From: Thermodesulfobacteriota bacterium
GTDB taxonomy: Bacteria > Desulfobacterota > Desulfarculia > JACQYL01
Assembly: GCA_963675595.2 (NCBI GenBank)
Contig: CAXXLZ010000002.1
Span: 4,544,001 to 4,608,000 of the forward strand
Reading direction: 5' to 3'
Length of the DNA: 64,000 nt
Shown here: positions 1 to 64,000 of the stretch, piece after piece
Position numbering within the stretch: the stretch's first letter is position 1
Layout of the letters: each line of letters starts with the position of its first letter
The notes under the pieces: generated by a model
Databases searched by the model: none
The model's input: the letters and a program-made list of their open reading frames with translations, nothing else
What the model was told of the DNA's origin: nothing
Program-made: the position numbers and the translations under genes

Positions 1-504
1 CCCGGCGCAGAATACGAGCGGGTTATTCATATTTCGGTGGACGGTCTCCAGCCGGTGGTGGCCTGTCCCAATTCTCCGGACAACACGGCCCCCGTGCCCG
101 AAGTCCGGGACGTTCGTATCGATCAGGTCTTCATCGGAAGCTGCACCAACGGCCGCATCGAAGACCTCAGGAGCGCCGCGCAGGTCTTGGCGGGCAGGCA
201 AAGGCACAAAGACGTGCGGGTCATCGTGGTGCCGGGTTCCCCGTTGGTCTACAGGCAGGCGTTGAACGAAGGTCTGTTCCAGGTCTTTCTGGACGCCGGC
301 GCGGTCATCGGACCTCCCACCTGCGGCCCCTGTTTGGGAGGTCACATGGGAGTTCTCGCTAAAAAGGAACGGGCCGTATCCACCAGCAACCGCAACTTTG
401 TGGGACGCATGGGACACCCGGAGAGCGAAGTCTATCTGGCCAATCCCGCGGTGGCCGCCGCTTCGGCGATCCTGGGCAGGGTGGCTTCTCCCGAGGAGCT
501 GTAA
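1..504 (+). CDS. leuC: 3-isopropylmalate dehydratase large subunit (5'-truncated by window edge)
   Basis: Motifs [35 protein letters not shown]; frame open from position 1; upstream of leuD. Confidence 0.93.
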
Positions 505-655
505 CGGGCCGTTGAAAAACGCGATCCGCGGTGTGGCGCTTCACCCCTCGTCACTGAGACGTACTCCATGTACGTTTTACTCCTCGGGAGTTGCGCGCCT
601 CGCAGGTAATCGTTTCTTTGCCGGCCTGTGACCCCGGCCCTTTTCAACGGGCCGG
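505..655. repeat. ~150-bp MITE/REP-like element with terminal inverted repeats
   Basis: CCGTTGAAAA (509-518) / TTTTCAACGG (641-650) perfect IR; diverged reverse-complement copy at 54222-54381. Confidence 0.65.
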
Positions 656-732
656 TAAGTCCCCAACGCATGTCCGGCGCCGGACGCAAACGGGTCCGGC
701 GTCTTCCCCCACATGAGGAGGCTCAACAGAGA

Positions 733-1248
733 ATGGAAGGAAATGTGCTGGTCTTAGGGGACCATATCGACACGGACGTGATCATTCCCGCCCGATATTT
801 GACGCAGAGCGATGAGGCGTTTCTGGCCAAATACTGCTTCGCGGACCTTCATCCCGATTTCAGCGAGAAGGTAAAACCCGGAGACATTCTCGTGGCCGGA
901 GTCAATTTCGGTTGCGGCTCTTCGAGAGAGCATGCCCCCCTGGCCATCAAGGCCGCCGGGGTGTCCTGCGTCATCGCGTCGAGTTTCGCCCGGATTTTCT
1001 ATCGAAACTCCTTCAACATCGGGTTGCCCATCCTGGAATCTCCCGAGGCCGCGGCCGCGGTGCGTTCAGGCGACCGCCTGTCCGTGGATTTCGAAGCCGG
1101 AGAGATTCGCAACCTGACACGCAACGAAACCTATCACGCGGAGCCCATTCCCAAGTTCATGCTGGAGTTGGTCGAAGCCGGCGGCTTGGTGAACTACATT
1201 CGCGAGAAGAAACTGGGCAAAGACCGGGAAGGGACGGCGGCGCGATAA
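733..1248 (+). CDS. leuD: 3-isopropylmalate dehydratase small subunit
   Basis: GDHIDTDVIIPARYL, NFGCGSSREHA, SFARIFYRN; GAGGAG RBS at 715-720. Confidence 0.93.
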   Translation: MEGNVLVLGDHIDTDVIIPARYLTQSDEAFLAKYCFADLHPDFSEKVKPGDILVAGVNFGCGSSREHAPLAIKAAGVSCVIASSFARIFYRNSFNIGLPILESPEAAAAVRSGDRLSVDFEAGEIRNLTRNETYHAEPIPKFMLELVEAGGLVNYIREKKLGKDREGTAAR

Positions 1249-1391
1249 TCGCGCCGTAACTGTTCGGGACGGCCGGGGAGTGATTTTTCGAAGTGCTCCG
1301 GCATTTTGGAATTCCGGCGCCGAACATCAGCCGTGGCGAGTCAAGAATCTTACCACTCCCTGAAACTCAGATAAGGAAACGGGAAGACAAC

Positions 1392-3050
1392 ATGCAAAGC
1401 GACAAAGTGAAAAAGGGAGTCGAGCGTGCGCCCCATCGGTCTCTGTTCAAGGCCCTGGGATGTACGGACGAGGAGCTTAAGCGGCCGCTCATCGGCATCG
1501 CCGATCCGGCCAACACGATTATTCCGGGGCATATGCACCTGAACCAGGTGGTGGAGGCGGTGAAGGCCGGGGTTTACATGGCCGGGGGCACGCCCATTAC
1601 GTTCGGCACGGTGGGCGTCTGCGACGGCATCGCCATGAACCATGAGGGTATGAAATACTCTTTGGTCAGTCGCGAACTCATCGCCGATTCGGTGGAAATC
1701 ATGGCCAAAGCCCATGCGTTCGACGCTCTGGTGCTGGTTCCCAATTGCGATAAAATCATTCCCGGGATGATCATGGCCGCAGCTCGGCTGGACCTGCCCG
1801 CCCTGGTGGTCAGCGGAGGACCCATGCTGGCCGGGACGCACGGCGACAAGAAGGTCGACCTGGTGCAGGTGTTCGAGGCCGTGGGCGCGGTGAAAGCCGG
1901 TCGTATGGGGGAGGAGGAACTGACCCTGCTGGAAGAAGAGGCCTGCCCCACCTGTGGGTCCTGCGCCGGCATGTTCACGGCCAATTCCATGAATTGCCTG
2001 ACGGAGAGCCTGGGCATGGGTTTGCCCGGCAACGGGACCATTCCTGCGGTGTATTCTCACAGACTGCGGCTGGCCAAACACGCGGGCATGGCCGTGATGG
2101 ACCTCCTGGCGCGGGACTTGAAACCTTCGGCCATTATGACGGAAGACGCCTTTTATAACGCGTTGGCCGTGGACATGGCCCTGGGCTGCTCCACCAACAC
2201 CATCCTTCATCTCTTGGCCATCGCCCATGAGCGGGGACTGACCATCGACCTTCGGGAAGTGAACCGGATCAGTTCATCGATTCCCAAACTTTGTTCCTTG
2301 AGCCCCGCCGGTGCTCACCATGTGGAAGACCTGCATCGAGCGGGAGGCATTCCGGCGGTGATGAAGGAGTTGGCGCGAGCCGGTTTGCTCCGGGAGACGG
2401 CCCTGACGGTTACGGGCAGGACTCTGGGTGAGAATCTGGCTTCCGTCCCGGGAGGGGACGGGGACGTGGTGCGTCGTGTGGACGAGCCTCTCGCCGCCCA
2501 AGGGGGGCTGGCGGTGCTTTTTGGAAATCTCGCGCCCGAGGGCTGCGTGGTCAAGCAATCCGCCGTGGTGGAGAAGATGCTTCGCCACAGCGGTCCCGCC
2601 CGTGTGTTCGAAAGCGAGGAAGCGGCCTCGGAAACCATTCTCTCGGGCGGAATCCGGGAGGGAGACGTGGTGGTCATCCGATACGAGGGGCCCAAAGGCG
2701 GCCCCGGTATGCGGGAGATGCTCACGCCCACGTCGACCATCGCCGGCATGGGACTGGACGATTCCGTGGCCCTGATTACGGACGGCCGCTTTTCCGGGGC
2801 CACGCGGGGAGCCTCCATCGGGCATGTCAGCCCCGAGGCCATGGAAGGAGGTCTCATCGGCCTCATCCAGGAGGGGGACATCATTGAGATCGATATCCCT
2901 GAAAAACGATTGAATCTTCAGGTGAGCGACGAGGAGATCGCCCGGCGGAAAGCTTCCTGGAAGCCACCGGAACCCAAAGTAAAAGGTGGAGTATTGGGAC
3001 GCTACGCTCGGATGGTCACTTCGGCGTCCACCGGAGCGGTATTTAGATAA
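1392..3050 (+). CDS. ilvD: dihydroxy-acid dehydratase
   Basis: [50 protein letters not shown]. Confidence 0.96.
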
Positions 3051-3093
3051 TAGAGGGAGGGGTCCGGGTCGGTCCGGGGAACCCTAGTACTTG

Positions 3094-3168
3094 CCCATTC
3101 GGACAATCCGTCGCCGGTAAACCGAATCCGGCGGACGGAACCTTCGGCTGACCCCGAAGCCGAATGGG
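3094..3168 (+). promoter_or_regulatory. candidate structured leader RNA (three-way junction) upstream of ilvB
   Basis: Closing stem CCCATTCGG/CCGAATGGG enclosing two hairpins; function unproven. Confidence 0.35.
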
Positions 3169-3286
3169 GAGGGTGCGGAGGGAGTCTCTCACGGGGTGTT
3201 CATAACGTGGGAGATATCCAAGCCGGGGAAGCGTCCCCGGTGGACCTCCGAACTCCGTGGACTCTCCAGCCAAAAAGGAGTAAGCC

Positions 3287-5029
3287 TTGCCGACTACTGC
3301 AGCAGCCAAAGCCATCGACATGAATGTCGCCAAGCCGAGACCCGTAAAGCGGACCGGCGCGCAGATCCTGTTCGATATCCTCACGGACGAAGGGGTCGAT
3401 GTCATATTCGGTTATCCAGGAGGAGCGGTGATCGATATTTATGACACAATGCCCCAGTATCCCATTCGACACCTACTGATGCGCCACGAACAGGCCGCCG
3501 TGCACGCCACGGACGCCTATTCGCGGACTTCGGGCAAGACGGGTGTTTGCCTGGTGACCAGCGGTCCCGGTGCGACCAACACCGTGACGGGGGTTGCGTC
3601 CGCTTATATGGATTCCATCCCCATGGTGTTGCTGACGGGGCAGGTGCCCAGCCACCTCATTGGAAACGACGCTTTCCAGGAAGTGGATATCGTGGGCATC
3701 ACCCGTCCCTGCACCAAACACAACTACATGGTGAAAGACATTTCCGAATTGGGCCGGATTTTGAGGGAAGCCTTTCTCATCGCCCGATCCGGCAGACCCG
3801 GACCCGTTCTCGTGGACCTGTGCAAGGACGCCATGTCCGCCGTGACGGATTTCATCATGCCGCCTCCGGCGTCTCCCAGGGGATATAATCCCATTTACGC
3901 GCCCCATAAGGGCCAGGTGAAGAAAGCGGTCCAGTTGATCGCCAAGTCAAAGAAACCCGTGGTGCTGGCCGGGGGAGGCGTGGTGCTTTCCGGAGCGGCG
4001 GAGGAGCTTGCCCGGTTCGTGGAAAAAATATGGGCTCCGGTCACCGGAACATTGATGGGCCTCGGCGGTTTTCCCGGAACCCATGAGTTATGGTTGGGCA
4101 TGTTGGGAATGCACGGTACCTACCGTGCCAACATGGCGGTGAGCGAGTGTGATCTTCTGGTGAGCATCGGCTGCAGATTCGACGACCGCGTCACCGGAAA
4201 AATCGACGCCTTCGCATCCCACGCCAAGATCATTCACATCGATATCGATCCCACGTCCATCCGCAAGAATATTCAAGTGGAAGTCCCCGTGGTCGGTGAC
4301 TGTAAAGCCACTCTCAAGGAACTTAACCGCCTGCTCAACGACGAGGAATTTCCGGAGCTTCGAGAGTCGCGAAAACCTTGGCTCGATCAGATCGAGCATT
4401 GGAAGGGCAGCGCGCCTCTGGCCTACAACCAGACGGACACCATCAAACCCCAGTTCGTGGTGGAGAAGCTGTACGAGCTTACCGAAGGAAAGGCCATCAT
4501 CACCACGGAGGTAGGCCAGAACCAGATGTGGGCCGCCCAGTACTACCATTTCGACCGGCCCAACAGCTTCGTCACCTCCGGCGGTCTGGGGTGCATGGGG
4601 TTCGGTCTGCCCGCGGCCATTGGAGCGCAGGTGGCGTGCCCCGATCGCCTGGTCATCGACATCGCCGGCGACGGCAGCATCCAGATGAACAGCCAGGAAT
4701 TCGCCACCGCCGTCCAAAACAAGCTGCCCGTCAAAGTGGCCATTCTCAATAACGGGTACCTGGGCATGGTGCGGCAATGGCAGGAACTCTTCAAAGAGAA
4801 ACGTTACGTGGCTACGGACATGCCTGCCGCTCCCGATTTCGTCAAGCTGGCCGACGCCTATGGAGCCGTGGGGCTCAGAGCTAAGCGACCCGATGAAGTG
4901 GAGGCCGTGATCCGAAAGGCCATCGATACCGACGGCCCGGTAATCATGGAATTCATCGTGGAACGTGAGGAAAGCGTTTATCCCATGGTGCCGGCGGGCG
5001 CCGCAATGACGGACATGCTTCTGGTGTGA
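3287..5029 (+). CDS. ilvB: acetolactate synthase large subunit
   Basis: FGYPGGAV, RHEQAAVH, TSGPGATN, GDGS...NN TPP motif, GMVRQWQ; AAGGAG RBS before TTG. Confidence 0.95.
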   Translation: MPTTAAAKAIDMNVAKPRPVKRTGAQILFDILTDEGVDVIFGYPGGAVIDIYDTMPQYPIRHLLMRHEQAAVHATDAYSRTSGKTGVCLVTSGPGATNTVTGVASAYMDSIPMVLLTGQVPSHLIGNDAFQEVDIVGITRPCTKHNYMVKDISELGRILREAFLIARSGRPGPVLVDLCKDAMSAVTDFIMPPPASPRGYNPIYAPHKGQVKKAVQLIAKSKKPVVLAGGGVVLSGAAEELARFVEKIWAPVTGTLMGLGGFPGTHELWLGMLGMHGTYRANMAVSECDLLVSIGCRFDDRVTGKIDAFASHAKIIHIDIDPTSIRKNIQVEVPVVGDCKATLKELNRLLNDEEFPELRESRKPWLDQIEHWKGSAPLAYNQTDTIKPQFVVEKLYELTEGKAIITTEVGQNQMWAAQYYHFDRPNSFVTSGGLGCMGFGLPAAIGAQVACPDRLVIDIAGDGSIQMNSQEFATAVQNKLPVKVAILNNGYLGMVRQWQELFKEKRYVATDMPAAPDFVKLADAYGAVGLRAKRPDEVEAVIRKAIDTDGPVIMEFIVEREESVYPMVPAGAAMTDMLLV

Positions 5030-5050
5030 CCCGGAATGAGGAACGACAAC

Positions 5051-5554
5051 ATGGCTCAAGAGGAGAAGCATACCTTATCCATCCTCGTGTCCAATGAACC
5101 GGGCGTGCTCAGTCGCGTGTCCGGTTTGTTCAGCGGACGGGGATTCAATATCGTCAGCTTGAACGTGGCGGAAACCCTCGACCCCACACTGTCCCGCATC
5201 ACGCTCGTGTCCACCGGGGAAACCCAGATTCACGAGCAAATCAATAAACAGTTGCGGAAGCTCATCAGTGTGATTAAAGTGGTGGACTTCACCGACGGCG
5301 AGTGCGTCCAGCGGGAGCTGGCCCTGATCAAGGTCCGAACGGCGAGCGAGCATCGGGCGGAGGTCCTGCGCATCGTGGACATCTTTCGCTGCAAAGTCGT
5401 GGATGTTTCCCCGCAGGACTATATTATCGAAGTCACAGGAAATGTAGGAAAAATCGAAGCGTTGATCGATCTGCTCAAACCCATAGGCACTCTCGACGTC
5501 GCGCGGACCGGAGTGATCGCCATGGCACGGAGCAAGAAAGGAAGCAGAAAATGA
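5051..5554 (+). CDS. ilvH: acetolactate synthase small regulatory subunit (ilvH/ilvN)
   Basis: ACT domain [32 protein letters not shown]. Confidence 0.95.
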
Positions 5555-6549
5555 AAATATTTTATGAAAAAGATGCGGACCTGTCGTTGCTGCAGGGCAT
5601 AAAGGTGGCCGTTTTGGGATTCGGGAGCCAGGGACACGCCCAGGCGCTGAACCTCCGCGACAGCGGCGTGGACGTGGTCATCGGCCAGAAGCCGGGCGGT
5701 GCGGGTTTTGAGCTTGCCAAGAAATTCGGTTTCGATCCCAAACCCGTTTCCGAAGCGGTGGCCGCCGCTCAGGTGATCCAGGTGTTGGTGCCGGACCATA
5801 TCCAGGCCGACCTCTACAAGAATGAGATTTTGCCCGGTTTGACCGAGGGCAAGATGCTTCTTTTTTCCCACGGGTTCTGCATCCATTACGGTCAGATCCT
5901 GCCTCCCGACAATGTGGACGTGGCCATGGTGGCGCCCAAGGGACCGGGTCACCTGGTACGCCGAGAGTACGAACGGGGCGCCGGAGTGCCCTCTTTGGTG
6001 GCGGTGGAACAGGATGCCACGGGCAAGGCGTTGGATCGAGCCCTGGCCTATGCCAAAGGCATTGGAGCGACCCGGGCCGGCGTAATCGAAACTTCCTTCC
6101 GCGAAGAGACGGAGACCGACCTGTTCGGTGAGCAGGCGGTGCTCTGCGGCGGAGTCACCGCTCTGATCAAGGCGGGTTTCGAGACTTTGGTGGACGCGGG
6201 CTATGCGCCGGAAATCGCCTACTTCGAGTGCTGCCACGAAATGAAGCTTATTGTGGACCTGATCTATGAAGGCGGGTTGAGCAGGATGCGGTACAGCATC
6301 AGCGACACCGCCGAATACGGCGACTTGACCCGGGGCGATCGGATCATTGGGCCGGAAGTCCGGGAAGAGATGGAATACATCCTGGAGGAAATCCAGTCCG
6401 GAGAATTCGCCAAGGAATGGATTCTGGAAAACAAGGCCAACCGGCCCGTACTCAACGCTCTTCGCCGTCGCGAGGCCGAGAACCCCATTGAGGAAGTGGG
6501 TTCGAAGCTGCGCTCCATGATGGGCTGGCTGAAGAAGGAAGAATGCTGA
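5551..6549 (+). CDS. ilvC: ketol-acid reductoisomerase
   Basis: [40 protein letters not shown]; ATGA overlap with ilvH. Confidence 0.97.
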
Positions 6550-6624
6550 TCTCGGGATAAGGCTCATGCGTCCGGGAGCTGCTTCCCCGGCTCCCGGACC
6601 TCTAACCGATACCTGGAAGGATTC

Positions 6625-7701
6625 ATGAAAAGCGAATATGCGATTGCTCTGATTCCGGGGGACGCCACCGGACCCGAAGTGACGGCCGAAGCCGTCAAGG
6701 TGCTCGAGACCGTCGCCGAGGTCACGGGAGTGAAGTTTCGGTTTCAGCCTTACGACCTGGGAGGGGAGCGGTATAAGAAGACCGGTGATCTGTTGCCGGA
6801 CGGCGTGTTGGACGAATTGAAGGGCTTCGATGCCATCCTGTTGGGAGCCATCGGGCATCCCGACGTGCGTCCCGGTATTCTGGAAAAGGAAATTCTGCTC
6901 AAGCTGCGGTTCGAACTGGACCTGTACATCAATCTACGGCCGGTGAAACTTCTTGAGGGAGTGGACACGCCCGTAAAAGACAAAGGTCCCGAAGACATCG
7001 ATTTTGTGGTGGTTCGCGAAAACTCGGAAGGATTGTACACCGGGGGCGGCGGTTTCCTACGGAAAGGGACTCCGGACGAGGTGGCCGTGCAGGAATCCAT
7101 CAACACCCGAAAGGGAGTGGAGCGATGCCTGCGTTACGCTTTTGAAGCCTGCCGCAAGCGGGACGAGGACAAGAAACTGACCTTATGCGGCAAGACCAAC
7201 GTGCTCACCTACGCCTTCGATCTTTGGAAGCGGACCTTCGACGAGATTTCCGGTGAATATCCGGACATCGCAACCGATTATGCTCACGTAGACGCCATCT
7301 GCATGTGGATGGTGAAGAATCCCGAATGGTTCGACGTCATCGTCACGGACAACATGTTCGGCGATATCATTACGGACCTGGGGGCCATGATCCAGGGCGG
7401 CATGGGAGTCGCTGCGGGGGGGAACATCAATCCCCGGGGCGTGTCCATGTTCGAGCCCATTGGAGGCAGTGCTCCAAAATACGCGGGCAAGAACGTGATC
7501 AACCCCATCGCCTGCATTTGCGCGGCGCAGATGCTGCTCGATCATCTTGAATTGTCCGAGGGCGCCGCCCGAATTTCCGCTGCGGTAAGAAAAGCGGTGA
7601 AGGACGATCTGAAGAGTATGAATGCCGGTTCCATGGGCATGGGAACGCGGGAAGTCGGGGACTTGGTGGCCGGATATGTGAAGACCGGGGACTCGAACTA
7701 G
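6625..7701 (+). CDS. leuB: 3-isopropylmalate dehydrogenase
   Basis: [34 protein letters not shown]; BCAA operon context. Confidence 0.88.
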
Positions 7702-7741
7702 GAAATCGCCTGTTTACGGGCGGCTTCAAATCGAGCAGGAA

Positions 7742-7783
7742 AAGAAAGCGGGGGAGCTTACGGACAAGCTCTCCCGCTTCTTA
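7742..7783. terminator. probable bidirectional intrinsic terminator
   Basis: AAGAAAGCGGGGGAGCTT-ACGGAC-AAGCTCTCCCGCTTCTT hairpin between convergent genes. Confidence 0.7.
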
Positions 7784-7811
7784 TTTCTGCATGGTGCGTA
7801 TGGAGGCGCTG

Positions 7812-8345
7812 TTATTTGACCGCCTCGGCCTCGTTCCCGGCTCCCTTCCATGCGAAGATCCCGCCCGGGTACCGATAGACGTTCTTGTATCCCAGCTTCA
7901 CCGCCCAGGCCGCGCCGTTGTGGCTTCGGGTGCATTTTACGAACCCGCAGTAGATCACAATGGTCTTGTCCTTATCGGGGCCCAACAAGGCTTCGAAGTC
8001 TTCCTGAGTCTTGCCGTCGGTTTCGTTCACGTCCCAGATTTCCATATCGGGAATGGGGAACAGGAACTGCTTGGCGCCGGGTACATGCTCTTTTTTGTAG
8101 CTCGCTTCATAGGGCATGGTATCCACGATGATCATGTCCTTGCCCTCATCGATCCACTTTTTCAACTGATCCGTGGACACGACCTGGTATCCGCCCCGCA
8201 TGATTTCCCCATGCAACTTGAGGGCCGACTTTTCCTTCTCCACTTCCTCCTCGAACTTGCTCCCGAAGAAACCGAAGGACGAACCGGCAAGACCCACGGT
8301 AAACACCAGGGCCAAGGTGAAACAGAACAGCTTCATGCTTCGCAT
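7812..8345 (-). CDS. exported rhodanese-like domain protein
   Basis: Signal peptide; HVPGA, IVIYCGFVKCTRSH, GGIFAWK. Confidence 0.85.
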   Translation of the reverse strand: MRSMKLFCFTLALVFTVGLAGSSFGFFGSKFEEEVEKEKSALKLHGEIMRGGYQVVSTDQLKKWIDEGKDMIIVDTMPYEASYKKEHVPGAKQFLFPIPDMEIWDVNETDGKTQEDFEALLGPDKDKTIVIYCGFVKCTRSHNGAAWAVKLGYKNVYRYPGGIFAWKGAGNEAEAVK

Positions 8346-8896
8346 CGTTTGTACTCCCCTTTCTGTTGGATTTTTTTTCGAATCCGATCCCAGGGCCGAA
8401 CCGGTTCAAATTTGTGGGCGGCCCGCCACCAATACAAAAACAAGGCGGAGCCCACCATCCCGAAATCCCGAACCACGGCGGACCGGAGGTTACCTACGGC
8501 GTCTCCTTCAGGATCTCCCGGACCAAAGCAGCCGCAGTCCACATCGAGTCCCATGGCGATGGCGTATGCGAGCACAAGGAGAAACATTCCCAGAAGGGCG
8601 GTAATCACGGAAAGCGATCCCCTGATGTGAAACAGCAACCCGATACCGGCCAGAAGCTCAAGGGGTGCGAGGAATAGGGCGGCCGGCTCGATGAGTGGGC
8701 GAGGCAGTACGTTGTAGGCGTGGATCACCCGCGCGAAGCCTTCCAGGTCCTGGACCTTGAGCGATCCCGCAAGGATGAACAACCCGGCCAGAGTCCAATT
8801 GAGCGCCCGATAGGACCAGATGGAATGCACGGCTCGTTGAAAAAGGGTCACGTCCGTTCTCCGACGCCGCCACGGGCGGCGTGCCTCAGGTTTCAT
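8333..8896 (-). CDS. MauE/DoxX-family redox membrane protein (true start probably ~8850)
   Basis: Four hydrophobic segments, FILAGSLK, DCGCFG, RD motif. Confidence 0.85.
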   Translation of the reverse strand: MKPEARRPWRRRRTDVTLFQRAVHSIWSYRALNWTLAGLFILAGSLKVQDLEGFARVIHAYNVLPRPLIEPAALFLAPLELLAGIGLLFHIRGSLSVITALLGMFLLVLAYAIAMGLDVDCGCFGPGDPEGDAVGNLRSAVVRDFGMVGSALFLYWWRAAHKFEPVRPWDRIRKKIQQKGEYKRCEA

Positions 8897-9151
8897 GAGA
8901 ATCCGGCTGGAGAGTTAACACTCCATATATGTGTAAAGCAAATCGAAAAAATGAATGATTCCGGTATATTGACATTATGGATTCTGATTGCCCATTGGGC
9001 GGCCCGGCATGGAACGCGCTGAAATTCATGACCCTGTGGGGGCGAGGCAGGTTGACTCATGAGGAAGGATGAGCCTAAATGCTGCTTTTGAGAGTTCAAC
9101 GCATGGTCTCGGTTTACGTGGAGAGCGGGGCAGTTCAATACGGGAGCGCAT

Positions 9152-11128
9152 ATGATCGTTGTCGGTATCGATACCGGAGGAACCTTCACGGACTTCATCT
9201 TTCGGAAGGGCGATGACTGGGCGGTGTACAAGTGTCTGTCCACTCCGGATAATCCCGCCGAGGCCATTCTTGGGGGACTCGAACGAGTTGCCGGTAAGGC
9301 CGGGCGTACCGTGGTTCACGGCTCCACCGTGGCCACCAACGCCATTCTTGAACGAAAAGGAGTGGTCACGGCGCTGGTGACCACTCGCGGTTTCGAGGAC
9401 ATCATTGAGATCGGACGTCAAAACCGAACACGGCTTTACGATTTGGCATACCGAAAAGAACCGCACATCGTGCCTCAAAGCCTTCGGTTCGGGGTTCCCG
9501 GACGGATCGACAGCGGCGGGCGGATCATAGAGGAATTCGATTCCGAGACCGCTTTGGAAATCGCCCGGCAAGTTCGGGAATCCGGAGCGGAATCCGCGGC
9601 GGTTTGCTTTCTGTTTTCCTTTCTCAATCCCGACCACGAGGCTCGGATGAAAGGCCTGCTCGAGGACATCGGAGTGGCGGTGTCCGCCTCCCACGAGATT
9701 CTATCGGAATTCAGGGAGTATGAACGCACGTCCACCACGGTGATCAATGCGTACGTCTCCCCCAAAATGAAACGATACCTGGGTCATCTCTCCGACCATC
9801 TCGGTCCCGAAGATCGACTTCGCATCATGCAGTCCAACGGAGGGAGCATTTCCGCCGAAACCGCCATGCGTGAGTCGGTCCGCACCATCCTTTCCGGCCC
9901 GGCCGGAGGAGCGGTGGGCGCTTGGGAAACGGCCCGCACCGGGGGATTCGAACGGATCATCAGCTTCGACATGGGAGGCACCTCGACGGATGTGTCCCTC
10001 ATGGACGGGTCGCTCTCTTTGACCCTTGAGTCTTCCGTATCCAATTATCCGGTAAAGGTCCCCATGGTGGACATCCACACCGTGGGAGCCGGCGGCGGTT
10101 CCATCGCCGTGCTGGACCCGGGAGGGGCTTTGCGGGTCGGCCCTGAAAGCGCGGGCGCGGATCCCGGTCCCGTGTGCTACGGCAAAGGCTCGCGGATTAC
10201 GGTTACGGATGCGGACCTGTTCCTGGGAAGGCTCATCCCCGACCATTTTCTCGGGGGCCACATGCGCCTGAAAACCGAAGCCGTAGAGGACCACTTCCGG
10301 GCCATGGCCAAGGTTTCAGGACTTTCGCCTCTGGAACTCGCCGAGGGCATTCTGGCCGTGGTGAACACTTCCATGGAAAAGGCGATTCGGGTGATCTCCG
10401 TGGAACGAGGACATGACGTCCGGGAGTTCGCTTTATTGGCCTTCGGCGGCGCGGGGGGACTACACTCGGCATTCCTGGCACGACTGCTCAATATCCCGAG
10501 AGTCCTCATTCCCGCCCATCCGGGAATTCTTTCCGCCATGGGCATGCTCATGGCGGACGTCATCAAGGATTACTCTCTCACGGTCATGCTTCGTGCCGAC
10601 TCATGGGACCGGGAAGACCTGGAGAACCGTTTCCGTTCCCTCGAAGAGCGCGGTTTTGAGGAGTTGGAGCAGGAGGGAATTCCCGGGGAGCGGACCCTTC
10701 CGGAACGCTTCTTGGACATGCGCTATAAAGGCCAATCCTACGAAATCGTGGTGCCCTATTCGGGCGGAGGTACGGTAGAAGAGTTTCACCGCCTTCATGA
10801 GAAGCGGTACGGATACCGAAAGCCGGCCACTCCGGTGGAACTGGTGAATTTGAGGCTGAGAGTCCGGGGCGTTCCGACTAAGCCTTCTCCGCGCGCTTAT
10901 CCAAAAGGAGACGCCGATCCGCCGGACGGGGCCGTGTTGGGAAGTCGTAAGGTGGTGTTCGACGGTCGGTGGGAATCCACTCGCATTCTGCGACGTGATC
11001 AACTCCTCGCCGGCAACCGAATTCCCGGTCCCGCCGTAGTGGTGGAATACAGCGCCACCACGGTGATTCCGCCCGCATGCGAAGGGCGGGTCGATTCCAA
11101 CGGCAACTTGGTCATCAGTATTGAGTGA
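9152..11128 (+). CDS. hydantoinase/oxoprolinase subunit A (ATP-hydrolysing)
   Basis: GIDTGGTFTD, HGSTVATNA, SGPAGG, DMGGTSTD, GAGGGS. Confidence 0.92.
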   Translation: MIVVGIDTGGTFTDFIFRKGDDWAVYKCLSTPDNPAEAILGGLERVAGKAGRTVVHGSTVATNAILERKGVVTALVTTRGFEDIIEIGRQNRTRLYDLAYRKEPHIVPQSLRFGVPGRIDSGGRIIEEFDSETALEIARQVRESGAESAAVCFLFSFLNPDHEARMKGLLEDIGVAVSASHEILSEFREYERTSTTVINAYVSPKMKRYLGHLSDHLGPEDRLRIMQSNGGSISAETAMRESVRTILSGPAGGAVGAWETARTGGFERIISFDMGGTSTDVSLMDGSLSLTLESSVSNYPVKVPMVDIHTVGAGGGSIAVLDPGGALRVGPESAGADPGPVCYGKGSRITVTDADLFLGRLIPDHFLGGHMRLKTEAVEDHFRAMAKVSGLSPLELAEGILAVVNTSMEKAIRVISVERGHDVREFALLAFGGAGGLHSAFLARLLNIPRVLIPAHPGILSAMGMLMADVIKDYSLTVMLRADSWDREDLENRFRSLEERGFEELEQEGIPGERTLPERFLDMRYKGQSYEIVVPYSGGGTVEEFHRLHEKRYGYRKPATPVELVNLRLRVRGVPTKPSPRAYPKGDADPPDGAVLGSRKVVFDGRWESTRILRRDQLLAGNRIPGPAVVVEYSATTVIPPACEGRVDSNGNLVISIE

Positions 11129-12735
11129 CAAGGAGAAGTATCGTGTCTCCGAAATCTCCACAGACCGTCGACCCGGTGAATCCCATCCTTCTCGAAGTGT
11201 TCAAGAACCGATTCGCTTCGATTTGTGAGGAGATGGGCGTCACCCTGACGCGTACCGCCTTTTCACCGAACATCAAGGAGCGCAGGGACTCTTCGTGCGC
11301 CGTGTTCGATTCGGAAGGCCGAATGGTGGCCCAGGCGGCTCACATTCCCGTGCATCTGGGTTCCATGCCTCTCTCGGTGCAATCCGCCATTCAAAGCGTG
11401 GATTTCAACGAAGGGGATATGGTGATGCTGAACGATCCGTTCAAAGGGGGAACTCATCTGCCCGACATCACCTTGGTGGCGCCGGTGTTCGCCGGTGAAG
11501 CTTCGGCGGCGTTCTATGTGGCCAACCGGGCCCACCATGCCGACGTGGGCGGAATGACTCCCGGCTCCATGCCTCTCTCCACTTCCCTGTTTCAGGAGGG
11601 CATCATCATTCCTCCGCTCAAGATATTGGAGGAGGGCCGGTTGGATCGCAAATTACTTTCCTTCTTCCTCAACAACGTACGCACTCCGGAGGAGCGGGAG
11701 GGAGACCTGTCGGCGCAGATCATGGCCAATACCACGGGGATTCGAAGACTTGGAGAGCTGATCCGGAAGTCCGGTCTGGAAACCGTCCGCCTTTTTTCAT
11801 CCGCTCTGCTGGATTACGCGGAGATCGTCGTCCGAAAGACCATTGCAGGCATCCCAAGAGGTGAATACGAATTTGAAGACTTCCTTGAGGACGACGGCGT
11901 GGGAGCGGCGAACATTCGAATCCACGTTCGCATGGAAACCCGCGACGATCGGCTCATTCTGGATTTCAGCGAGTCGGCGCCTCAGGTGCGGGGCTGCGTC
12001 AACGCGAACCGTGCGATTACCCTGTCCGCGGTGCTCTATGTGCTGCGTTCATTGGTGGACGCGGATATTCCCGCCAACGCCGGTTGTATGCGCCCCATTG
12101 AGGTGATTACCAAACCCGGCAATATCGTTGACGCGACGTTCCCGGCCGCGGTAGCCGGCGGCAATGTGGAAACCTCTCAACGGCTCGTGGATGTGATCTT
12201 GGGAGCCTTGGCCGGCGCCTTGCCGGGGAGAATCCCCGCCGCCTCCCAGGGAACCATGAACAACGTGACCATCGGCGGTACGGACCCTGCGACGAACAGA
12301 CCTTTCGCCTACTATGAGACCCTGTGCGGAGGCATGGGGGCGTCCTCGAAAAGCGACGGAGAACATGCCGTTCATTCCCATATGACCAACACCATGAATA
12401 CTCCCGTGGAGGCACTGGAATACAGTTATCCTTTTCAGGTTACGGAGTACTCCATCCGTCGAGGCTCCGGCGGAAAGGGACGACGCTCCGGAGGAGACGG
12501 CGTGATCCGGGAGATCCGCATGCTCGCCGAGGCGGAGGTCACGGTGTTGTCCGAACGCAGAACTCTTTCCCCGTATGGTCTCGGAGGGGGAGAGCCGGGG
12601 GGGTGCGGAGTGAACACGGTTGTCCGTGGAGGCGAAAAACGGGAGATGCCCGGGAAGTTCGGTACGCTCCTCGGACCCGGCGATGTGCTCCGCATCGAAA
12701 CGCCCGGTGGGGGAGGCTACGGTAAGCCCGAGTGA
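11125..12735 (+). CDS. hydantoinase B/oxoprolinase family subunit
   Basis: SPNIKERRD, HIPVHLGSM, GGTHLPD, HHADVGG, TPGGGGYG. Confidence 0.92.
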   Translation: MTRRSIVSPKSPQTVDPVNPILLEVFKNRFASICEEMGVTLTRTAFSPNIKERRDSSCAVFDSEGRMVAQAAHIPVHLGSMPLSVQSAIQSVDFNEGDMVMLNDPFKGGTHLPDITLVAPVFAGEASAAFYVANRAHHADVGGMTPGSMPLSTSLFQEGIIIPPLKILEEGRLDRKLLSFFLNNVRTPEEREGDLSAQIMANTTGIRRLGELIRKSGLETVRLFSSALLDYAEIVVRKTIAGIPRGEYEFEDFLEDDGVGAANIRIHVRMETRDDRLILDFSESAPQVRGCVNANRAITLSAVLYVLRSLVDADIPANAGCMRPIEVITKPGNIVDATFPAAVAGGNVETSQRLVDVILGALAGALPGRIPAASQGTMNNVTIGGTDPATNRPFAYYETLCGGMGASSKSDGEHAVHSHMTNTMNTPVEALEYSYPFQVTEYSIRRGSGGKGRRSGGDGVIREIRMLAEAEVTVLSERRTLSPYGLGGGEPGGCGVNTVVRGGEKREMPGKFGTLLGPGDVLRIETPGGGGYGKPE

Positions 12736-12909
12736 TCGAATTTCGTCGTATGGGAAGTTCGAAAACGCACGAGTCAAACGATGCACTATCAGGGCGTATT
12801 CCGACTCCATGGGACGCTTCGTACCAGCCGGAATAACCGATGCTTGGAGGCGGTGCGGTGGTTCCGCCCAACCGCAAACCAAATGCGGCGAACGAAAGGA
12901 GAGTAGTGC

Positions 12910-13389
12910 ATGGAATATACCTTCCATCCCATCGGGGTGATTCGTACGCCCTATGGGGAGACTTCAGGAATCCCCATCCAGGGGGTGTTTGGTCCCGAAT
13001 CCAAGGGCACGGTGGAAGTGTTTGAACCCTTTGCCGAAGGACTGGCGGACATCGAAGGATTTTCACACCTTTATCTGATCTATGTGTTCCACCGCTCTGA
13101 GGGATATCGACTGAAAGTCAAACCTTACATGGACGACCGGGAACGCGGACTTTTCGCGGTGAGGGCGCCCAAACGACCCAACGCCGTCGGATTGAGCGTG
13201 GTTCGCCTCGATCGTCGGGAAGGTCGGATTTTGCACATTTCAGAGGTGGATATGTTGGACGAAACGCCTCTGTTGGACATCAAGCCATTCGTGCCCAGGT
13301 TCGATCATCGGGAAAACGCTCGCGTGGGATGGATGGAAGAAGCGTTCCGGCGGGAGGACCATCGCAAAGTGTCGGACGACCGCTTCTGA
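12910..13389 (+). CDS. tsaA: tRNA (t6A37) N6-methyltransferase TrmO/TsaA family
   Basis: PIGVIRTPY, GFSHL, GLFAVRAPKRPN, TPLLDIKP. Confidence 0.85.
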   Translation: MEYTFHPIGVIRTPYGETSGIPIQGVFGPESKGTVEVFEPFAEGLADIEGFSHLYLIYVFHRSEGYRLKVKPYMDDRERGLFAVRAPKRPNAVGLSVVRLDRREGRILHISEVDMLDETPLLDIKPFVPRFDHRENARVGWMEEAFRREDHRKVSDDRF

Positions 13390-13446
13390 AGGCTGTCCGT
13401 CGTACCGGCGTTTTGGGATGGGCCTGATCGGCGGCGAGCTCGGGCG

Positions 13447-13486
13447 AAAAAAAAGCGCCCCCCCGCAAAACGGAGGAGCGCTCTTT
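13447..13486 (-). terminator. intrinsic terminator of cold-shock gene
   Basis: On the minus strand, GC stem GAGCGCTCCTCCG/CGGGGGGGCGC followed by T8. Confidence 0.75.
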
Positions 13487-13504
13487 CAAGCGATGGGCTT
13501 GGGG

Positions 13505-13705
13505 CTAAACCACGGTGACGTTGACCGCGGCGGGACCCTTGGGACCCTGCGTTACTTCGAAGGTAACCCGATCGCCTTCATTTAGGGACCGAAAACCATT
13601 CGCGTTGATCGCCGAATGATGGACAAATACGTCCGGTCCGTCTTCCTGTTCGATGAAACCGAAACCTTTTTGGTCGTTAAACCACTTCACTGTTCCATTG
13701 GCCAT
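13505..13705 (-). CDS. cold-shock protein (CspA family)
   Basis: [13 protein letters not shown] (RNP1), DVFVH (RNP2); AAGGAGG RBS. Confidence 0.96.
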
Positions 13706-15177
13706 AGTAACATCCTCCTTTCATGAAGATTCGAGGCCGTACACTGGAGGATGCCACTCTAACATATGGTTTTCTCCTTCAGAACGTACCCTCCCCGCCG
13801 AGCTAATAACGGCGCTTTTTTATTCAGAAAAGAATACACGTTTCGTGAAGAAATAGCAAAGAATATTTTCGGCTTTTTCGTTCGGGGTAACTGAAAATTT
13901 CGGTTTGAAATCATCAGTCATATCGGATGGTTGGGACGTGTCCCAACGCGAGGGGATGTGAAGGAGGGATAATCGCGGCCCGGCGTCCCCTTCGACCCCG
14001 CCCATGGGCACGTGCGTGGACGAAGCGCAAAGGGGATCATGTACCCCGGCGGCGGAAATCCGATGGGTTCATCTTGCACACAGAGAAAAGACATATCCGT
14101 CCGTCGGGGTGGTGGGCCGTGCCGAAGTTCCCATACCGTTTGAGCTTCTCTTTTCGCCCCGGGTTTTCGAGACCCTTGAGCATGGGGACGTTTCGGTCGT
14201 CGAAGCCGGGTGCTAAGGTTTTCACCGTTGATGCCGATTTTTTAGAGACGCCGCGGGCTCCGTCACGTCGGGTCAAACGGAGCCCGCTGCGTCAATGGTC
14301 TCAGCCTCGGCAGGGGAAAGGAATCCGATACACGCAACAGGAGAAAGGCGGGCGAGGAAGGCGGTTCTCCGGTAAAATCGTTGCCTTGGGTGTACATAGT
14401 ACCTAACGAAACGCATGATGCTTTGTCCTTGAAAAGTCGAAAGTAAAAAGCTACAGGAAGGCGACTTGTCCTACCAAGTTCGGAATGTGCCTGCCGGCAT
14501 CTTTCAAATCGGCACCCCGATCATGAGAAACCGATTTCAGGAAACCAACGACACCCTACAAAGGGTACGGACCGATGCGAAATCATTTCAGATTGGAGGC
14601 CCCGCTTCGTCTTGACGTGAGCAGCACCTCCAAAGACTTGTCGGGTAAGGTTCGGCGATTGGGACCGGGGACTCGGGGACACATCGCGGTCTTAACCGCT
14701 TGGTTTAAACGTACTCCACTCACAGGCACTTTTTGTGCGCCTCACTCGGGGTGGCGTGCCTGGAAATTAGGTGGGGGGGTGAGGAGGCGACCTTTCCCGG
14801 AATTTTAATTGCGACAGAGCGGCGGCAAAGCCTGCGAAATCCTTCCTTGACCCTCCGTACGATTGTCGGGTTGAACGTGCCCATAAGGTGAAAATGCTTC
14901 CGAAGAGCCGAATCGTAAACACGGAAGAAATAGCGATCCGGGAGGTCCGGTAGAAGGCTTCCGAACAATCAGGCGGCGAAGCGATTTTTTCGGACTCCAA
15001 ACCTGCGCACGATTCTTGAGCTTCATCCTGTAGAGAAATCCATTTCAATCCGAATTGTATCACGGCCTGTATGGATATGTTGAAAACGCCTTTGTTTCGC
15101 AGCATCCGGCGGGTGGACATATCCGCTGTTCGACTCCGCTTCCATGCTTCCTGCAAGCAAAAAGAATGAGGTTCGGC

Positions 15178-17337
15178 ATGAAGATCAAGAGCATCAAGGC
15201 AAAAATACTGGGAATCAACCTACTTGCGGTCTTTGTGACCGTTCTTGTGCTGATGGGGGTGATGGCCTACCAGAAGGATGGGATTCTACGCGAAGGCATG
15301 TCCACGAGAGCCAAAGTGGATGAGGAACTGGCCGCCATGATACACGCCGAGGTGGAGAAGACGGCCGGTTACGTCTATTTCACGTGCCGCACTCACAACG
15401 ACACGTTGGTTCAGAAAGTGGCCTATGACTTGAACGTTGCCCGGGATGTCCTGACTCGCGCCGGGAGCGTTTCCTTCTCGGAAAAGAACGTCGAATGGGA
15501 TGCGGTCAATCAGTTTACCAAGAAGTCGAGTATCGTTTCTCTACCCCAAATGCTCGTGGGTGACACCTGGTTGGGCAACAATCGAAGCATGGAACAACCC
15601 TCACCGGTGGTGGACGAAGTTCGAGATCTGGTGGGAGGAACCTGCACCATTTTCCAGCGCATGAATGACGCCGGAGACATGCTTCGGGTATGCACCAACG
15701 TCCGAAAGCTGGACGGTACCCGGGCCATCGGAACGTATATTCCGGCGTCCAACCCCGACGGCACTCCCAACGCGGTGGTTTCGACGGTATTGCGTGGAGA
15801 GACCTTCAAAGGGAGGGCCTATGTGGTGAACGCATGGTACCTGACCGCATACGAGCCCATCCGGGACGACCGGGGAACCGTGGTGGGCGTGCTCTACGTG
15901 GGAATTCCACAGGAGAATGTTCAAAGTCTTCGAGGGGGTATCAAAGAGATCGTCGTGGGAAAAACGGGCTATGCGTTCGTCATGGGAGGCAAGGGCCAGA
16001 GCAGGGGGCTCATGCTCATCCACAAAAAGGGCGACAATCTCGAAGGCCGGAATCTCTACGATGTGCCGGACGCTCGAGGCAAGATGTTCATCAGGGAGAT
16101 GATCGACTTGGCCCTCGAGGCCAAACCCGGGGAAGTCAAAATCTATCGCTATCTCTGGAAAAACAAGGGGGAGGCGCAACCGCGATGGAAAGTGGTTGGT
16201 TTGACCTATTTCGAGCCTTGGGACTGGGTCATCGGAGCGGGCGCCTACGAGGACGACTTCGTGGAGATTCAAGACCGGTTGGGGCAATCGCTGAACGCCA
16301 TCGACGCGGCGGTGGAGCACACCATGGGGTTTACCCTGATCAGTGGCGTCGTTCTCATCGGGTTGTTTTCCCTGCTGGCCTTTCTCGTTTCAGGAGCCAT
16401 CACGCGGCCTCTTAACCGGACCATCGAGTCCCTGACCGGGGTATCCGGCCACGTGGCGCGAAGCTCCGGAAAAATCCTGGAATCGAGCAGAAACGTATCC
16501 GAAGCCGCCACGGATCAGGCCTCCTCCATTGAGGAGACTTCGGCCTCGTTGGAAGAAACGTCGTCCATGACCCGTCAGAACGCGGACCATGCTTCCGAGG
16601 CCAACCAGCTTATGCATGCGGCGGAAGAAGAGCTGCGTCGGGCCGACCGGTCCATGGAAGAATTGATGCGGTCCATGAAGGAAATCACCGAAGCCAGTGT
16701 GGAAACCTCGAAAATCGTCCAGACCATCGACGGCATCGCGTTTCAGACCAATCTTCTCGCCTTGAACGCCGCGGTGGAGGCGGCCCGTGCGGGAGAGGCC
16801 GGAGCGGGCTTCGCCGTGGTGGCGGAAGAAGTGAGAAATCTGGCTCTCAGGTCGGCCGGTGCGGCTCGGAACACCGGGGAACTCATCGACACCACGTTGG
16901 ATCGCGTGCGGGCCGGTTCGGATTTGATGGAGAAAGCCGGCAAAGTGTTCCAGGACGTGGCGGAGCGAGTGCGCAAAGTGGGGGCTTTGGTGGAGGAGAT
17001 TTCGGAGGCTTCCGGTGAGCAGGCTCAGAGCATCGCCTACATCAATCAGGCCACCGGTCGCATGGAGCAGATGGTGCAACGGAATGTCGCGGCCGCCAAC
17101 GACACGGCTTCCGAGTCCGAGGACCTGCAAGCCCAGGCGCGAGCAATGAAAGAGCAGATCGTCGACCTGATCCGGCTGGTGAGGGGAAGCGACGGTACGG
17201 CCGAATCGGCGGTAGGTGCGGCTACGAAGCGTGGAGCGAGGCCGCAACTTCCCGGTGCGGGAGGACCTTCCCGTCCCCGCAAAGACGGCGTCGCCCTGCT
17301 GTCTCCGGGCAAGTCGGGGAAGAACCGGGTTGAGTGA
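15178..17337 (+). CDS. methyl-accepting chemotaxis protein with tandem Cache domains
   Basis: Two TM helices, periplasmic Cache-like region, [34 protein letters not shown]. Confidence 0.93.
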
Positions 17338-17507
17338 TTTTTAGGGAATTCGTTGAACCTCTCCAGGCTGTTCAAAAACGTGAGGCGCGGGCTCCGAATT
17401 ATCCTTTCAGTTGCAAGCCATGACAATTCGATCGATTAGGAATCCGGGCGATGACCCGGGACCCGGATTCCGATAGGGGCAGGCCGGAGTGCTGCGCTGG
17501 AGGGGGC

Positions 17508-18362
17508 TTAGTTCGTCTCTCTCTTAAGCCGTTCCGCCTGCTCAAACCGAATCCCATCCTGAAACACGGAACCGAAAGGACGTGCGCGAAGCGCTTCCGC
17601 GCGTTCGTCCACGTCCTTTCTTATCCTCTCCAATTCGCGTTTCATCCGGGTGCGGACCAGTTTCCTGGCGCCGGAGGCGCCCAATCGGCGGAGTTCCTCC
17701 GCGGGAATCCGATCCAAGAAAGTCACGGTTGCGGCCACGGGACGGATCAACCGACTTCCGCGAGGCCAGGCCGAGTTGGTGCCGTCGATCACCACGGGAA
17801 TGATATCCAATTCGAGGTCCTCGGCCAGATGGAAGAAAAAGTTCCGGAACCGGCCCAGAGTCCGGTCCGAGGATCGGGTACCTTCCACAAAGGCCGGCAG
17901 GGACAAGCCTCTCCGCACCGCTTGCCCGGCCCGCTCCTTCATGGACAGCAGGTCCTGCAAACCCGTGATCACGAGGTCGTCGCGGCACCGGAGCAAAGGC
18001 AGCATGAGCCTTGTACGGCTCCGGGTCTGCTTCACGAACCAACGCCACGGCAATGGAAACGAAAGCAGCAGGATGACGTCCAGGAAAGACTGGTGGTTGC
18101 ATACGTAAAGCGCGGGTTTCTTCCTTTGTATCTTCGAAAACCCCCGGACTCGGATATCCGCGGAGGGGCAGACGAGCCATAATCCTCTGCACAGGAGCTG
18201 AAAGAGGCATTGGAAAAGATCGCCTCTCCGGCGGGCGAGTCGTTCCACGGCCAGAAGAAGAGGGGAGAAGGCCCACAGGACCGTCATGGAGGACAGGAAC
18301 CCGCACCAGAACCATAGTGTGTACACCAGATTTCGAGCTCTATCAGTTCGTGTCTCTTTCAC
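17508..18362 (-). CDS. lysophospholipid acyltransferase (PlsC/ApeD-like)
   Basis: NHQSFLD (HX4D), EGTRS; GTG start preceded by AAGGA. Confidence 0.85.
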   Translation of the reverse strand: MKETRTDRARNLVYTLWFWCGFLSSMTVLWAFSPLLLAVERLARRRGDLFQCLFQLLCRGLWLVCPSADIRVRGFSKIQRKKPALYVCNHQSFLDVILLLSFPLPWRWFVKQTRSRTRLMLPLLRCRDDLVITGLQDLLSMKERAGQAVRRGLSLPAFVEGTRSSDRTLGRFRNFFFHLAEDLELDIIPVVIDGTNSAWPRGSRLIRPVAATVTFLDRIPAEELRRLGASGARKLVRTRMKRELERIRKDVDERAEALRARPFGSVFQDGIRFEQAERLKRETN

Positions 18363-19554
18363 CTTGGTCCTTTTGGCTTCGTGTAATTCGATAGGTTCGG
18401 AATCCCAGGATGATTCCGGTGACGCAGGCGATTCCAAGCACGCAGGCCACGGTCAGGTGGATGCGGGTGAGCCATACCGCAGCGACATGGAACTGCGGGA
18501 TCGTCGTTTCAACCCCGGCGTCGTAGGTTGCACCGAAGATGGAGATGACCACGGCGAGAAGCGACAAAGCCGTTGCCGGGGTTCCGTGGGCGATCCCCAA
18601 GCCTGCGGCTTCACGGAAGTGATGAGGGTCCAGGTGAAGCCGTTGAGCGAAACGGAGGGCCGGAGGGCCGGCGGGCCGTCCGAAGAAGCAGACCCGAAGG
18701 AACGCTCCCAGGCCCGAGGCAACGGCGCGATCCACCGGTGGAGCGGCGGTCGACGAAGTTTCGATGGGTTCGGAGGGTTTGCGTGACGGGAACCGACGAA
18801 GCGCCGCCAGGACGGTTCGGCTGAAGTTGAACCAGGAGAATCGGACGTTGTCGCCAATGGGACGGAAACTCGACCGTTCACCGGAGGGGCCGTAGATGGT
18901 GCGAATCGGGATTTCCACTACGGGGATTCCGTTCCAAAGGGCTTGCACCAGGGTTTCGACCTCGAACTCATATCGTTTCAGACGCGTATTCAGACCGAGG
19001 ACGGCCTCCACCGGCAGCCCTCGATACCCACACTGGCAGTCGCGTATGTCACGCCCGGTTTGTCTCCTCATCCAGAAGGCGCTCACGTCCCTACCCACCC
19101 GGCTCCGCCGAGGGACCGAGGGCAATGTGAAGTCCCGATAGCCGCAGACCAGGCACCGGGGATGGGCCCGCACGGCCCGCACGAACCCGGGCAGGTCTTG
19201 GGGATCATGCTGGCCGTCCGCGTCGAGGGTAATCACGTGGGTCAGGCCGTGCCGACGAGCTTCCGACAGGCCGCTGCGAATCGCTTCTCCTTTCCCTCGG
19301 TTGGCTTCGTGGCGAACCAGGATTACCGGCTCCCGCTCCAGGACCCACGCCGTGGAGTCCGTACTTCCGTCATCCACCACGATCACTCGGGAAACGTGAC
19401 GCAGGCACTCCCGAATGACGCTTCCTACGGTGGACGCATTGTTGAATACGGGGATCAGCGCCCCGATGACGACTGTTGGGTCCATGAGAGAGGGCACGGC
19501 TCGACGTAACCTCGGCCGGTAATCCGAGGATGGATCATGTGGTAGTTTGGACAA
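18343..19554 (-). CDS. glycosyltransferase family 2 with C-terminal membrane region
   Basis: IPVFN, VDDGSTD, NRGKG, DADGQH, DCQCGYR; alternative start ATG 19485. Confidence 0.88.
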   Translation of the reverse strand: MSKLPHDPSSDYRPRLRRAVPSLMDPTVVIGALIPVFNNASTVGSVIRECLRHVSRVIVVDDGSTDSTAWVLEREPVILVRHEANRGKGEAIRSGLSEARRHGLTHVITLDADGQHDPQDLPGFVRAVRAHPRCLVCGYRDFTLPSVPRRSRVGRDVSAFWMRRQTGRDIRDCQCGYRGLPVEAVLGLNTRLKRYEFEVETLVQALWNGIPVVEIPIRTIYGPSGERSSFRPIGDNVRFSWFNFSRTVLAALRRFPSRKPSEPIETSSTAAPPVDRAVASGLGAFLRVCFFGRPAGPPALRFAQRLHLDPHHFREAAGLGIAHGTPATALSLLAVVISIFGATYDAGVETTIPQFHVAAVWLTRIHLTVACVLGIACVTGIILGFRTYRITRSQKDQGERDTN

Positions 19555-19782
19555 ACGCCGGATTGAAGAATCCGAACTTACACGGGCGAGTCTTCCGGGT
19601 CAAGATGCCCGAGCGGCGTTTTCCAAATCACCGCGTCCGGGCAACGGGGCGAAGAGCGTTACCGTTGACGTTCGAAGCGCCGCAATGCTAAATGCAATGC
19701 TGCACGTCGGACGTGACCGTTGCTTGGGAATTCAAAATGTCGGGGGGCTTCGGGGATAGACGCTCTCCGTTGGGAAAGGCGG

Positions 19783-20235
19783 ATGAGCGGCAAAGGTGCG
19801 CTGATTTTGGGATCGGATATTGAACGGTACCTTCCTCACCGGGAACCCGTGTTGATGGTTCAGGAGATTCTGGAGGAAACCGACGACGGCCTGACGGCGT
19901 CGGCCCTTTTGGGAAAAGACTTCCCTTTTCAGGACGCCCAAGGGTTCGTGTACGATTCGGTTTGGTGCGAACTGGCCGCCCAAGCGTCTGCCGTGTTCCT
20001 GAAACGAAGGAGCGAAGACCCGGATGAAATGGGTCTGTTGACCGGAATCAACGACTTCCGGATTCACCGTGCGACGGCATTGCCCGCGGAAGTTTCGGTA
20101 CGCATTGCCTTTTCCCGACGAATTGGACAAGTATTCGTTTTTTGGGGAGAAGTCCGTCTTGCCGGCGGCATACCGGTGGCCGAGGGAGAACTGGTTTTTT
20201 TTGTACAGCCTTCCGAAGAGAGTCCGAAAGACTGA
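19783..20235 (+). CDS. hotdog-fold 3-hydroxyacyl-ACP dehydratase (ApeP/FabZ-like)
   Basis: YLPHREPVLMV, ELAAQ. Confidence 0.75.
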   Translation: MSGKGALILGSDIERYLPHREPVLMVQEILEETDDGLTASALLGKDFPFQDAQGFVYDSVWCELAAQASAVFLKRRSEDPDEMGLLTGINDFRIHRATALPAEVSVRIAFSRRIGQVFVFWGEVRLAGGIPVAEGELVFFVQPSEESPKD

Positions 20236-20236
20236 T

Positions 20237-20617
20237 ATGGACGATCGTTCGGCAATCGATAAGAGGCCCTTCCTGGATCGCCTGGAGAATCAGGGCCTTT
20301 CATTGGAGGACCGTTCGCTCAAAACGCGCCGGCTGCTTCCCTTTGATTTGCCCGTGTTCGCGGGCCACTTTCCCGGTCGCCCCCTATTACCCGGATTTCT
20401 CGAGGTGTGGATGGCCGTTGAGGGGGCTTCCCTTCTCGCCGGGCGCCCCTTGGGTGTCCAAAGTTTGGACAAAGTGCGTTTCCATCAGCCGCTTCTTCCG
20501 GGGGACCTTGTGGACATGACGGTACGTTGGGATCCCGATCGTTTTCAGGCTTCCGCGGTCCTCACAAAGGATGGGGCCAAAGCGGCCGTGTTGCGCATGA
20601 CCTTGGTTCCCCGATGA
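20237..20617 (+). CDS. hotdog-fold dehydratase (ApeI/FabZ-like)
   Basis: FAGHFPGRPLLPG, VRFHQPLLPGD. Confidence 0.8.
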   Translation: MDDRSAIDKRPFLDRLENQGLSLEDRSLKTRRLLPFDLPVFAGHFPGRPLLPGFLEVWMAVEGASLLAGRPLGVQSLDKVRFHQPLLPGDLVDMTVRWDPDRFQASAVLTKDGAKAAVLRMTLVPR

Positions 20618-21594
20618 TGGTGAAACACCGGAAAGCGTTTCGGACCTGGACGCGGGCTCGGGGCAACGTGATCGGATACCGGCTGGTCCTCCTGCTTTGT
20701 CGCTTGTTCGGCTTTGGGGCGGCCGGGATGATCGTGGCGACGGGCACCCTGTTTTACGCATTGTTCGCGCGTGACGCGCGTGAGGGGTCGCTGGATTATC
20801 TCCGGCGCGTGGGTCCGGCGGGCCGAGGACCGGTGAGGGACTTTCTCCTGGTATGGAAGCATTTCAGGAGCTTCGGGAAAGTGATCCTGGACCGTTTGCG
20901 GCTATATGAGGAAGGTCCCGAAGCGTTCGAAATCCGGGGAAGGCTTGGCGAGGACCTCATTCGGCTGCGAGATCTGGGAAAGGGATGCATCATCGCGGGG
21001 GCCCACGTGGGGGCTTTTGAATTGGCCTCGGCTCTATTCGAGCCCCTGGGCGTGACCATGGTCATTGTCATGCTGAACCGGGAAAAGGAGACGGTTCGGA
21101 AATTCATAGAAGGGAAACGTCGAGGCAAAGGCATTCGAATTCTGTGGGTAGGGGAGGAAGACGAACTCGGTACGGCTCTGGCGGTTTATCGGCTGCTCAG
21201 ACAAGGTTGTTTCGTGGCCATGAGCGTGGACCGGTACCTTTCCGATGCCAACGCGAGCGAGGTGGAATTTCTGGGGAGCCCGGCTCGCTTTAATTTAGGG
21301 GTTTTCATGGCTGCGGGCATGGCCGGGGCGCCGATTTTCTCCTCATTCCTTATTCAAAGCGGAGAGGCATACCGTTTTCTGAGTTTTCCCATACTGTGGG
21401 TTCACGGGCGCAACCGGCGTGAAATGGAGGAAGCGGCCAAGAGTGCGTTGTGCGAGTACGTGAAATACCTGGAGAAAGTGGTGGAATGCCGCCCGTTCCA
21501 ATGGTATAATTTTTACTTATTCTGGAAAAAGGAGCAGCTTCAGCCTCACGATGGGAACCGCGCTCGTCACCGGGGCTTCGGGCGGCATTGGTAG
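20614..21594 (+). CDS. LpxL-family (lipid A lauroyltransferase-like) acyltransferase
   Basis: AHVGAFE (HX4E), VEFLG, PFQWYNFY. Confidence 0.8.
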   Translation: MMVKHRKAFRTWTRARGNVIGYRLVLLLCRLFGFGAAGMIVATGTLFYALFARDAREGSLDYLRRVGPAGRGPVRDFLLVWKHFRSFGKVILDRLRLYEEGPEAFEIRGRLGEDLIRLRDLGKGCIIAGAHVGAFELASALFEPLGVTMVIVMLNREKETVRKFIEGKRRGKGIRILWVGEEDELGTALAVYRLLRQGCFVAMSVDRYLSDANASEVEFLGSPARFNLGVFMAAGMAGAPIFSSFLIQSGEAYRFLSFPILWVHGRNRREMEEAAKSALCEYVKYLEKVVECRPFQWYNFYLFWKKEQLQPHDGNRARHRGFGRHW

Positions 21595-22273
21595 CGCCGT
21601 TGCGACAGTCCTTGCCCGCCGGGGTCATACCGTTCTCCTGCACTATCATCGGGATGTCCAAGGCGTTGAAGCCCTGGCCCGGCGCATAGCCGCCGAGGGG
21701 GGCCGAACGGAGATTCTGCGGTTCGATGTCTCGGATCGTGAGGCTGTGGACAAGGCCGTTTCCGATTGGACTTCCCAAGGCGGCTCCATCGACATTTTGG
21801 TGAACAACGCAGGCATCGCGAAAGACAGCCTCTTCTATTGGATGACTCACGAGGACTGGGACGCCGTGATCCGGACGAATCTGACCGGCGTATACAATGT
21901 GACCCGTTCCGTGGTGCCGGTCATGGTGAAGCAGCCTTCCGGAGTCATCGTCAATATTTCATCCATTTCCGCCTTGAGCGGAAACGTGGGCCAAACCAAC
22001 TATTCGGCAGCCAAGGCGGGCCTGATCGGATTCACCAAGTCGCTGGCGCAGGAACTCGCGCGGCGCAATATTCGGGTGAACGCCGTGGCTCCGGGCATCA
22101 TCAAGACGGAAATGGTTCGGGACCTTCCCAAAGATTTCCTGAAGAGGATTCCCGTGAGGAGAATGGGCACACCCGAAGAGGTGGCCGGAGTCGTAGCCTT
22201 TCTTTGTTCCGAAGAGGCCTCCTATATTATCGGAGAAACGATCAACGTGAACGGCGGATTCTATTGCCAATAG
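21551..22273 (+). CDS. fabG: 3-oxoacyl-ACP reductase (ApeQ/FabG-like)
   Basis: TGASGGIG, NNAG, YSAAK, VNAVAPG. Confidence 0.88.
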   Translation: MGTALVTGASGGIGSAVATVLARRGHTVLLHYHRDVQGVEALARRIAAEGGRTEILRFDVSDREAVDKAVSDWTSQGGSIDILVNNAGIAKDSLFYWMTHEDWDAVIRTNLTGVYNVTRSVVPVMVKQPSGVIVNISSISALSGNVGQTNYSAAKAGLIGFTKSLAQELARRNIRVNAVAPGIIKTEMVRDLPKDFLKRIPVRRMGTPEEVAGVVAFLCSEEASYIIGETINVNGGFYCQ

Positions 22274-22283
22274 GATGAGCTGA

Positions 22284-22538
22284 ATGAAACCGGAAGAGCT
22301 CAAGCAGATCGTCGACCGGATGCTGATTGAAGAATTCGAGATTGAACCCGAGGAAATCCGAAGCGACGCCCTGCTGAAGGACGACTTGGACCTGGACTCT
22401 CTGGATGCCGTGGACATGATCGTCTATTTCGAGAAGAAGTACGGGATCAAGATTGAACCCGAATCGGCCCAGCAAATAAGAACCGTGGGTGATATCTACG
22501 AATTCATGCAGGAAATGATGGACAAACACTCTTCCTGA
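22284..22538 (+). CDS. acyl carrier protein
   Basis: LDLDSLDAVD phosphopantetheine motif; acidic, 84 aa. Confidence 0.93.
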   Translation: MKPEELKQIVDRMLIEEFEIEPEEIRSDALLKDDLDLDSLDAVDMIVYFEKKYGIKIEPESAQQIRTVGDIYEFMQEMMDKHSS

Positions 22539-22567
22539 AAGTTTGATTCCCGGAGGTCGCAAAGACC

Positions 22568-23179
22568 TTGCCCGCCGCCATTCGTTCCGTTTTTTTGATC
22601 GCGCTGCCGTTCTTGTTTTATTTTCTGGCGCGGACTTTCGGGGTCCGCACGGCGGCTCTGGTACTGCTTCTTGGAGCTGTGGGAAACCTGATTCTTCAGG
22701 CCGCCAAAGACCGCACCCTTCTGACATACGCTCTGACGACCGCTCTGTTGGTTGTGGCTCTAAACCTTCTCGGGCTGTTCCTGGAACGGGAGATTTACGT
22801 CCGTTTGATTCCCCTTGCACTCGGTTCCAACTTCTTTTTTCTCTTTTTCCGTTCCCAGTTCCGGGACCTCACCTTGGTGGAGCGCATGGCCGGACTCCGG
22901 AAGGATTTGAGCGCGGAAGAGCGGGCTTACTGCCGGAGGCTGAATTTGGTTTGGTGCTGTGTCATCGCCGCCGTCCTCGCCCTGGTCGTCTGGGCCGCGT
23001 TTTTCGCCTCACTTCAAACCTGGGCCATGGTGACCGGCGGATGGACCTACGTTATCATGGGGATCGTATTTGCGGTGGAATATCCGGTGCGGAAATGGAA
23101 GTTCGACGATTATGGTCCGGGTCTCCTGGATCGGGTATTGAAAAGAATTCTGATTCCTCTGAAACACCGATTGGGCTGA
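22568..23179 (+). CDS. membrane protein (COG4648/ApeG-like)
   Basis: Multi-TM; LVERMA, AYCRRLNLVW, EYPVR. Confidence 0.7.
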   Translation: MPAAIRSVFLIALPFLFYFLARTFGVRTAALVLLLGAVGNLILQAAKDRTLLTYALTTALLVVALNLLGLFLEREIYVRLIPLALGSNFFFLFFRSQFRDLTLVERMAGLRKDLSAEERAYCRRLNLVWCCVIAAVLALVVWAAFFASLQTWAMVTGGWTYVIMGIVFAVEYPVRKWKFDDYGPGLLDRVLKRILIPLKHRLG

Positions 23180-23236
23180 AAACCGACCGGCGCGACGCGC
23201 AATCGGGTACGTACGGGGAAACTAGGATCGGGCTTC

Positions 23237-23704
23237 ATGAACTTGAGACAGCTCAAAAAGAAGATCATGCTGTGTCGTTGCTCCAAATCGGTGCGGCTCA
23301 CCGTGCCTTTCAACGATGTGGATATGATGGGCGTGGTTTGGTTCGGCAACTATTATCGCTATTTCGAAGCGGCCCGATCGGCTCTCTGCCGAGAACTGAA
23401 ACTGGATTTCGAAGATATGAGCGAGGCGGGATATGAGCTTCCCGTGGTTCGTTCCGAATGCAACTACCGCAAGCCCGCTCGATACAATGAGGAAATCGAG
23501 ACCGAAATCTTTCTGGTGCCGCCCGACCGTGCGATGATCGGGTTTCTTTACGTAGTGCGCAAAGGGGATGAAGTGCTGGCCTTCGGCACGACCGAGCACT
23601 TGGTGTGCCGCAATGGAGAACCTTTGCTGGTCTGGGACGAGCAGGTGAAGCGGAGGCTTCCGCCGGAGCTGTTCCCGGCTTCCCGGCCCAAGGAACGTGG
23701 ATGA
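23237..23704 (+). CDS. acyl-CoA/ACP thioesterase (YbgC/ApeK-like)
   Basis: VPFNDVDMMGVVWFGNYYRYFEAAR. Confidence 0.88.
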   Translation: MNLRQLKKKIMLCRCSKSVRLTVPFNDVDMMGVVWFGNYYRYFEAARSALCRELKLDFEDMSEAGYELPVVRSECNYRKPARYNEEIETEIFLVPPDRAMIGFLYVVRKGDEVLAFGTTEHLVCRNGEPLLVWDEQVKRRLPPELFPASRPKERG

Positions 23705-23834
23705 TCGTCCATGGTCCCTGGAATCGTCGGCACCCGTAGGTTGCGATGGGCATCACCGACTGGTCGCAATAATTCGAAAGGTGCTGAAAGTGCGCGGCCG
23801 TCAAGGATCGCGTTTATCGAAGGAAGAATAGCAT

Positions 23835-24476
23835 ATGAATCGGCTCATTCGTACCATGTCGTCTGTTTTGGGATCCGGAAACATTTCGCGATTCCTGATT
23901 GCTTTGTTGCCGACGATCATCCTTTGCGGTCCGGTTCCGTGCCTGGGAGCGGAGGGCAAGGACCTGGTGCGATGGTACAAAGAGAAGAACCGTGGATTGG
24001 TCGCGGTGAAAGCGGACGTCAAGCAGGTGCGGCGGTTGCCCTTTCTTGAGAAATCCCTGGTATCCGAGGGAAGCATGTCCCTGGACGGAGAACGACTGAT
24101 TTGGCGGATGGAGCGTCCCGAAAAGACGGTCTATGACGTGGAGGGACAATCGCTGACCATACGGTACGAGGATCTGGGTACGGAAAAGACCGTGGATCTA
24201 AGACAAGAGCCCGTTATGTGGGCCGTATTCCGTAATTTGAGGGACATCTTGTCCGGACGCTTGGAGACGCTCCTGCCTTTCTTCTCGCTTACTCAGAAAC
24301 CCGATAAGAAGCTCCTGGTGCTGACACCCAGGCATGAAAGTCTCGTGCCCCTGAAGACCATTCGGATTTTGTTGGGCGGCGAGGCGGTGCTTCGTGCCGT
24401 TCGTTTCGACGGCCTGGAGGAGGACTGGACCGAAATCCAATTCTCCAATGTGCACCGAACCTTCCGAAAACCGTGA
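23835..24476 (+). CDS. LolA-like periplasmic lipid carrier (ApeL-like)
   Basis: Signal peptide; Q-x-R-x-LPFL...LVSEG, LIWRMERP, TEIQFSN. Confidence 0.75.
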   Translation: MNRLIRTMSSVLGSGNISRFLIALLPTIILCGPVPCLGAEGKDLVRWYKEKNRGLVAVKADVKQVRRLPFLEKSLVSEGSMSLDGERLIWRMERPEKTVYDVEGQSLTIRYEDLGTEKTVDLRQEPVMWAVFRNLRDILSGRLETLLPFFSLTQKPDKKLLVLTPRHESLVPLKTIRILLGGEAVLRAVRFDGLEEDWTEIQFSNVHRTFRKP

Positions 24477-24482
24477 GGTTCC

Positions 24483-26804
24483 ATGCGGCTCGGCCCCCGA
24501 TCCGGAGCCCTCTTGCTTCTCGTGTTGTTCTCCTTGGGCTCGATGGGGATTTGGGCTCTGGCCCCGAGACGTTTCACGACCGACCTCCTGGAGCTGTTCC
24601 CTCCCCAGTCCGCCTTCATACGGGATTCGCGGGTTCTGGCCTCCTTCGAACCCGTGGGTAAGGTGCTACTGGACGTCTACGCCAAACTACCCGTGCCTCC
24701 CGAGCGTCTGGCGACATTTCAGGACCGGGTCGTCCAACGGCTTGAAGGGGTACCGGAGATCCGACGGCTCGACTATTCTTCGAGAGATGAGAGATACGTC
24801 GATCTGGTACGCTTCTACATGGAACACCGGGAAGTATTGGTGGATATGGTCCGCGATCCGTTGATGTTTTTCGACCGGGACATGGAGAACCTGCGGGACT
24901 TGATGGAGGAGTGGAAAAGAAGATTGGCCGGGCCCGCCGGGTTTGAGGCGGTCTATGCTTTTCGCCGGGATCCCTTAGACCTTTTCCCCAATGTGCGCGA
25001 ATTTTTTGACCGGCTCCGCCCCGATGGATTTACATTTGTGGACTTTCACGGGAGGTTCTTGTCCGAGGACGGCCGTCATTTGCTCTGTTTCGTGGTTCCT
25101 TCGGTCGCAATGCTGGATCTGGACGGGGCCGACAGGTTGTTTGAGCGGCTCGAACGGGCCGTTTCGCAGGTGGAAGCATTGCCGGACTCGGAGGGAATCG
25201 CCGGCAGATTCGTGGGCCAGGTGAACTACGTGGTGGAAAACGCTCGACGTACCCGCTCGCAAGTCACTTGGGTCATGGTGCTCTCACTGGCCGGATTGTG
25301 CCTGATTTACGTGGGCTTTCTGAAGAGCATGAAACTGCTGCTGTTGACGGGGCTCTGCGTCGGTTTATCGCTGTGGCCCGCCCTGGGCCTGACCAGCCTT
25401 GTTTTCCGCGAAGTGCACCTAATCGGTGTTGCTTTCGGCACGGTCATCGCGGGCATCGCCGTGGATTATGCGATCCACTATTACGTTCATGCGGCATCGC
25501 CCACGGACCGACACGCCTTTCGGAGGCGTCGTCGGGCGGTGTTTCTCGGCATGGCGACCACATGCCTGGGTTTCGTGCTTCTCATGGCCGGCTCCTTTCC
25601 CCTGATTGAGCAGATGGCCTTTTTGGCTTTCATGGCGATCTTGTTCGCCTATGTACTGATTCTTGCCGTATTTCGGTGGGTATTTCCCTTGAAGTTCAGC
25701 GAGGACGCGACGGAGGAAGACGAAACCACGGAGTATGGCGGCAAGGGAGCGCGTCCGCTGCTATACGGCGCTGCGGTGTTGCTTCCGCTGCTCGTGCTCG
25801 GGGTGTCGGCCTCCCGTTTCGACACAAACCTTAAGAACCTGGATTTTCCGCACCCGGAACTGGAACGGGTCGAACGGGAAATACGGGAGGCTTACGGTTT
25901 GAACAGACAACCCGGGGTGCTTCTGTTGGAGGGAGAATCGCTGGAAGATGTGCTCGATTTGTCTCAACGGCTGGATGAGGCTCTGGGTGAGGAAAACGAC
26001 GCTTTGTTGCCGTCCCGGCTGCAACCCCCTCTTCCCGTCCAGAAAGAGCGCCGACACCGTATCTCCATGGTGGATTGGACGGCCTTGGAGGCTCGGACGG
26101 AAGCCGTTGGATCACTGGAAGGGTTTACCCGAGGGGCTTTCAGCCCCTTCTTCGAGGAAATGAAACGCAAAGCTCGTACTTTTGAAGCCGTGATTCCGGA
26201 GGCCAACCCGTTCCTGGATATTCATCGCCTGCTCGTAGAGTTTGATTCGCGAAATTACGGTCTTGGATTGATCGGACCGGCGAGCGAAAAACGAGCGGAG
26301 GATTGGGTCCGGGCGAATGCACCGGACCGGGCTGGGTTCTTCGACCCTGCGACCGGGTTCGCCAAGGAACTATCCGCTCTCAAGTCTCGGTTCGCCTTTC
26401 TGCTTTTCCTGGACGTTCTGGTTGTCTTCGGGCTTTTGGCCCGGGCGTTTCGTTCTCCGGTCCGAGCCGCTTCGGCGGTGATGCCGGCCTTGGGAGGCGT
26501 GGCCGCAGCGCTGCTTTTTTTCGCCGGAACCGGGACGGCTTTAAATCTGTTTCATTTGATCAGCTTGGTGGTGGTGGTTTCCGCCGGTGTTGATTATGGA
26601 ATTTTCGCAGTGGAGTCGGGGCCTCACTTCAAGGCCGCCCGCAAGGGGATCCTTGCGGCATCCGCCACGACCCTCTTCACTTTCGGCGTGTTCGCGTTGT
26701 TTTCGAATCCGGCGCTCAAATCCATAGGATTGACCGTGCTCACCGGGATCGGAACATCCGTAGTTGTGTCTCTATGCATGGGTAAACGAGAGAGAAGCGC
26801 ATGA
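24483..26804 (+). CDS. MMPL/RND-family lipid exporter (ApeM-like)
   Basis: Two repeats with GIAVDYAIH and GVDYGIF motifs; ~12 TM segments. Confidence 0.85.
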   Translation: MRLGPRSGALLLLVLFSLGSMGIWALAPRRFTTDLLELFPPQSAFIRDSRVLASFEPVGKVLLDVYAKLPVPPERLATFQDRVVQRLEGVPEIRRLDYSSRDERYVDLVRFYMEHREVLVDMVRDPLMFFDRDMENLRDLMEEWKRRLAGPAGFEAVYAFRRDPLDLFPNVREFFDRLRPDGFTFVDFHGRFLSEDGRHLLCFVVPSVAMLDLDGADRLFERLERAVSQVEALPDSEGIAGRFVGQVNYVVENARRTRSQVTWVMVLSLAGLCLIYVGFLKSMKLLLLTGLCVGLSLWPALGLTSLVFREVHLIGVAFGTVIAGIAVDYAIHYYVHAASPTDRHAFRRRRRAVFLGMATTCLGFVLLMAGSFPLIEQMAFLAFMAILFAYVLILAVFRWVFPLKFSEDATEEDETTEYGGKGARPLLYGAAVLLPLLVLGVSASRFDTNLKNLDFPHPELERVEREIREAYGLNRQPGVLLLEGESLEDVLDLSQRLDEALGEENDALLPSRLQPPLPVQKERRHRISMVDWTALEARTEAVGSLEGFTRGAFSPFFEEMKRKARTFEAVIPEANPFLDIHRLLVEFDSRNYGLGLIGPASEKRAEDWVRANAPDRAGFFDPATGFAKELSALKSRFAFLLFLDVLVVFGLLARAFRSPVRAASAVMPALGGVAAALLFFAGTGTALNLFHLISLVVVVSAGVDYGIFAVESGPHFKAARKGILAASATTLFTFGVFALFSNPALKSIGLTVLTGIGTSVVVSLCMGKRERSA

Positions 26805-27451
26805 GATTCAAGTTTTCAGGAAGGTACGCTGCGACCGTGTTGGGGATCCATCTCCTGACTCTTGCGGGCTGCGCCCTTCCCGTTGGGGAGGCTTCCAGGC
26901 CCGTGGTCTACGAATCCGTTCGAATTCAGCTTCTTTCGTTGACCGTGGGAGAAGAAACACGGGTGATGCGGGCGGTGCTCCTGACCGGCCGTTCGGGTTT
27001 CTCCCTGATGCTTTCGGGGGAGTTCGATCTACCTCTGCTTGAATTGACCGTGGACAGGGACGGGTTACGCGTCGAAAGGGCCATGCAGGGAATTCCGGAT
27101 GGTTTGGCGCACTTGGCGGCACGGGACATTTATCTGTCCTACTTTGCCGGCGGATTACCCGAAAAGGGAAATTTCACTTTCACCCAAGGGTCGAAACGGA
27201 CTATGAGGATTTCCGTGGATCCCTCCGGAATCGAGAAGCGGATCACCTTTTCCAACGGTGAATCCCTGCTTATCCGAATGGAGCGAAAAGGCGACGAATA
27301 CCCTGTGGTTCGCCTCGACCACGACGAGCCCTCCTACCACCTCAGCATTCTGACCTTGAAAGAATTTCCCTATATCCCTACATTGGGGAGAAATACTGAA
27401 GTGGAATCCATTTTTCAGCAGGAGGAAAATAATGAAAGTGAAACACATTGA
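26801..27451 (+). CDS. lipoprotein (DUF3261/ApeN-like)
   Basis: Lipobox LAGC; follows the MMPL gene as in APE clusters. Confidence 0.55.
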   Translation: MRFKFSGRYAATVLGIHLLTLAGCALPVGEASRPVVYESVRIQLLSLTVGEETRVMRAVLLTGRSGFSLMLSGEFDLPLLELTVDRDGLRVERAMQGIPDGLAHLAARDIYLSYFAGGLPEKGNFTFTQGSKRTMRISVDPSGIEKRITFSNGESLLIRMERKGDEYPVVRLDHDEPSYHLSILTLKEFPYIPTLGRNTEVESIFQQEENNESETH

Positions 27452-27836
27452 TCACATCGGGATCGCTGTAAAAGATTTTGGGGTTGCAAGGAAGTTCTAC
27501 GAAGAGCATCTTGGTTTGAAGCTCACCGAGCTGGAAACCGTAGAGGATCAGAAGGTTACGGTGGCTTTTTTCCCCATCACCGACAGTGAACTCGAACTGC
27601 TGGAATCCACCGCGCCCGACGGACCGGTGGCCAAGTATATCGATAAGAAGGGTGAAGGCATTCAGCACATCGCTTTTCGCGTGGAAAATCTTGATGAGGC
27701 TTTGGCCGAGCTCAAGGCCAAAGGAGTCAAGCTGATCGACGAAACGCCCAGGGACGGAGCCGGCGGGGCACGCATTGCGTTTATCCATCCCAAGGAGTCC
27801 AACGGTGTGTTGGTGGAACTCTGCGAACGTGACTAA
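27432..27836 (+). CDS. mce: methylmalonyl-CoA epimerase
   Basis: IDHIGIAV, ELLE, GEGIQHIAFRV, AFIHPK..NGVLVELCE. Confidence 0.9.
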   Translation: MKVKHIDHIGIAVKDFGVARKFYEEHLGLKLTELETVEDQKVTVAFFPITDSELELLESTAPDGPVAKYIDKKGEGIQHIAFRVENLDEALAELKAKGVKLIDETPRDGAGGARIAFIHPKESNGVLVELCERD

Positions 27837-27896
27837 GGGTTGATTTCAGAACTTCTGCTTGCTTTGGGGGAGCTTGGCTGAGCTCCCCTGCCGGTC

Positions 27897-29204
27897 GTGT
27901 GGATCACTGAGAAGGGACGCGCGATCCATCCAGCATCATTCCGGAGATTAAGTGCAGTGACAGCCCAGTATCAAAAGAAGCTCGGAGAACTGGCCAAAGA
28001 GGTGATTTCGGTGTTGGTGGCGCTCAGTAAGCAGGGAGTGCCGCTCACCGCTGAGACCCTGGCCAAGAGCATGGAGGAACGGCCCGGCGTCGACCGGGTC
28101 CTTTATCAGGTTTCCAAACTGCGGCCCATGAACGGATGGGAGGCGTTCGAAGGGAGCGCAAAGGAATTGGAGCCGTGGGTGGAAAGGCTGCGACAGGCTT
28201 TGGAGCGGGTGGTGAACCATCTGCAGTTGCCGGAGAATTCGGTCTTTTCCATGCGGGTTCATAAACTGGGCCGAAAGCTTGCCCAGAGCATGACACTGCA
28301 CGAGCTTGACCGGGTGGAGAACCAGGTCCAGGAGCTTCTGAGGGATTTCAGGGACGAGATTTCGAAAGAGCAACAGAAGCTCACCGAGTTGCTCTACGAA
28401 GTGGCTCTGGACCTTGTGGAAACGGAGAGGGAATATATTTCCAACTTGGTCAGGGAGAATGAACATCTGGAGGGAGGCAAGTTTTTCGCCGAAGAGGTCG
28501 ACCGAAACGTTACGGATATAGAGGCCTCAATTTGGCAGGAAGACGGGTTCGGCAAGCTGCGTGAACTCGTTCGGGACCGTATCAGGTCGGTTCGACAGGC
28601 GATCATGGATCGACGCATGAAAGAGGAGGAACTCGCCCGGGAATTCCAGGAAAAGATGTCGGTTCTTCGAGGTCAGATGGAAGTGAGCAATAAGGAACTT
28701 ATCGACATCCAGCGGAAGGCCGAAGAAGACCCTCTGACGGGTTTGCTGAATAGGAGGGCCTTGAACCGTCGACTAAAAACGCTCCTTGACGAGGTCGAGA
28801 GAACGGGACCCAATGGGGCCTGCATCATGATGGACATTGATTGGTTCAAGAAAGTCAATGATCGGTATGGACATTTGAACGGCGACAAGGTGCTGACGGC
28901 CATCGGTGCATGCCTGAAATCCAATCTGAAACCTAAAGACGCGGCGTGCCGATACGGTGGTGAAGAATTTTCGATCCTGCTTCCCGAAGCCAATCTGGAG
29001 GAAGCTTTCAGGATAGCGGATCATCTGAGAGAAAAGGTGAAGAAGCTGGAATTCGTATACAAGGGTGAGAAAATTCCCGTGACGATCAGCGGCGGAATAA
29101 CGGATTTCAGGAAAGGCGACACGGCCGAGGAAGTGCTTCAACGGGCGGACAAGGCTCTTTACGAGGCGAAGAGGGAAGGCCGGGACCAAATACGGGTCGG
29201 GTGA
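27897..29204 (+). CDS. diguanylate cyclase with N-terminal coiled coil
   Basis: DPLTGLLNRR, DIDWFKKVND, RYGGEEF, ADKALYEAK. Confidence 0.92.
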   Translation: MWITEKGRAIHPASFRRLSAVTAQYQKKLGELAKEVISVLVALSKQGVPLTAETLAKSMEERPGVDRVLYQVSKLRPMNGWEAFEGSAKELEPWVERLRQALERVVNHLQLPENSVFSMRVHKLGRKLAQSMTLHELDRVENQVQELLRDFRDEISKEQQKLTELLYEVALDLVETEREYISNLVRENEHLEGGKFFAEEVDRNVTDIEASIWQEDGFGKLRELVRDRIRSVRQAIMDRRMKEEELAREFQEKMSVLRGQMEVSNKELIDIQRKAEEDPLTGLLNRRALNRRLKTLLDEVERTGPNGACIMMDIDWFKKVNDRYGHLNGDKVLTAIGACLKSNLKPKDAACRYGGEEFSILLPEANLEEAFRIADHLREKVKKLEFVYKGEKIPVTISGGITDFRKGDTAEEVLQRADKALYEAKREGRDQIRVG

Positions 29205-29385
29205 ATGCGGGTCCCGTACGGGAGACTTTTTCGCGGAAAGCCGAGGGACGTTTCTTCGGCGCCGTCGGTACGGTCGGACACGATGGAACCGATGGTGACC
29301 GCCTTCCTGCGAAACTCGGATACCCTCTTCCGATGGTCGGCATGGAAGGGGGTTCGTGCGGCTTTGAGCGCGGAGTCTCGGACAA

Positions 29386-29625
29386 TCAGGAACCGGCCGT
29401 GTCGAAGGCTCCCTGTTCAATATTCTCTGCGATGTCCTTTAACGCTTTGGAGGTGAAATCCTTCCCTTGTTGCCGGATCATCAGAGTGGCGCCGAAAATC
29501 ACGAGTGAAGGGGCGATCTGAAGGAGGAGTTCCGAATCTCCCGAATTTCCGAATCGCTCGATTACGGGTTGGATCGCGTCGAGTAGCGCGGTTGCCACCT
29601 GTTCGTTGGGACCTTTTTCCGTCAT
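29386..29625 (-). CDS. small hypothetical protein (79 aa)
   Basis: GAGAGGA RBS; protein-like helical composition. Confidence 0.6.
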   Translation of the reverse strand: MTEKGPNEQVATALLDAIQPVIERFGNSGDSELLLQIAPSLVIFGATLMIRQQGKDFTSKALKDIAENIEQGAFDTAGS

Positions 29626-29764
29626 ATTCTTCCTCTCTTTTCTCCGGGCTTACGGCCCGATATCCCTTCCCAAAAGATGTCCGTTTCATGAGGCCCCCCA
29701 TTATGGGAGCCGGGAAGCATGATACGCCTTCGGACCGGCAAGCTCAAGGCAAGTCCGGACAGGC

Positions 29765-31497
29765 CAGCGATTCTCGGTGTTGAGAATTTGGGTGTGTTTA
29801 GGGAGATTTTGCCTTTGTAGAGATGCGAGGATAGGTGGAACGAGGGTCCGATTTTGCGCATGAGAGGGGAAAAAGCGTGGTGAGGCAGAGGGAAGACCGG
29901 AGTTTTTTGGACCGAAGGCGCACCGGTCCCATCAAAGTTCGGACCTTTGTTTGTGACCGATGGGTTATAGGAGGCCTTTTCGCCTCAGGGGGGACGGGCG
30001 CTTTCGGGGTCCAGGACCAAAGCCAACAGGTCTTCCCACGACTCGAATACCAGAATCCGGATCGTGCAACGCAGCTGATTCCAGTACTCGGTTCGAGCAC
30101 TGAATCCCGCCCGGCATTTTTGGTACAAGGGGTCCGTCAACTCGAAAATCTGATGGAAGAAAAAAGCCACCAAGTTCAGAAGGAAAAAGACGTAAGAGAG
30201 TTGATTCTTGCCGTGACCGAAATTGTGCTCGATATGATACCCTTGGTTCTTCAGTGTATTGAATCCTTCGTTTTCGATTTTCCATCGGGCTCTGCCGATC
30301 CTGACCAGTTCCGCCACGTTTTCCGCGTCAACCGGCATGTCCGTGACCCAGCTGTTCCGGTAGGTGATCTTTCCTCCATTCTCCAGACGGTAGGCAAAAA
30401 AATGGAGGTCGGGGGCATCTTCGTTTCCGTTGAGAGGCACGCCATGGACCCATTCGTAGCTATGCACCCGTTTCTTGTCGTCGGTGATCTCCAGGCCCGC
30501 GATCTCTTGCATCCCCCGGAGTTCTTCGATCCACTCGAAGAGCACTTTGTGGTCCGCGGGTTTGGCGACCAGCACAAAGGACATGCTCGCCCGCTTCAGC
30601 TCGGCGATGAAAGGCTGTTTGGAATACAGTCCGTCACCGCCGATAATGATGTTGAGTTTGGGATGGTCCCGGCGGATGGCTTTCAATATCCGCTTCCCCG
30701 CGTTGATCTCACAATCCTGTTTTTGGACTCCATCCTTGTTCTGGATCGATTCCGGAGCCAAAGGCACGACTTGACGGCGATCCGGGTGGACCAGAGCCGC
30801 TTGCAGGATTTGATGGTGGTAGCGAATCCGTCCTTTGGAGGATTTTTGAACTAGACATCCGGGACAATGGATGGTTTCCGAGGAGAAATATTCCGACCCG
30901 TCGATCACAATGAGGTATCGGCCATCGAGAACCTGAAACGATTCCAGATGCTTGCCTCGCTGCAAGCGTCGGAAGAAATCGGAGAAGACGGCCTTGATCT
31001 CTCCCGGATCACTCGCGTCGATCACGTCCCGCAGTTGCGTGTCCCCGGGCATCTCCGTCACGGAGAACAAGGTCTTGAGGTTGTCGCGGTGAGTCCGTTC
31101 CTTCAGTCTGCGTTGGAACTGCAGGAGCGAGGGGTCCTGAAAGTACATCATGGCAAAGGCGCTCATCAGACAATCGTGCAAAGAATAAACCGTCCGTCCC
31201 CCTCGCGGGTCCCCGACCTGCTCGAACCGACGGGACAGCGCCTTTCTCAAAGACACGAAGCTGAGGTGCTTCTTCATGTGCACCCTGGTAACCTCTACAT
31301 ATAGTATTCAATCTAATAAAGGCTACCATATATACACCAAAAGATCTACTTTAATTTCATACCTAATTCCAATAGGTTATGATCCTTCCGAAAGAAGGCT
31401 GTACTCGAACCGGCATCGCCGCTTTACGAAAAAATATTCTCGAATCAGCCTTATGTCCCTCGGCTTCGCCGACTATCTTTTTCACCGGGAATTGCTG
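29765..31497 (-). mobile_element. complete insertion sequence, ISNCY family (ISDol1-like), 1733 bp
   Basis: 15-bp terminal IRs (13/15): CAGCGATTCTCGGTG and revcomp CAGCAATTCCCGGTG; 9-bp DR CGGACAGGC at 29756-29764 and 31498-31506. Confidence 0.88.
29985..31283 (-). CDS. DDE transposase
   Basis: IDGS, KQDCEINAGKR, GDGLYS, GRARWKIENEGFNTLKNQGY. Confidence 0.93.
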   Translation of the reverse strand: MHMKKHLSFVSLRKALSRRFEQVGDPRGGRTVYSLHDCLMSAFAMMYFQDPSLLQFQRRLKERTHRDNLKTLFSVTEMPGDTQLRDVIDASDPGEIKAVFSDFFRRLQRGKHLESFQVLDGRYLIVIDGSEYFSSETIHCPGCLVQKSSKGRIRYHHQILQAALVHPDRRQVVPLAPESIQNKDGVQKQDCEINAGKRILKAIRRDHPKLNIIIGGDGLYSKQPFIAELKRASMSFVLVAKPADHKVLFEWIEELRGMQEIAGLEITDDKKRVHSYEWVHGVPLNGNEDAPDLHFFAYRLENGGKITYRNSWVTDMPVDAENVAELVRIGRARWKIENEGFNTLKNQGYHIEHNFGHGKNQLSYVFFLLNLVAFFFHQIFELTDPLYQKCRAGFSARTEYWNQLRCTIRILVFESWEDLLALVLDPESARPP

Positions 31498-31549
31498 CGG
31501 ACAGGCAAGTCCGGGTGGGAGGTTTGCGGGCTTCTCACGAGGAAGTCCG

Positions 31550-32821
31550 ATGCACAAAGGAGTTGGTTTGGAAAGCAGTGGAATGCAGACGGCGGAAGCC
31601 GCAGAGCGGCCGGGCGGAGCGCTGTGTGTGCGGGTTGGGTGGTTGCTCGACGGCGCCGGCTCGCCCGTGGTGAAAGATGTGACCGTAATCGTCGAGGCCG
31701 GTTTGGTACGGGCCGTGGAACCCTGGGCCGAAGACGCGCGTGGATCAGCGGAGGCACCGGATCTGTCCTCACACACGGTTCTGCCCCTCCTCATGGACAG
31801 CCACGTACACCTGACCATGTCCGGGGACGGGGATCCGATCTTGCGGCGAGAGCAGCTGCAGTTGGATTATGAAGGTGCGCGCCGGATCATGGAGAGGCAT
31901 CTTCGTGAGCATGAAGACCACGGTGTGGCCGCGGTTCGGGACGGGGGGGACTACGGAGGCTTCACTCTGAGATATCGGAAGGAATTGGAAGAAAAGGCCG
32001 CGAAGGTCGTTCTTCGGTCTCCGGGCCGTGCCTGGAGAGCCTCGGGCCGATATGGACGGCTCATAGGGAGAGCTACGGAGTCCGGCGTGTCGTTGGGACA
32101 AGGGATTCGAGCCTGTACGGACCCCGTCGATCATGTAAAGATCGTCAACTCCGGTTTGAACAGTCTGGTGGAATTCGGCAAAGCCACGCCCCCCCAGTTC
32201 GGCCTCGAGGAGCTCCGAGAGGCCGTGAACGCGGCCCGAGAAAAAGGACTCAAAACCATGGTGCACGCCAATGGTCCGTTACCGGTGAAATTGGCCTTGG
32301 ATGCCGGCTGCGATTCCATTGAGCACGGCTTTTTCATGGGACGGGACAATCTCGAAAGAATGGCGGAAAACGACGCTTTCTGGGTGCCCACCGCGGTCAC
32401 CATGAAATGCTACTCGGAAGAGCTTCCGGAGGATTCCGAAGAACGTGAAACGGCGCGTCGAATCCTGGATCACCAGCTGGAACAGATTGCTTGGGCTCGG
32501 GAGATCGGAGTGAGGGTCGCGGCGGGCTCGGACAGCGGAAGTCTGGGCGTGCACCACGGCCGGTCTCTTTTCCAGGAGCTGGAATTGTTGATCAAGGCCG
32601 GTTGGTCAATTGAAGAAGCTGTGGCGTGCGCCGCGTCCAATGCGGCGCGGCTCCTGGGACTCGAAGGCCGGTTGGGGCGCATCGCACCGGGGATGCCGGC
32701 TTGTTTCGCGGCGTATCTCGGACCTCCGACGACGGCGGTGAGCGTGCCCGCATGGATTTGTCGGCAAGGGGTGTTTGAACCGGTCGAGGCCCCAGACGAG
32801 GGAGGCCGTCGGGTGTCATGA
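31550..32821 (+). CDS. metal-dependent amidohydrolase
   Basis: DSHVHL, VHANG, SIEHG, AGSDSG; start placed downstream of the IS end, GAGGA RBS. Confidence 0.88.
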   Translation: MHKGVGLESSGMQTAEAAERPGGALCVRVGWLLDGAGSPVVKDVTVIVEAGLVRAVEPWAEDARGSAEAPDLSSHTVLPLLMDSHVHLTMSGDGDPILRREQLQLDYEGARRIMERHLREHEDHGVAAVRDGGDYGGFTLRYRKELEEKAAKVVLRSPGRAWRASGRYGRLIGRATESGVSLGQGIRACTDPVDHVKIVNSGLNSLVEFGKATPPQFGLEELREAVNAAREKGLKTMVHANGPLPVKLALDAGCDSIEHGFFMGRDNLERMAENDAFWVPTAVTMKCYSEELPEDSEERETARRILDHQLEQIAWAREIGVRVAAGSDSGSLGVHHGRSLFQELELLIKAGWSIEEAVACAASNAARLLGLEGRLGRIAPGMPACFAAYLGPPTTAVSVPAWICRQGVFEPVEAPDEGGRRVS

Positions 32822-33078
32822 GCTCCCCCGGAGTGTTTGATGGACGTTACGGCTGGTGCGGGAAGCTTTGTCGGAGGGTTTTCCTTTCGGAATGAGGCTT
32901 TGGTCGGGGTCCGTTCCGCCTGGATTCGCCTTTTGGCGCTCGCGGTGGACGTTCTTGCCCGCCTATATCTCATGTGACATAATGCACTCCATGTTTTGAA
33001 ATTCAAGAACCTTCGGGGCGTACGGGTTTCGACCCGGCCGGCTCGTTTGTCGTTTGCTCAGGACAGGTTGATTCGGCG

Positions 33079-34332
33079 ATGAAGAGCTTTTTCAATGTTA
33101 CGACCACGGAGGACGCCCTGGAGCTGATCCGTGGATTCAAACCCCTTGGGGAAGAGACGGTCCCACTCGACTCGGCGTTGGGACGTGTTTTGAGCCGCAC
33201 CGTGGCTTCCCCCGAAGACCTGCCCCACTTCTCCCGCTCCACGATGGACGGCTACGCCGTGCGGGCACGGGACACCTTCGGGGCGTCGGAGCAGCTTCCT
33301 TCTCTCCTGAACGTGGTTGGAGAGATCCGAATGTCTCAGGCCCCCACTTTTTCGTTGAGGAAGGGCGAGGCCGCCGGAATCTCCACGGGAGGCATGCTTC
33401 CGGACGGGGCGGACGCGGTTCTCATGGTGGAGTACTCCCGTCGGGTCGACGATGGAATCATCGAGGCCTCTCGATCCGTGTCTCCCGGTGAGAACGTGAT
33501 TCAGAGGGGGGAAGACCTTGCGAAAGAGGGTCCGGCGCTCGACGCCGGGACCGTTCTCAGGCCGCAGGATTTGGGCCTCCTGGCCGGTGTGGGCATCGCG
33601 GAAGTGCGGGTCCATCGAAGACCGGTGGTGGCTCTTTTGTCCACGGGTGATGAGATCGTCTCTCCTGAAGACACTCCCGCAGCCGCCCAGGTGCGGGACG
33701 TCAACCGTACGACCTTGGCTTCTCTTGTCCGACAGGCGGGAGGCGAAACCGTCTTTTTAGGGTTGGTGAAAGACGACCTCGATGCCCTGAAGGAGAAGAC
33801 ACGAGAAGGACTTTCCAAGGCCGACGTGGTGCTTGTTTCCGGTGGAAGTTCCGTAGGGGTAAGGGATTTCAGCCTTTCGGCGTTTGAGTCTCTTCCGGGT
33901 GCCGAAATTCTGTTTCACGGCCTTACCATCAGTCCGGGCAAGCCCACGATTCTTGCCGGAGTGGGAAATCGGTCGGTCTGGGGACTGCCCGGTCATGTGA
34001 CGTCCGCCATGGTGGTATTCATGGTGTTTGTTCTTCCCATGTTGAGGGTGCTGAGCGGTATCCGCCGTTCTCGGCCCGACCCGTTCGCCGTGATTCCCGC
34101 CAGGCTGAGTCGGAATTTGGGCTCGGCGCAGGGGCGTGACGACTTCGTGCGTGTGAGGCTTGAGCGCCATGAGGACGGCTGGGTGGCTCTCCCTGTTCTG
34201 GGCAAGTCCGGACTCATTTCCACTCTGGTGGAGGCGGACGGTCTGATTCGTATCGACCGCCATTCGGAAGGGCTCTACGCAGGCGAACAAGTCTCCGTGT
34301 ATCGTTTCAATTCGGTCTTCGAGGGGATCTGA
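33079..34332 (+). CDS. moeA: molybdopterin molybdotransferase MoeA
   Basis: STMDGYAV, TGGMLPDGADAV, STGDE, SGGSSVG, PGKP, GLPG. Confidence 0.93.
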   Translation: MKSFFNVTTTEDALELIRGFKPLGEETVPLDSALGRVLSRTVASPEDLPHFSRSTMDGYAVRARDTFGASEQLPSLLNVVGEIRMSQAPTFSLRKGEAAGISTGGMLPDGADAVLMVEYSRRVDDGIIEASRSVSPGENVIQRGEDLAKEGPALDAGTVLRPQDLGLLAGVGIAEVRVHRRPVVALLSTGDEIVSPEDTPAAAQVRDVNRTTLASLVRQAGGETVFLGLVKDDLDALKEKTREGLSKADVVLVSGGSSVGVRDFSLSAFESLPGAEILFHGLTISPGKPTILAGVGNRSVWGLPGHVTSAMVVFMVFVLPMLRVLSGIRRSRPDPFAVIPARLSRNLGSAQGRDDFVRVRLERHEDGWVALPVLGKSGLISTLVEADGLIRIDRHSEGLYAGEQVSVYRFNSVFEGI

Positions 34333-36266
34333 TGAAACGCAAGATTTATTTGAAGATGAAGTCCTTGAGAGAGGCGGAGGGGCTGTGGCTTGGGCGCTTC
34401 TCGGGCAAAGACTTGGTCGGGGATCGGGAGATTTCCGTATCCGAAGCGTTGGGGCGAGTGACCTCCGAGCCGGTTTATGCCGGGCTGTCGTCTCCATCCT
34501 TTCACGCCGCCGCGATGGACGGGGTGGCGGTGAAGGCGGAGGAAACCTACGGAGCGAACGAGCGAGCCCCCAAACGATTACGCATCGGTGAAAATGCCCA
34601 TTGGATTAACACGGGCCGGCCTTTGCCTCCGGGCACCGACGCGGTAATCATGGTGGAAAAACTCCACGAAACGGAGCCGGGAACGGTTGAAATCCATGCG
34701 CCGGCCTACCCATGGCGGGACGTGCGCAAGGTGGGGGAGGACGTGGTGGCCACCGAGCTTCTCTTCCCAAGAAATCATCGGATTCGTCCCTTCGACCTGG
34801 GCGCTCTTTTAGGCACGGGCGTGCTCGACCTCCGGGTGAAACGTCGTCCTCGGGTGGCGGTGATCCCCACAGGGAATGAGCTCATATCCGGAGAAAGCGC
34901 GGGCCTTGCCGGAGCGGCTTTGGAAGGCAGGGTGGTCGAGTCCAATTCAACGATTCTGGCCGGCATGGTTACTCAACACGGCGGGTTGCCGGTTGTCTTT
35001 CCCATAGTGGAAGATCGATTCGAGGCGTTGTTGGACGCGGTGCGGCGGGCCGTCGAATCGGATTGCCATATGGTGATCGTCAACGCGGGTTCTTCCTCGG
35101 GTAGTGAGGATTATACGGCCCATGTCCTGGAGAAACTTGGAGAAATCTTGGTTCACGGCGTAGCCATGATGCCCGGGAAACCCACGGTACTGGCCGAAGT
35201 GGCGGGCAAGCCGGTGATCGGGAATCCCGGCTATCCGGTTTCGGCCGTAATGTCCTTTGATTGTTTCGCGGCTCCCCTGCTGAGAATCATGCAAGGACTC
35301 CCCGAAGGGCGGAAACCTTCGGCCAAGGTTCGGCTTTCGCGGCCGGTCCCATCCAAACTGGGTATCGAGGAGTTTCTTAGGGTGCATCTGGGAAGAGTGG
35401 GGAACCGTCTGGTGGCGACGCCTTTGCCCAGAGGGGCTGGGTCCATCACAACGTTGACCCGGGCGGAGGGCATCATTCGCGTTCCCGAGCTGTCCGAAGG
35501 ACTGTCCCCGGGTGACGAAGTCGAAGCGGAACTTCTTGTGGATGAGCGGGCGTTGGAGCGGACTCTGGTCATGATCGGCAGCCACGACATGAGTATCGAT
35601 GTGTTGTCCGACTTGATGAAATGCGATCCGGGTGGATACAGGCTGAGTTCCGCCAATGCGGGGAGCATGGGGGGGCTGTTGGCTTTGAGGGACGGCACGG
35701 CGCATGCCGCCGGCAGCCACCTGCTGGATGAGGCTACGGGAGAATACAACCGGAGCTACGTCGCCCGTGTACTTGGGGACCGCAAAGCGGCGCTCTTCCA
35801 TTTGGTTAAGAGAGAGCAAGGGTTGATCTTGCCCAAGGGGAATCCCAAAGGAATTCAGGGGTTGAAGGACTTGGTTCGGGAAGACGTAACCTTCATCAAC
35901 CGCCAAGCCGGTTCGGGCACACGGATTCTTCTGGATTTCAGGTTGGGGCAGGAATCGATTGATTCCGACGGCATCCGGGGTTACGACAGGGAAGAGTACA
36001 CCCACATGGCGGTGGCGGTGGACGTGAAGAGCGGGGTAAGCGATGTGGGGCTGGGAATTTACGCGGCGGCCCGGGCCCTGGACCTCGATTTCATCCCGGT
36101 GGTGGAAGAGCAGTACGATTTGGTCATTCCGTCGGCGTTCGTCGAGGACCCAAGGGTCCGTGTGATGTTGAAGGCCGCGGCTTCAAGTGAGTTTCGTGAA
36201 CGTGTGAAGGCCATGGGAGGCTACGATCCCGGGCAAAGCGGGGAACTTTGGATGGAGATGGGCTGA
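34332..36266 (+). CDS. MoeA fused to a C-terminal PBP/LysR-type oxyanion-binding domain
   Basis: AAMDG, PTGNE, PGKP, then GSHD, GSMGGL, NRQAGSGTR. Confidence 0.9.
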   Translation: MKRKIYLKMKSLREAEGLWLGRFSGKDLVGDREISVSEALGRVTSEPVYAGLSSPSFHAAAMDGVAVKAEETYGANERAPKRLRIGENAHWINTGRPLPPGTDAVIMVEKLHETEPGTVEIHAPAYPWRDVRKVGEDVVATELLFPRNHRIRPFDLGALLGTGVLDLRVKRRPRVAVIPTGNELISGESAGLAGAALEGRVVESNSTILAGMVTQHGGLPVVFPIVEDRFEALLDAVRRAVESDCHMVIVNAGSSSGSEDYTAHVLEKLGEILVHGVAMMPGKPTVLAEVAGKPVIGNPGYPVSAVMSFDCFAAPLLRIMQGLPEGRKPSAKVRLSRPVPSKLGIEEFLRVHLGRVGNRLVATPLPRGAGSITTLTRAEGIIRVPELSEGLSPGDEVEAELLVDERALERTLVMIGSHDMSIDVLSDLMKCDPGGYRLSSANAGSMGGLLALRDGTAHAAGSHLLDEATGEYNRSYVARVLGDRKAALFHLVKREQGLILPKGNPKGIQGLKDLVREDVTFINRQAGSGTRILLDFRLGQESIDSDGIRGYDREEYTHMAVAVDVKSGVSDVGLGIYAAARALDLDFIPVVEEQYDLVIPSAFVEDPRVRVMLKAAASSEFRERVKAMGGYDPGQSGELWMEMG

Positions 36267-36287
36267 AGGCCGTTGAGGGAGGTTCTA

Positions 36288-36650
36288 ATGGCTGGTTTCA
36301 GGATCCGTTCCAAACATTGGCTGGAGGATGAGGACGGAAACGTCGTCATGGGTGAGGGGCGGATGCAGATTTTTAAGCGGATTCGGGAGACGGGTTCCAT
36401 GAACCGTACGGCGAAGGACCTGGGAATGTCATACCGAGGCGTGTGGGCGCGGGTCAAAGCAACGGAAAGTTATCTGAATATCAAAATCGTCGAAAGCGAC
36501 AGCCGGAAAGGCTCACAACTCACCGCCCAAGGTCTACGTCTGCTCCACCGATACGAGGAAATGAAGCGTGCGTGTGTTCGGGCCGACGACGAGATCTTCG
36601 CACGTTGCTTCCCCGCCGGGGGAACCAAAGACCTTGATTCCGCCGAGTGA
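36288..36650 (+). CDS. ModE-family stand-alone winged-helix regulator
   Basis: GEGR, GSMNRTAKDLGMSYRGVW, GSQLT. Confidence 0.85.
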   Translation: MAGFRIRSKHWLEDEDGNVVMGEGRMQIFKRIRETGSMNRTAKDLGMSYRGVWARVKATESYLNIKIVESDSRKGSQLTAQGLRLLHRYEEMKRACVRADDEIFARCFPAGGTKDLDSAE

Positions 36651-36838
36651 GACCCGGTTACCCCGTTGGACGTCCTTTCATACGGTAAGGGTCTTGCCTA
36701 CACCCCATGTCGTGTGGTTCTCCTTCGAGAATCATCGTCCCCGGATGATTCATGAAGCGCACACGACAATAGACGAGGCTCCGGCCGTTTCCACGAGTGC
36801 CGCATAATTGATGTGATCTTATCCGGGAGAAACTCCCG

Positions 36839-37672
36839 ATGGAGGCCACCCGATCCGTGGATTCCACATCCCCTGTTTCTGAAAAAGTCCGGGCGCTTTC
36901 CTTTAAGCACGGAGAGTACACCAAGGACCGAGTCCCAGTGGTGCTTGAGAAGCCCCTGACCATCAAGCTCAACGGTAATCGGATCGTGACTCTTCTTTGT
37001 ATCGACGACGCCCCCCGCTTCCTCGCGGTGGGCTTTTTGGTGAACGAAGGGCTGATTCGGGACCCGGCCAAAATCAAAGAAGTGGTCGTGGCGTCCGACG
37101 GGGGCTCGGTGGACGTCATCTCCTCGGAGTCTCGACCCGCTCCGTCGGAGCGCGTACAGGCCGAACCGATCATCACCACGGGATGCGGCAAAGGGACCAC
37201 TTTTCATCATGCGGTGGACGAAGTCTTCTCATCGCCCGCGGGGGATGGTCCGGCCATTGACTCGGACAAGATATTCGATTTGATGAGGGAACTCACCGAC
37301 CACTCCACTATTTACAAGGAAACTCGCGGCACCCATAACTGTGCGCTGTGCGACAAGTCGAAACTCCTCGTGTTTCATTTCGACGTGGGGCGGCACAACG
37401 CGGTGGACAAAATCTGCGGGCAATGCGCCCTTGAGGGTATCTCGCTTCACGACAAAATCCTGCTCACCACGGGCCGGATCACCTCGGAAATAGTGTTGAA
37501 AATCGGTCGCATGCGCATACCCGTGCTGATTTCCCGGCACGCGGCCACCAACCTTGCTTCCGAGTTGGGTCGGAAATACCGAAAGACTCTGGTGGGCTTG
37601 GTTCGAGGACGAAAATTCGTGGTCTACTCGGGGTTTCATCGAATCTCGGATTTCACCGGTGAACCCCGCTGA
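36839..37672 (+). CDS. fdhD: formate dehydrogenase accessory sulfurtransferase
   Basis: LAVGFLVNEG, TGCG, DVGRHNAVDK, TGRITSEIV. Confidence 0.92.
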   Translation: MEATRSVDSTSPVSEKVRALSFKHGEYTKDRVPVVLEKPLTIKLNGNRIVTLLCIDDAPRFLAVGFLVNEGLIRDPAKIKEVVVASDGGSVDVISSESRPAPSERVQAEPIITTGCGKGTTFHHAVDEVFSSPAGDGPAIDSDKIFDLMRELTDHSTIYKETRGTHNCALCDKSKLLVFHFDVGRHNAVDKICGQCALEGISLHDKILLTTGRITSEIVLKIGRMRIPVLISRHAATNLASELGRKYRKTLVGLVRGRKFVVYSGFHRISDFTGEPR

Positions 37673-37988
37673 AGTTGTTGATCCGTCCATCCGATAGGCA
37701 GTCGCTTCAAACAAGGTGGGCCGATCGAAGGATGCAACACATTGTTGGACCCGGTGCGACACCCTACGGCCGCAAAGACTGTCGGAACCTTCCCGCAAGA
37801 CCCTCTTCGGCATTTCTGAAGGTTTCGCCTTCCGCGTCTCGAGACGATTTTTCTTTTCGGTCAACTCATGTGCTCCCGGCCACCCATCCCCCAAAGGTTG
37901 ACCGCCCTTCTCACCGACAGTATTATGATTCCTGCTTAATCGGCGGTCGGCTTGCCCGAATTCGCGGTGAACGTCGAAGGAACGAATC

Positions 37989-39065
37989 ATGACGGATATG
38001 GAAATTGCGGAAATCTCCCGGCAGGTGCAGAAGAATTGTGATATCTCCGACGCACAGTATGCCGGAGCCCTTTCCATGTGTTCGTTCCTTCTCCTCATAC
38101 GCAACTTCCTGAAGTGGGAAAACGGGAGCGAACCCTGGGAGGAGGGCGAGTCCTCCGTGGTCACCGAATGGATCGGTGAGAAGGAAGACTTGTGGTCCGA
38201 GATGACGGAAACGCCTTATGGCGCCATCACCATAAAAGGCAGTGAATGGGACGCGTTCGCCCTGGAAGAAATCAACTCCGTCCTGGCCGAAGACGGATTG
38301 CTCTATGGAGCCGGATACGCGGGCGGAATGAAGCCCACATTTTTCCTGGGTCGCCTGGAGAAGCGGGAGCGCGTGAACGGGATTTCCGTATACACTCTGG
38401 GACATGAACTGGCCAGGGACATGCTGGGCGCTCCGGCGCTCAGACAGCACCACCGGATTTACCTTCGCAGAGAATGTGCGAGGTTCTTTGTCTGGGATAG
38501 GCTTTTCGAAAAGGTCACGGCTAAAAAGCCCGCGGCCCTGTTTGCTTTGAACGAATTCGGAGTTCATGATCTGGAAGGAATGCGACGCCATCTTGACGTC
38601 GTGGTGGAACAGCAGGTCCGCTTGATGTTACACCATGAAATCGGGGAATGCGGACAGGAGGACCATGACGAGGTGTTCAAAGAACTCCTGGCGGCATATC
38701 CCTTGACTCCCATCGAACGGTTCGTCCGAGCTCTCCGAGACGTCCTGGCCGACACTCATCCCCAAGGCACTCTGGGGTATCTTGTGGAAAGTCGAAACAG
38801 TGGGGCCTTGGGGCTGTACGTATCGTTCATCGACGGTTTCGCCCGATCCCTTTTTCCTGAAATCGCCAGGGCATTCCTGGATTTTCTTTCGAATCGGGAC
38901 TGGTCGGTTGTGGCGGAAACTCGGGTCAAGGCCCGGGCCAAACTCGAAAATATGGCTCGGGACCTCTCGGATTTCGCCTCGAAACGGTCTGAGCTCGGGG
39001 ATGAAAGTGTTGGAAAAGCGATCCGGGAAACGATGATCGATCCCCTCCTGGCAGGCAAGCACTAG
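37989..39065 (+). CDS. conserved hypothetical protein (Sfum_1244-family-like)
   Basis: VQKNCDISDA, LLYGAGY, HHEIGE; long clean ORF; family recalled, not searched. Confidence 0.65.
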   Translation: MTDMEIAEISRQVQKNCDISDAQYAGALSMCSFLLLIRNFLKWENGSEPWEEGESSVVTEWIGEKEDLWSEMTETPYGAITIKGSEWDAFALEEINSVLAEDGLLYGAGYAGGMKPTFFLGRLEKRERVNGISVYTLGHELARDMLGAPALRQHHRIYLRRECARFFVWDRLFEKVTAKKPAALFALNEFGVHDLEGMRRHLDVVVEQQVRLMLHHEIGECGQEDHDEVFKELLAAYPLTPIERFVRALRDVLADTHPQGTLGYLVESRNSGALGLYVSFIDGFARSLFPEIARAFLDFLSNRDWSVVAETRVKARAKLENMARDLSDFASKRSELGDESVGKAIRETMIDPLLAGKH

Positions 39066-39256
39066 CAGAAATTTTGGAAACGCATTCGTGAAGTCCCGCA
39101 GGCGATCGGGTCACTCCGCATGGGGCGGCGTCGGCTTGAGCGTTCCGTCAAAGGGAATTTTTCTTGTATTGAAGCAATTCGGCGTTGCACTCACGGATCG
39201 GTCCCCATCTTCGATCGATTTGTGTCCGCAACGCCCCACCATACAGGGCATATCCA

Positions 39257-41734
39257 ATGCTGGACCCCTATTATCTTGATCGAGTCCGCCTCCCCGGCCA
39301 ATACCTGGGCAGGGAGGTCAACAGCGTGAAAAAGGATTGGGAAAACGTTTCATTGCGGATCGTTTTGGGTTTTCCCGATGCCTTCGAAGTCGGTATGTGT
39401 CATCTGGGCTTGGCGATTCTTTACGACGTTCTGAACCGGCGTGGGGACATCTTGGCTGAACGTGTTTTCGCCCCGGGTCTTGATCTCGAGAACATGCTGC
39501 GCGACCGAGGGGCGCCGCTGACCAGCCTCGAATCCAATGAGCCCGTGTCCCGGTTCGACATTGTGGGCTTCAGCCTCCAGACCGAACTCGGGTATACCAA
39601 TGTTCTCAATATGTTGGACCTGGGTGGAATCCCCTTGAAGGCTTCGGAAAGGGACGAGACGCATCCCCTGATCCTGGGCGGCGGTCCCTGTGCGGCCAAT
39701 CCCGAACCCATGGCCGCCTTTTTTGACGCCATTTTGGTGGGAGACGGGGAGGAAGCCGTTCTCCGCATCGCGGACCAGGTCATCCAATGGAAGGAAGCAC
39801 GAGGTGGGCGGGAGGACCTGCTGAAGAGGCTGGCCGCAATTCGGGGAGTCTATGTACCCCGTTTCTTCGAGCCGGATTACGATGAGTCGGGCGAATTTCT
39901 GGGAGTGAGACCGCTCCTGGCGGGTTACGCAAGCGTTGAGAAGTCTTTGATCGAGGACCTCGAGACGGTTGCCTACCCCGGGGCTCCGATTCTTCCCTCC
40001 GTAAAGGTGGTTCATGACCGGCTCACCGTCGAGATTGCCAGAGGATGCGGCCGAGGATGTCGGTTCTGTCAGGCCGGGATGCTGTACCGCCCGATTCGGG
40101 AGCGTTCTCCCGAGCGGGTGATGGAACTGGTGGAAAACGGACTCGCAGCCACAGGGTATGAAGACGTTTCCCTGCTTTCCCTGAGCACCGGGGACTACTC
40201 TTGTCTCGACGGTTTGCTGACCGGACTCATGGACCGCCTTCATCCTCGCAGGGTTTCTTTATCCCTTCCTTCCCTTCGGGTTGGCTCCATTTCGGGCAAA
40301 TTGATGGAGCAAATCCGTCGGGTTCGCAAGACCGGTTTTACTTTCGCGCCGGAAGCCGCAACTCAGCGCCTCCGAGACGTCATCAACAAGAACATCCGGG
40401 AGGAAGATCTGGTTCAAGCCGCGTCTCAAGCCTTCTCCCTGGGCTGGAAAGTGATCAAGCTCTACTTCATGATCGGTCTGCCTACCGAGACATGGGACGA
40501 CGTGAAGGAGATTCCCGAATTGGCTCGGCGGATTCTTCGGTCGGGAGGGAAAAAGGGCGGTCGTACCGTGAACGTAGGCTATGGTTTGTTCGTGCCCAAG
40601 CCTCAGACACCGTTTCAATGGTGCGCACAGGAAGACTTGGAGGGCGCCTTGGAGAAGATGGATTTTCTCCGGCGGACATTGAGCCGCGCGGGTCTTCAGC
40701 CCAAATGGAACAGCGCGCGTATGGCTCTGGTGGAAGGTTGCCTGGCCAGGGGAGGACGAGAGGCGGCGGAGTGGGTGATGCGGGCCTATCGACTGGGGTG
40801 CCGCTTTGACGGTTGGACCGAGCAATTCCGGTTCGAATTGTGGGAGCGGGCGCTCGAGGATTCCGGCGTTCCGGGTTGGGAGGTCATCCAGAGGGCTCGC
40901 GATCCTGAGAAGCCGTTACCTTGGGATCATATCCATCTAGGCGTGGATCGGACCTTCTTTGAATCGGAGTACCGCAAAGCCGTATCGTGCCTCACCACCC
41001 AGGATTGCCGGGTTCAATGCGGCCGGTGTGGAGTCTGCGACCACAAGCAGGTGGGTCACCGATTGGCGGAGTGTGCGGCGCCGGCGGAGACCGTCCCCAC
41101 GGAATCGGCGCCGGCAGGCGAACCCGTTCGGTACCGGTTCACTTTCGAAAAGCGGGGATCTGCACGATACTTGGGGCACCTGGACACTGCGGCGGCCTTC
41201 AAACGTGCGGCCAGGAGGGCGGGGCTGCCTCTCAAATACTCCGAAGGATTTCATCCGCAGCCCGGATTGTCTTTTCAGGACGCCCTGCCGTTGGGCATGG
41301 AGAGTCTGGAAGAAAGCGGTGAATTGGTTCTGACGAGAGCCGTGGCTCCCGATTTGATTCTCGAAAGGATAAACCTCCGGCTGCCGGAGGGATTTCGACT
41401 GCTCGAGGTAACGGAACGCTCGAAAAAACCCTCTCCTCCCAAAGGCGTGGAACTCTCGGTGTCCGGCCCCTCGGGATGGTTTGATCCCGGCAAAGTGCGG
41501 GATTTTCACTCCTCCGAGGCGTTTCCCATCACGATTGAACGAAAAAAAGGAACGGTTTGCGTGGATATCAAACCCATAGTTTCGTTTCATGAAGACGTAG
41601 GTGACTCTTTGGGTATGACTTTGGTATATTCGGGAGAGGTTCGTCTAAAACCCTGGGAAGTTATCAAAGAAGTCCTCGAACCGGCCGAATCCGTAAGACG
41701 GAACCTGCGCATGGTCAAAATTCGAAACCTCTGA
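39257..41734 (+). CDS. TIGR03960-like B12-binding radical SAM protein fused to a DUF2344/TIGR03936 domain
   Basis: CGRGCRFC, GGGPCA.NPEP, TFAPEA; C-terminal YLGHLD..YSEGFHP; upstream of rng. Confidence 0.88.
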   Translation: MLDPYYLDRVRLPGQYLGREVNSVKKDWENVSLRIVLGFPDAFEVGMCHLGLAILYDVLNRRGDILAERVFAPGLDLENMLRDRGAPLTSLESNEPVSRFDIVGFSLQTELGYTNVLNMLDLGGIPLKASERDETHPLILGGGPCAANPEPMAAFFDAILVGDGEEAVLRIADQVIQWKEARGGREDLLKRLAAIRGVYVPRFFEPDYDESGEFLGVRPLLAGYASVEKSLIEDLETVAYPGAPILPSVKVVHDRLTVEIARGCGRGCRFCQAGMLYRPIRERSPERVMELVENGLAATGYEDVSLLSLSTGDYSCLDGLLTGLMDRLHPRRVSLSLPSLRVGSISGKLMEQIRRVRKTGFTFAPEAATQRLRDVINKNIREEDLVQAASQAFSLGWKVIKLYFMIGLPTETWDDVKEIPELARRILRSGGKKGGRTVNVGYGLFVPKPQTPFQWCAQEDLEGALEKMDFLRRTLSRAGLQPKWNSARMALVEGCLARGGREAAEWVMRAYRLGCRFDGWTEQFRFELWERALEDSGVPGWEVIQRARDPEKPLPWDHIHLGVDRTFFESEYRKAVSCLTTQDCRVQCGRCGVCDHKQVGHRLAECAAPAETVPTESAPAGEPVRYRFTFEKRGSARYLGHLDTAAAFKRAARRAGLPLKYSEGFHPQPGLSFQDALPLGMESLEESGELVLTRAVAPDLILERINLRLPEGFRLLEVTERSKKPSPPKGVELSVSGPSGWFDPGKVRDFHSSEAFPITIERKKGTVCVDIKPIVSFHEDVGDSLGMTLVYSGEVRLKPWEVIKEVLEPAESVRRNLRMVKIRNL

Positions 41735-41752
41735 GTCGGGAAAGGCCCTTTC

Positions 41753-43291
41753 ATGTCCACGGAACTGGTGATCAACTCCAGACCTTATGAAACGCGCGTG
41801 GCCCTTGTGGAAAACGGCACGGTAACCGAGTACCACGTGGAGCGGAGCAGGGAACAGGACATCACCGGGAACATTTTCAAGGGCAGGGTGATCCGCGTGC
41901 TTCCCGGAATGCAGGCGGCTTTTGTGGACATCGGGCTGGAGAAGGCCGCTTTTCTGTACGTGACGGATGTCTACGACAATCTCCGGGAATTCGAGCTGAT
42001 GATGCTGGCTTCCCAAGACGAGACACCCGAGCAGGAAGAGGATATGGCCGACGAGGAGCACTCGGAGCGTCCCATTCTTCGGGAACCTCGTTTTCAAATC
42101 CAGGACTTGTTGCACGAGGGTCAAGAGGTCTTGGTGCAGGTAGCCAAAGAGCCCCTGGGCTCGAAAGGTGCCCGGGTGACCACACATATCTCGCTTCCGG
42201 GGCGAAACCTGGTGTTGATGCCCATGATGGACCATGTGGGCGTATCGCGACGGATCGAAGATGAGCAGGAACGAAAGCGACTGCGGGACATGATCGTGGC
42301 CATGCGGCCGGACGGCATGGGATTCATAGCGCGTACGGCGGCCGAAGGCGAGGAGGAGTCCAAGGTTGCGGCTGAAATGGATTTTCTTCTCAAGCTTTGG
42401 GACAGCACGCAGGATAAGAAGCAGACCGCAAAGACGCCGTCTCTGATTCACAAGGATTTGAGCATCACCCTCCGAGCCGTTCGCGACCTGTTCACCAAGG
42501 AAGTGGACAGCTTGGTCATCGATTCTCTCGAAGAATACGAAGCGGTACTCCAATTCATCCACACGTTCATGCCCAGCCTCACACATGCCGTGGAGCTGTA
42601 CACCGATTCGGAACCCATTTTCGACCGGTACGGCATCGAGATGGAAATTTCCCGGGCGCTCCAGAAGAAGGTCTGGCTCAAATCGGGTGGTTCCATCGTG
42701 ATCGAAATGACCGAAGCTCTGGTCAGCATTGATGTGAACACAGGGCGCTACGTGGGCAAGCGCAACCTTGAAGAAACGATCCTAAAGACCAATTTAGAAG
42801 CGGTGAAGGAGATCGCTTACCAGCTTCGTCTCAGAAATATCGGAGGACTGATCGTTATCGACTTCATCGATATGGAACGGGAGTCGGACCGGGAAAAGGT
42901 GTTCAACGCGCTGAAGGAGGCCTTGAAGAAAGACAAGAGCAAGACGCACGTGCTGCGCATGAGCGAGTTGGGTTTGATCGAAATGACCCGGAAGAGGACC
43001 AGGGACAACATCAACCGGTTTCTGTCGGAGCCCTGCTTCTACTGTGAGGGAGAGGGACATCTCAAGTCCAAGCGGTCCATCTGCTACGATATCTTCCGAA
43101 ATATCGAACGGGAGGCTCGGGAGATTCAAAGCAGCAGCCTATTCGTCAGGGTCCACCCCGAGATTTCCGACATGCTTCTGGACGAAGAAAACCAACACGT
43201 CGAATACCTGGAAAGAAGAATCAAAAAAAGCGTTGTCATCCGACCCTACGAAAGCCTGCACCTCGAGCAATTCCTCATTGGAACCTACTGA
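41753..43291 (+). CDS. rng: Rne/Rng-family ribonuclease
   Basis: GMQAAFVDIG, IDVNTG, TNLEA, IVIDFIDM, CFYC. Confidence 0.92.
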   Translation: MSTELVINSRPYETRVALVENGTVTEYHVERSREQDITGNIFKGRVIRVLPGMQAAFVDIGLEKAAFLYVTDVYDNLREFELMMLASQDETPEQEEDMADEEHSERPILREPRFQIQDLLHEGQEVLVQVAKEPLGSKGARVTTHISLPGRNLVLMPMMDHVGVSRRIEDEQERKRLRDMIVAMRPDGMGFIARTAAEGEEESKVAAEMDFLLKLWDSTQDKKQTAKTPSLIHKDLSITLRAVRDLFTKEVDSLVIDSLEEYEAVLQFIHTFMPSLTHAVELYTDSEPIFDRYGIEMEISRALQKKVWLKSGGSIVIEMTEALVSIDVNTGRYVGKRNLEETILKTNLEAVKEIAYQLRLRNIGGLIVIDFIDMERESDREKVFNALKEALKKDKSKTHVLRMSELGLIEMTRKRTRDNINRFLSEPCFYCEGEGHLKSKRSICYDIFRNIEREAREIQSSSLFVRVHPEISDMLLDEENQHVEYLERRIKKSVVIRPYESLHLEQFLIGTY

Positions 43292-43468
43292 AGTTACCTC
43301 CGGCATCGAACCAATCCGAATAGATTTCCATAGTTGGTGCATACGGTTGACTTGAATCAAGGACGAACGGCGTCCCGGTGATTAAGGTATGCTTGAGTGA
43401 GGATGGGGCTGTCGATCGCAGGCCCTAATGCGAAAAGAGTTTGCACAGGATCACCGGGAGCGGACTTC

Positions 43469-44287
43469 ATGGAATGGACTGCAGATGCGAGGGAGCTTCT
43501 TTCAAAGGTTCCGTTTTTCGTTCGAAAGCGCGTGAAAAAACGGGTCGAGGAGGAAGCCGGACGCGTGGGAGCGTCCGGAGTCACCGGCGAGCATGTACGG
43601 GCCTGCCAAAGGCGCTTTCTCGATAATATGGAGGATGAGGTCAAGGGATACCAGGTCGAGACTTGTTTCGGAGCCGGTGGGTGTCCCAACCGCGCGGTGG
43701 AGGATCCGGACCTGATTGGAGAGATCACGAGCGAATTGACTTCCCGCGGCTTGAGGGAGTTCCTCAAGGCGCGAGTGGGTGGACCGCTTAAAATGCACCA
43801 TGAATTCCGTGTCTGCGTTTCCGATTGTCCCAATGCTTGCTCCAGACCCCAAATTGTGGACTTCGGACTTATTGGGGCTTGTTTGCCCGAGGTTTCAGCC
43901 GAGGAAGCATGCACTCAATGCGGAGTCTGTGTGGATATCTGTCGTGAGAAGGCCGTCGAGCTTCATCGAGTGGATGGACGAGTGCGACCGGTGGTGGACT
44001 ACTCCCGTTGCCTGGCCTGCGGACAATGCATCCGTGATTGCCCGTCCGGGACGTTACGCAAGGGTGCCCAAGGTTATCGGGTACTGCTGGGCGGCAAACT
44101 GGGTCGTCATCCCCGACTGGGCAGGGAGCTGCCGGGTGTTTATTCAGGAAAGGAAGTCCTGGGGCTGCTGGGATCATGCTTGGATCACTACACGAAGCAT
44201 TGCGTCCGAGGTGAGCGATTCGGAGAAATCCTGCAACGGAAGAGCATCGAGGCCTTACCCGACGCGAAAGGCGAAACCGTTTGTTGA
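43469..44287 (+). CDS. PCP_red domain + nitrite/sulfite reductase 4Fe-4S domain + 2[4Fe-4S] ferredoxin protein
   Basis: WTADARELLSKVPFFVRKR; CX5C (CFGAGGC), CX3C (CPNAC); two CxxCxxCxxxC motifs. Confidence 0.8.
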   Translation: MEWTADARELLSKVPFFVRKRVKKRVEEEAGRVGASGVTGEHVRACQRRFLDNMEDEVKGYQVETCFGAGGCPNRAVEDPDLIGEITSELTSRGLREFLKARVGGPLKMHHEFRVCVSDCPNACSRPQIVDFGLIGACLPEVSAEEACTQCGVCVDICREKAVELHRVDGRVRPVVDYSRCLACGQCIRDCPSGTLRKGAQGYRVLLGGKLGRHPRLGRELPGVYSGKEVLGLLGSCLDHYTKHCVRGERFGEILQRKSIEALPDAKGETVC

Positions 44288-44369
44288 GCGCCCCTCCGAG
44301 GAGCGACGCTTGGGTGTGCGAAAATTCCCTTCAAACCTCCATTGCGTGCTCAGAAACGGATTTGGCCGC

Positions 44370-44993
44370 CTATTTTGAAGGAATACGCACGGAATCGTCG
44401 TTGTAGCTTCCTCTTTCCGCGCCCGCATGGCACGCGGGACAGTTTGACGGCGTACCAATGGAGGGACGCGCGAATACATCGGCGGATATCTTGCGGTGTT
44501 CTTGGCGAATCTTCGGCACCTCCGTCACCCTCAAAGGGGTCCCGGAGCCGAGGCTCTCCATAATCTCTCGGGCCGTTTCGCAGTCGGACCGATCAGCCGC
44601 GTTCGCCTTGAGATACGCGGCGATTTCTTCGGCTTGTGAAGGGCTCAGCTCTATTGCCTCTCCGAAGTGATCGCCCCGCGACTCGAGGATTCGTCCCCAA
44701 GAACCGGACGGAAGGAGAGCGGGCTGGTATGCGAAATGACATCCACCGCAGTTCTCCTTGTAGGCCGCATGGTCCACCGGAGGGACCGAATCTTCTTCTG
44801 TTTCTCCGCCGTGGTGTCTCTTTCGATTTTTTCCTCCCCCGTGCCCTCGTCTTTCCCCATCGTCGTGCTCTGAGTCTCGACTCCATCCGTGACCCCACCC
44901 ATGGCCGTTTTCACGGGCAACCACCACGCCGACGGCAAGCCCCAGGCATACAAGGAATACCACGCACAAGAAGATCGCTTTGATGTATCTCAT
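44370..44993 (-). CDS. diheme cytochrome c (DHC family)
   Basis: Signal peptide; CGGCH and CPACH; DHFG. Confidence 0.88.
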   Translation of the reverse strand: MRYIKAIFLCVVFLVCLGLAVGVVVARENGHGWGHGWSRDSEHDDGERRGHGGGKNRKRHHGGETEEDSVPPVDHAAYKENCGGCHFAYQPALLPSGSWGRILESRGDHFGEAIELSPSQAEEIAAYLKANAADRSDCETAREIMESLGSGTPLRVTEVPKIRQEHRKISADVFARPSIGTPSNCPACHAGAERGSYNDDSVRIPSK

Positions 44994-45169
44994 CCCAACT
45001 CCTGCGAATATGATTATCTGTGCAACCTGTTTAGATCAGAGCGAAGTCCGAGTCAAGGAGCCCGAGGTTTCCTCCTTCCCCTGTGACCTCTTTCGTCTTG
45101 AACGGTATAGAGCATATCGGACGGCATATTCGACTCACGTTTTTCATGATCGCAACAGGGGAGGGGCCC

Positions 45170-46684
45170 ATGGCCTTTTTCAGGGAGTTGGTATGGACCA
45201 TGATGATTCTCTGCGTCGGAGTGTGCGCGGCACCTCGGACAATGAACGGCGGAGACGCTTGGGCGGCATCCTGCGGTCGGCTCTCCTTCTCCAAAATCAC
45301 CTTGGGCTATATGGAGACCGTGGACAAGGTTTATGTGGAAGCGCAGCCTCTTTGCCAATGGACCGCCGAGAGTCATGACGACTGGATCCATATTCTGGAG
45401 GGGAGCCAAGGGACCGGAAGAGGCGAGGTGGTTTTTCGGGCGGATTTCCACGGCACCGAAGGAGAGCGCACCGGGACCATGACCATTGCCGGGGAGACGT
45501 TTACCGTTCTCCAATACGACATGTGCGGAGGAACCCTCGAACCGGAAGGCGTCAGAGTGAGCGGGAACGGAGGCGAGGGTACGGTCCGAGTGATCCCGTG
45601 GCACGACGACTGCACCTGGTCCCGATCAAGCAACGACGACTGGATCTGGATCATGAACAACCCGAGTTTCTACGGAGTGCAGGATATGGAATACCAGGTC
45701 CTGTGCAATCTCGATCCTGAACCTCGGACCGGCAGCCTGACTCTGGCAGGTCAAACCTTCACGGTGGAACAGGAAGGGAGTCCTTGGATTCCCCAGGACA
45801 CCGGAACGGAGGTCTACCTCCACTCCGTGTGGGGATCGTCGGCCGACGACGTGTTCGCCGTGGGCACCTCCGGCACCATCGTACATTTCGACGGCGGCGG
45901 GTGGTCCTCCATGAGCTCGGGAACGACTCGAGATCTTTACGACATCTGGGGTTCTTCGGGCGACGATGTCTACGCAGTGGGGGGAGAGGAGGCCATCCTG
46001 CATTATGACGGAAAACAGTGGTCCCCCAATGCCGTTGGCTGCGGGGCTTCGTATCTTTACTTCGGAGTGTGGGGAAGCTCGGAAAACGATGTGTTCATCG
46101 TCGGAGGATCGCTCGATGGATCCGTCATACTCCATTACGATGGGACCACCTGGGACGTGTTCAAAGGTCTCTCCGCCTATCCGTTGATGGAGATATGGGG
46201 ATCGGCGCCCGACGATGTGTATACCATCGCGAACTATGGAGCGGTCTTTCACTATGACGGAATTCAATGGTCCCAAATCCACACGGATTTGGGACCGTGG
46301 CTTTATCATATATGGGGTGTGGCGGGCGGCGGCGTGTATTTTACGGGGAGTGATGGAGCGATCATCAGGTATGACGGACAGGAATGGGTTTTCATGGAGA
46401 GCGGAACCACTTATTGGCTGGGCGAGATTTGGGGAAGTTCGGAAAAAGATATGTACGTGGTGGCCGGCGGAGACCTTGTGTTGCATTACGACGGTCATGA
46501 GTGGACGACCATCCGCCATGACCTTTCGGGGTACGGCACAGGGCTCAGCGGAGTGTGGGGAGATGGAAAAGGGGTGGTGTATGCATGCGGGGATGCGGGC
46601 ACGGTTTACCGGGCTGAAATGGGCGTACCCCGACACAACGGGAACGCTTTGATGCATCCCCTGAGTCTTCTGTTGGAGGACTGA
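45170..46684 (+). CDS. secreted protein with two BACON-like domains and WGSS-x-DV beta-propeller repeats
   Basis: CQWTAES..WI and RTG.TIAG.TFTV.Q twice; ~7 repeats of (V/I)WGSS.DDVY.VG..G.I.HYDG..W. Confidence 0.78.
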   Translation: MAFFRELVWTMMILCVGVCAAPRTMNGGDAWAASCGRLSFSKITLGYMETVDKVYVEAQPLCQWTAESHDDWIHILEGSQGTGRGEVVFRADFHGTEGERTGTMTIAGETFTVLQYDMCGGTLEPEGVRVSGNGGEGTVRVIPWHDDCTWSRSSNDDWIWIMNNPSFYGVQDMEYQVLCNLDPEPRTGSLTLAGQTFTVEQEGSPWIPQDTGTEVYLHSVWGSSADDVFAVGTSGTIVHFDGGGWSSMSSGTTRDLYDIWGSSGDDVYAVGGEEAILHYDGKQWSPNAVGCGASYLYFGVWGSSENDVFIVGGSLDGSVILHYDGTTWDVFKGLSAYPLMEIWGSAPDDVYTIANYGAVFHYDGIQWSQIHTDLGPWLYHIWGVAGGGVYFTGSDGAIIRYDGQEWVFMESGTTYWLGEIWGSSEKDMYVVAGGDLVLHYDGHEWTTIRHDLSGYGTGLSGVWGDGKGVVYACGDAGTVYRAEMGVPRHNGNALMHPLSLLLED

Positions 46685-46797
46685 GGGTGGACTGGGGCGA
46701 TGTCCGCGGGTGGTCCGGCGCGCCTCGCTTCAACTCGGTCGGAATTCTCTTCGGCGAGCACTCCGACCGGAGACGGATGGACCCGTCGGTCGGGTTC

Positions 46798-46992
46798 CTA
46801 ATCAATAATCTCGATGGCTTCGTTGGGACACGCCCGGGCCGCCTCGCAACACTTTCCCCGCAGAGACTCGGGAATCTTCTCCATAATGACGGCGGCTTTC
46901 TTGCTGCCCTCCTGGAAACGGAACACTTCAGGACATATCTGAACGCATTTTCCCACGGTTCCACACTTGATTTGATCGACTTTCGCTTTCAT
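46798..46992 (-). CDS. single-cluster ferredoxin (3Fe-4S type)
   Basis: C-x5-C-x3-CP ... CP..AI. Confidence 0.85.
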   Translation of the reverse strand: MKAKVDQIKCGTVGKCVQICPEVFRFQEGSKKAAVIMEKIPESLRGKCCEAARACPNEAIEIID

Positions 46993-47059
46993 ATCTCGCT
47001 TTCATTCAAAAAGTTGATAGAGCCGAAACCAAACGGAGCGTACCCGCGGACGGTGCGTG

Positions 47060-47596
47060 TCATTGGGGAGTTACGCCTCCGCCTCCGAACAAGACGAAAA
47101 GCAGGAACACGAGCAGTGCCTGGGCCGTCCATCCGATAAGGCAGACCCCGACGGCACGCAAGGTACTTGTGTAGTCCAAGGCCTGCCTCACGGCGATGAC
47201 CATGGCCACCAACATCCAGGCTCCGCCTACCAGAAAGACCAGACCCGTTAGGCCGGGGATGATGCCCAGGATACGGATTAAACCGGGTGCGCTGGAGAAC
47301 CCGATGGTACGCAGCAATTCACCGTGATCCGATCGGGTTTGAGGTTCGGCAAGCCATTTGGTGCCTACGTAATAGGTCAAAAACGCCCAGACATACCAAC
47401 CGACCAGGGCGAATGCCGTGCCCATGAGCATGCCGGCGATGCCTGCGGTCCGCAAGGTGGCTATGCCGGCCGCCAGACTGGAGAGAACCACCACCAGCAT
47501 GGCCTGTCCCATGGCATTCTTGTCCGCCTCCACCTCTTCGTACAAAGCCACGTCCAGTTTGGCGGCGCGAATGATGCGAATCTTGAAGTCCGTCAT
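47060..47596 (-). CDS. YIP1-family membrane protein
   Basis: YEEVE, LLRTIGFS, AVRQALD; five TM segments. Confidence 0.8.
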   Translation of the reverse strand: MTDFKIRIIRAAKLDVALYEEVEADKNAMGQAMLVVVLSSLAAGIATLRTAGIAGMLMGTAFALVGWYVWAFLTYYVGTKWLAEPQTRSDHGELLRTIGFSSAPGLIRILGIIPGLTGLVFLVGGAWMLVAMVIAVRQALDYTSTLRAVGVCLIGWTAQALLVFLLFVLFGGGGVTPQ

Positions 47597-48003
47597 CGAT
47601 CCTCCCGGTAGATCGTTTTGTGGATGGCCGTTCTATTATCGGCCTTCCATACCATGCACGAAACCCGACTTTTATTGAAGACTCCCACCTTGGGTCCCCG
47701 GCTCCTCGTAGTTGGAACGGATGCGTCCCTCATGCCGTCGTCCTTCACCGGCCTTGGATGCGCGGCCTTTTCAACGAGGAAACAACACCAAGAACAGCTC
47801 TCCGAATCCCGACAAGCGTAGCCCATGATCCGGCCGACTTTCAAGCAATTACCGTTTGTTACGGAAGGGATCGTTCTATGCAAGGTCGGAACGGCGGCAC
47901 AAAAAGTGGGCTCGTCCGACGGCTTCTTTGAAAAATGCCGCGGCTTCTTATACACTTTGATGTGGAATTCATCCCGCGCCCCTTTTCAGGAATGGATACG
48001 TCC

Positions 48004-50703
48004 ATGTGTGAAAACCTCTTCAATCGAATCAAGGCAGTCAAGCCCGATTGTTTCGGAGCCGGCCGGCGATTGTTCGGTTTCCTGGTAAGGGGATGGGTGT
48101 ACGGGTTGATCCTTCTGGCGGTGGTTTCGGTTTCGGCGGGATCGCCGTCGAGTGCCGGTGCCGTCAACGGCGGCAAACACGATTCGACCCTCAAAGTACT
48201 GCCCGGAGAGCACGGAAGCGATCAAGGAAAGTCTTCGACAAAGGATGGAAGCACAGAGGCCAAGCCTGTGCGTTCCTCTTCGGAGAGCGAAGACCGAAAG
48301 CATGACGCAAGGTCGTTCGAAGCGACTCTCTCGGGTCAAGGGTGGGTGGACTTCTCGGGGGGCGGCTTTTCCCTGAAGAGCCTGAACGTGGATTTCGGCA
48401 GGTTCGGGGGGCTTACCGGAAGGCTGTCCGTGGAAGCGGGGCAAGCGCCCCAAGGCAAAGTCGATGCCCGTTTGTCGAAACCCGGCGAGCTCGTGGAGCT
48501 GTTTTCCTTCCTCATTCCCGAAGGGCTGCGGGGATTCTGCATGGATGGAGACATCCGAATTCTCGCGGAATGGGCGGATGATCCACCTCGAATGTCCGCC
48601 GAATTGAACTGCGACGGAGCACGGATCTTCCGTTCCTCCGACGGACTTGATGTTCGGTTCACGGGGAACGTCCGATGGACCCGCGCGCTTTCCGAGGACG
48701 GGGAATTCGATTTCAGGGTGGATGGTCGAGGTGATTTTCAGTGGCGAGATATCCGTTTGGCGGGTACGCGGATTTCGGGCAACTGGCGCCGAGAAGGTGG
48801 TGAAACGCGGCTGGAGCGGATGCGTCTGCAGATCGAACCGGAGAGAGTAACGTTTAAGGGGAAGCCTTTTCCTTTGGAGCGCGTCGATCTGGACACCGAT
48901 TTTCAACGACTTGAAAATGGCGCCGTGCGGGTTCGGCGTCTGATTTTTTCCGAAAAACAGTTGGGCGAGATCCAAGGGGCCTTCGTCGTGCATCCCCGAA
49001 CCTTGGAGGAAAGTTCCGGCTCTCTTCGAGCCGAGAACCTCGCGCTGGGTCGTGTCCTTCGCTGGATCGCCGCGATCACGGGGTGGGAGCTTGGTGGGGT
49101 GGAGGTCTCCGGGCGAGGCGATTTGGCCGTTCGTCTCATGCCGGACCGGAATAGTCGGAAGCTTTCCGCATCCCTGCGTTGGAAGGACCTGGCTTTCTCG
49201 TCCGCGGACGGCAACCTGATGGCGGAGGGCGCTCAAGGTGAAATCAGCGCTTCCCTTGGCCCGGGTACGGACAGGCCCTTTGCGATCGAAGCGAAGTCGT
49301 ACCGGGGGCAACTCCTGGCCGGCACCGTCTTCCTGGATTTGGCGAATGCTCCTTTCAGCTTCCGAGGAGCGGGAAATCTGTCCGCTCAGAGCTCAATGGA
49401 GGATTTCTCCGCCGAACTGAGCTTTGAGAAGCTGATCCGACTGAACCTGAGTCGTGCATCGTGCGGGAGGACGCCCGAAGGACTCAGGTATTCCGGTGAC
49501 CTGAGCATCAAGAATCCCGACCTGCCGAAGCTCCTGGACCTGCTGGTGAAACAACCCATGGCAATCAGCCGGCCCGGCGTCTCCGAATTGGAGGTCGGCG
49601 GAGACCTGGAACTCGGCTGCCGTTTTCAAGGAACACCGGAAAGCCTCAGGATTGTTGGGCGGTTGGACCTCAGCAATCTGAACGCTTCTTATCCCGCTTC
49701 GGAATTCTCCGCCCGGAACCTTCAACTGGAACTTCCCTTTCATTATGTTTTCGGGGGCTCGCCTGACGAGCCTCCCGAACTTCCGCCCGAGCGTTGGGGT
49801 AGACTGGCGTGCGACGAATTGAGCGTGGGTTCCCAGATCCGCATGCCCCTCCGTCTGTCCGTCGCCATGGTCCCGAACCTATTTTTGGTGAAAGAGGATC
49901 TCGACCTGCCCGTGATGGGCGGCAAAGTCATTTTGTCCCACATGGTAGTGAAGGAACCTCTCTCAAAAGGCTATGAGGCTTCCATGGCCGCACGGATCGA
50001 AAGTCTCGATCTCGCCCGATTCGGATCGGCGTCTTTTCCCCTGGAAGGGACTCTCAACGGAGACTTTCCCGCAACGAGCCTGAGCGCCAAGAAATTGCAG
50101 GCATTGGGTCGCGTATCCGGCCGGGTATTCGGAGGCGAATTGACGGCACGGAATTTCGAAATTGCGCGTCCCCTTTCCCAAGGGCGGGTCCTGGGAGTTG
50201 AAGAGGCCCGACTACGACTCGCGGATCTGGAACGCATGACCCAAGCCTTGCAGGTCGGCAAGGTTTTGGGTCGAGTAGACGCCCAATTACAGGGATTTCA
50301 GATGGCCTATGGTCAACCGGCGGCTTTTCAACTGAAGGTCGAATCCGTGCCTGTGGACGATGTTCCTCGCAAGATCAGCTTGGAGGCGGTGAATTCCATA
50401 TCCGTGGTGGGAACCGGGAGCGGTATCGGCAACGCGGGAGTCAATATATTCGCTTCGTTTTTTGATGAGTTCCGGTATCAGTCCATCGGAATTTCCTGCA
50501 GTCTCAAGAACGACGTTTTTCGTGTCCGAGGACTTATCCATGACGGGGGCGTCGAATATCTGGTTAAACGGCCTCCGCTGTTCGGTATCAATGTGATTAA
50601 CCGAAATCCCGATAACCGGATATCGTTTTCTGATATGATGGAACGGATCCGACGTATTCGAAGCGATTCCAAGAAGAAAGGAGCGACCGATGAAAAGGAA
50701 TAA
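48004..50703 (+). CDS. YdbH/AsmA-like bridge-type lipid transfer protein (start uncertain, 47935-48004)
   Basis: N-terminal TM, beta-rich; C-terminal ISLEAVNSI..G, F.Y..IG..C.L.ND; upstream of YdbL. Confidence 0.7.
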   Translation: MCENLFNRIKAVKPDCFGAGRRLFGFLVRGWVYGLILLAVVSVSAGSPSSAGAVNGGKHDSTLKVLPGEHGSDQGKSSTKDGSTEAKPVRSSSESEDRKHDARSFEATLSGQGWVDFSGGGFSLKSLNVDFGRFGGLTGRLSVEAGQAPQGKVDARLSKPGELVELFSFLIPEGLRGFCMDGDIRILAEWADDPPRMSAELNCDGARIFRSSDGLDVRFTGNVRWTRALSEDGEFDFRVDGRGDFQWRDIRLAGTRISGNWRREGGETRLERMRLQIEPERVTFKGKPFPLERVDLDTDFQRLENGAVRVRRLIFSEKQLGEIQGAFVVHPRTLEESSGSLRAENLALGRVLRWIAAITGWELGGVEVSGRGDLAVRLMPDRNSRKLSASLRWKDLAFSSADGNLMAEGAQGEISASLGPGTDRPFAIEAKSYRGQLLAGTVFLDLANAPFSFRGAGNLSAQSSMEDFSAELSFEKLIRLNLSRASCGRTPEGLRYSGDLSIKNPDLPKLLDLLVKQPMAISRPGVSELEVGGDLELGCRFQGTPESLRIVGRLDLSNLNASYPASEFSARNLQLELPFHYVFGGSPDEPPELPPERWGRLACDELSVGSQIRMPLRLSVAMVPNLFLVKEDLDLPVMGGKVILSHMVVKEPLSKGYEASMAARIESLDLARFGSASFPLEGTLNGDFPATSLSAKKLQALGRVSGRVFGGELTARNFEIARPLSQGRVLGVEEARLRLADLERMTQALQVGKVLGRVDAQLQGFQMAYGQPAAFQLKVESVPVDDVPRKISLEAVNSISVVGTGSGIGNAGVNIFASFFDEFRYQSIGISCSLKNDVFRVRGLIHDGGVEYLVKRPPLFGINVINRNPDNRISFSDMMERIRRIRSDSKKKGATDEKE

Positions 50704-51283
50704 ATGGCTGTTCATGGGACTGGCGGCCCTGCTCGCGGCCTGTGTTACGGTGAATATTTATTTCCCCGCGGCGGAGGTGGAACGCGCGGCGGACAAGATC
50801 GTGGACGATGTGTATGGAGTGAAGCCCACGGGAAACGGTGACGAAAAGGGAAAACCCGATGGACCTTCCCAAGGATCCTTGATACGGCTTCTGGCCGAGT
50901 TCCTGGAACCTGCGGACGCCCATGCTCAGGAGGCCGTTAGTGTAAGCAATGCGACGATTCGGGGGCTCAAGAATCAACTTGGGGAGAACCACAGGCAACT
51001 GAGGCCATTTTACGATCAGGGTAATGTGGGGATCGATCGGAACGGGTACCTTGTCCTTCGTGACACCCAAGGCCTGCCGCTTCAGCAGCTCGCCCTGCTC
51101 AAGCGTCTCGTGAACGAAGACAATAGTCTCAGGAAACAACTTTACAGGGAAGTCGCCAAGGCTTTGAACGTTGCTTCAGACCAAGTAGACCGTATCGAAG
51201 CGATCTTCGCCGGACACTGGAGGCAAAAAGCCTTATCCGGGTGGTGGGTCCAGCGGGACGACGGTTCCTGGGTCCGCAATTAA
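50690..51283 (+). CDS. lipoprotein with YnbE-like N-terminus and YdbL (DUF1318) domain
   Basis: LAACVTVNIYFP; EDNSLRKQLY, GWWVQ..DG.W. Confidence 0.78.
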   Translation: MKRNKWLFMGLAALLAACVTVNIYFPAAEVERAADKIVDDVYGVKPTGNGDEKGKPDGPSQGSLIRLLAEFLEPADAHAQEAVSVSNATIRGLKNQLGENHRQLRPFYDQGNVGIDRNGYLVLRDTQGLPLQQLALLKRLVNEDNSLRKQLYREVAKALNVASDQVDRIEAIFAGHWRQKALSGWWVQRDDGSWVRN

Positions 51284-51585
51284 CACGGGGTTGCGTAAAT
51301 GGAATACCGGGGGTGCGGACGACCCAGCGTGCCCGGGATATTCCGGAAAACTCCTGCGCATGGTGGTAACGTCCGCGGGGGAGTGCCCGGGTTGGATCGA
51401 GAGGAGGCTCTGCGGGTGTTTGCGCGCCGTTGCCTTTTTCCCAAAGGTGACCAAGTTCCGCATATGCACATCGGTGCATATCCGCATCGGTCCACCAAAT
51501 CCGGGGGCGTTGGAATGCCCTCCGCCTTGCCGGGGAGCCTTCCAAGGACGGAGTGTTTACGGACTCAACCAAGCTTGATGGGACC

Positions 51586-52848
51586 ATGTATCTCTTTCTG
51601 ATCTCTTTTCTCATCACATACGGAACTCTTCATTTATACTTTTACAGGAACTTCGTTCGTTCTCGACCTCGGAGGTTCAAGGGGCGACGTGCGTTGGTCG
51701 TCGCCTTGATCATAGGGGTCTTCTCTCCGGTATTGGTCAACCTCTCCCTTCGCTTGGAAAACCGTCTTCTGACCCAGTGCCTCGCCTATGCCGGCTACCT
51801 TTGGATGGCCGGGCTGTTTCTGCACTGCTGCCTGTATGCTTGTTACGACACGCTCCGGTTTTCCACGAGAGCGTTGTCGACGTTTTTTTCCGGGGTAAAG
51901 GGGATCGGCAACCATAACGGCCTGTTCCCGGTCGTATCTTTGACGGTGGTCTGTATCCTGGGCTTTGGGGGATTCGAAGCCCGGCACATTCGTAAGGAAA
52001 CCGTGCGTCTGGAAACCTCGAAACTGCCGCCGGGCGTGGATCGTATTCGTATCGTCCAGGTATCCGATATTCATTTCAGCACGATCAACAACGAATATTT
52101 CGCCGAAGAAGTTGCCGGGCTTCTGAAGAGTCTGAATCCGGATATACTGGTTTCCACGGGTGATCTGATCGACCGGGGCTTATTCGATCGGCGGCGTGTC
52201 GCCGATTTGTTACGGAATTTGGAGACCCCCCTGGGAAAATATGCCGTTGCTGGAAATCATGAGTTCTATGCCGGGCTTGACGACGCCTTGAATTTCACGG
52301 AAAGGGCCGGGTTCAGGGTCTTGCGGAACGAGGCGGTTCGGGTTCATGGTCTTGTGACCGTGGTGGGGGTGGACGATCCGGCCGGAGCCCGCATGGGTCT
52401 GCCTCCGCCCGATGAAAAAGGGGCTTTTTCGGAGGTGCGCGGGGATCTGTACACCTTGCTGCTGAAGCATCGGCCGCGGGTGAATTCCGACACTGTCGGG
52501 CGGTTTGATCTGCAGCTTTCCGGACACACCCACGACGGCCAGATCTTCCCATTCAAGCTTGTTACCGCGATCTTCTATCCTTACATCCGAGGCTTCTTCA
52601 GTTTGGCCGAAGGGGGGGCGCTCTACGTGAGCCGAGGCACCGGCACCTTCGGCCCGCCGGTTCGGTTCCTGGCGCCGCCCGAGGTGACGGTCATAGACCT
52701 GGAGACCGTTCAGGCGGGGGCCGCATCTCGCGACGGGAGTCACGCATGGGGGCGGAGCGTGAGCTTGGATCGAAGGTCCATGAAATCGCGTAAGGAAGGC
52801 CTGTTTGGGACCGGGGACCATCCTGCTTCATCGAACCCGCCACAATGA
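51586..52848 (+). CDS. membrane-anchored metallophosphoesterase
   Basis: SDIH, TGD, GNHE, SGHTHDGQ, SRGTG. Confidence 0.9.
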   Translation: MYLFLISFLITYGTLHLYFYRNFVRSRPRRFKGRRALVVALIIGVFSPVLVNLSLRLENRLLTQCLAYAGYLWMAGLFLHCCLYACYDTLRFSTRALSTFFSGVKGIGNHNGLFPVVSLTVVCILGFGGFEARHIRKETVRLETSKLPPGVDRIRIVQVSDIHFSTINNEYFAEEVAGLLKSLNPDILVSTGDLIDRGLFDRRRVADLLRNLETPLGKYAVAGNHEFYAGLDDALNFTERAGFRVLRNEAVRVHGLVTVVGVDDPAGARMGLPPPDEKGAFSEVRGDLYTLLLKHRPRVNSDTVGRFDLQLSGHTHDGQIFPFKLVTAIFYPYIRGFFSLAEGGALYVSRGTGTFGPPVRFLAPPEVTVIDLETVQAGAASRDGSHAWGRSVSLDRRSMKSRKEGLFGTGDHPASSNPPQ

Positions 52849-52885
52849 TTCACGATTCACCACATCGCACGGGCGCTTCTTCAAA

Positions 52886-54166
52886 TTACTTCTCGGATGG
52901 GAAAACGACCCCCAACACCTGATCGATTCTCCTGAGTGAGCCCAGAACGAGCCGTCGCCGGACCGGTTCCAGAGCTCCCCTGCGCGCGGCATCCGCCAAC
53001 CCGGAGACTTCCTCGAGGAGACCGTCGAAGGCTCCCCGCACGTCGAGATCATCGTTCATGGCGTTCTCGAAAACATCGAGCAGCGAGGTCGCTTCAGGAC
53101 AAGTCGTCTCCTCCGGGAGAGAATCGGGCTCTTCGATGCCGGCAGAGAGGATATCCACCAACCCCCTGAAATCGTCCAGTTTCTTCGCCGCCCCCTCGAG
53201 TCCCTTGCCGGTTAGGTTCTTTCGGGACCTGTAGTGTCCATAAATCAAGAAGAATCTCAGGTGCTCGGGACGGTATCCGTTCTTGGTGAAATCCTCGATG
53301 TAGACGATGTTTCCCTTGCTCTTGGACATCTTGGCGCCGTCAACGAGCAGATGCTCGCCATGAAGCCAGAACCGGGAGAAGGTTCGCTTTGAGAGCGCTT
53401 CCATTACGGCGATGGTGTAGTCGTGGTGACGGAAAAGGTTGTCCACCCCGCCGCACGCCACGTCGATCTCGAAACCCAGATATTCGGCGATGATGGCTGG
53501 ATCCTGGATGTTCCAGGAGGGCCTCCCTCTGCCGATGGAGGTGTCCCAAGCGGGTTCCCCGACCTTGGCGGAGCCGTGCCACAAAATGAAATCGCCCAGG
53601 TTCCATCGTTGTCCGGGATACGTGTCCTTGCGAAATCGGACTTTTTTCTTGGGCCAGCGAGACATGTCCAACCCAAAAAGTTTACCGAATCCCTCGAATT
53701 TCAGAGGGTCAAAAAAAATGTCCCCTTGGTGACGGTAGGCGTAACCTTCATCCATGAGCCTTTGGACCAAGCGAGCGGCTTCCTGGACGTTTGTGGAGGC
53801 TCGGTGAATCAAGCCGGGCAGTTGAATCCTCAGGCGGGAACTTTCCTCAAAGAATTTTTCTTCGACGGGGTCGACCAATTCCCGAACGGAAAGGCTCTTC
53901 TCCTTGGCTTCGGCAATAGCTTTGTCCTCAACGTCCGTGAAATTGATGACGCGATGTACCCGGTATCCAAGGTACTCGAGGTACCGTTGGAGGACATCTT
54001 CGAAAAGGAAGGTTCGATAGTTGCCCAGGTGCGGCCTGCGGTACACGGAAGGGCCGCAGGTGAACATTTTTACCGAATTGTCCTCTCTAGGGGAGAAGAG
54101 TTCCTTGGTTCGCGTCAGGGTGTTGTTCAGTCGGAGTGAAGGCCTCCGGGAGTCCGGATTCAGCAT
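52886..54166 (-). CDS. cysteinyl-tRNA synthetase-like protein (divergent class I paralogue)
   Basis: CGPSVY, HLGN, NFTDVEDK, DFILW, KMSKS present; GWHIEC and HHENE motifs altered; C-terminus short. Confidence 0.85.
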   Translation of the reverse strand: MLNPDSRRPSLRLNNTLTRTKELFSPREDNSVKMFTCGPSVYRRPHLGNYRTFLFEDVLQRYLEYLGYRVHRVINFTDVEDKAIAEAKEKSLSVRELVDPVEEKFFEESSRLRIQLPGLIHRASTNVQEAARLVQRLMDEGYAYRHQGDIFFDPLKFEGFGKLFGLDMSRWPKKKVRFRKDTYPGQRWNLGDFILWHGSAKVGEPAWDTSIGRGRPSWNIQDPAIIAEYLGFEIDVACGGVDNLFRHHDYTIAVMEALSKRTFSRFWLHGEHLLVDGAKMSKSKGNIVYIEDFTKNGYRPEHLRFFLIYGHYRSRKNLTGKGLEGAAKKLDDFRGLVDILSAGIEEPDSLPEETTCPEATSLLDVFENAMNDDLDVRGAFDGLLEEVSGLADAARRGALEPVRRRLVLGSLRRIDQVLGVVFPSEK

Positions 54167-54221
54167 GGTTGCTCCTCATGGAGTTTGACGATGGAAATCT
54201 ATGAAACGGAGCGCCGGCTCA

Positions 54222-54381
54222 ACAGTCCGTTTAAAAGGTCCGATTATTGCGGGCCGGTGGAAAACGATGACACGCTGGGCGCCCAAATCCCGTACAACGA
54301 GCAATACATCCAAGTGCGTCGCAGTGACGTGACGAGAGATGCGGCGCAATGAGGTAGATCGCGCCTGTATCAGTCCGTCAA
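54222..54381. repeat. degenerate second copy of the 505-655 element (inverted)
   Basis: Collinear blocks CCGTT.AAAAGG.CCG, GGCCGG, AAACGAT, GGCGC.CAA.TCCCG, TACAT, CAGTGACG, GATCGCG. Confidence 0.6.
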
Positions 54382-54775
54382 CACGGCCTTGGTGAAAGCC
54401 CCACCGGATTCGACGCCTGCCGCAAGTGAAAACCGCGAGAGGATGTCTTGACGTTGATGGGTAAGAAGCCCTCCGAAAAAGATTGACCACCAGTTTAGCA
54501 TACTCCCGCCGTCATGCCAGTACTTCTATGTTGGGACGTCGAATACGAGCCTCCGGTGTTAAGCACATGAACCGAGGTCGAGCCTGCGATGCACGCGTTC
54601 GGCCCGTTTCCTCAACCGACCCGGTTGCACGCGGCGGAATCCTGATCTGTTTGCTTCGAGTACAGGTTTAAGAGGCCGGATATCCGTTGGATACCCGATA
54701 TCTTCTCCGCTCGGTGTGCGTTAATTTGCAATCTATCGAAAAAGTTGATTCGTTGCCGTGAGAAAGGAAAGGGTT

Positions 54776-54967
54776 ATGCCGATTTATTCCTATGCTTGTC
54801 CGAACTGCGGATTGGAAGAGAGCCGTATCGCCGGAGTGGACGACCGTACCGTGAAATGCACCGGATGTGATCAAGATATGCGTCGAATGACCTCCGATGA
54901 GGATTTGTTTCGGGCCTACTGGGAAACCAGCGATTCCCGAATTGGACGACGGATGGAGAAAAACTGA
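54776..54967 (+). CDS. FmdB-family zinc ribbon protein
   Basis: MPIYSYACPNCG...CTGC; AAAGGA RBS. Confidence 0.8.
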   Translation: MPIYSYACPNCGLEESRIAGVDDRTVKCTGCDQDMRRMTSDEDLFRAYWETSDSRIGRRMEKN

Positions 54968-55163
54968 GGATATCCACGCACGGCCGGCCATAATTTCTTC
55001 CACGATTGCATCGTGATCTCCCATGATTAAAATTTTTGTGAGGGCGATGCCCTTAAGAATGCGCTTCGTTCATACGGCGGAGCCGCAGAAGAGCTAGCCG
55101 ATCCGCCTCTGTGCGGTCGGCTGTGAGTGCTGAACGGTTACATCGAGAAAGGAGGTCGTTCAA

Positions 55164-55613
55164 ATGACGGTACCATCCATCAAGAAAAGGAGACCTTTCT
55201 GGATGACGCCCTTCGGAAGGGAGCCATGGGGAGATCTTTGGACCGATCGTTTGTGGCCGGAATGGCCGAGATACGGCGGCGACGAGTTCATACCGGTTTC
55301 CAACTTCTATGAGAAAGACGGCAAGTTTTTTCTGACCGCCGAACTCCCCGGTGTGAAACGGGAGGATATCGGCATCGATATCGACAGCAACGTGGTGACC
55401 ATCTCCGGTAAGCGCCAGTCGGAAAAGGAAGAAGAAGGAGCGGACTACTATTTGAAGGAATCGGCCTACGGTTCTTTTTCCAAGTCTTACCGTCTGCCTG
55501 CGGAGATCGAGGAGGACAAGGTCGAGGCGACGTTCAAGGACGGAGTCCTGAAGGTCGTCATGCCGCATAAGGAAGCGCCGACAAGAAAGAAAATCGAGAT
55601 TACCGAGAAATAG
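55164..55613 (+). CDS. Hsp20/alpha-crystallin small heat-shock protein
   Basis: AELPGV, YGSFSKSYRLP, ATFKDGVL; AGGAGG RBS. Confidence 0.94.
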   Translation: MTVPSIKKRRPFWMTPFGREPWGDLWTDRLWPEWPRYGGDEFIPVSNFYEKDGKFFLTAELPGVKREDIGIDIDSNVVTISGKRQSEKEEEGADYYLKESAYGSFSKSYRLPAEIEEDKVEATFKDGVLKVVMPHKEAPTRKKIEITEK

Positions 55614-55616
55614 ATG

Positions 55617-55646
55617 CATTCCGCCGGGCTGAAGCCCGGCGGAATG
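55617..55646. repeat. perfect intergenic hairpin (REP-like or RNA-stabilising)
   Basis: CATTCCGCCGGGCT-GA-AGCCCGGCGGAATG; no U-tract. Confidence 0.55.
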
Positions 55647-55688
55647 GTCGTCCCCCATGAATTCGTAAGATAAGGAAGGAGTCGCTTC

Positions 55689-55874
55689 ATGAAGGTAAAG
55701 GTGGACGCGAATGTATGTGCAGGCACGGGCAATTGCGAAGCTACCTGCCCAAAGGTATTCGAAGTGAAGGGAGGCGTTTCGCAGGTGATCGCCGACCCGG
55801 TACCCCGGGATCAGGAAGATTGTGCTCGTTCCGCCGTGGATGGGTGCCCCACGGGTGCCATCTCCATTGTTTAG
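55689..55874 (+). CDS. single-cluster ferredoxin (3Fe-4S type)
   Basis: CAGTGNCEATCP ... CPTGAI; AAGGAG RBS. Confidence 0.88.
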   Translation: MKVKVDANVCAGTGNCEATCPKVFEVKGGVSQVIADPVPRDQEDCARSAVDGCPTGAISIV

Positions 55875-56207
55875 GCGTCCGGCCTTGAAGCGTTTCCCCT
55901 CCTTTTGATGGATTCAAAGACTCTTTCAGATCAATGGTGTATGTAGTCCCGGGGGGGGCGTCCCCCCAATCACCCCTCCGTGCTCTCTCCCTTTCTGTTT
56001 CACCCAAAGTAACGCCGCAAAAGCTTCCGCTGTTTTCAGGAGACCGAGTAACCATGGAGGTACCGGCCACCACTTTGACAGTGTGTGCGCGATGCATCAC
56101 AATGCTATGAGGATGTGCACGAATTCGGTTCTTGGTCGATTTCCCGCTCGGTGGGGGAGCACCGCTCCATCCAAGAGGGCGGATTGAGGCCCTGGGAGGG
56201 CGCCGTC

Positions 56208-57590
56208 ATGGCCGAAGCTTCAAAAATGACTCCAAAGACCGACGCCACTACCGAGGCCATCCTGGAAAGCATTTCGGATGGTGTTTTCACGGTGGACTCG
56301 GAGTGGCGCATTACCTCGTTCAATCGAGCGGCCGAGCAGATCACCGGAGTGGCGCGCTCCGACGCTCTGGGACGTCGCTGTTCGGAGGTGTTTCGTTCCA
56401 ACATGTGCACGACGGCCTGCGCGCTGCATGAAACATTGAAGACGGGCAAGCCGATCATCGGTAAATCCGGATTCATCATCGATTCGGAAGGAGAACGGAT
56501 TCCCATCAGCGTTTCCACGGCGGTGCTGCGAAATGCTCGAGGACAGGTCATCGGGGGAGCCGAGACCTTCCGCGATTTGAGCGAAATCGAGGCCTTGCGC
56601 AGAGAACTGGAAGGCCGGTTCCGCGTGGGCGACCTTGTAAGTCATAGTCCCTTGATGCAGAGAGTGTTCGAGGTGCTGCCCGCCGTGGCGGTGAGCCCGA
56701 GTACGGTGCTGATCCTGGGAGAGACCGGCACCGGCAAGGAATTGGTGGCCAGGACCATCCACGATCTGAGCACCCGCAGGGAAGGTCCGTTTGTGGCCGT
56801 GAACTGCGGTGCGCTTCCGGACACGCTTCTTGAATCCGAACTTTTCGGGTACAAGGCCGGAGCCTTTACGGGAGCCGGCAAAGACAAGCCCGGGCGTTTC
56901 GCGTTGGCTCAAGGGGGCACCCTCTTGCTGGATGAAATCGGCGAGGTCAGTCCCGCACTTCAGGTAAGACTCCTCCGAGTGTTGCAGGAACACAAATATG
57001 AACCGCTGGGCTCCGTTCGATCCGAGAATTCCGACGCCCGCATCATTGCGGCCACGAACAAAGACTTGTCGGAACAGGTGCGCAAAAGGGAATTTCGAGA
57101 AGACCTGTACTACCGGGTAAACGTAGTCAGGATCGAACTGCCCCCGCTGCGACGCCGAAAAGAGGATATTCCCCTCTTGGTGGAGGAGTTCATCAAACGC
57201 TTCAATCGACTGCAGGGGAAGTCCGTGGAAGGAGTATCATCCGAGGCCTTCTCTCTGCTGATGGCGCACGACTGGCCCGGAAATGTGCGTGAATTGGAAA
57301 ACGCCGTGGAGCGAGCCTTCGTGCTGTGCAAAGAAGGTTTGATCTCCGTCTCCCATCTTCCCGAGGAACTGACCGCCCACGGCGCGGTCTTGTCTCCCTC
57401 CTCCCAAATCCGTGCGGCCCATGATCTTCTGGATGCCCAGGCCATCCGCACTGCATTGGAGCGGAACCATTACAACCGCACCGCGGCGGCGAGAGAGCTG
57501 GGAATTCATAAGACTACGCTTTTTCGCAGGATCAAGAAGCTGGGCCTCACCCTGCCTCATGCGGATGGGCGTTCGACACACAGAGAGTAG
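56208..57590 (+). CDS. sigma-54-dependent activator, PAS-AAA+-Fis HTH (OrpR-like)
   Basis: PAS with Cx8Cx3C, GETGTGKE, GAFTGA, WPGNVREL, HTH. Confidence 0.92.
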   Translation: MAEASKMTPKTDATTEAILESISDGVFTVDSEWRITSFNRAAEQITGVARSDALGRRCSEVFRSNMCTTACALHETLKTGKPIIGKSGFIIDSEGERIPISVSTAVLRNARGQVIGGAETFRDLSEIEALRRELEGRFRVGDLVSHSPLMQRVFEVLPAVAVSPSTVLILGETGTGKELVARTIHDLSTRREGPFVAVNCGALPDTLLESELFGYKAGAFTGAGKDKPGRFALAQGGTLLLDEIGEVSPALQVRLLRVLQEHKYEPLGSVRSENSDARIIAATNKDLSEQVRKREFREDLYYRVNVVRIELPPLRRRKEDIPLLVEEFIKRFNRLQGKSVEGVSSEAFSLLMAHDWPGNVRELENAVERAFVLCKEGLISVSHLPEELTAHGAVLSPSSQIRAAHDLLDAQAIRTALERNHYNRTAAARELGIHKTTLFRRIKKLGLTLPHADGRSTHRE

Positions 57591-57635
57591 CGTTATTGCT
57601 ACCATGAAGTGCTCATTAAGTAGCGGAAATGCTAC
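57587..57635. promoter_or_regulatory. two palindromic upstream activator sites GTAGC-N6-GCTAC
   Basis: GTAGCGTTATTGCTAC (57587-57602) and GTAGCGGAAATGCTAC (57620-57635), 33 bp apart. Confidence 0.72.
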
Positions 57636-57719
57636 TAATGGTCCCCCCTCGTTCCCCTGCCGATAGGAAAATTATCATCTAATTCCATGGGTTGTCAGCT
57701 TCTATGTGCTCTTCCGGCG

Positions 57720-57736
57720 CCGGCACAATAAATGCT
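57720..57736 (+). promoter_or_regulatory. sigma-54 (-24/-12) promoter
   Basis: CCGGCAC-AATAA-ATGCT; GG-N10-GC spacing; downstream of the activator gene and UAS. Confidence 0.78.
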
Positions 57737-57770
57737 TCATAAGAAGGCATCATTCGGAAGGAGCGACGGG

Positions 57771-58379
57771 ATGACGACAGCGGCGTTTGCGGCCTGGAAA
57801 AATCGAGTGGCACCGGTCTTCGACGTGATTGAGGAGATTCATCTCGTGGAGGCACAAGCGGGACGAATCCTTCGGGAGACCAGAGAGTCGGCGGCGGCGT
57901 CCCTACCGGTGGAACGGGTACTGCGTCTTGTGCAACTGCGCGTGGATACGTTGGTGTGCGGGGCGATCTCCAGGGGCCTGCACGCCATGATCGCCGCTTA
58001 CGGCATCCGGGTCATCCCCTTCGTCGCCGGTGATCTGAACAAAGTGATTCACGCTTGGCTGGGGGGGAAGTTGGAGTCTCCGGCCTTTGCCATGCCGGGT
58101 TGTTTTGGGCGAGGTCCTCGCCGGCTCAGGCCCAAGAACGGCAACCGTGGGGAGGAACATTTCATGATCGGGAAAAAAGGAACGGGAAGCGGCCAGGGGG
58201 GCGGACGCGGCCAAGGCGCGGGAGGTCAAGGAATGGGCCGAATGGGAGGTCGCATGGCGGCCGGTCCGTGCGGTTTCTGTGTGTGTGCGCAATGTGGCCG
58301 CAAAGAACCCCACAAACGGGGCGTACCTTGTCAAGAATTACGGTGCTCGGAGTGCGGCGCCGTAATGGTCAGAGAATAA
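57771..58379 (+). CDS. NifB/NifX-family (dinitrogenase FeMo-co-binding) protein with Gly-rich, Cys-rich tail
   Basis: RVAPVFD, LVCGAIS, MPGC; tail CVCAQC..HKRGVPC...CSEC. Confidence 0.82.
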   Translation: MTTAAFAAWKNRVAPVFDVIEEIHLVEAQAGRILRETRESAAASLPVERVLRLVQLRVDTLVCGAISRGLHAMIAAYGIRVIPFVAGDLNKVIHAWLGGKLESPAFAMPGCFGRGPRRLRPKNGNRGEEHFMIGKKGTGSGQGGGRGQGAGGQGMGRMGGRMAAGPCGFCVCAQCGRKEPHKRGVPCQELRCSECGAVMVRE

Positions 58380-58416
58380 CCGAGTAATCGTCATCTCAAC
58401 CATGGAGGACTGAAAA

Positions 58417-58794
58417 ATGCCAAGAGGAGACGGAACGGGACCCATGGGAATGGGTTCGATGACCGGACGCGCCGCAGGGCGGTGCGCGGGTTATGGAATG
58501 CCCGGGTACGCGAGTCGTCCGTACGCGGGTGGTTTCGCCGGAGGTTTCGGACGAGGCGGGGGATTCGGCGGCGGAGGACGTGCCTGGATGTGCCGGCGCT
58601 CGGGTCCCGGCTTTTCGGGATGGGCCGGATTCGGTCGAGGTGCGGGCCCTTATGCGTATGCGGGAGCCTACGGGAGGCCGGACCCTGAGACCGAGTCGCA
58701 GGTCTTAAGGGATCAAGCCGATGCCTTGCGGGCGGAACTGGATTTCATTGAAAAGCGGCTTTCGGAAATGAGCGCTCGATCCGACCGCGACTAG
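58417..58794 (+). CDS. DUF5320-family protein
   Basis: MPRGDGTGPMGMGSMTGR..G.C, Gly-rich middle, C-terminal coiled coil. Confidence 0.85.
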   Translation: MPRGDGTGPMGMGSMTGRAAGRCAGYGMPGYASRPYAGGFAGGFGRGGGFGGGGRAWMCRRSGPGFSGWAGFGRGAGPYAYAGAYGRPDPETESQVLRDQADALRAELDFIEKRLSEMSARSDRD

Positions 58795-58805
58795 CGGACG
58801 CGCGT

Positions 58806-58828
58806 CCCGCCGCATGCAATGCGGCGGG
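58806..58828. other. intra-operon hairpin
   Basis: CCCGCCGCAT-GCA-ATGCGGCGGG perfect 10-bp stem. Confidence 0.5.
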
Positions 58829-58854
58829 CGGGCAAAAGCCGGACGGAAGAAGTG

Positions 58855-59853
58855 ATGAAAACCATCGGATTTCGGCATGTGTACGGGCCCGTGCCTTCGA
58901 GGCGCCTGGGGCGATCTCTCGGGGTCGATCTGGTGCCGTACAAGACCTGCACCTTTGACTGTATTTATTGTCAACTGGGGCGGACGACGAACAGGACACT
59001 GCAACGGCGGTACTACGTGCCTGCGGAAGAGATTCTTGAAGAGCTCGATAGGAAGTTGTCCGAAGGGAATCCGCCTGATTACGTCACGCTCGCGGGTTCG
59101 GGGGAGCCCACCCTCCACAGCGGTTTGGAGGAAATCATTCGTAGAGTCAAAGCCTTAACGTCGGTTCCCGTTGTCGTGCTGACCAACGGATCACTGCTGT
59201 GGATGACCGAAGTCCGTGACGCCCTCATGGAGGCCGATGTGGTCGTGCCCTCATTGGACGCCGGGGATGAAGTGGGCTTTCGCAAAGTCAACCGACCGGT
59301 GGCCGGCATCCGATTCCATCAGATGGTGGAGGGTATGATTTCGTTCACTCGGCGCTTTTCGGGCGAGGTATGGTTGGAGGTTTTTCTCCTGGAAGGAATC
59401 AACGACTCCCCGGTCGAAGTTGGAAAGATGGCCAAAACGGCACAACGTATGGGGCCGACGAGAATTCAACTGAACACGGTGGCGAGGCCCCCCGCGGAGC
59501 GTTTTGCGCGGCCGGTTTCTTCGGATCGGTTGCAGGAGCTGAAGGCGTTGTTTCCGGGTCGGGTGGAAATCGTTTGTGATGTTGCGCCGGCCGGCTCTGC
59601 CTTATCGACCCTTTCGGGGGCGCGGGATGCGGAAATCCGAGCCTTGTTGCATCGGCGCCCCTGCACGGCCGGCGATGTTGCCGCGGGTTTGGGCATTCAC
59701 ATGGCGGAAGTGCTCAAGCACCTGAGTTGCCTGGTGGACGCCGGTGAAGTGAAGGCGGTGGATGTGAGCGGGGACACGTTCTATCTGGCCGTTGACCTCC
59801 TCGCCGGATCAGCGTTGGAGCCGGAGAAAACGGAGACGGGCAAAGAGGGGTGA
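58855..59853 (+). CDS. radical SAM protein (COG0731-like) with C-terminal HTH-like segment
   Basis: YGPVPSRRLGRSLG, CTFDCIYC, GSGEPTL. Confidence 0.88.
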   Translation: MKTIGFRHVYGPVPSRRLGRSLGVDLVPYKTCTFDCIYCQLGRTTNRTLQRRYYVPAEEILEELDRKLSEGNPPDYVTLAGSGEPTLHSGLEEIIRRVKALTSVPVVVLTNGSLLWMTEVRDALMEADVVVPSLDAGDEVGFRKVNRPVAGIRFHQMVEGMISFTRRFSGEVWLEVFLLEGINDSPVEVGKMAKTAQRMGPTRIQLNTVARPPAERFARPVSSDRLQELKALFPGRVEIVCDVAPAGSALSTLSGARDAEIRALLHRRPCTAGDVAAGLGIHMAEVLKHLSCLVDAGEVKAVDVSGDTFYLAVDLLAGSALEPEKTETGKEG

Positions 59854-59872
59854 CGGCCGATTGGAGAGGATT

Positions 59873-60070
59873 TTGTCGCGTCCGGAAGAGCGGTTGTTTG
59901 CGTCGACGAGTGTGGGATGCGGAACCTGCTCCGAATTTTGCCCGAGTGTATCTGAACTCGACGAGGAGGAAGGAAAGGCGGTCGCGATCCTCGCCGAAAG
60001 AAGCCCGGAGGATTTCATGAAAAAGGCCGTGACCTTATGCCGGGCGGAGTGCATTCATTGGGAAAAATGA
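59873..60070 (+). pseudogene. degenerate ferredoxin
   Basis: SVGCGTCSEFCP...CRAECIHWE; the first Cys of CxxCxxC is present only in another frame. Confidence 0.55.
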
Positions 60071-61413
60071 CGTTTCCGGCGTACCGTTCGGGCCTTGATC
60101 ACGAACCTGAGGAAGGTTCCGAGGCGCCGTTGGAGCGGGGCAAAGCGGAACCATACGAATCAGAGGACATTGAGAGGGAAACCCGGCGAATTCAGAGAGT
60201 CGCTTTGATCGGGTTTCTACTCAATTTATCACTGGCTTTGATCAAGGCCGTGTTGGCGGTCTTTTCCAACAGCTTGGCCGTCACCGCCAGTTTTATCGAT
60301 TCCGGGAGCGATTGCGTCGCCTCGTTGGTGTTGTTTGCGGGGCTGAAACTATCCACGAGGAAGACGAAGACGTTTCCTCAAGGCTTGTATAAGATCGAGA
60401 ATTTCCTGTCCATTTTGGTGGCCCTCTTCATCATGTTCGCAGGATACGAGATCGCTCGTCGCATTATCGAGCCGGCTGCGGACCCCCCTCACATATCGGC
60501 GTCGGTGTTGGCGTGGCTGGCCGTGGGCGTGCCGGCGGTTCTGGGCTTCGGAATCTATGTGGGACGGGTGGCGAAGGAAACCGGTTCCCCCACACTGAGG
60601 GCCGAGAGTGGTCACCGGCGCGTGGATGTATTGTCTTCATTGGTGGTTCTGGCTTCCGCCGCCATGAATTATTTTGGAATTGAATATTCTCTGAGAGGTG
60701 TCTCCATAGATCAACTGGGAGCGGCACTGGTTTTGGTTTTCATCGCGAGTGCGGGATGGAGTCTTCTCTCGGACGGCATGCGGGTATTGCTGGATGCATC
60801 CATTGATTTTGGAACCCTGGAGCGGGTCCGGAGGATTATTGAGGGAGAACCCTCGGTTTCAGCGGTGAACTCCGTAGTGGGAAGAAACGCGGGAAGGTTC
60901 CTCTTTCTTCACGTGGACCTTGCACTGCGAATCAATGATCTTAAAAAGGCTCATCTGATCGGTGAAAGGCTTAAGGAAAGCGTAAGAAGTCAAGTTCCGA
61001 AAATCGAGCGCATTACCATCGAATATGAGCCCAAGTCCCGTGAAGTGTATCGTGTGGCCGTGCCCATTGTGGATCCCGAAGGCCGTATCGCCGACCATTT
61101 CGGAGAAGCACCCTATTTTGCGATCCTCAAGGTCCGTTTGGCGGATAAGGGAACCCAAATGGAAAAGATCCTTCCCAATCCCTTCCTCGATGTTCCTAAA
61201 GGAAAAGGCATTCGAGTGGCGGAATGGCTTGTGGATGAGAAAATCGACGAATTGGTCGTGAAGGAGTTACTGAAGCACAGAGGGCCGGGCTATGTGCTTT
61301 CCAACGCGGGGGTGCGACACCGGGAGGTTTCGTGTGAAACATTGGCGGAGCTGATGAATGAGGGCTCCGAACCGTGTCCGGAAGAAAAGAAAACGAAGGC
61401 AGTGGGAGTGTGA
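60067..61413 (+). CDS. cation diffusion facilitator fused to a C-terminal NifB/NifX-like domain
   Basis: DSGSD, HRRVD, TM helices; C-terminal IADHFGEAPYF, GKGIRVAEWL. Confidence 0.86.
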   Translation: MTFPAYRSGLDHEPEEGSEAPLERGKAEPYESEDIERETRRIQRVALIGFLLNLSLALIKAVLAVFSNSLAVTASFIDSGSDCVASLVLFAGLKLSTRKTKTFPQGLYKIENFLSILVALFIMFAGYEIARRIIEPAADPPHISASVLAWLAVGVPAVLGFGIYVGRVAKETGSPTLRAESGHRRVDVLSSLVVLASAAMNYFGIEYSLRGVSIDQLGAALVLVFIASAGWSLLSDGMRVLLDASIDFGTLERVRRIIEGEPSVSAVNSVVGRNAGRFLFLHVDLALRINDLKKAHLIGERLKESVRSQVPKIERITIEYEPKSREVYRVAVPIVDPEGRIADHFGEAPYFAILKVRLADKGTQMEKILPNPFLDVPKGKGIRVAEWLVDEKIDELVVKELLKHRGPGYVLSNAGVRHREVSCETLAELMNEGSEPCPEEKKTKAVGV

Positions 61414-61515
61414 GTCCATGGAAGTATGAGAAGGGCCGATGCGCCGGCGTGGCGGGCATGGGGCTGATTCCGGACACAAATATCCCAAAATCGTGGGAGA
61501 TTGGGGGATTGGGCC

Positions 61516-62700
61516 ATGGATACGGACAAGAAGGGCGTGAGAGGGGCTGAAGGAACACGAAAAGGAAAGGCCGAAACGTCGGGAGAAGCCCGAGACTCAA
61601 TAATGATTTCGGAGACGGGAAGCGGAAACCGTGAACAGGAGTTCGATCGATTTGTAGTCGATAGCCTGCCTGTGGCGGTGGTCACCGTGGACTCGAACCT
61701 GAGAATCTCCGGATTCAACCCTTGGGCGGAAAGGATCACGGGGTATCGGGCCGGGGAAGCAAAAGGGCGGTTTTGCGGAGATATTCTTCACGGAGGCATG
61801 TGCGGCCTTCGGTGCCCCCTTAAGGCGGTCATGGGGCACAGAGAGCCGATTCTTGGGATGGATACGGTAATTCGCGGAAGGACGGGGAAGGATATCCAGG
61901 TACGGATGAGTATCGCCGGGCTGTTCGATTCGGAAGGGAGACTGCTGGGAGGAGTCGAAACCCTCCAGGACGTTTCCGCTTTGAAGGCTCTCGAACGAGA
62001 AAGATCCAATTTCATATCCATGATCGCTCATGACATGAAATCACCGGTCATCAGCATCCACGGGTTCGCTCATCGTTTGCTGAAGGGAGGCTGCGCCAAA
62101 GACGAGCAGGGCGAGAGATACCTGGAGATCATAGAGGGCGAAGCGGCCAAACTCGAAAGATTGATCAACGAGTTTCTGGAGTTTTCCCGGTACCAACCTG
62201 GAGTACTGACGCTTCACCCGAGCGCCACTTCTCTGGACAAAGAGCTTCATGAACTTCACGAAACCTATCTGCAGAGGGCCGAGGAGCGTGGCTTGACGCT
62301 GGAATTGCGCTCTGATGAGCCGCTGAGCATCATTTCCGCGGATACGGATCGTTTGCGAAGAGTATTTACCAATCTCCTGGATAACGCGATGAAGTTTTCG
62401 GAAGACGGGGGACGCATCACCATCTCGACCGAAGAGACGGCTTCGGAGATTCTAGTGATGATCAGTGATGAGGGGATCGGAATCGATCCCTCCGACCTTC
62501 CCCATGTGTTCGAGCCGTTCTACCGAGGACATGCCGGTGGGAAGAGGGAAGGATTCGGGCTGGGGCTCGCAGGGGCAAAGGCGATCGTCGAGAGCCACGG
62601 AGGATCGATTCAAGTGCAAAGCCGACCAGGGGAGGGATCCACGTTCAAGGTTGCGTTGCCGAAAGTTACGGACCCGAATCCCCAAAGACCGGCGCCGTGA
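61516..62700 (+). CDS. cytoplasmic PAS sensor histidine kinase
   Basis: PAS with Cx8Cx3C; AHDMKSP, NLLDNAMKF, DEGIGI, GFGLGL. Confidence 0.9.
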   Translation: MDTDKKGVRGAEGTRKGKAETSGEARDSIMISETGSGNREQEFDRFVVDSLPVAVVTVDSNLRISGFNPWAERITGYRAGEAKGRFCGDILHGGMCGLRCPLKAVMGHREPILGMDTVIRGRTGKDIQVRMSIAGLFDSEGRLLGGVETLQDVSALKALERERSNFISMIAHDMKSPVISIHGFAHRLLKGGCAKDEQGERYLEIIEGEAAKLERLINEFLEFSRYQPGVLTLHPSATSLDKELHELHETYLQRAEERGLTLELRSDEPLSIISADTDRLRRVFTNLLDNAMKFSEDGGRITISTEETASEILVMISDEGIGIDPSDLPHVFEPFYRGHAGGKREGFGLGLAGAKAIVESHGGSIQVQSRPGEGSTFKVALPKVTDPNPQRPAP

Positions 62701-62817
62701 TTCCTACCTCGAGAGCGCGGTTCGTCCGGCTGTCACCGTTGCCGCAAGCGACCCGACCACCACGCAGATCCGGGGAATGCCTTCATTTGGTGCGAGAGCC
62801 TTACCGAAAAGTCGCTT

Positions 62818-63405
62818 TCAGGCGGACTCATCGTCCGTGGTCTTGGGGGTCTCCATAAGAAGATCTTTGAAGGCGAACAGGTACTTGTAGCCTGAGACAA
62901 TAGTGGCGAAGAGAATGGCCGCCATGATCAAATTGGAGACAATGGGCATGTGACGTCTGATGTAGACGTCATCATGGCCGAAAGGCGCCATAAAGAGCAG
63001 GATGCTCACTCCGACCATTTGAATCAGTGTCTTGGCTTTGCCCCAACGGTTGGCGTGGACTACGGTGGCGCGCTTTTGCGCCACGATGACGCGCAGCGAG
63101 GTGACGATGAGTTCTCGAGCGATCACGACAACCGCCATCCAGGCGGCCACGGTTTGGTACTTTACGAGCACCACGAACGCGGTCATCATCAGGAGTTTAT
63201 CCGCCAACGGATCCAGGATGGCGCCGAGGTCCGTAATCTCGCGCCTGGACCGGGCCAGGTAACCGTCCAAAGGGTCGGTGGCGCAGGCCAGGACAAAGAT
63301 GATCGAAGCCGCCACGCGAGTCCACGTAGTATTGGGAATCGTCAGCACCAGGAACACGGGGATCAACCCGATCCGAGCGAGGGTCACACGATTGGCAAGG
63401 GACAA
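62818..63405 (-). CDS. pgsA: CDP-diacylglycerol--glycerol-3-phosphate 3-phosphatidyltransferase-like
   Basis: ANRVTLARI, TDPLDGYLAR, GAILDPLADK, GKAKT; GGAGG RBS before TTG. Confidence 0.82.
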   Translation of the reverse strand: MSLANRVTLARIGLIPVFLVLTIPNTTWTRVAASIIFVLACATDPLDGYLARSRREITDLGAILDPLADKLLMMTAFVVLVKYQTVAAWMAVVVIARELIVTSLRVIVAQKRATVVHANRWGKAKTLIQMVGVSILLFMAPFGHDDVYIRRHMPIVSNLIMAAILFATIVSGYKYLFAFKDLLMETPKTTDDESA

Positions 63406-63454
63406 GATTGCCTCCGGGAAGGGAATATCTGATACGTTGTTGATGGTTTCGCAG

Positions 63455-64000
63455 TCAATCCGATGAAAGGATGGCCAGGAGCACGGAGGAGCGTTTGGCT
63501 TCCACCGGGGTTCGGTCCAGGATTTCACTCATCCTCTCGCTGTCGAGCCCCAAGTGTTTCCATACGGAATTCTCGAAGCGGGGAAGAGCGCTGCTGCCGC
63601 TGAAGCCGAACTTTCCTTTGATGCAGATGAAGTCGGCGATGTGTGTTAGGGCCACTAAGTCCGAGTGCTCTTTCGGGGCCTGCTCGGGCTCATGGTGGTA
63701 CAGGATTCCATAAAAAACGGAAGGTGGGAGGGACCATTTATAGGCAAGCCAAGCGCCCACCTGGGCGTGAGTCGCATGAAGGACTTCGCGTTCCGCCTCG
63801 GAAATGTGAATCCCTCGTTCGACGGTCAGCTCCAGGACCCGGCCGAAGGATTCGTTGAAATACTGTTCCAGGACGATTTTCCCCATGTCGTGCAACAGTC
63901 CCATGAGGTGCAACTCGTCCTTTCCATAGACACTGCTCAGCTCTCCTCCGCATACATCGTACACGATGCTGTTTATGACCCCGGTGGTAATGCAGTGCTG
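63455..64000 (-). CDS. HDOD-domain protein (5' end outside window)
   Basis: GLLHDMGK, HAQVGAWLAYKWSLP, YHHEP. Confidence 0.85.
   Translation of the reverse strand, partial: QHCITTGVINSIVYDVCGGELSSVYGKDELHLMGLLHDMGKIVLEQYFNESFGRVLELTVERGIHISEAEREVLHATHAQVGAWLAYKWSLPPSVFYGILYHHEPEQAPKEHSDLVALTHIADFICIKGKFGFSGSSALPRFENSVWKHLGLDSERMSEILDRTPVEAKRSSVLLAILSSD

What the first reader, a model, noticed from the sequence alone, without database searches (positions are those of the whole stretch)
52886..54166. CysRS paralogue with a rebuilt substrate pocket and no anticodon tail: candidate non-translational ligase
Seen: the ATP-binding signatures are intact (HLGN, KMSKS). The canonical GRPGWHIECSAM reads GRPSWNIQDPAI, and DIHGGG.DL.FPHHENE reads DVACGGVDNLFRHHDYT. 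The protein stops seven residues after 'QVLG' at 426 aa. Established: E. coli CysRS binds cysteine through a Zn held by C28, C209, H234 and E238, and MshC is a shortened CysRS paralogue that ligates Cys to a small molecule while keeping the Cys/Cys/His Zn site. By eye alignment the changes here are C209->D, E238->T, H206->N and H224->A. Inference: changes concentrated in the pocket of an intact ORF point to an enzyme that adenylates a different substrate or uses another metal, for a non-tRNA acceptor. An automated pipeline would probably call it cysS.
Basis: partly seen in the sequence, partly recalled or inferred. Interest (0 to 1): 0.82.

Follow-up and report, generated by a model that had tools for sequence, protein, structure and literature searches.

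The report
Conserved tail-less CysRS-like ligase family
This gene is an extra, well-conserved relative of the enzyme that loads cysteine onto tRNA, with a rebuilt substrate pocket, a rebuilt and strongly basic acceptor-binding loop and no anticodon-reading tail, so it probably does a still unknown ligation job rather than ordinary translation.

Summary
Window 52886..54166 (-) is an intact 426-aa CysRS-fold protein. It scores below the cysS cut-off (303.6 vs 340 bits). It keeps HxGN, KMSKS and C28/H234, but has C209->D, E238->T, H206->N and H224->A, and it lacks the C-terminal anticodon domain. It is not decay. It belongs to a well-supported clade (SH-aLRT 99) of about 415-aa proteins. In 125 members D222, R246, H247, H248, D249 and Y250 are invariant, and dN/dS is 0.09-0.29. 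Relatives were found at 581 places in 185,579 species genomes, in anaerobic Thermodesulfobacteriota, Spirochaetota, Nitrospirota and several archaeal phyla. It is always an extra copy: the own genome has a canonical cysS, and 14 of 15 other holders have a canonical CysRS or a SepRS. A second cluster of family-specific residues rebuilds the tRNA-binding CP loop, whose net charge is +6 against -1. No conserved neighbour, tRNA, selB* or fusion points to a partner. Two cautions apply. Asp at position 209 also occurs in 120 of 120 apparently ordinary Patescibacteria CysRS. The basic loop also argues for an RNA-like acceptor rather than 'non-tRNA'. The substrate and the acceptor remain unknown. I found no description of this family in the paper searches.

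The parts
52886..54166 (-). Whole ORF, 426 aa: CysRS-fold class I ligase paralogue (P0001), stop codon included
   Evidence: AF2 model pLDDT 92.6; Foldseek top hits are CysRS structures, TM 0.83
54056..54058 (-). Cys37, equivalent to E. coli C28 (metal ligand), invariant in the family and in other CysRS
54020..54031 (-). HLGN (the HIGH signature; the HxGN form is common in CysRS)
53933..53938 (-). Thr77-Asp78 (E. coli T68 region, alpha-amino group binding), invariant in the family and in other CysRS. Coordinates computed from the ORF start, not checked by translation (my check used wrong numbers)
   Evidence: role from the MshC passage in PMC9736012
53591..53686 (-). Residues 161-192, GKLFGLDMSRWPKKKVRFRKDTYPGQRWNLGD: rebuilt, basic CP/'lasso' loop with family-specific W171, P172, F178, T182, G185, R187, W188, L190, G191
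   Evidence: the lasso is called tRNA-binding in PMC10810186 (passage)
53501..53515 (-). WNIQD (canonical WHIEC): H206->N, E208->Q, C209->D
53414..53458 (-). ACGGVDNLFRHHDYT (canonical HxGGxDLxFPHHENE): H224->A, P233->R, H234 kept, E236->D, N237->Y, E238->T
53318..53332 (-). KMSKS loop, intact
52889..53179 (-). Residues 330-426: helical bundle retained (FENAMNDDLDV motif). The protein ends where the C-terminal anticodon-binding alpha/beta domain of CysRS would start
   Evidence: no downstream ORF could supply the domain, because a convergent gene ends at 52848

Best explanation
The ORF encodes a working member of a distinct, conserved clade of CysRS-derived class I ligases. It acts beside the housekeeping Cys-tRNA route, not in place of it.

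Shown:
- The ATP and alpha-amino-acid binding core is intact.
- There are two family-specific, invariant sets of changes, one in the side-chain/metal pocket and one in the CP 'lasso' loop that binds the tRNA acceptor end in CysRS.
- The anticodon-reading tail is lost.
- The family is under purifying selection.
- It co-occurs with a canonical CysRS or a SepRS.

Inferred mechanism:
- It binds ATP and an L-alpha-amino acid. The side chain sits on a re-ligated metal site of Cys37, Asp222 and His247. The Glu ligand is replaced by Thr/Asn, and Asn219, Gln221, Arg246 and Tyr250 line the pocket.
- It forms the aminoacyl-adenylate.
- It passes the aminoacyl group to an acceptor that is recognised by the strongly basic rebuilt CP loop, not by an anticodon.

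My odds:
- About 0.85 that it is a functional, non-housekeeping ligase.
- Given that, the activated amino acid is cysteine or a close thiol analogue at about 0.5 and another polar amino acid at about 0.4.
- The acceptor is an RNA (a tRNA acceptor arm read without its anticodon, or a modified nucleoside as with GluQRS) at about 0.45, and a small molecule as with MshC at about 0.3.
For: Core: PF01406 2.3e-76. 70 positions are shared-invariant with other CysRS, including C37, G38, H46, G48, T77, D78, K82, W218, G239, G240, D242, H247, H248 and KMSKS.

Fold: AF2 pLDDT 92.6; best PDB matches are CysRS, TM 0.83.

Family: 120 listed homologues at 55-61% identity and 407-498 aa. The clade has SH-aLRT 99 in a 75-row tree.

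Signature in 125 members: D222, R246, H247, H248, D249 and Y250 in 125 of 125; N219 and Q221 at 0.99; T or N at 251 in 125 of 125 against E in 127 of 128 others.

Selection: dN/dS 0.088-0.286 in the 40 pairs printed, of 54 pairs with at least 70% identity.

Extra copy: the own genome has cysS at 565 bits. A canonical CysRS is over the cut-off in 12 of 15 other holders. SepRS (709 and 708 bits) is present in 2 of the 3 exceptions.

Acceptor side: 14 of the 25 family-specific invariant positions lie in residues 154-194. Loop net charge has a median of +6 (IQR 5-7) in 125 members against -1 (-2 to 1) in 125 others.

A three-ligand Zn site (Cys, Cys, His plus the substrate thiol) suffices in MshC (PMC9736012, passage).
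Against: There is no biochemical datum, and no partner gene, tRNA or fusion to name the acceptor.

I could not read the coordinates of the model, so the geometry of C37, D222, H247 and C238 is not tested.

A basic loop is also compatible with a phosphorylated or acidic small molecule.

I obtained no evidence that this gene is transcribed (see Tried and rejected).

One Bathyarchaeia assembly (G045, 1.9 Mb) showed neither a canonical CysRS nor a SepRS. That could mean the paralogue can serve as CysRS there, although the four other Bathyarchaeia assemblies have a canonical copy.
Confidence: 0.45

Rival explanations
1. It is an MshC-like small-molecule ligase. It adenylates cysteine (or another amino acid) and joins it to an amine or hydroxyl of a metabolite, for example in making an undescribed low-molecular-weight thiol of strict anaerobes.
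For: It has the same architecture as MshC: a CysRS core plus helical bundle and no C-terminal anticodon domain. The conserved aromatic residues in the rebuilt loop (W171, F178, W188, and Y183) would suit a sugar. mshC-type genes need not be clustered with their pathway (recalled). Thiol-peroxidase-type neighbours occur in some lineages. AhpC/TSA lies 9 bp upstream in 4 Bathyarchaeia loci, and an OsmC-hydrolase lies in the Syntrophobacteraceae synteny block. Among the 139 adjacent ORFs, AhpC was seen 4 times and rubrerythrin 3 times.
Against: It is not of the MshC lineage. TIGR03447 scores 186.8 bits against a cut-off of 485.1. The family profile scores 194 bits on MshC against 230-330 on CysRS. 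The Cys/Cys/His triad of MshC is not kept. The loop is strongly basic, which is more usual for RNA binding. No glycosyltransferase or deacetylase partner recurs. The redox neighbours are few and lineage-bound.
Confidence: 0.25
2. It is a second genuine Cys-tRNA(Cys) synthetase. It would be a 'mini' form that ignores the anticodon and carries an altered metal site, used under particular conditions such as zinc scarcity in sulfidic habitats.
For: Asp replaces C209 in 120 of 120 full-length Patescibacteria-type CysRS, so an Asp ligand is compatible with apparently normal CysRS. A CysRS without its anticodon domain still worked, though less well, in Mukai et al. (PMC5389517, passage). Zur-regulated extra CysRS copies exist in proteobacteria (PMC2770081, passage). 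One assembly shows only the paralogue. All holders named in the record titles are anaerobes of sediments and similar habitats.
Against: E238, conserved in 127 of 128 other CysRS, is lost, and H206, E208 and H224 are changed as well. The acceptor-binding loop is rebuilt rather than kept. The Zur-linked paralogues keep their zinc residues. The gene is kept in two Methanomicrobiales assemblies that make Cys-tRNA through SepRS and show no CysRS at all. It is rare: 11 of 401 genomes sampled in its own phylum.
Confidence: 0.15
3. It is the CysRS* of Mukai et al. That is an anticodon-domain-less CysRS dedicated to a selC*-type tRNA-Cys(UCA), which puts Cys at UGA together with a second SelB (SelB*).
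For: It shares the loss of the anticodon domain and the changes in the CP region, and it occurs in Desulfobacterales and Syntrophobacterales as CysRS* does (PMC5389517, passages).
Against: CysRS* lies downstream of selC*-selB*. Here 60 family loci held only 2 tRNA genes, Pro and Met, both more than 2 kb from the gene. Rfam found nothing in 7 Desulfobacterales loci or around the window gene. The own genome has one SelB over the cut-off and one tRNA-Sec. The 'PTVS' CP1 motif reported for CysRS* is not at that place in any of the 256 aligned sequences. I could not see the paper's supplementary alignment, which would settle this.
Confidence: 0.03
4. It is a non-catalytic relic or a pseudo-enzyme.
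For: At least one offshoot inside the clade is degenerate: P0185 has Ser for C37 and RMTAR for KMSKS. No transcript evidence was obtained.
Against: All ATP and amino-group motifs are invariant in 125 members. dN/dS is 0.09-0.29. The reading frame is intact across phyla.
Confidence: 0.05

Closest known systems
Canonical cysteinyl-tRNA synthetase (CysRS; TIGR00435; E. coli 1li5/1u0b)
   Same: Same fold (TM 0.83). 31-34% identity to solved CysRS. HxGN, KMSKS, C28, T68, W205, H234, H235 and the GGxD motif are kept, and so is the helical bundle.
   Different: Below the family cut-off (303.6 vs 340 bits). C209->D, E238->T/N, H206->N, E208->Q, N237->Y, P233->R. H224 is not conserved. The CP loop is rebuilt and basic. 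The C-terminal anticodon domain is absent. It is always an additional gene.
MshC (Cys:GlcN-Ins ligase of mycothiol synthesis; TIGR03447; 3c8z/8hfm)
   Same: A CysRS-derived ligase of about 410 aa without the anticodon tail. It is a precedent for a three-ligand zinc site and for a non-tRNA acceptor.
   Different: A separate lineage (186.8 vs cut-off 485.1 bits; 194 bits with the family profile). MshC keeps Cys/Cys/His (PMC9736012 passage). MshC is actinobacterial; this family was found in anaerobic Thermodesulfobacteriota, Spirochaetota, Nitrospirota and archaea.
CysRS* (cysS*) of the selC*-selB* system, Mukai et al., Nucleic Acids Res 2016/2017 (PMC5389517)
   Same: An extra CysRS copy without the anticodon domain and with altered CP1, in deltaproteobacterial sulfate reducers.
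   Different: No linkage to selC* or selB*. No 'PTVS' CP1 motif. The cysteine/zinc pocket is changed here, whereas the authors mimicked CysRS* with a normal pocket. Only passages of the paper were read, and its supplementary alignment was not available.
GluQRS/YadB (a truncated GluRS that glutamylates queuosine in tRNA-Asp)
   Same: A class I synthetase paralogue that lost its anticodon domain yet still acts on RNA. It is usually a stand-alone gene. This is an analogy of working mode only (table in PMC9437257).
   Different: A different parent family (GluRS). No modified nucleoside carrying cysteine is known to me (recalled).
Patescibacteria/Saccharimonadales-type CysRS with Asp at the C209 position (seen here)
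   Same: C209->D (GRPGWH[IV]EDT in 120 of 120).
   Different: Those proteins are full length with the CysS_C domain in most listed rows. They keep H206, E208, H224, H234 and E238, and they sit inside the ordinary CysRS part of the tree.
Zur-regulated CysRS paralogues of gamma/beta-proteobacteria (Haas et al. 2009, PMC2770081)
   Same: An extra CysRS copy possibly tied to metal supply.
   Different: Those keep the zinc-binding residues (passage). No Zur or zinc-uptake context was seen here.

Membership tests
Canonical CysRS (cysS, TIGR00435) | Score at or above the curated cut-off of the equivalog model | tested here: not met
   303.6 bits against a cut-off of 340. Family members in other genomes score 271-337 bits and are all flagged 'no'.
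   C37 and H247 are kept. D222 and T251 replace C209 and E238. The same holds in 125 of 125 members.
Canonical CysRS (cysS, TIGR00435) | C-terminal anticodon-binding domain (Pfam CysS_C, PF23493) | tested here: not met
   No match. The protein ends 7 residues after QVLG. Family median length is 419 aa against 479.
Canonical CysRS (cysS, TIGR00435) | HIGH and KMSKS ATP signatures | tested here: met
   HLGN and KMSKS are present and invariant in the family.
Canonical CysRS (cysS, TIGR00435) | It charges tRNA-Cys and is the cell's Cys-tRNA source | not testable with these tools
   Indirect evidence only. Another route (canonical CysRS or SepRS) is present in G000 and in 14 of 15 other holders.
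MshC (TIGR03447) | Score at or above the curated cut-off | tested here: not met
   186.8 bits against 485.1.
MshC (TIGR03447) | Cys/Cys/His zinc triad (C43, C231, H256 in M. smegmatis) | tested here: not met
   The triad is taken from the PMC9736012 passage. Here it is Cys/Asp/His.
MshC (TIGR03447) | Ligates Cys to GlcN-Ins within the mshA/B/D pathway of Actinobacteria | not tested
   All holders named in the record titles are non-actinobacterial. I did not search for mshA/B/D.
CysRS* (Mukai et al., PMC5389517) | Gene lies downstream of selC* tRNA-Cys(UCA) and selB* | tested here: not met
   No adjacent tRNA in 60 loci or in the window. No Rfam match. One SelB in G000.
CysRS* (Mukai et al., PMC5389517) | Lacks the anticodon-binding domain | tested here: met
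CysRS* (Mukai et al., PMC5389517) | CP1 motif 'PTVS' in place of 'MSGA' | tested here: not met
   The family has L-x-G-L (LFGL in the window) at that place. The only 'PTVS' in the 256 sequences lies elsewhere, in P0261. The placing of the motif rests on my alignment, because the paper's supplementary figure was not seen.
New clade 'WNxQD / RHHDY' CysRS-like ligases (defined here) | W-N-[IV]-Q-D and R-H-H-D-Y-[TN] motifs, a basic CP loop with W171-P172, about 415 aa, no CysS_C domain | tested here: met
   The window protein lies inside the clade.

The most novel reading that the evidence does not exclude
The family is a previously unrecognised aminoacyl ligase that has changed both substrates. 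It would activate an amino acid other than the one its ancestor used (or cysteine on a new Cys/Asp/His metal site). It would attach that amino acid to an RNA without reading an anticodon, for example to a modified nucleoside or to a non-tRNA RNA. That would make it a cysteine-branch counterpart of GluQRS, spread among strict anaerobes of both domains.
Probability: 0.3. Interest if true: 0.8.

Novelty: new variant of a known kind. Interest (0 to 1): 0.6.

Why it matters
Synthetase paralogues that lost their anticodon domain have repeatedly turned out to carry unexpected chemistry. Examples are MshC in mycothiol synthesis, GluQRS in tRNA modification, PoxA in EF-P modification and CysRS* in UGA recoding.

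This clade is large: 581 matching places in 185,579 species genomes. It is old enough to be monophyletic within phyla, strongly constrained, and present in Bacteria and Archaea. Pfam and NCBIfam have no model that separates it from cysS, and JGI annotation calls it cysteinyl-tRNA synthetase.

Working out its two substrates would either add a new RNA or metabolite aminoacylation to anaerobe biology, or show how a CysRS can work with a different metal site. A practical gain would be a family model that stops these genes being counted as cysS in genome annotation and in aaRS census work.

Tried and rejected
Pyrrolysine link: rejected. The own genome has a tRNA-Pyl(CUA) and a PylS C-terminal domain. 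PylS is over the cut-off in 7 of 41 relatives, and 6 of those lack the family. G002, which has the family, lacks PylS.

Phosphoserine (SepRS/SepCysS) link: rejected. Neither is over the cut-off in any of 7 holders tested. SepRS is present in the two Methanomicrobiales holders.

selC*/selB* link: rejected.

Conserved neighbours: none found.
- I clustered all ORFs in 80 loci plus the window. The only recurrent block was a Syntrophobacteraceae synteny: dsrAB-like, CobB/CobQ-like, DsrC, OsmC-hydrolase, HPF-CSD and CNNM/CorC, then the gene, in 13-22 of 80 loci.
- The 139 adjacent ORFs scanned fell into 107 Pfam families. The top ones were CNNM/CorC 15-16, response regulators 6 and PRAI 5.
- I had 153 adjacent ORFs. 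I dropped 13 that were over 700 aa and one with a bad coordinate.

Fusions: a search among longer proteins found none at E<=1e-60. The tool itself calls this weak evidence.

Defence systems: no PADLOC match.

RNA elements: no Rfam match at E<=0.1 in window 50000-58000. The sigma-54 promoter pattern had one match in the window, far from the gene, against 3.2 expected by chance. The promoter and terminator scans were at chance level.

Expression: one metatranscriptome (X13) laid on 52700-55700 covered the neighbouring Hsp20 gene (55049-55581, about 95% alike). In the target gene it gave only a 34-base piece that runs on into unlike sequence. This gives no information on transcription of the target.

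Short CysRS-like forms with a normal pocket (P0137 type): a search of 401 genomes of the phylum found no close relative; the best was 43-47% identical. I could not examine their context.

The distances between C37, D222, C238 and H247 were therefore not measured. Cys at position 238 is not unique to the family, since 19 of 128 other CysRS have it.

MshC in the tree: no MshC sequence was obtainable as a session protein. The comparison with MshC rests on HMM and PDB scores only.

Complex prediction was not used, because there is no candidate partner protein.

Rows dropped:
- Proteins under 380 aa were left out of the 256-row alignment: 16 of 270.
- P0126 (a deletion across the WNIQD motif), P0185 and P0224 were left out of the two groups compared. 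In one search, P0126 and P0185 were left out, and P0224 was counted in the SHORT group.
- The family group of 125 was defined by hit rank (P0001-P0123 of at least 380 aa without P0126, plus P0127 and P0130), not by motif.

Paper searches behind the statement that I found no description of this family: which returned nothing. These cover open-access full text only. Supplements were closed.

Papers: I read only search listings and 'find' passages, never whole texts. The papers were PMC9437257, PMC5388404, PMC5389517, PMC8762117, PMC9736012, PMC5424206, PMC2770081, PMC5428304, PMC10810186 and PMC11580382.

The E. coli zinc-ligand set and the CysRS-tRNA contacts are recalled, not taken from a call.
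Full report
WHAT IS THERE

Window 52886..54166 on the minus strand is an intact ATG-started ORF of 426 aa. A GGAG lies six bases upstream of the ATG. The gene is bracketed by plus-strand genes. A metallophosphoesterase ends 37 bp beyond its stop. An Hsp20 gene and a sigma-54 activator lie upstream. It therefore looks monocistronic.

Pfam sees the CysRS catalytic domain (PF01406, 2.3e-76, residues 24-326). It sees neither DALR_2 nor the CysS_C anticodon domain. The NCBIfam cysS model scores 303.6 bits, under its cut-off of 340. The MshC model scores 186.8 bits against 485.1.

- C28, W205, H234 and H235 are kept (C37, W218, H247, H248).
- H206->N219, E208->Q221, C209->D222, H224->A237, E236->D249, N237->Y250, E238->T251.

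The protein ends seven residues after QVLG, where the C-terminal alpha/beta anticodon domain of CysRS would begin. An AlphaFold2 model built on 41 homologues is confident (pLDDT 92.6, pTM 0.92). Its best structural matches are CysRS entries (TM 0.83), ahead of MshC.

IT IS A PARALOGUE, NOT THE CELL'S CysRS

The window's own genome (6.79 Mb, 3 contigs) holds three CysRS-like genes:
- a canonical one at 565 bits;
- a 777-aa fusion of a PLP-dependent cysteine-synthase-like domain with a full CysRS (418.8 bits);
- this gene.

Fifteen other genomes that hold a family member were tested. Twelve have a canonical CysRS over the cut-off (4 of 5, 5 of 5 and 3 of 5). Two of the three exceptions are small Methanomicrobiales assemblies. 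They have SepRS at 709 and 708 bits, so they make Cys-tRNA by the indirect route. The last exception is a 1.9-Mb Bathyarchaeia assembly with neither. The four other Bathyarchaeia assemblies have a canonical copy.

IT IS A CONSERVED FAMILY, NOT DECAY

A search of 5.8 billion proteins listed 120 homologues at 55-61% identity and 407-498 aa. JGI names them 'cysteinyl-tRNA synthetase'. NCBI mostly names them 'class I tRNA ligase family protein'.

I aligned 256 sequences: those 120, the 50%-identity representatives of at least 380 aa, and the genome's two other copies. The family members carry W-N-[IV]-Q-D and x-C-G-G-x-D-N-x-[YF]-R-H-H-D-Y-[TN]. The others carry WHIEC and H-x-G-G-x-D-[LN]-x-F-P-H-H-E-N-E.

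In 125 family rows against 128 others (rows dropped are listed under Tried and rejected):
- 70 positions are invariant in both groups. They include C37, G38, the HxG of HIGH, T77, D78, K82, W218, the GGxD motif, H247, H248 and KMSKS.
- 25 positions are invariant in the family (at least 90%) and rare elsewhere (at most 10%).

Position by position:
- D222, R246, D249 and Y250 are in 125 of 125 members.
- N219 and Q221 are at 0.99.
- Position 251 is T (64) or N (61), where the others have E in 127 of 128.
- Position 237 is H in 125 of 128 others but is free in the family (A 49, S 36, C 28, H 7).

A quick maximum-likelihood tree of 75 rows puts the family in one clade (SH-aLRT 99). A branch of equal support separates it from all other CysRS.

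Pairwise Nei-Gojobori dN/dS was computed for the 54 pairs with at least 70% identity among 80 genes. It was 0.088-0.286 in the 40 pairs printed. The second refutation test, 'unconserved pocket, dN/dS near 1', also fails.

WHERE IT OCCURS

Pattern scanning of one genome per species (185,579 species) matched 591 stretches. Of these, 581 encode a relative. The best 80 come from:
- Syntrophobacteraceae (21);
- Desulfobacterales and their families (about 25);
- Spirochaetaceae (7);
- Bathyarchaeia (5);
- Desulfohalobiaceae (4);
- Methanomicrobiales (2);
- single Thermoplasmata, Hadarchaeota and Nitrospiraceae records.

In an even sample of the window's own phylum the family was found in 11 of 401 genomes. 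Among 40 closer relatives it was found in one, G002 at 59% identity. A FastTree of the 80 genes keeps phyla together. Spirochaetota, Bathyarchaeota and Methanomicrobiales each need one change. The archaeal lines lie next to the root set by canonical CysRS (FastTree, so weak). The gene is thus rare and patchy, but stably inherited where present.

THE TWO REBUILT SURFACES

The 25 family-specific positions fall into two groups.

The first group is the side-chain pocket: F35, S40, N219, Q221, D222, R246, D249 and Y250.

It is the CP insertion: P154, L155, F160, M168, W171, P172, F178, T182, G185, R187, W188, L190, G191 and I194. This segment reads GKLFGLDMSRWPKKKVRFRKDTYPGQRWNLGD in the window. 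It corresponds to the CysRS-specific 'lasso', which a published survey lists as tRNA-binding (PMC10810186, passage). Its net charge has a median of +6 (IQR 5-7) in 125 family members, against -1 (-2 to 1) in 125 other CysRS. Over the whole aligned protein the figures are +6 against -10.

WHAT THIS SAYS ABOUT MECHANISM

Shown: everything needed to bind ATP and the alpha-amino and carboxyl part of an L-amino acid is kept and constrained. In MshC the residues that hold the amino group are T46, T83 and the G44 carbonyl (PMC9736012 passage). Their counterparts here are invariant: S40 (by my alignment), T77 and G38.

Inferred:
- A metal site probably persists, because C37, D222 and H247 are all invariant.
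- MshC needs only three protein ligands plus the substrate thiol (same passage).
- The loss of the Glu ligand and the new Asn, Gln, Arg and Tyr residues mean that the site is chemically different.
- This is compatible with cysteine on a new site, or with another polar amino acid.

One control cuts against reading too much into C209->D. All 120 of 120 proteins found with the 'WHIEDT' type query carry GRPGWH[IV]EDT and PHHEAE. They are full length, mostly with the CysS_C domain, and NCBI names them cysteine--tRNA ligase of Patescibacteria/Saccharimonadales. That they are the only CysRS of those small genomes is my assumption, not tested.

On the acceptor side three things changed together: the tail was lost, the acceptor-end loop was rebuilt, and the charge switched. 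This points to a new way of holding a polyanionic acceptor. I therefore rank an RNA acceptor read without its anticodon above a small molecule.

WHAT IT IS NOT

It is not MshC, by score and by triad.

It is not the CysRS* of Mukai et al., as far as I can test. That gene follows selC* and selB*, and its CP1 motif is PTVS (PMC5389517 passages). Here:
- 60 family loci hold only two unrelated tRNA genes;
- the window holds none;
- Rfam finds nothing in seven Desulfobacterales loci or around the gene;
- the genome has one SelB and one tRNA-Sec;
- PTVS is not at that place in any aligned sequence.
The paper's supplementary alignment, which I could not open, would settle this.

It is not tied to pyrrolysine or to the SepRS/SepCysS route.

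No neighbour recurs across lineages. No long fusion was found. No defence-system model matches.

COMPARISON WITH WHAT IS KNOWN, AND NOVELTY

In working mode the closest precedents are the anticodon-domain-less synthetase paralogues: MshC, CysRS* and GluQRS. In descent the family is a sister clade of CysRS.

None of the paper searches I ran returned a description of a CysRS-like family with these motifs. A 2022 review table lists only CysRS* and MshC as CysRS paralogues (PMC9437257 passage). Those searches cover open-access full text only.

I file the family as a new variant of a known kind: a distinct, uncharacterised aaRS-like ligase family.

VERDICT

It is a real, constrained, extra CysRS-derived ligase with a changed pocket and no tail. 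A changed amino acid or metal is plausible but unproven. The acceptor is at least as likely to be RNA as not.

Interest is 0.6. This is a good, testable lead for people who study synthetase paralogues, but it has no partner gene to guide the test.

Noticed in passing
own genome, outside the window: G000:C1, locus L002:1471-3801 (-), protein P0390: A 777-aa fusion of a PLP-dependent cysteine-synthase-like domain (PALP, 1.8e-73) with a full-length CysRS (PF01406, DALR_2, CysS_C). It scores 418.8 bits on the cysS model. Its HIGH place reads NLGT and its KMSKS reads KMSRS. CysRS-like matches in open frames of 767-1181 aa occur in 21 of the 41 related genomes searched, but only this one was checked for domains.
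   Followed up: partly
own genome, outside the window: G000:C2:125847-125918 and C2:161682-162401: ARAGORN calls a tRNA-Pyl (CUA), and a PylS C-terminal domain scores 297.6 bits (cut-off 178). The genome thus seems to encode pyrrolysine. PylS is over the cut-off in 7 of 41 related genomes. There is no link to the CysRS-like family.
   Followed up: partly
proteins P0223, P0271-P0389 (not in the window): All 120 of 120 CysRS of the Patescibacteria/Saccharimonadales type carry Asp in place of the zinc ligand C209 (GRPGWH[IV]EDT) and PHHEAE. A whole lineage of apparently ordinary CysRS may therefore use a Cys/Asp/His/Glu site.
   Followed up: partly
proteins P0137, P0139, P0141, P0224 (not in the window): Other short (405-413 aa) CysRS-like proteins lack the tail. 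Three of the four (P0137, P0139, P0141) keep the normal Cys/His/Glu pocket; P0224 keeps the Cys and His but has Thr at the Glu place. All four are extremely basic (net charge about +32 to +43 over the aligned part) and have a basic CP loop. They lie outside the family clade. No close relative turned up in 401 genomes of the window's phylum.
   Followed up: partly
protein P0185 (not in the window): A long-branch member inside the family clade has lost the catalytic signatures (Ser for C37, RMTAR for KMSKS, the RHHDY region degenerate). It may be a decayed or non-catalytic offshoot.
   Followed up: no
window 54758-54967 (+): A small ORF of 69 aa with two CxxC pairs sits in the 1-kb gap between the target and Hsp20. 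It matches Pfam Zn_ribbon_8 at 33.4 bits, just under the cut-off of 34.4, and is probably a small zinc-ribbon protein gene. The 104-aa ORF at 54176-54490 (-), directly upstream of the target, has no family and no counterpart in other loci.
   Followed up: partly
window 55049-55581 (+), Hsp20 gene 55164-55613: Contigs of a sediment metatranscriptome (run X13) about 95% alike cover the Hsp20 gene. A relative's Hsp20 therefore stands in an RNA library. Nothing comparable covers the target gene.
   Followed up: no
window 47935-51283 (+): A 922-aa ORF without any Pfam match at E<=0.001 is followed, with overlap, by a DUF1318 protein (50690-51283).
   Followed up: no
loci L021, L025, L028, L032, L039, L048, L053, L064, L073, L080, L085, L094, L097: In Syntrophobacteraceae-type loci the family gene ends a conserved block. 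In order, the block holds two sulfite-reductase-like genes, a CobB/CobQ-like amidotransferase, DsrC, an OsmC-hydrolase fusion, an HPF-cold-shock-domain fusion and a CNNM/CorC transporter. This looks like lineage synteny rather than a functional operon, but the gene's closeness to dsr genes may deserve a look.
   Followed up: partly
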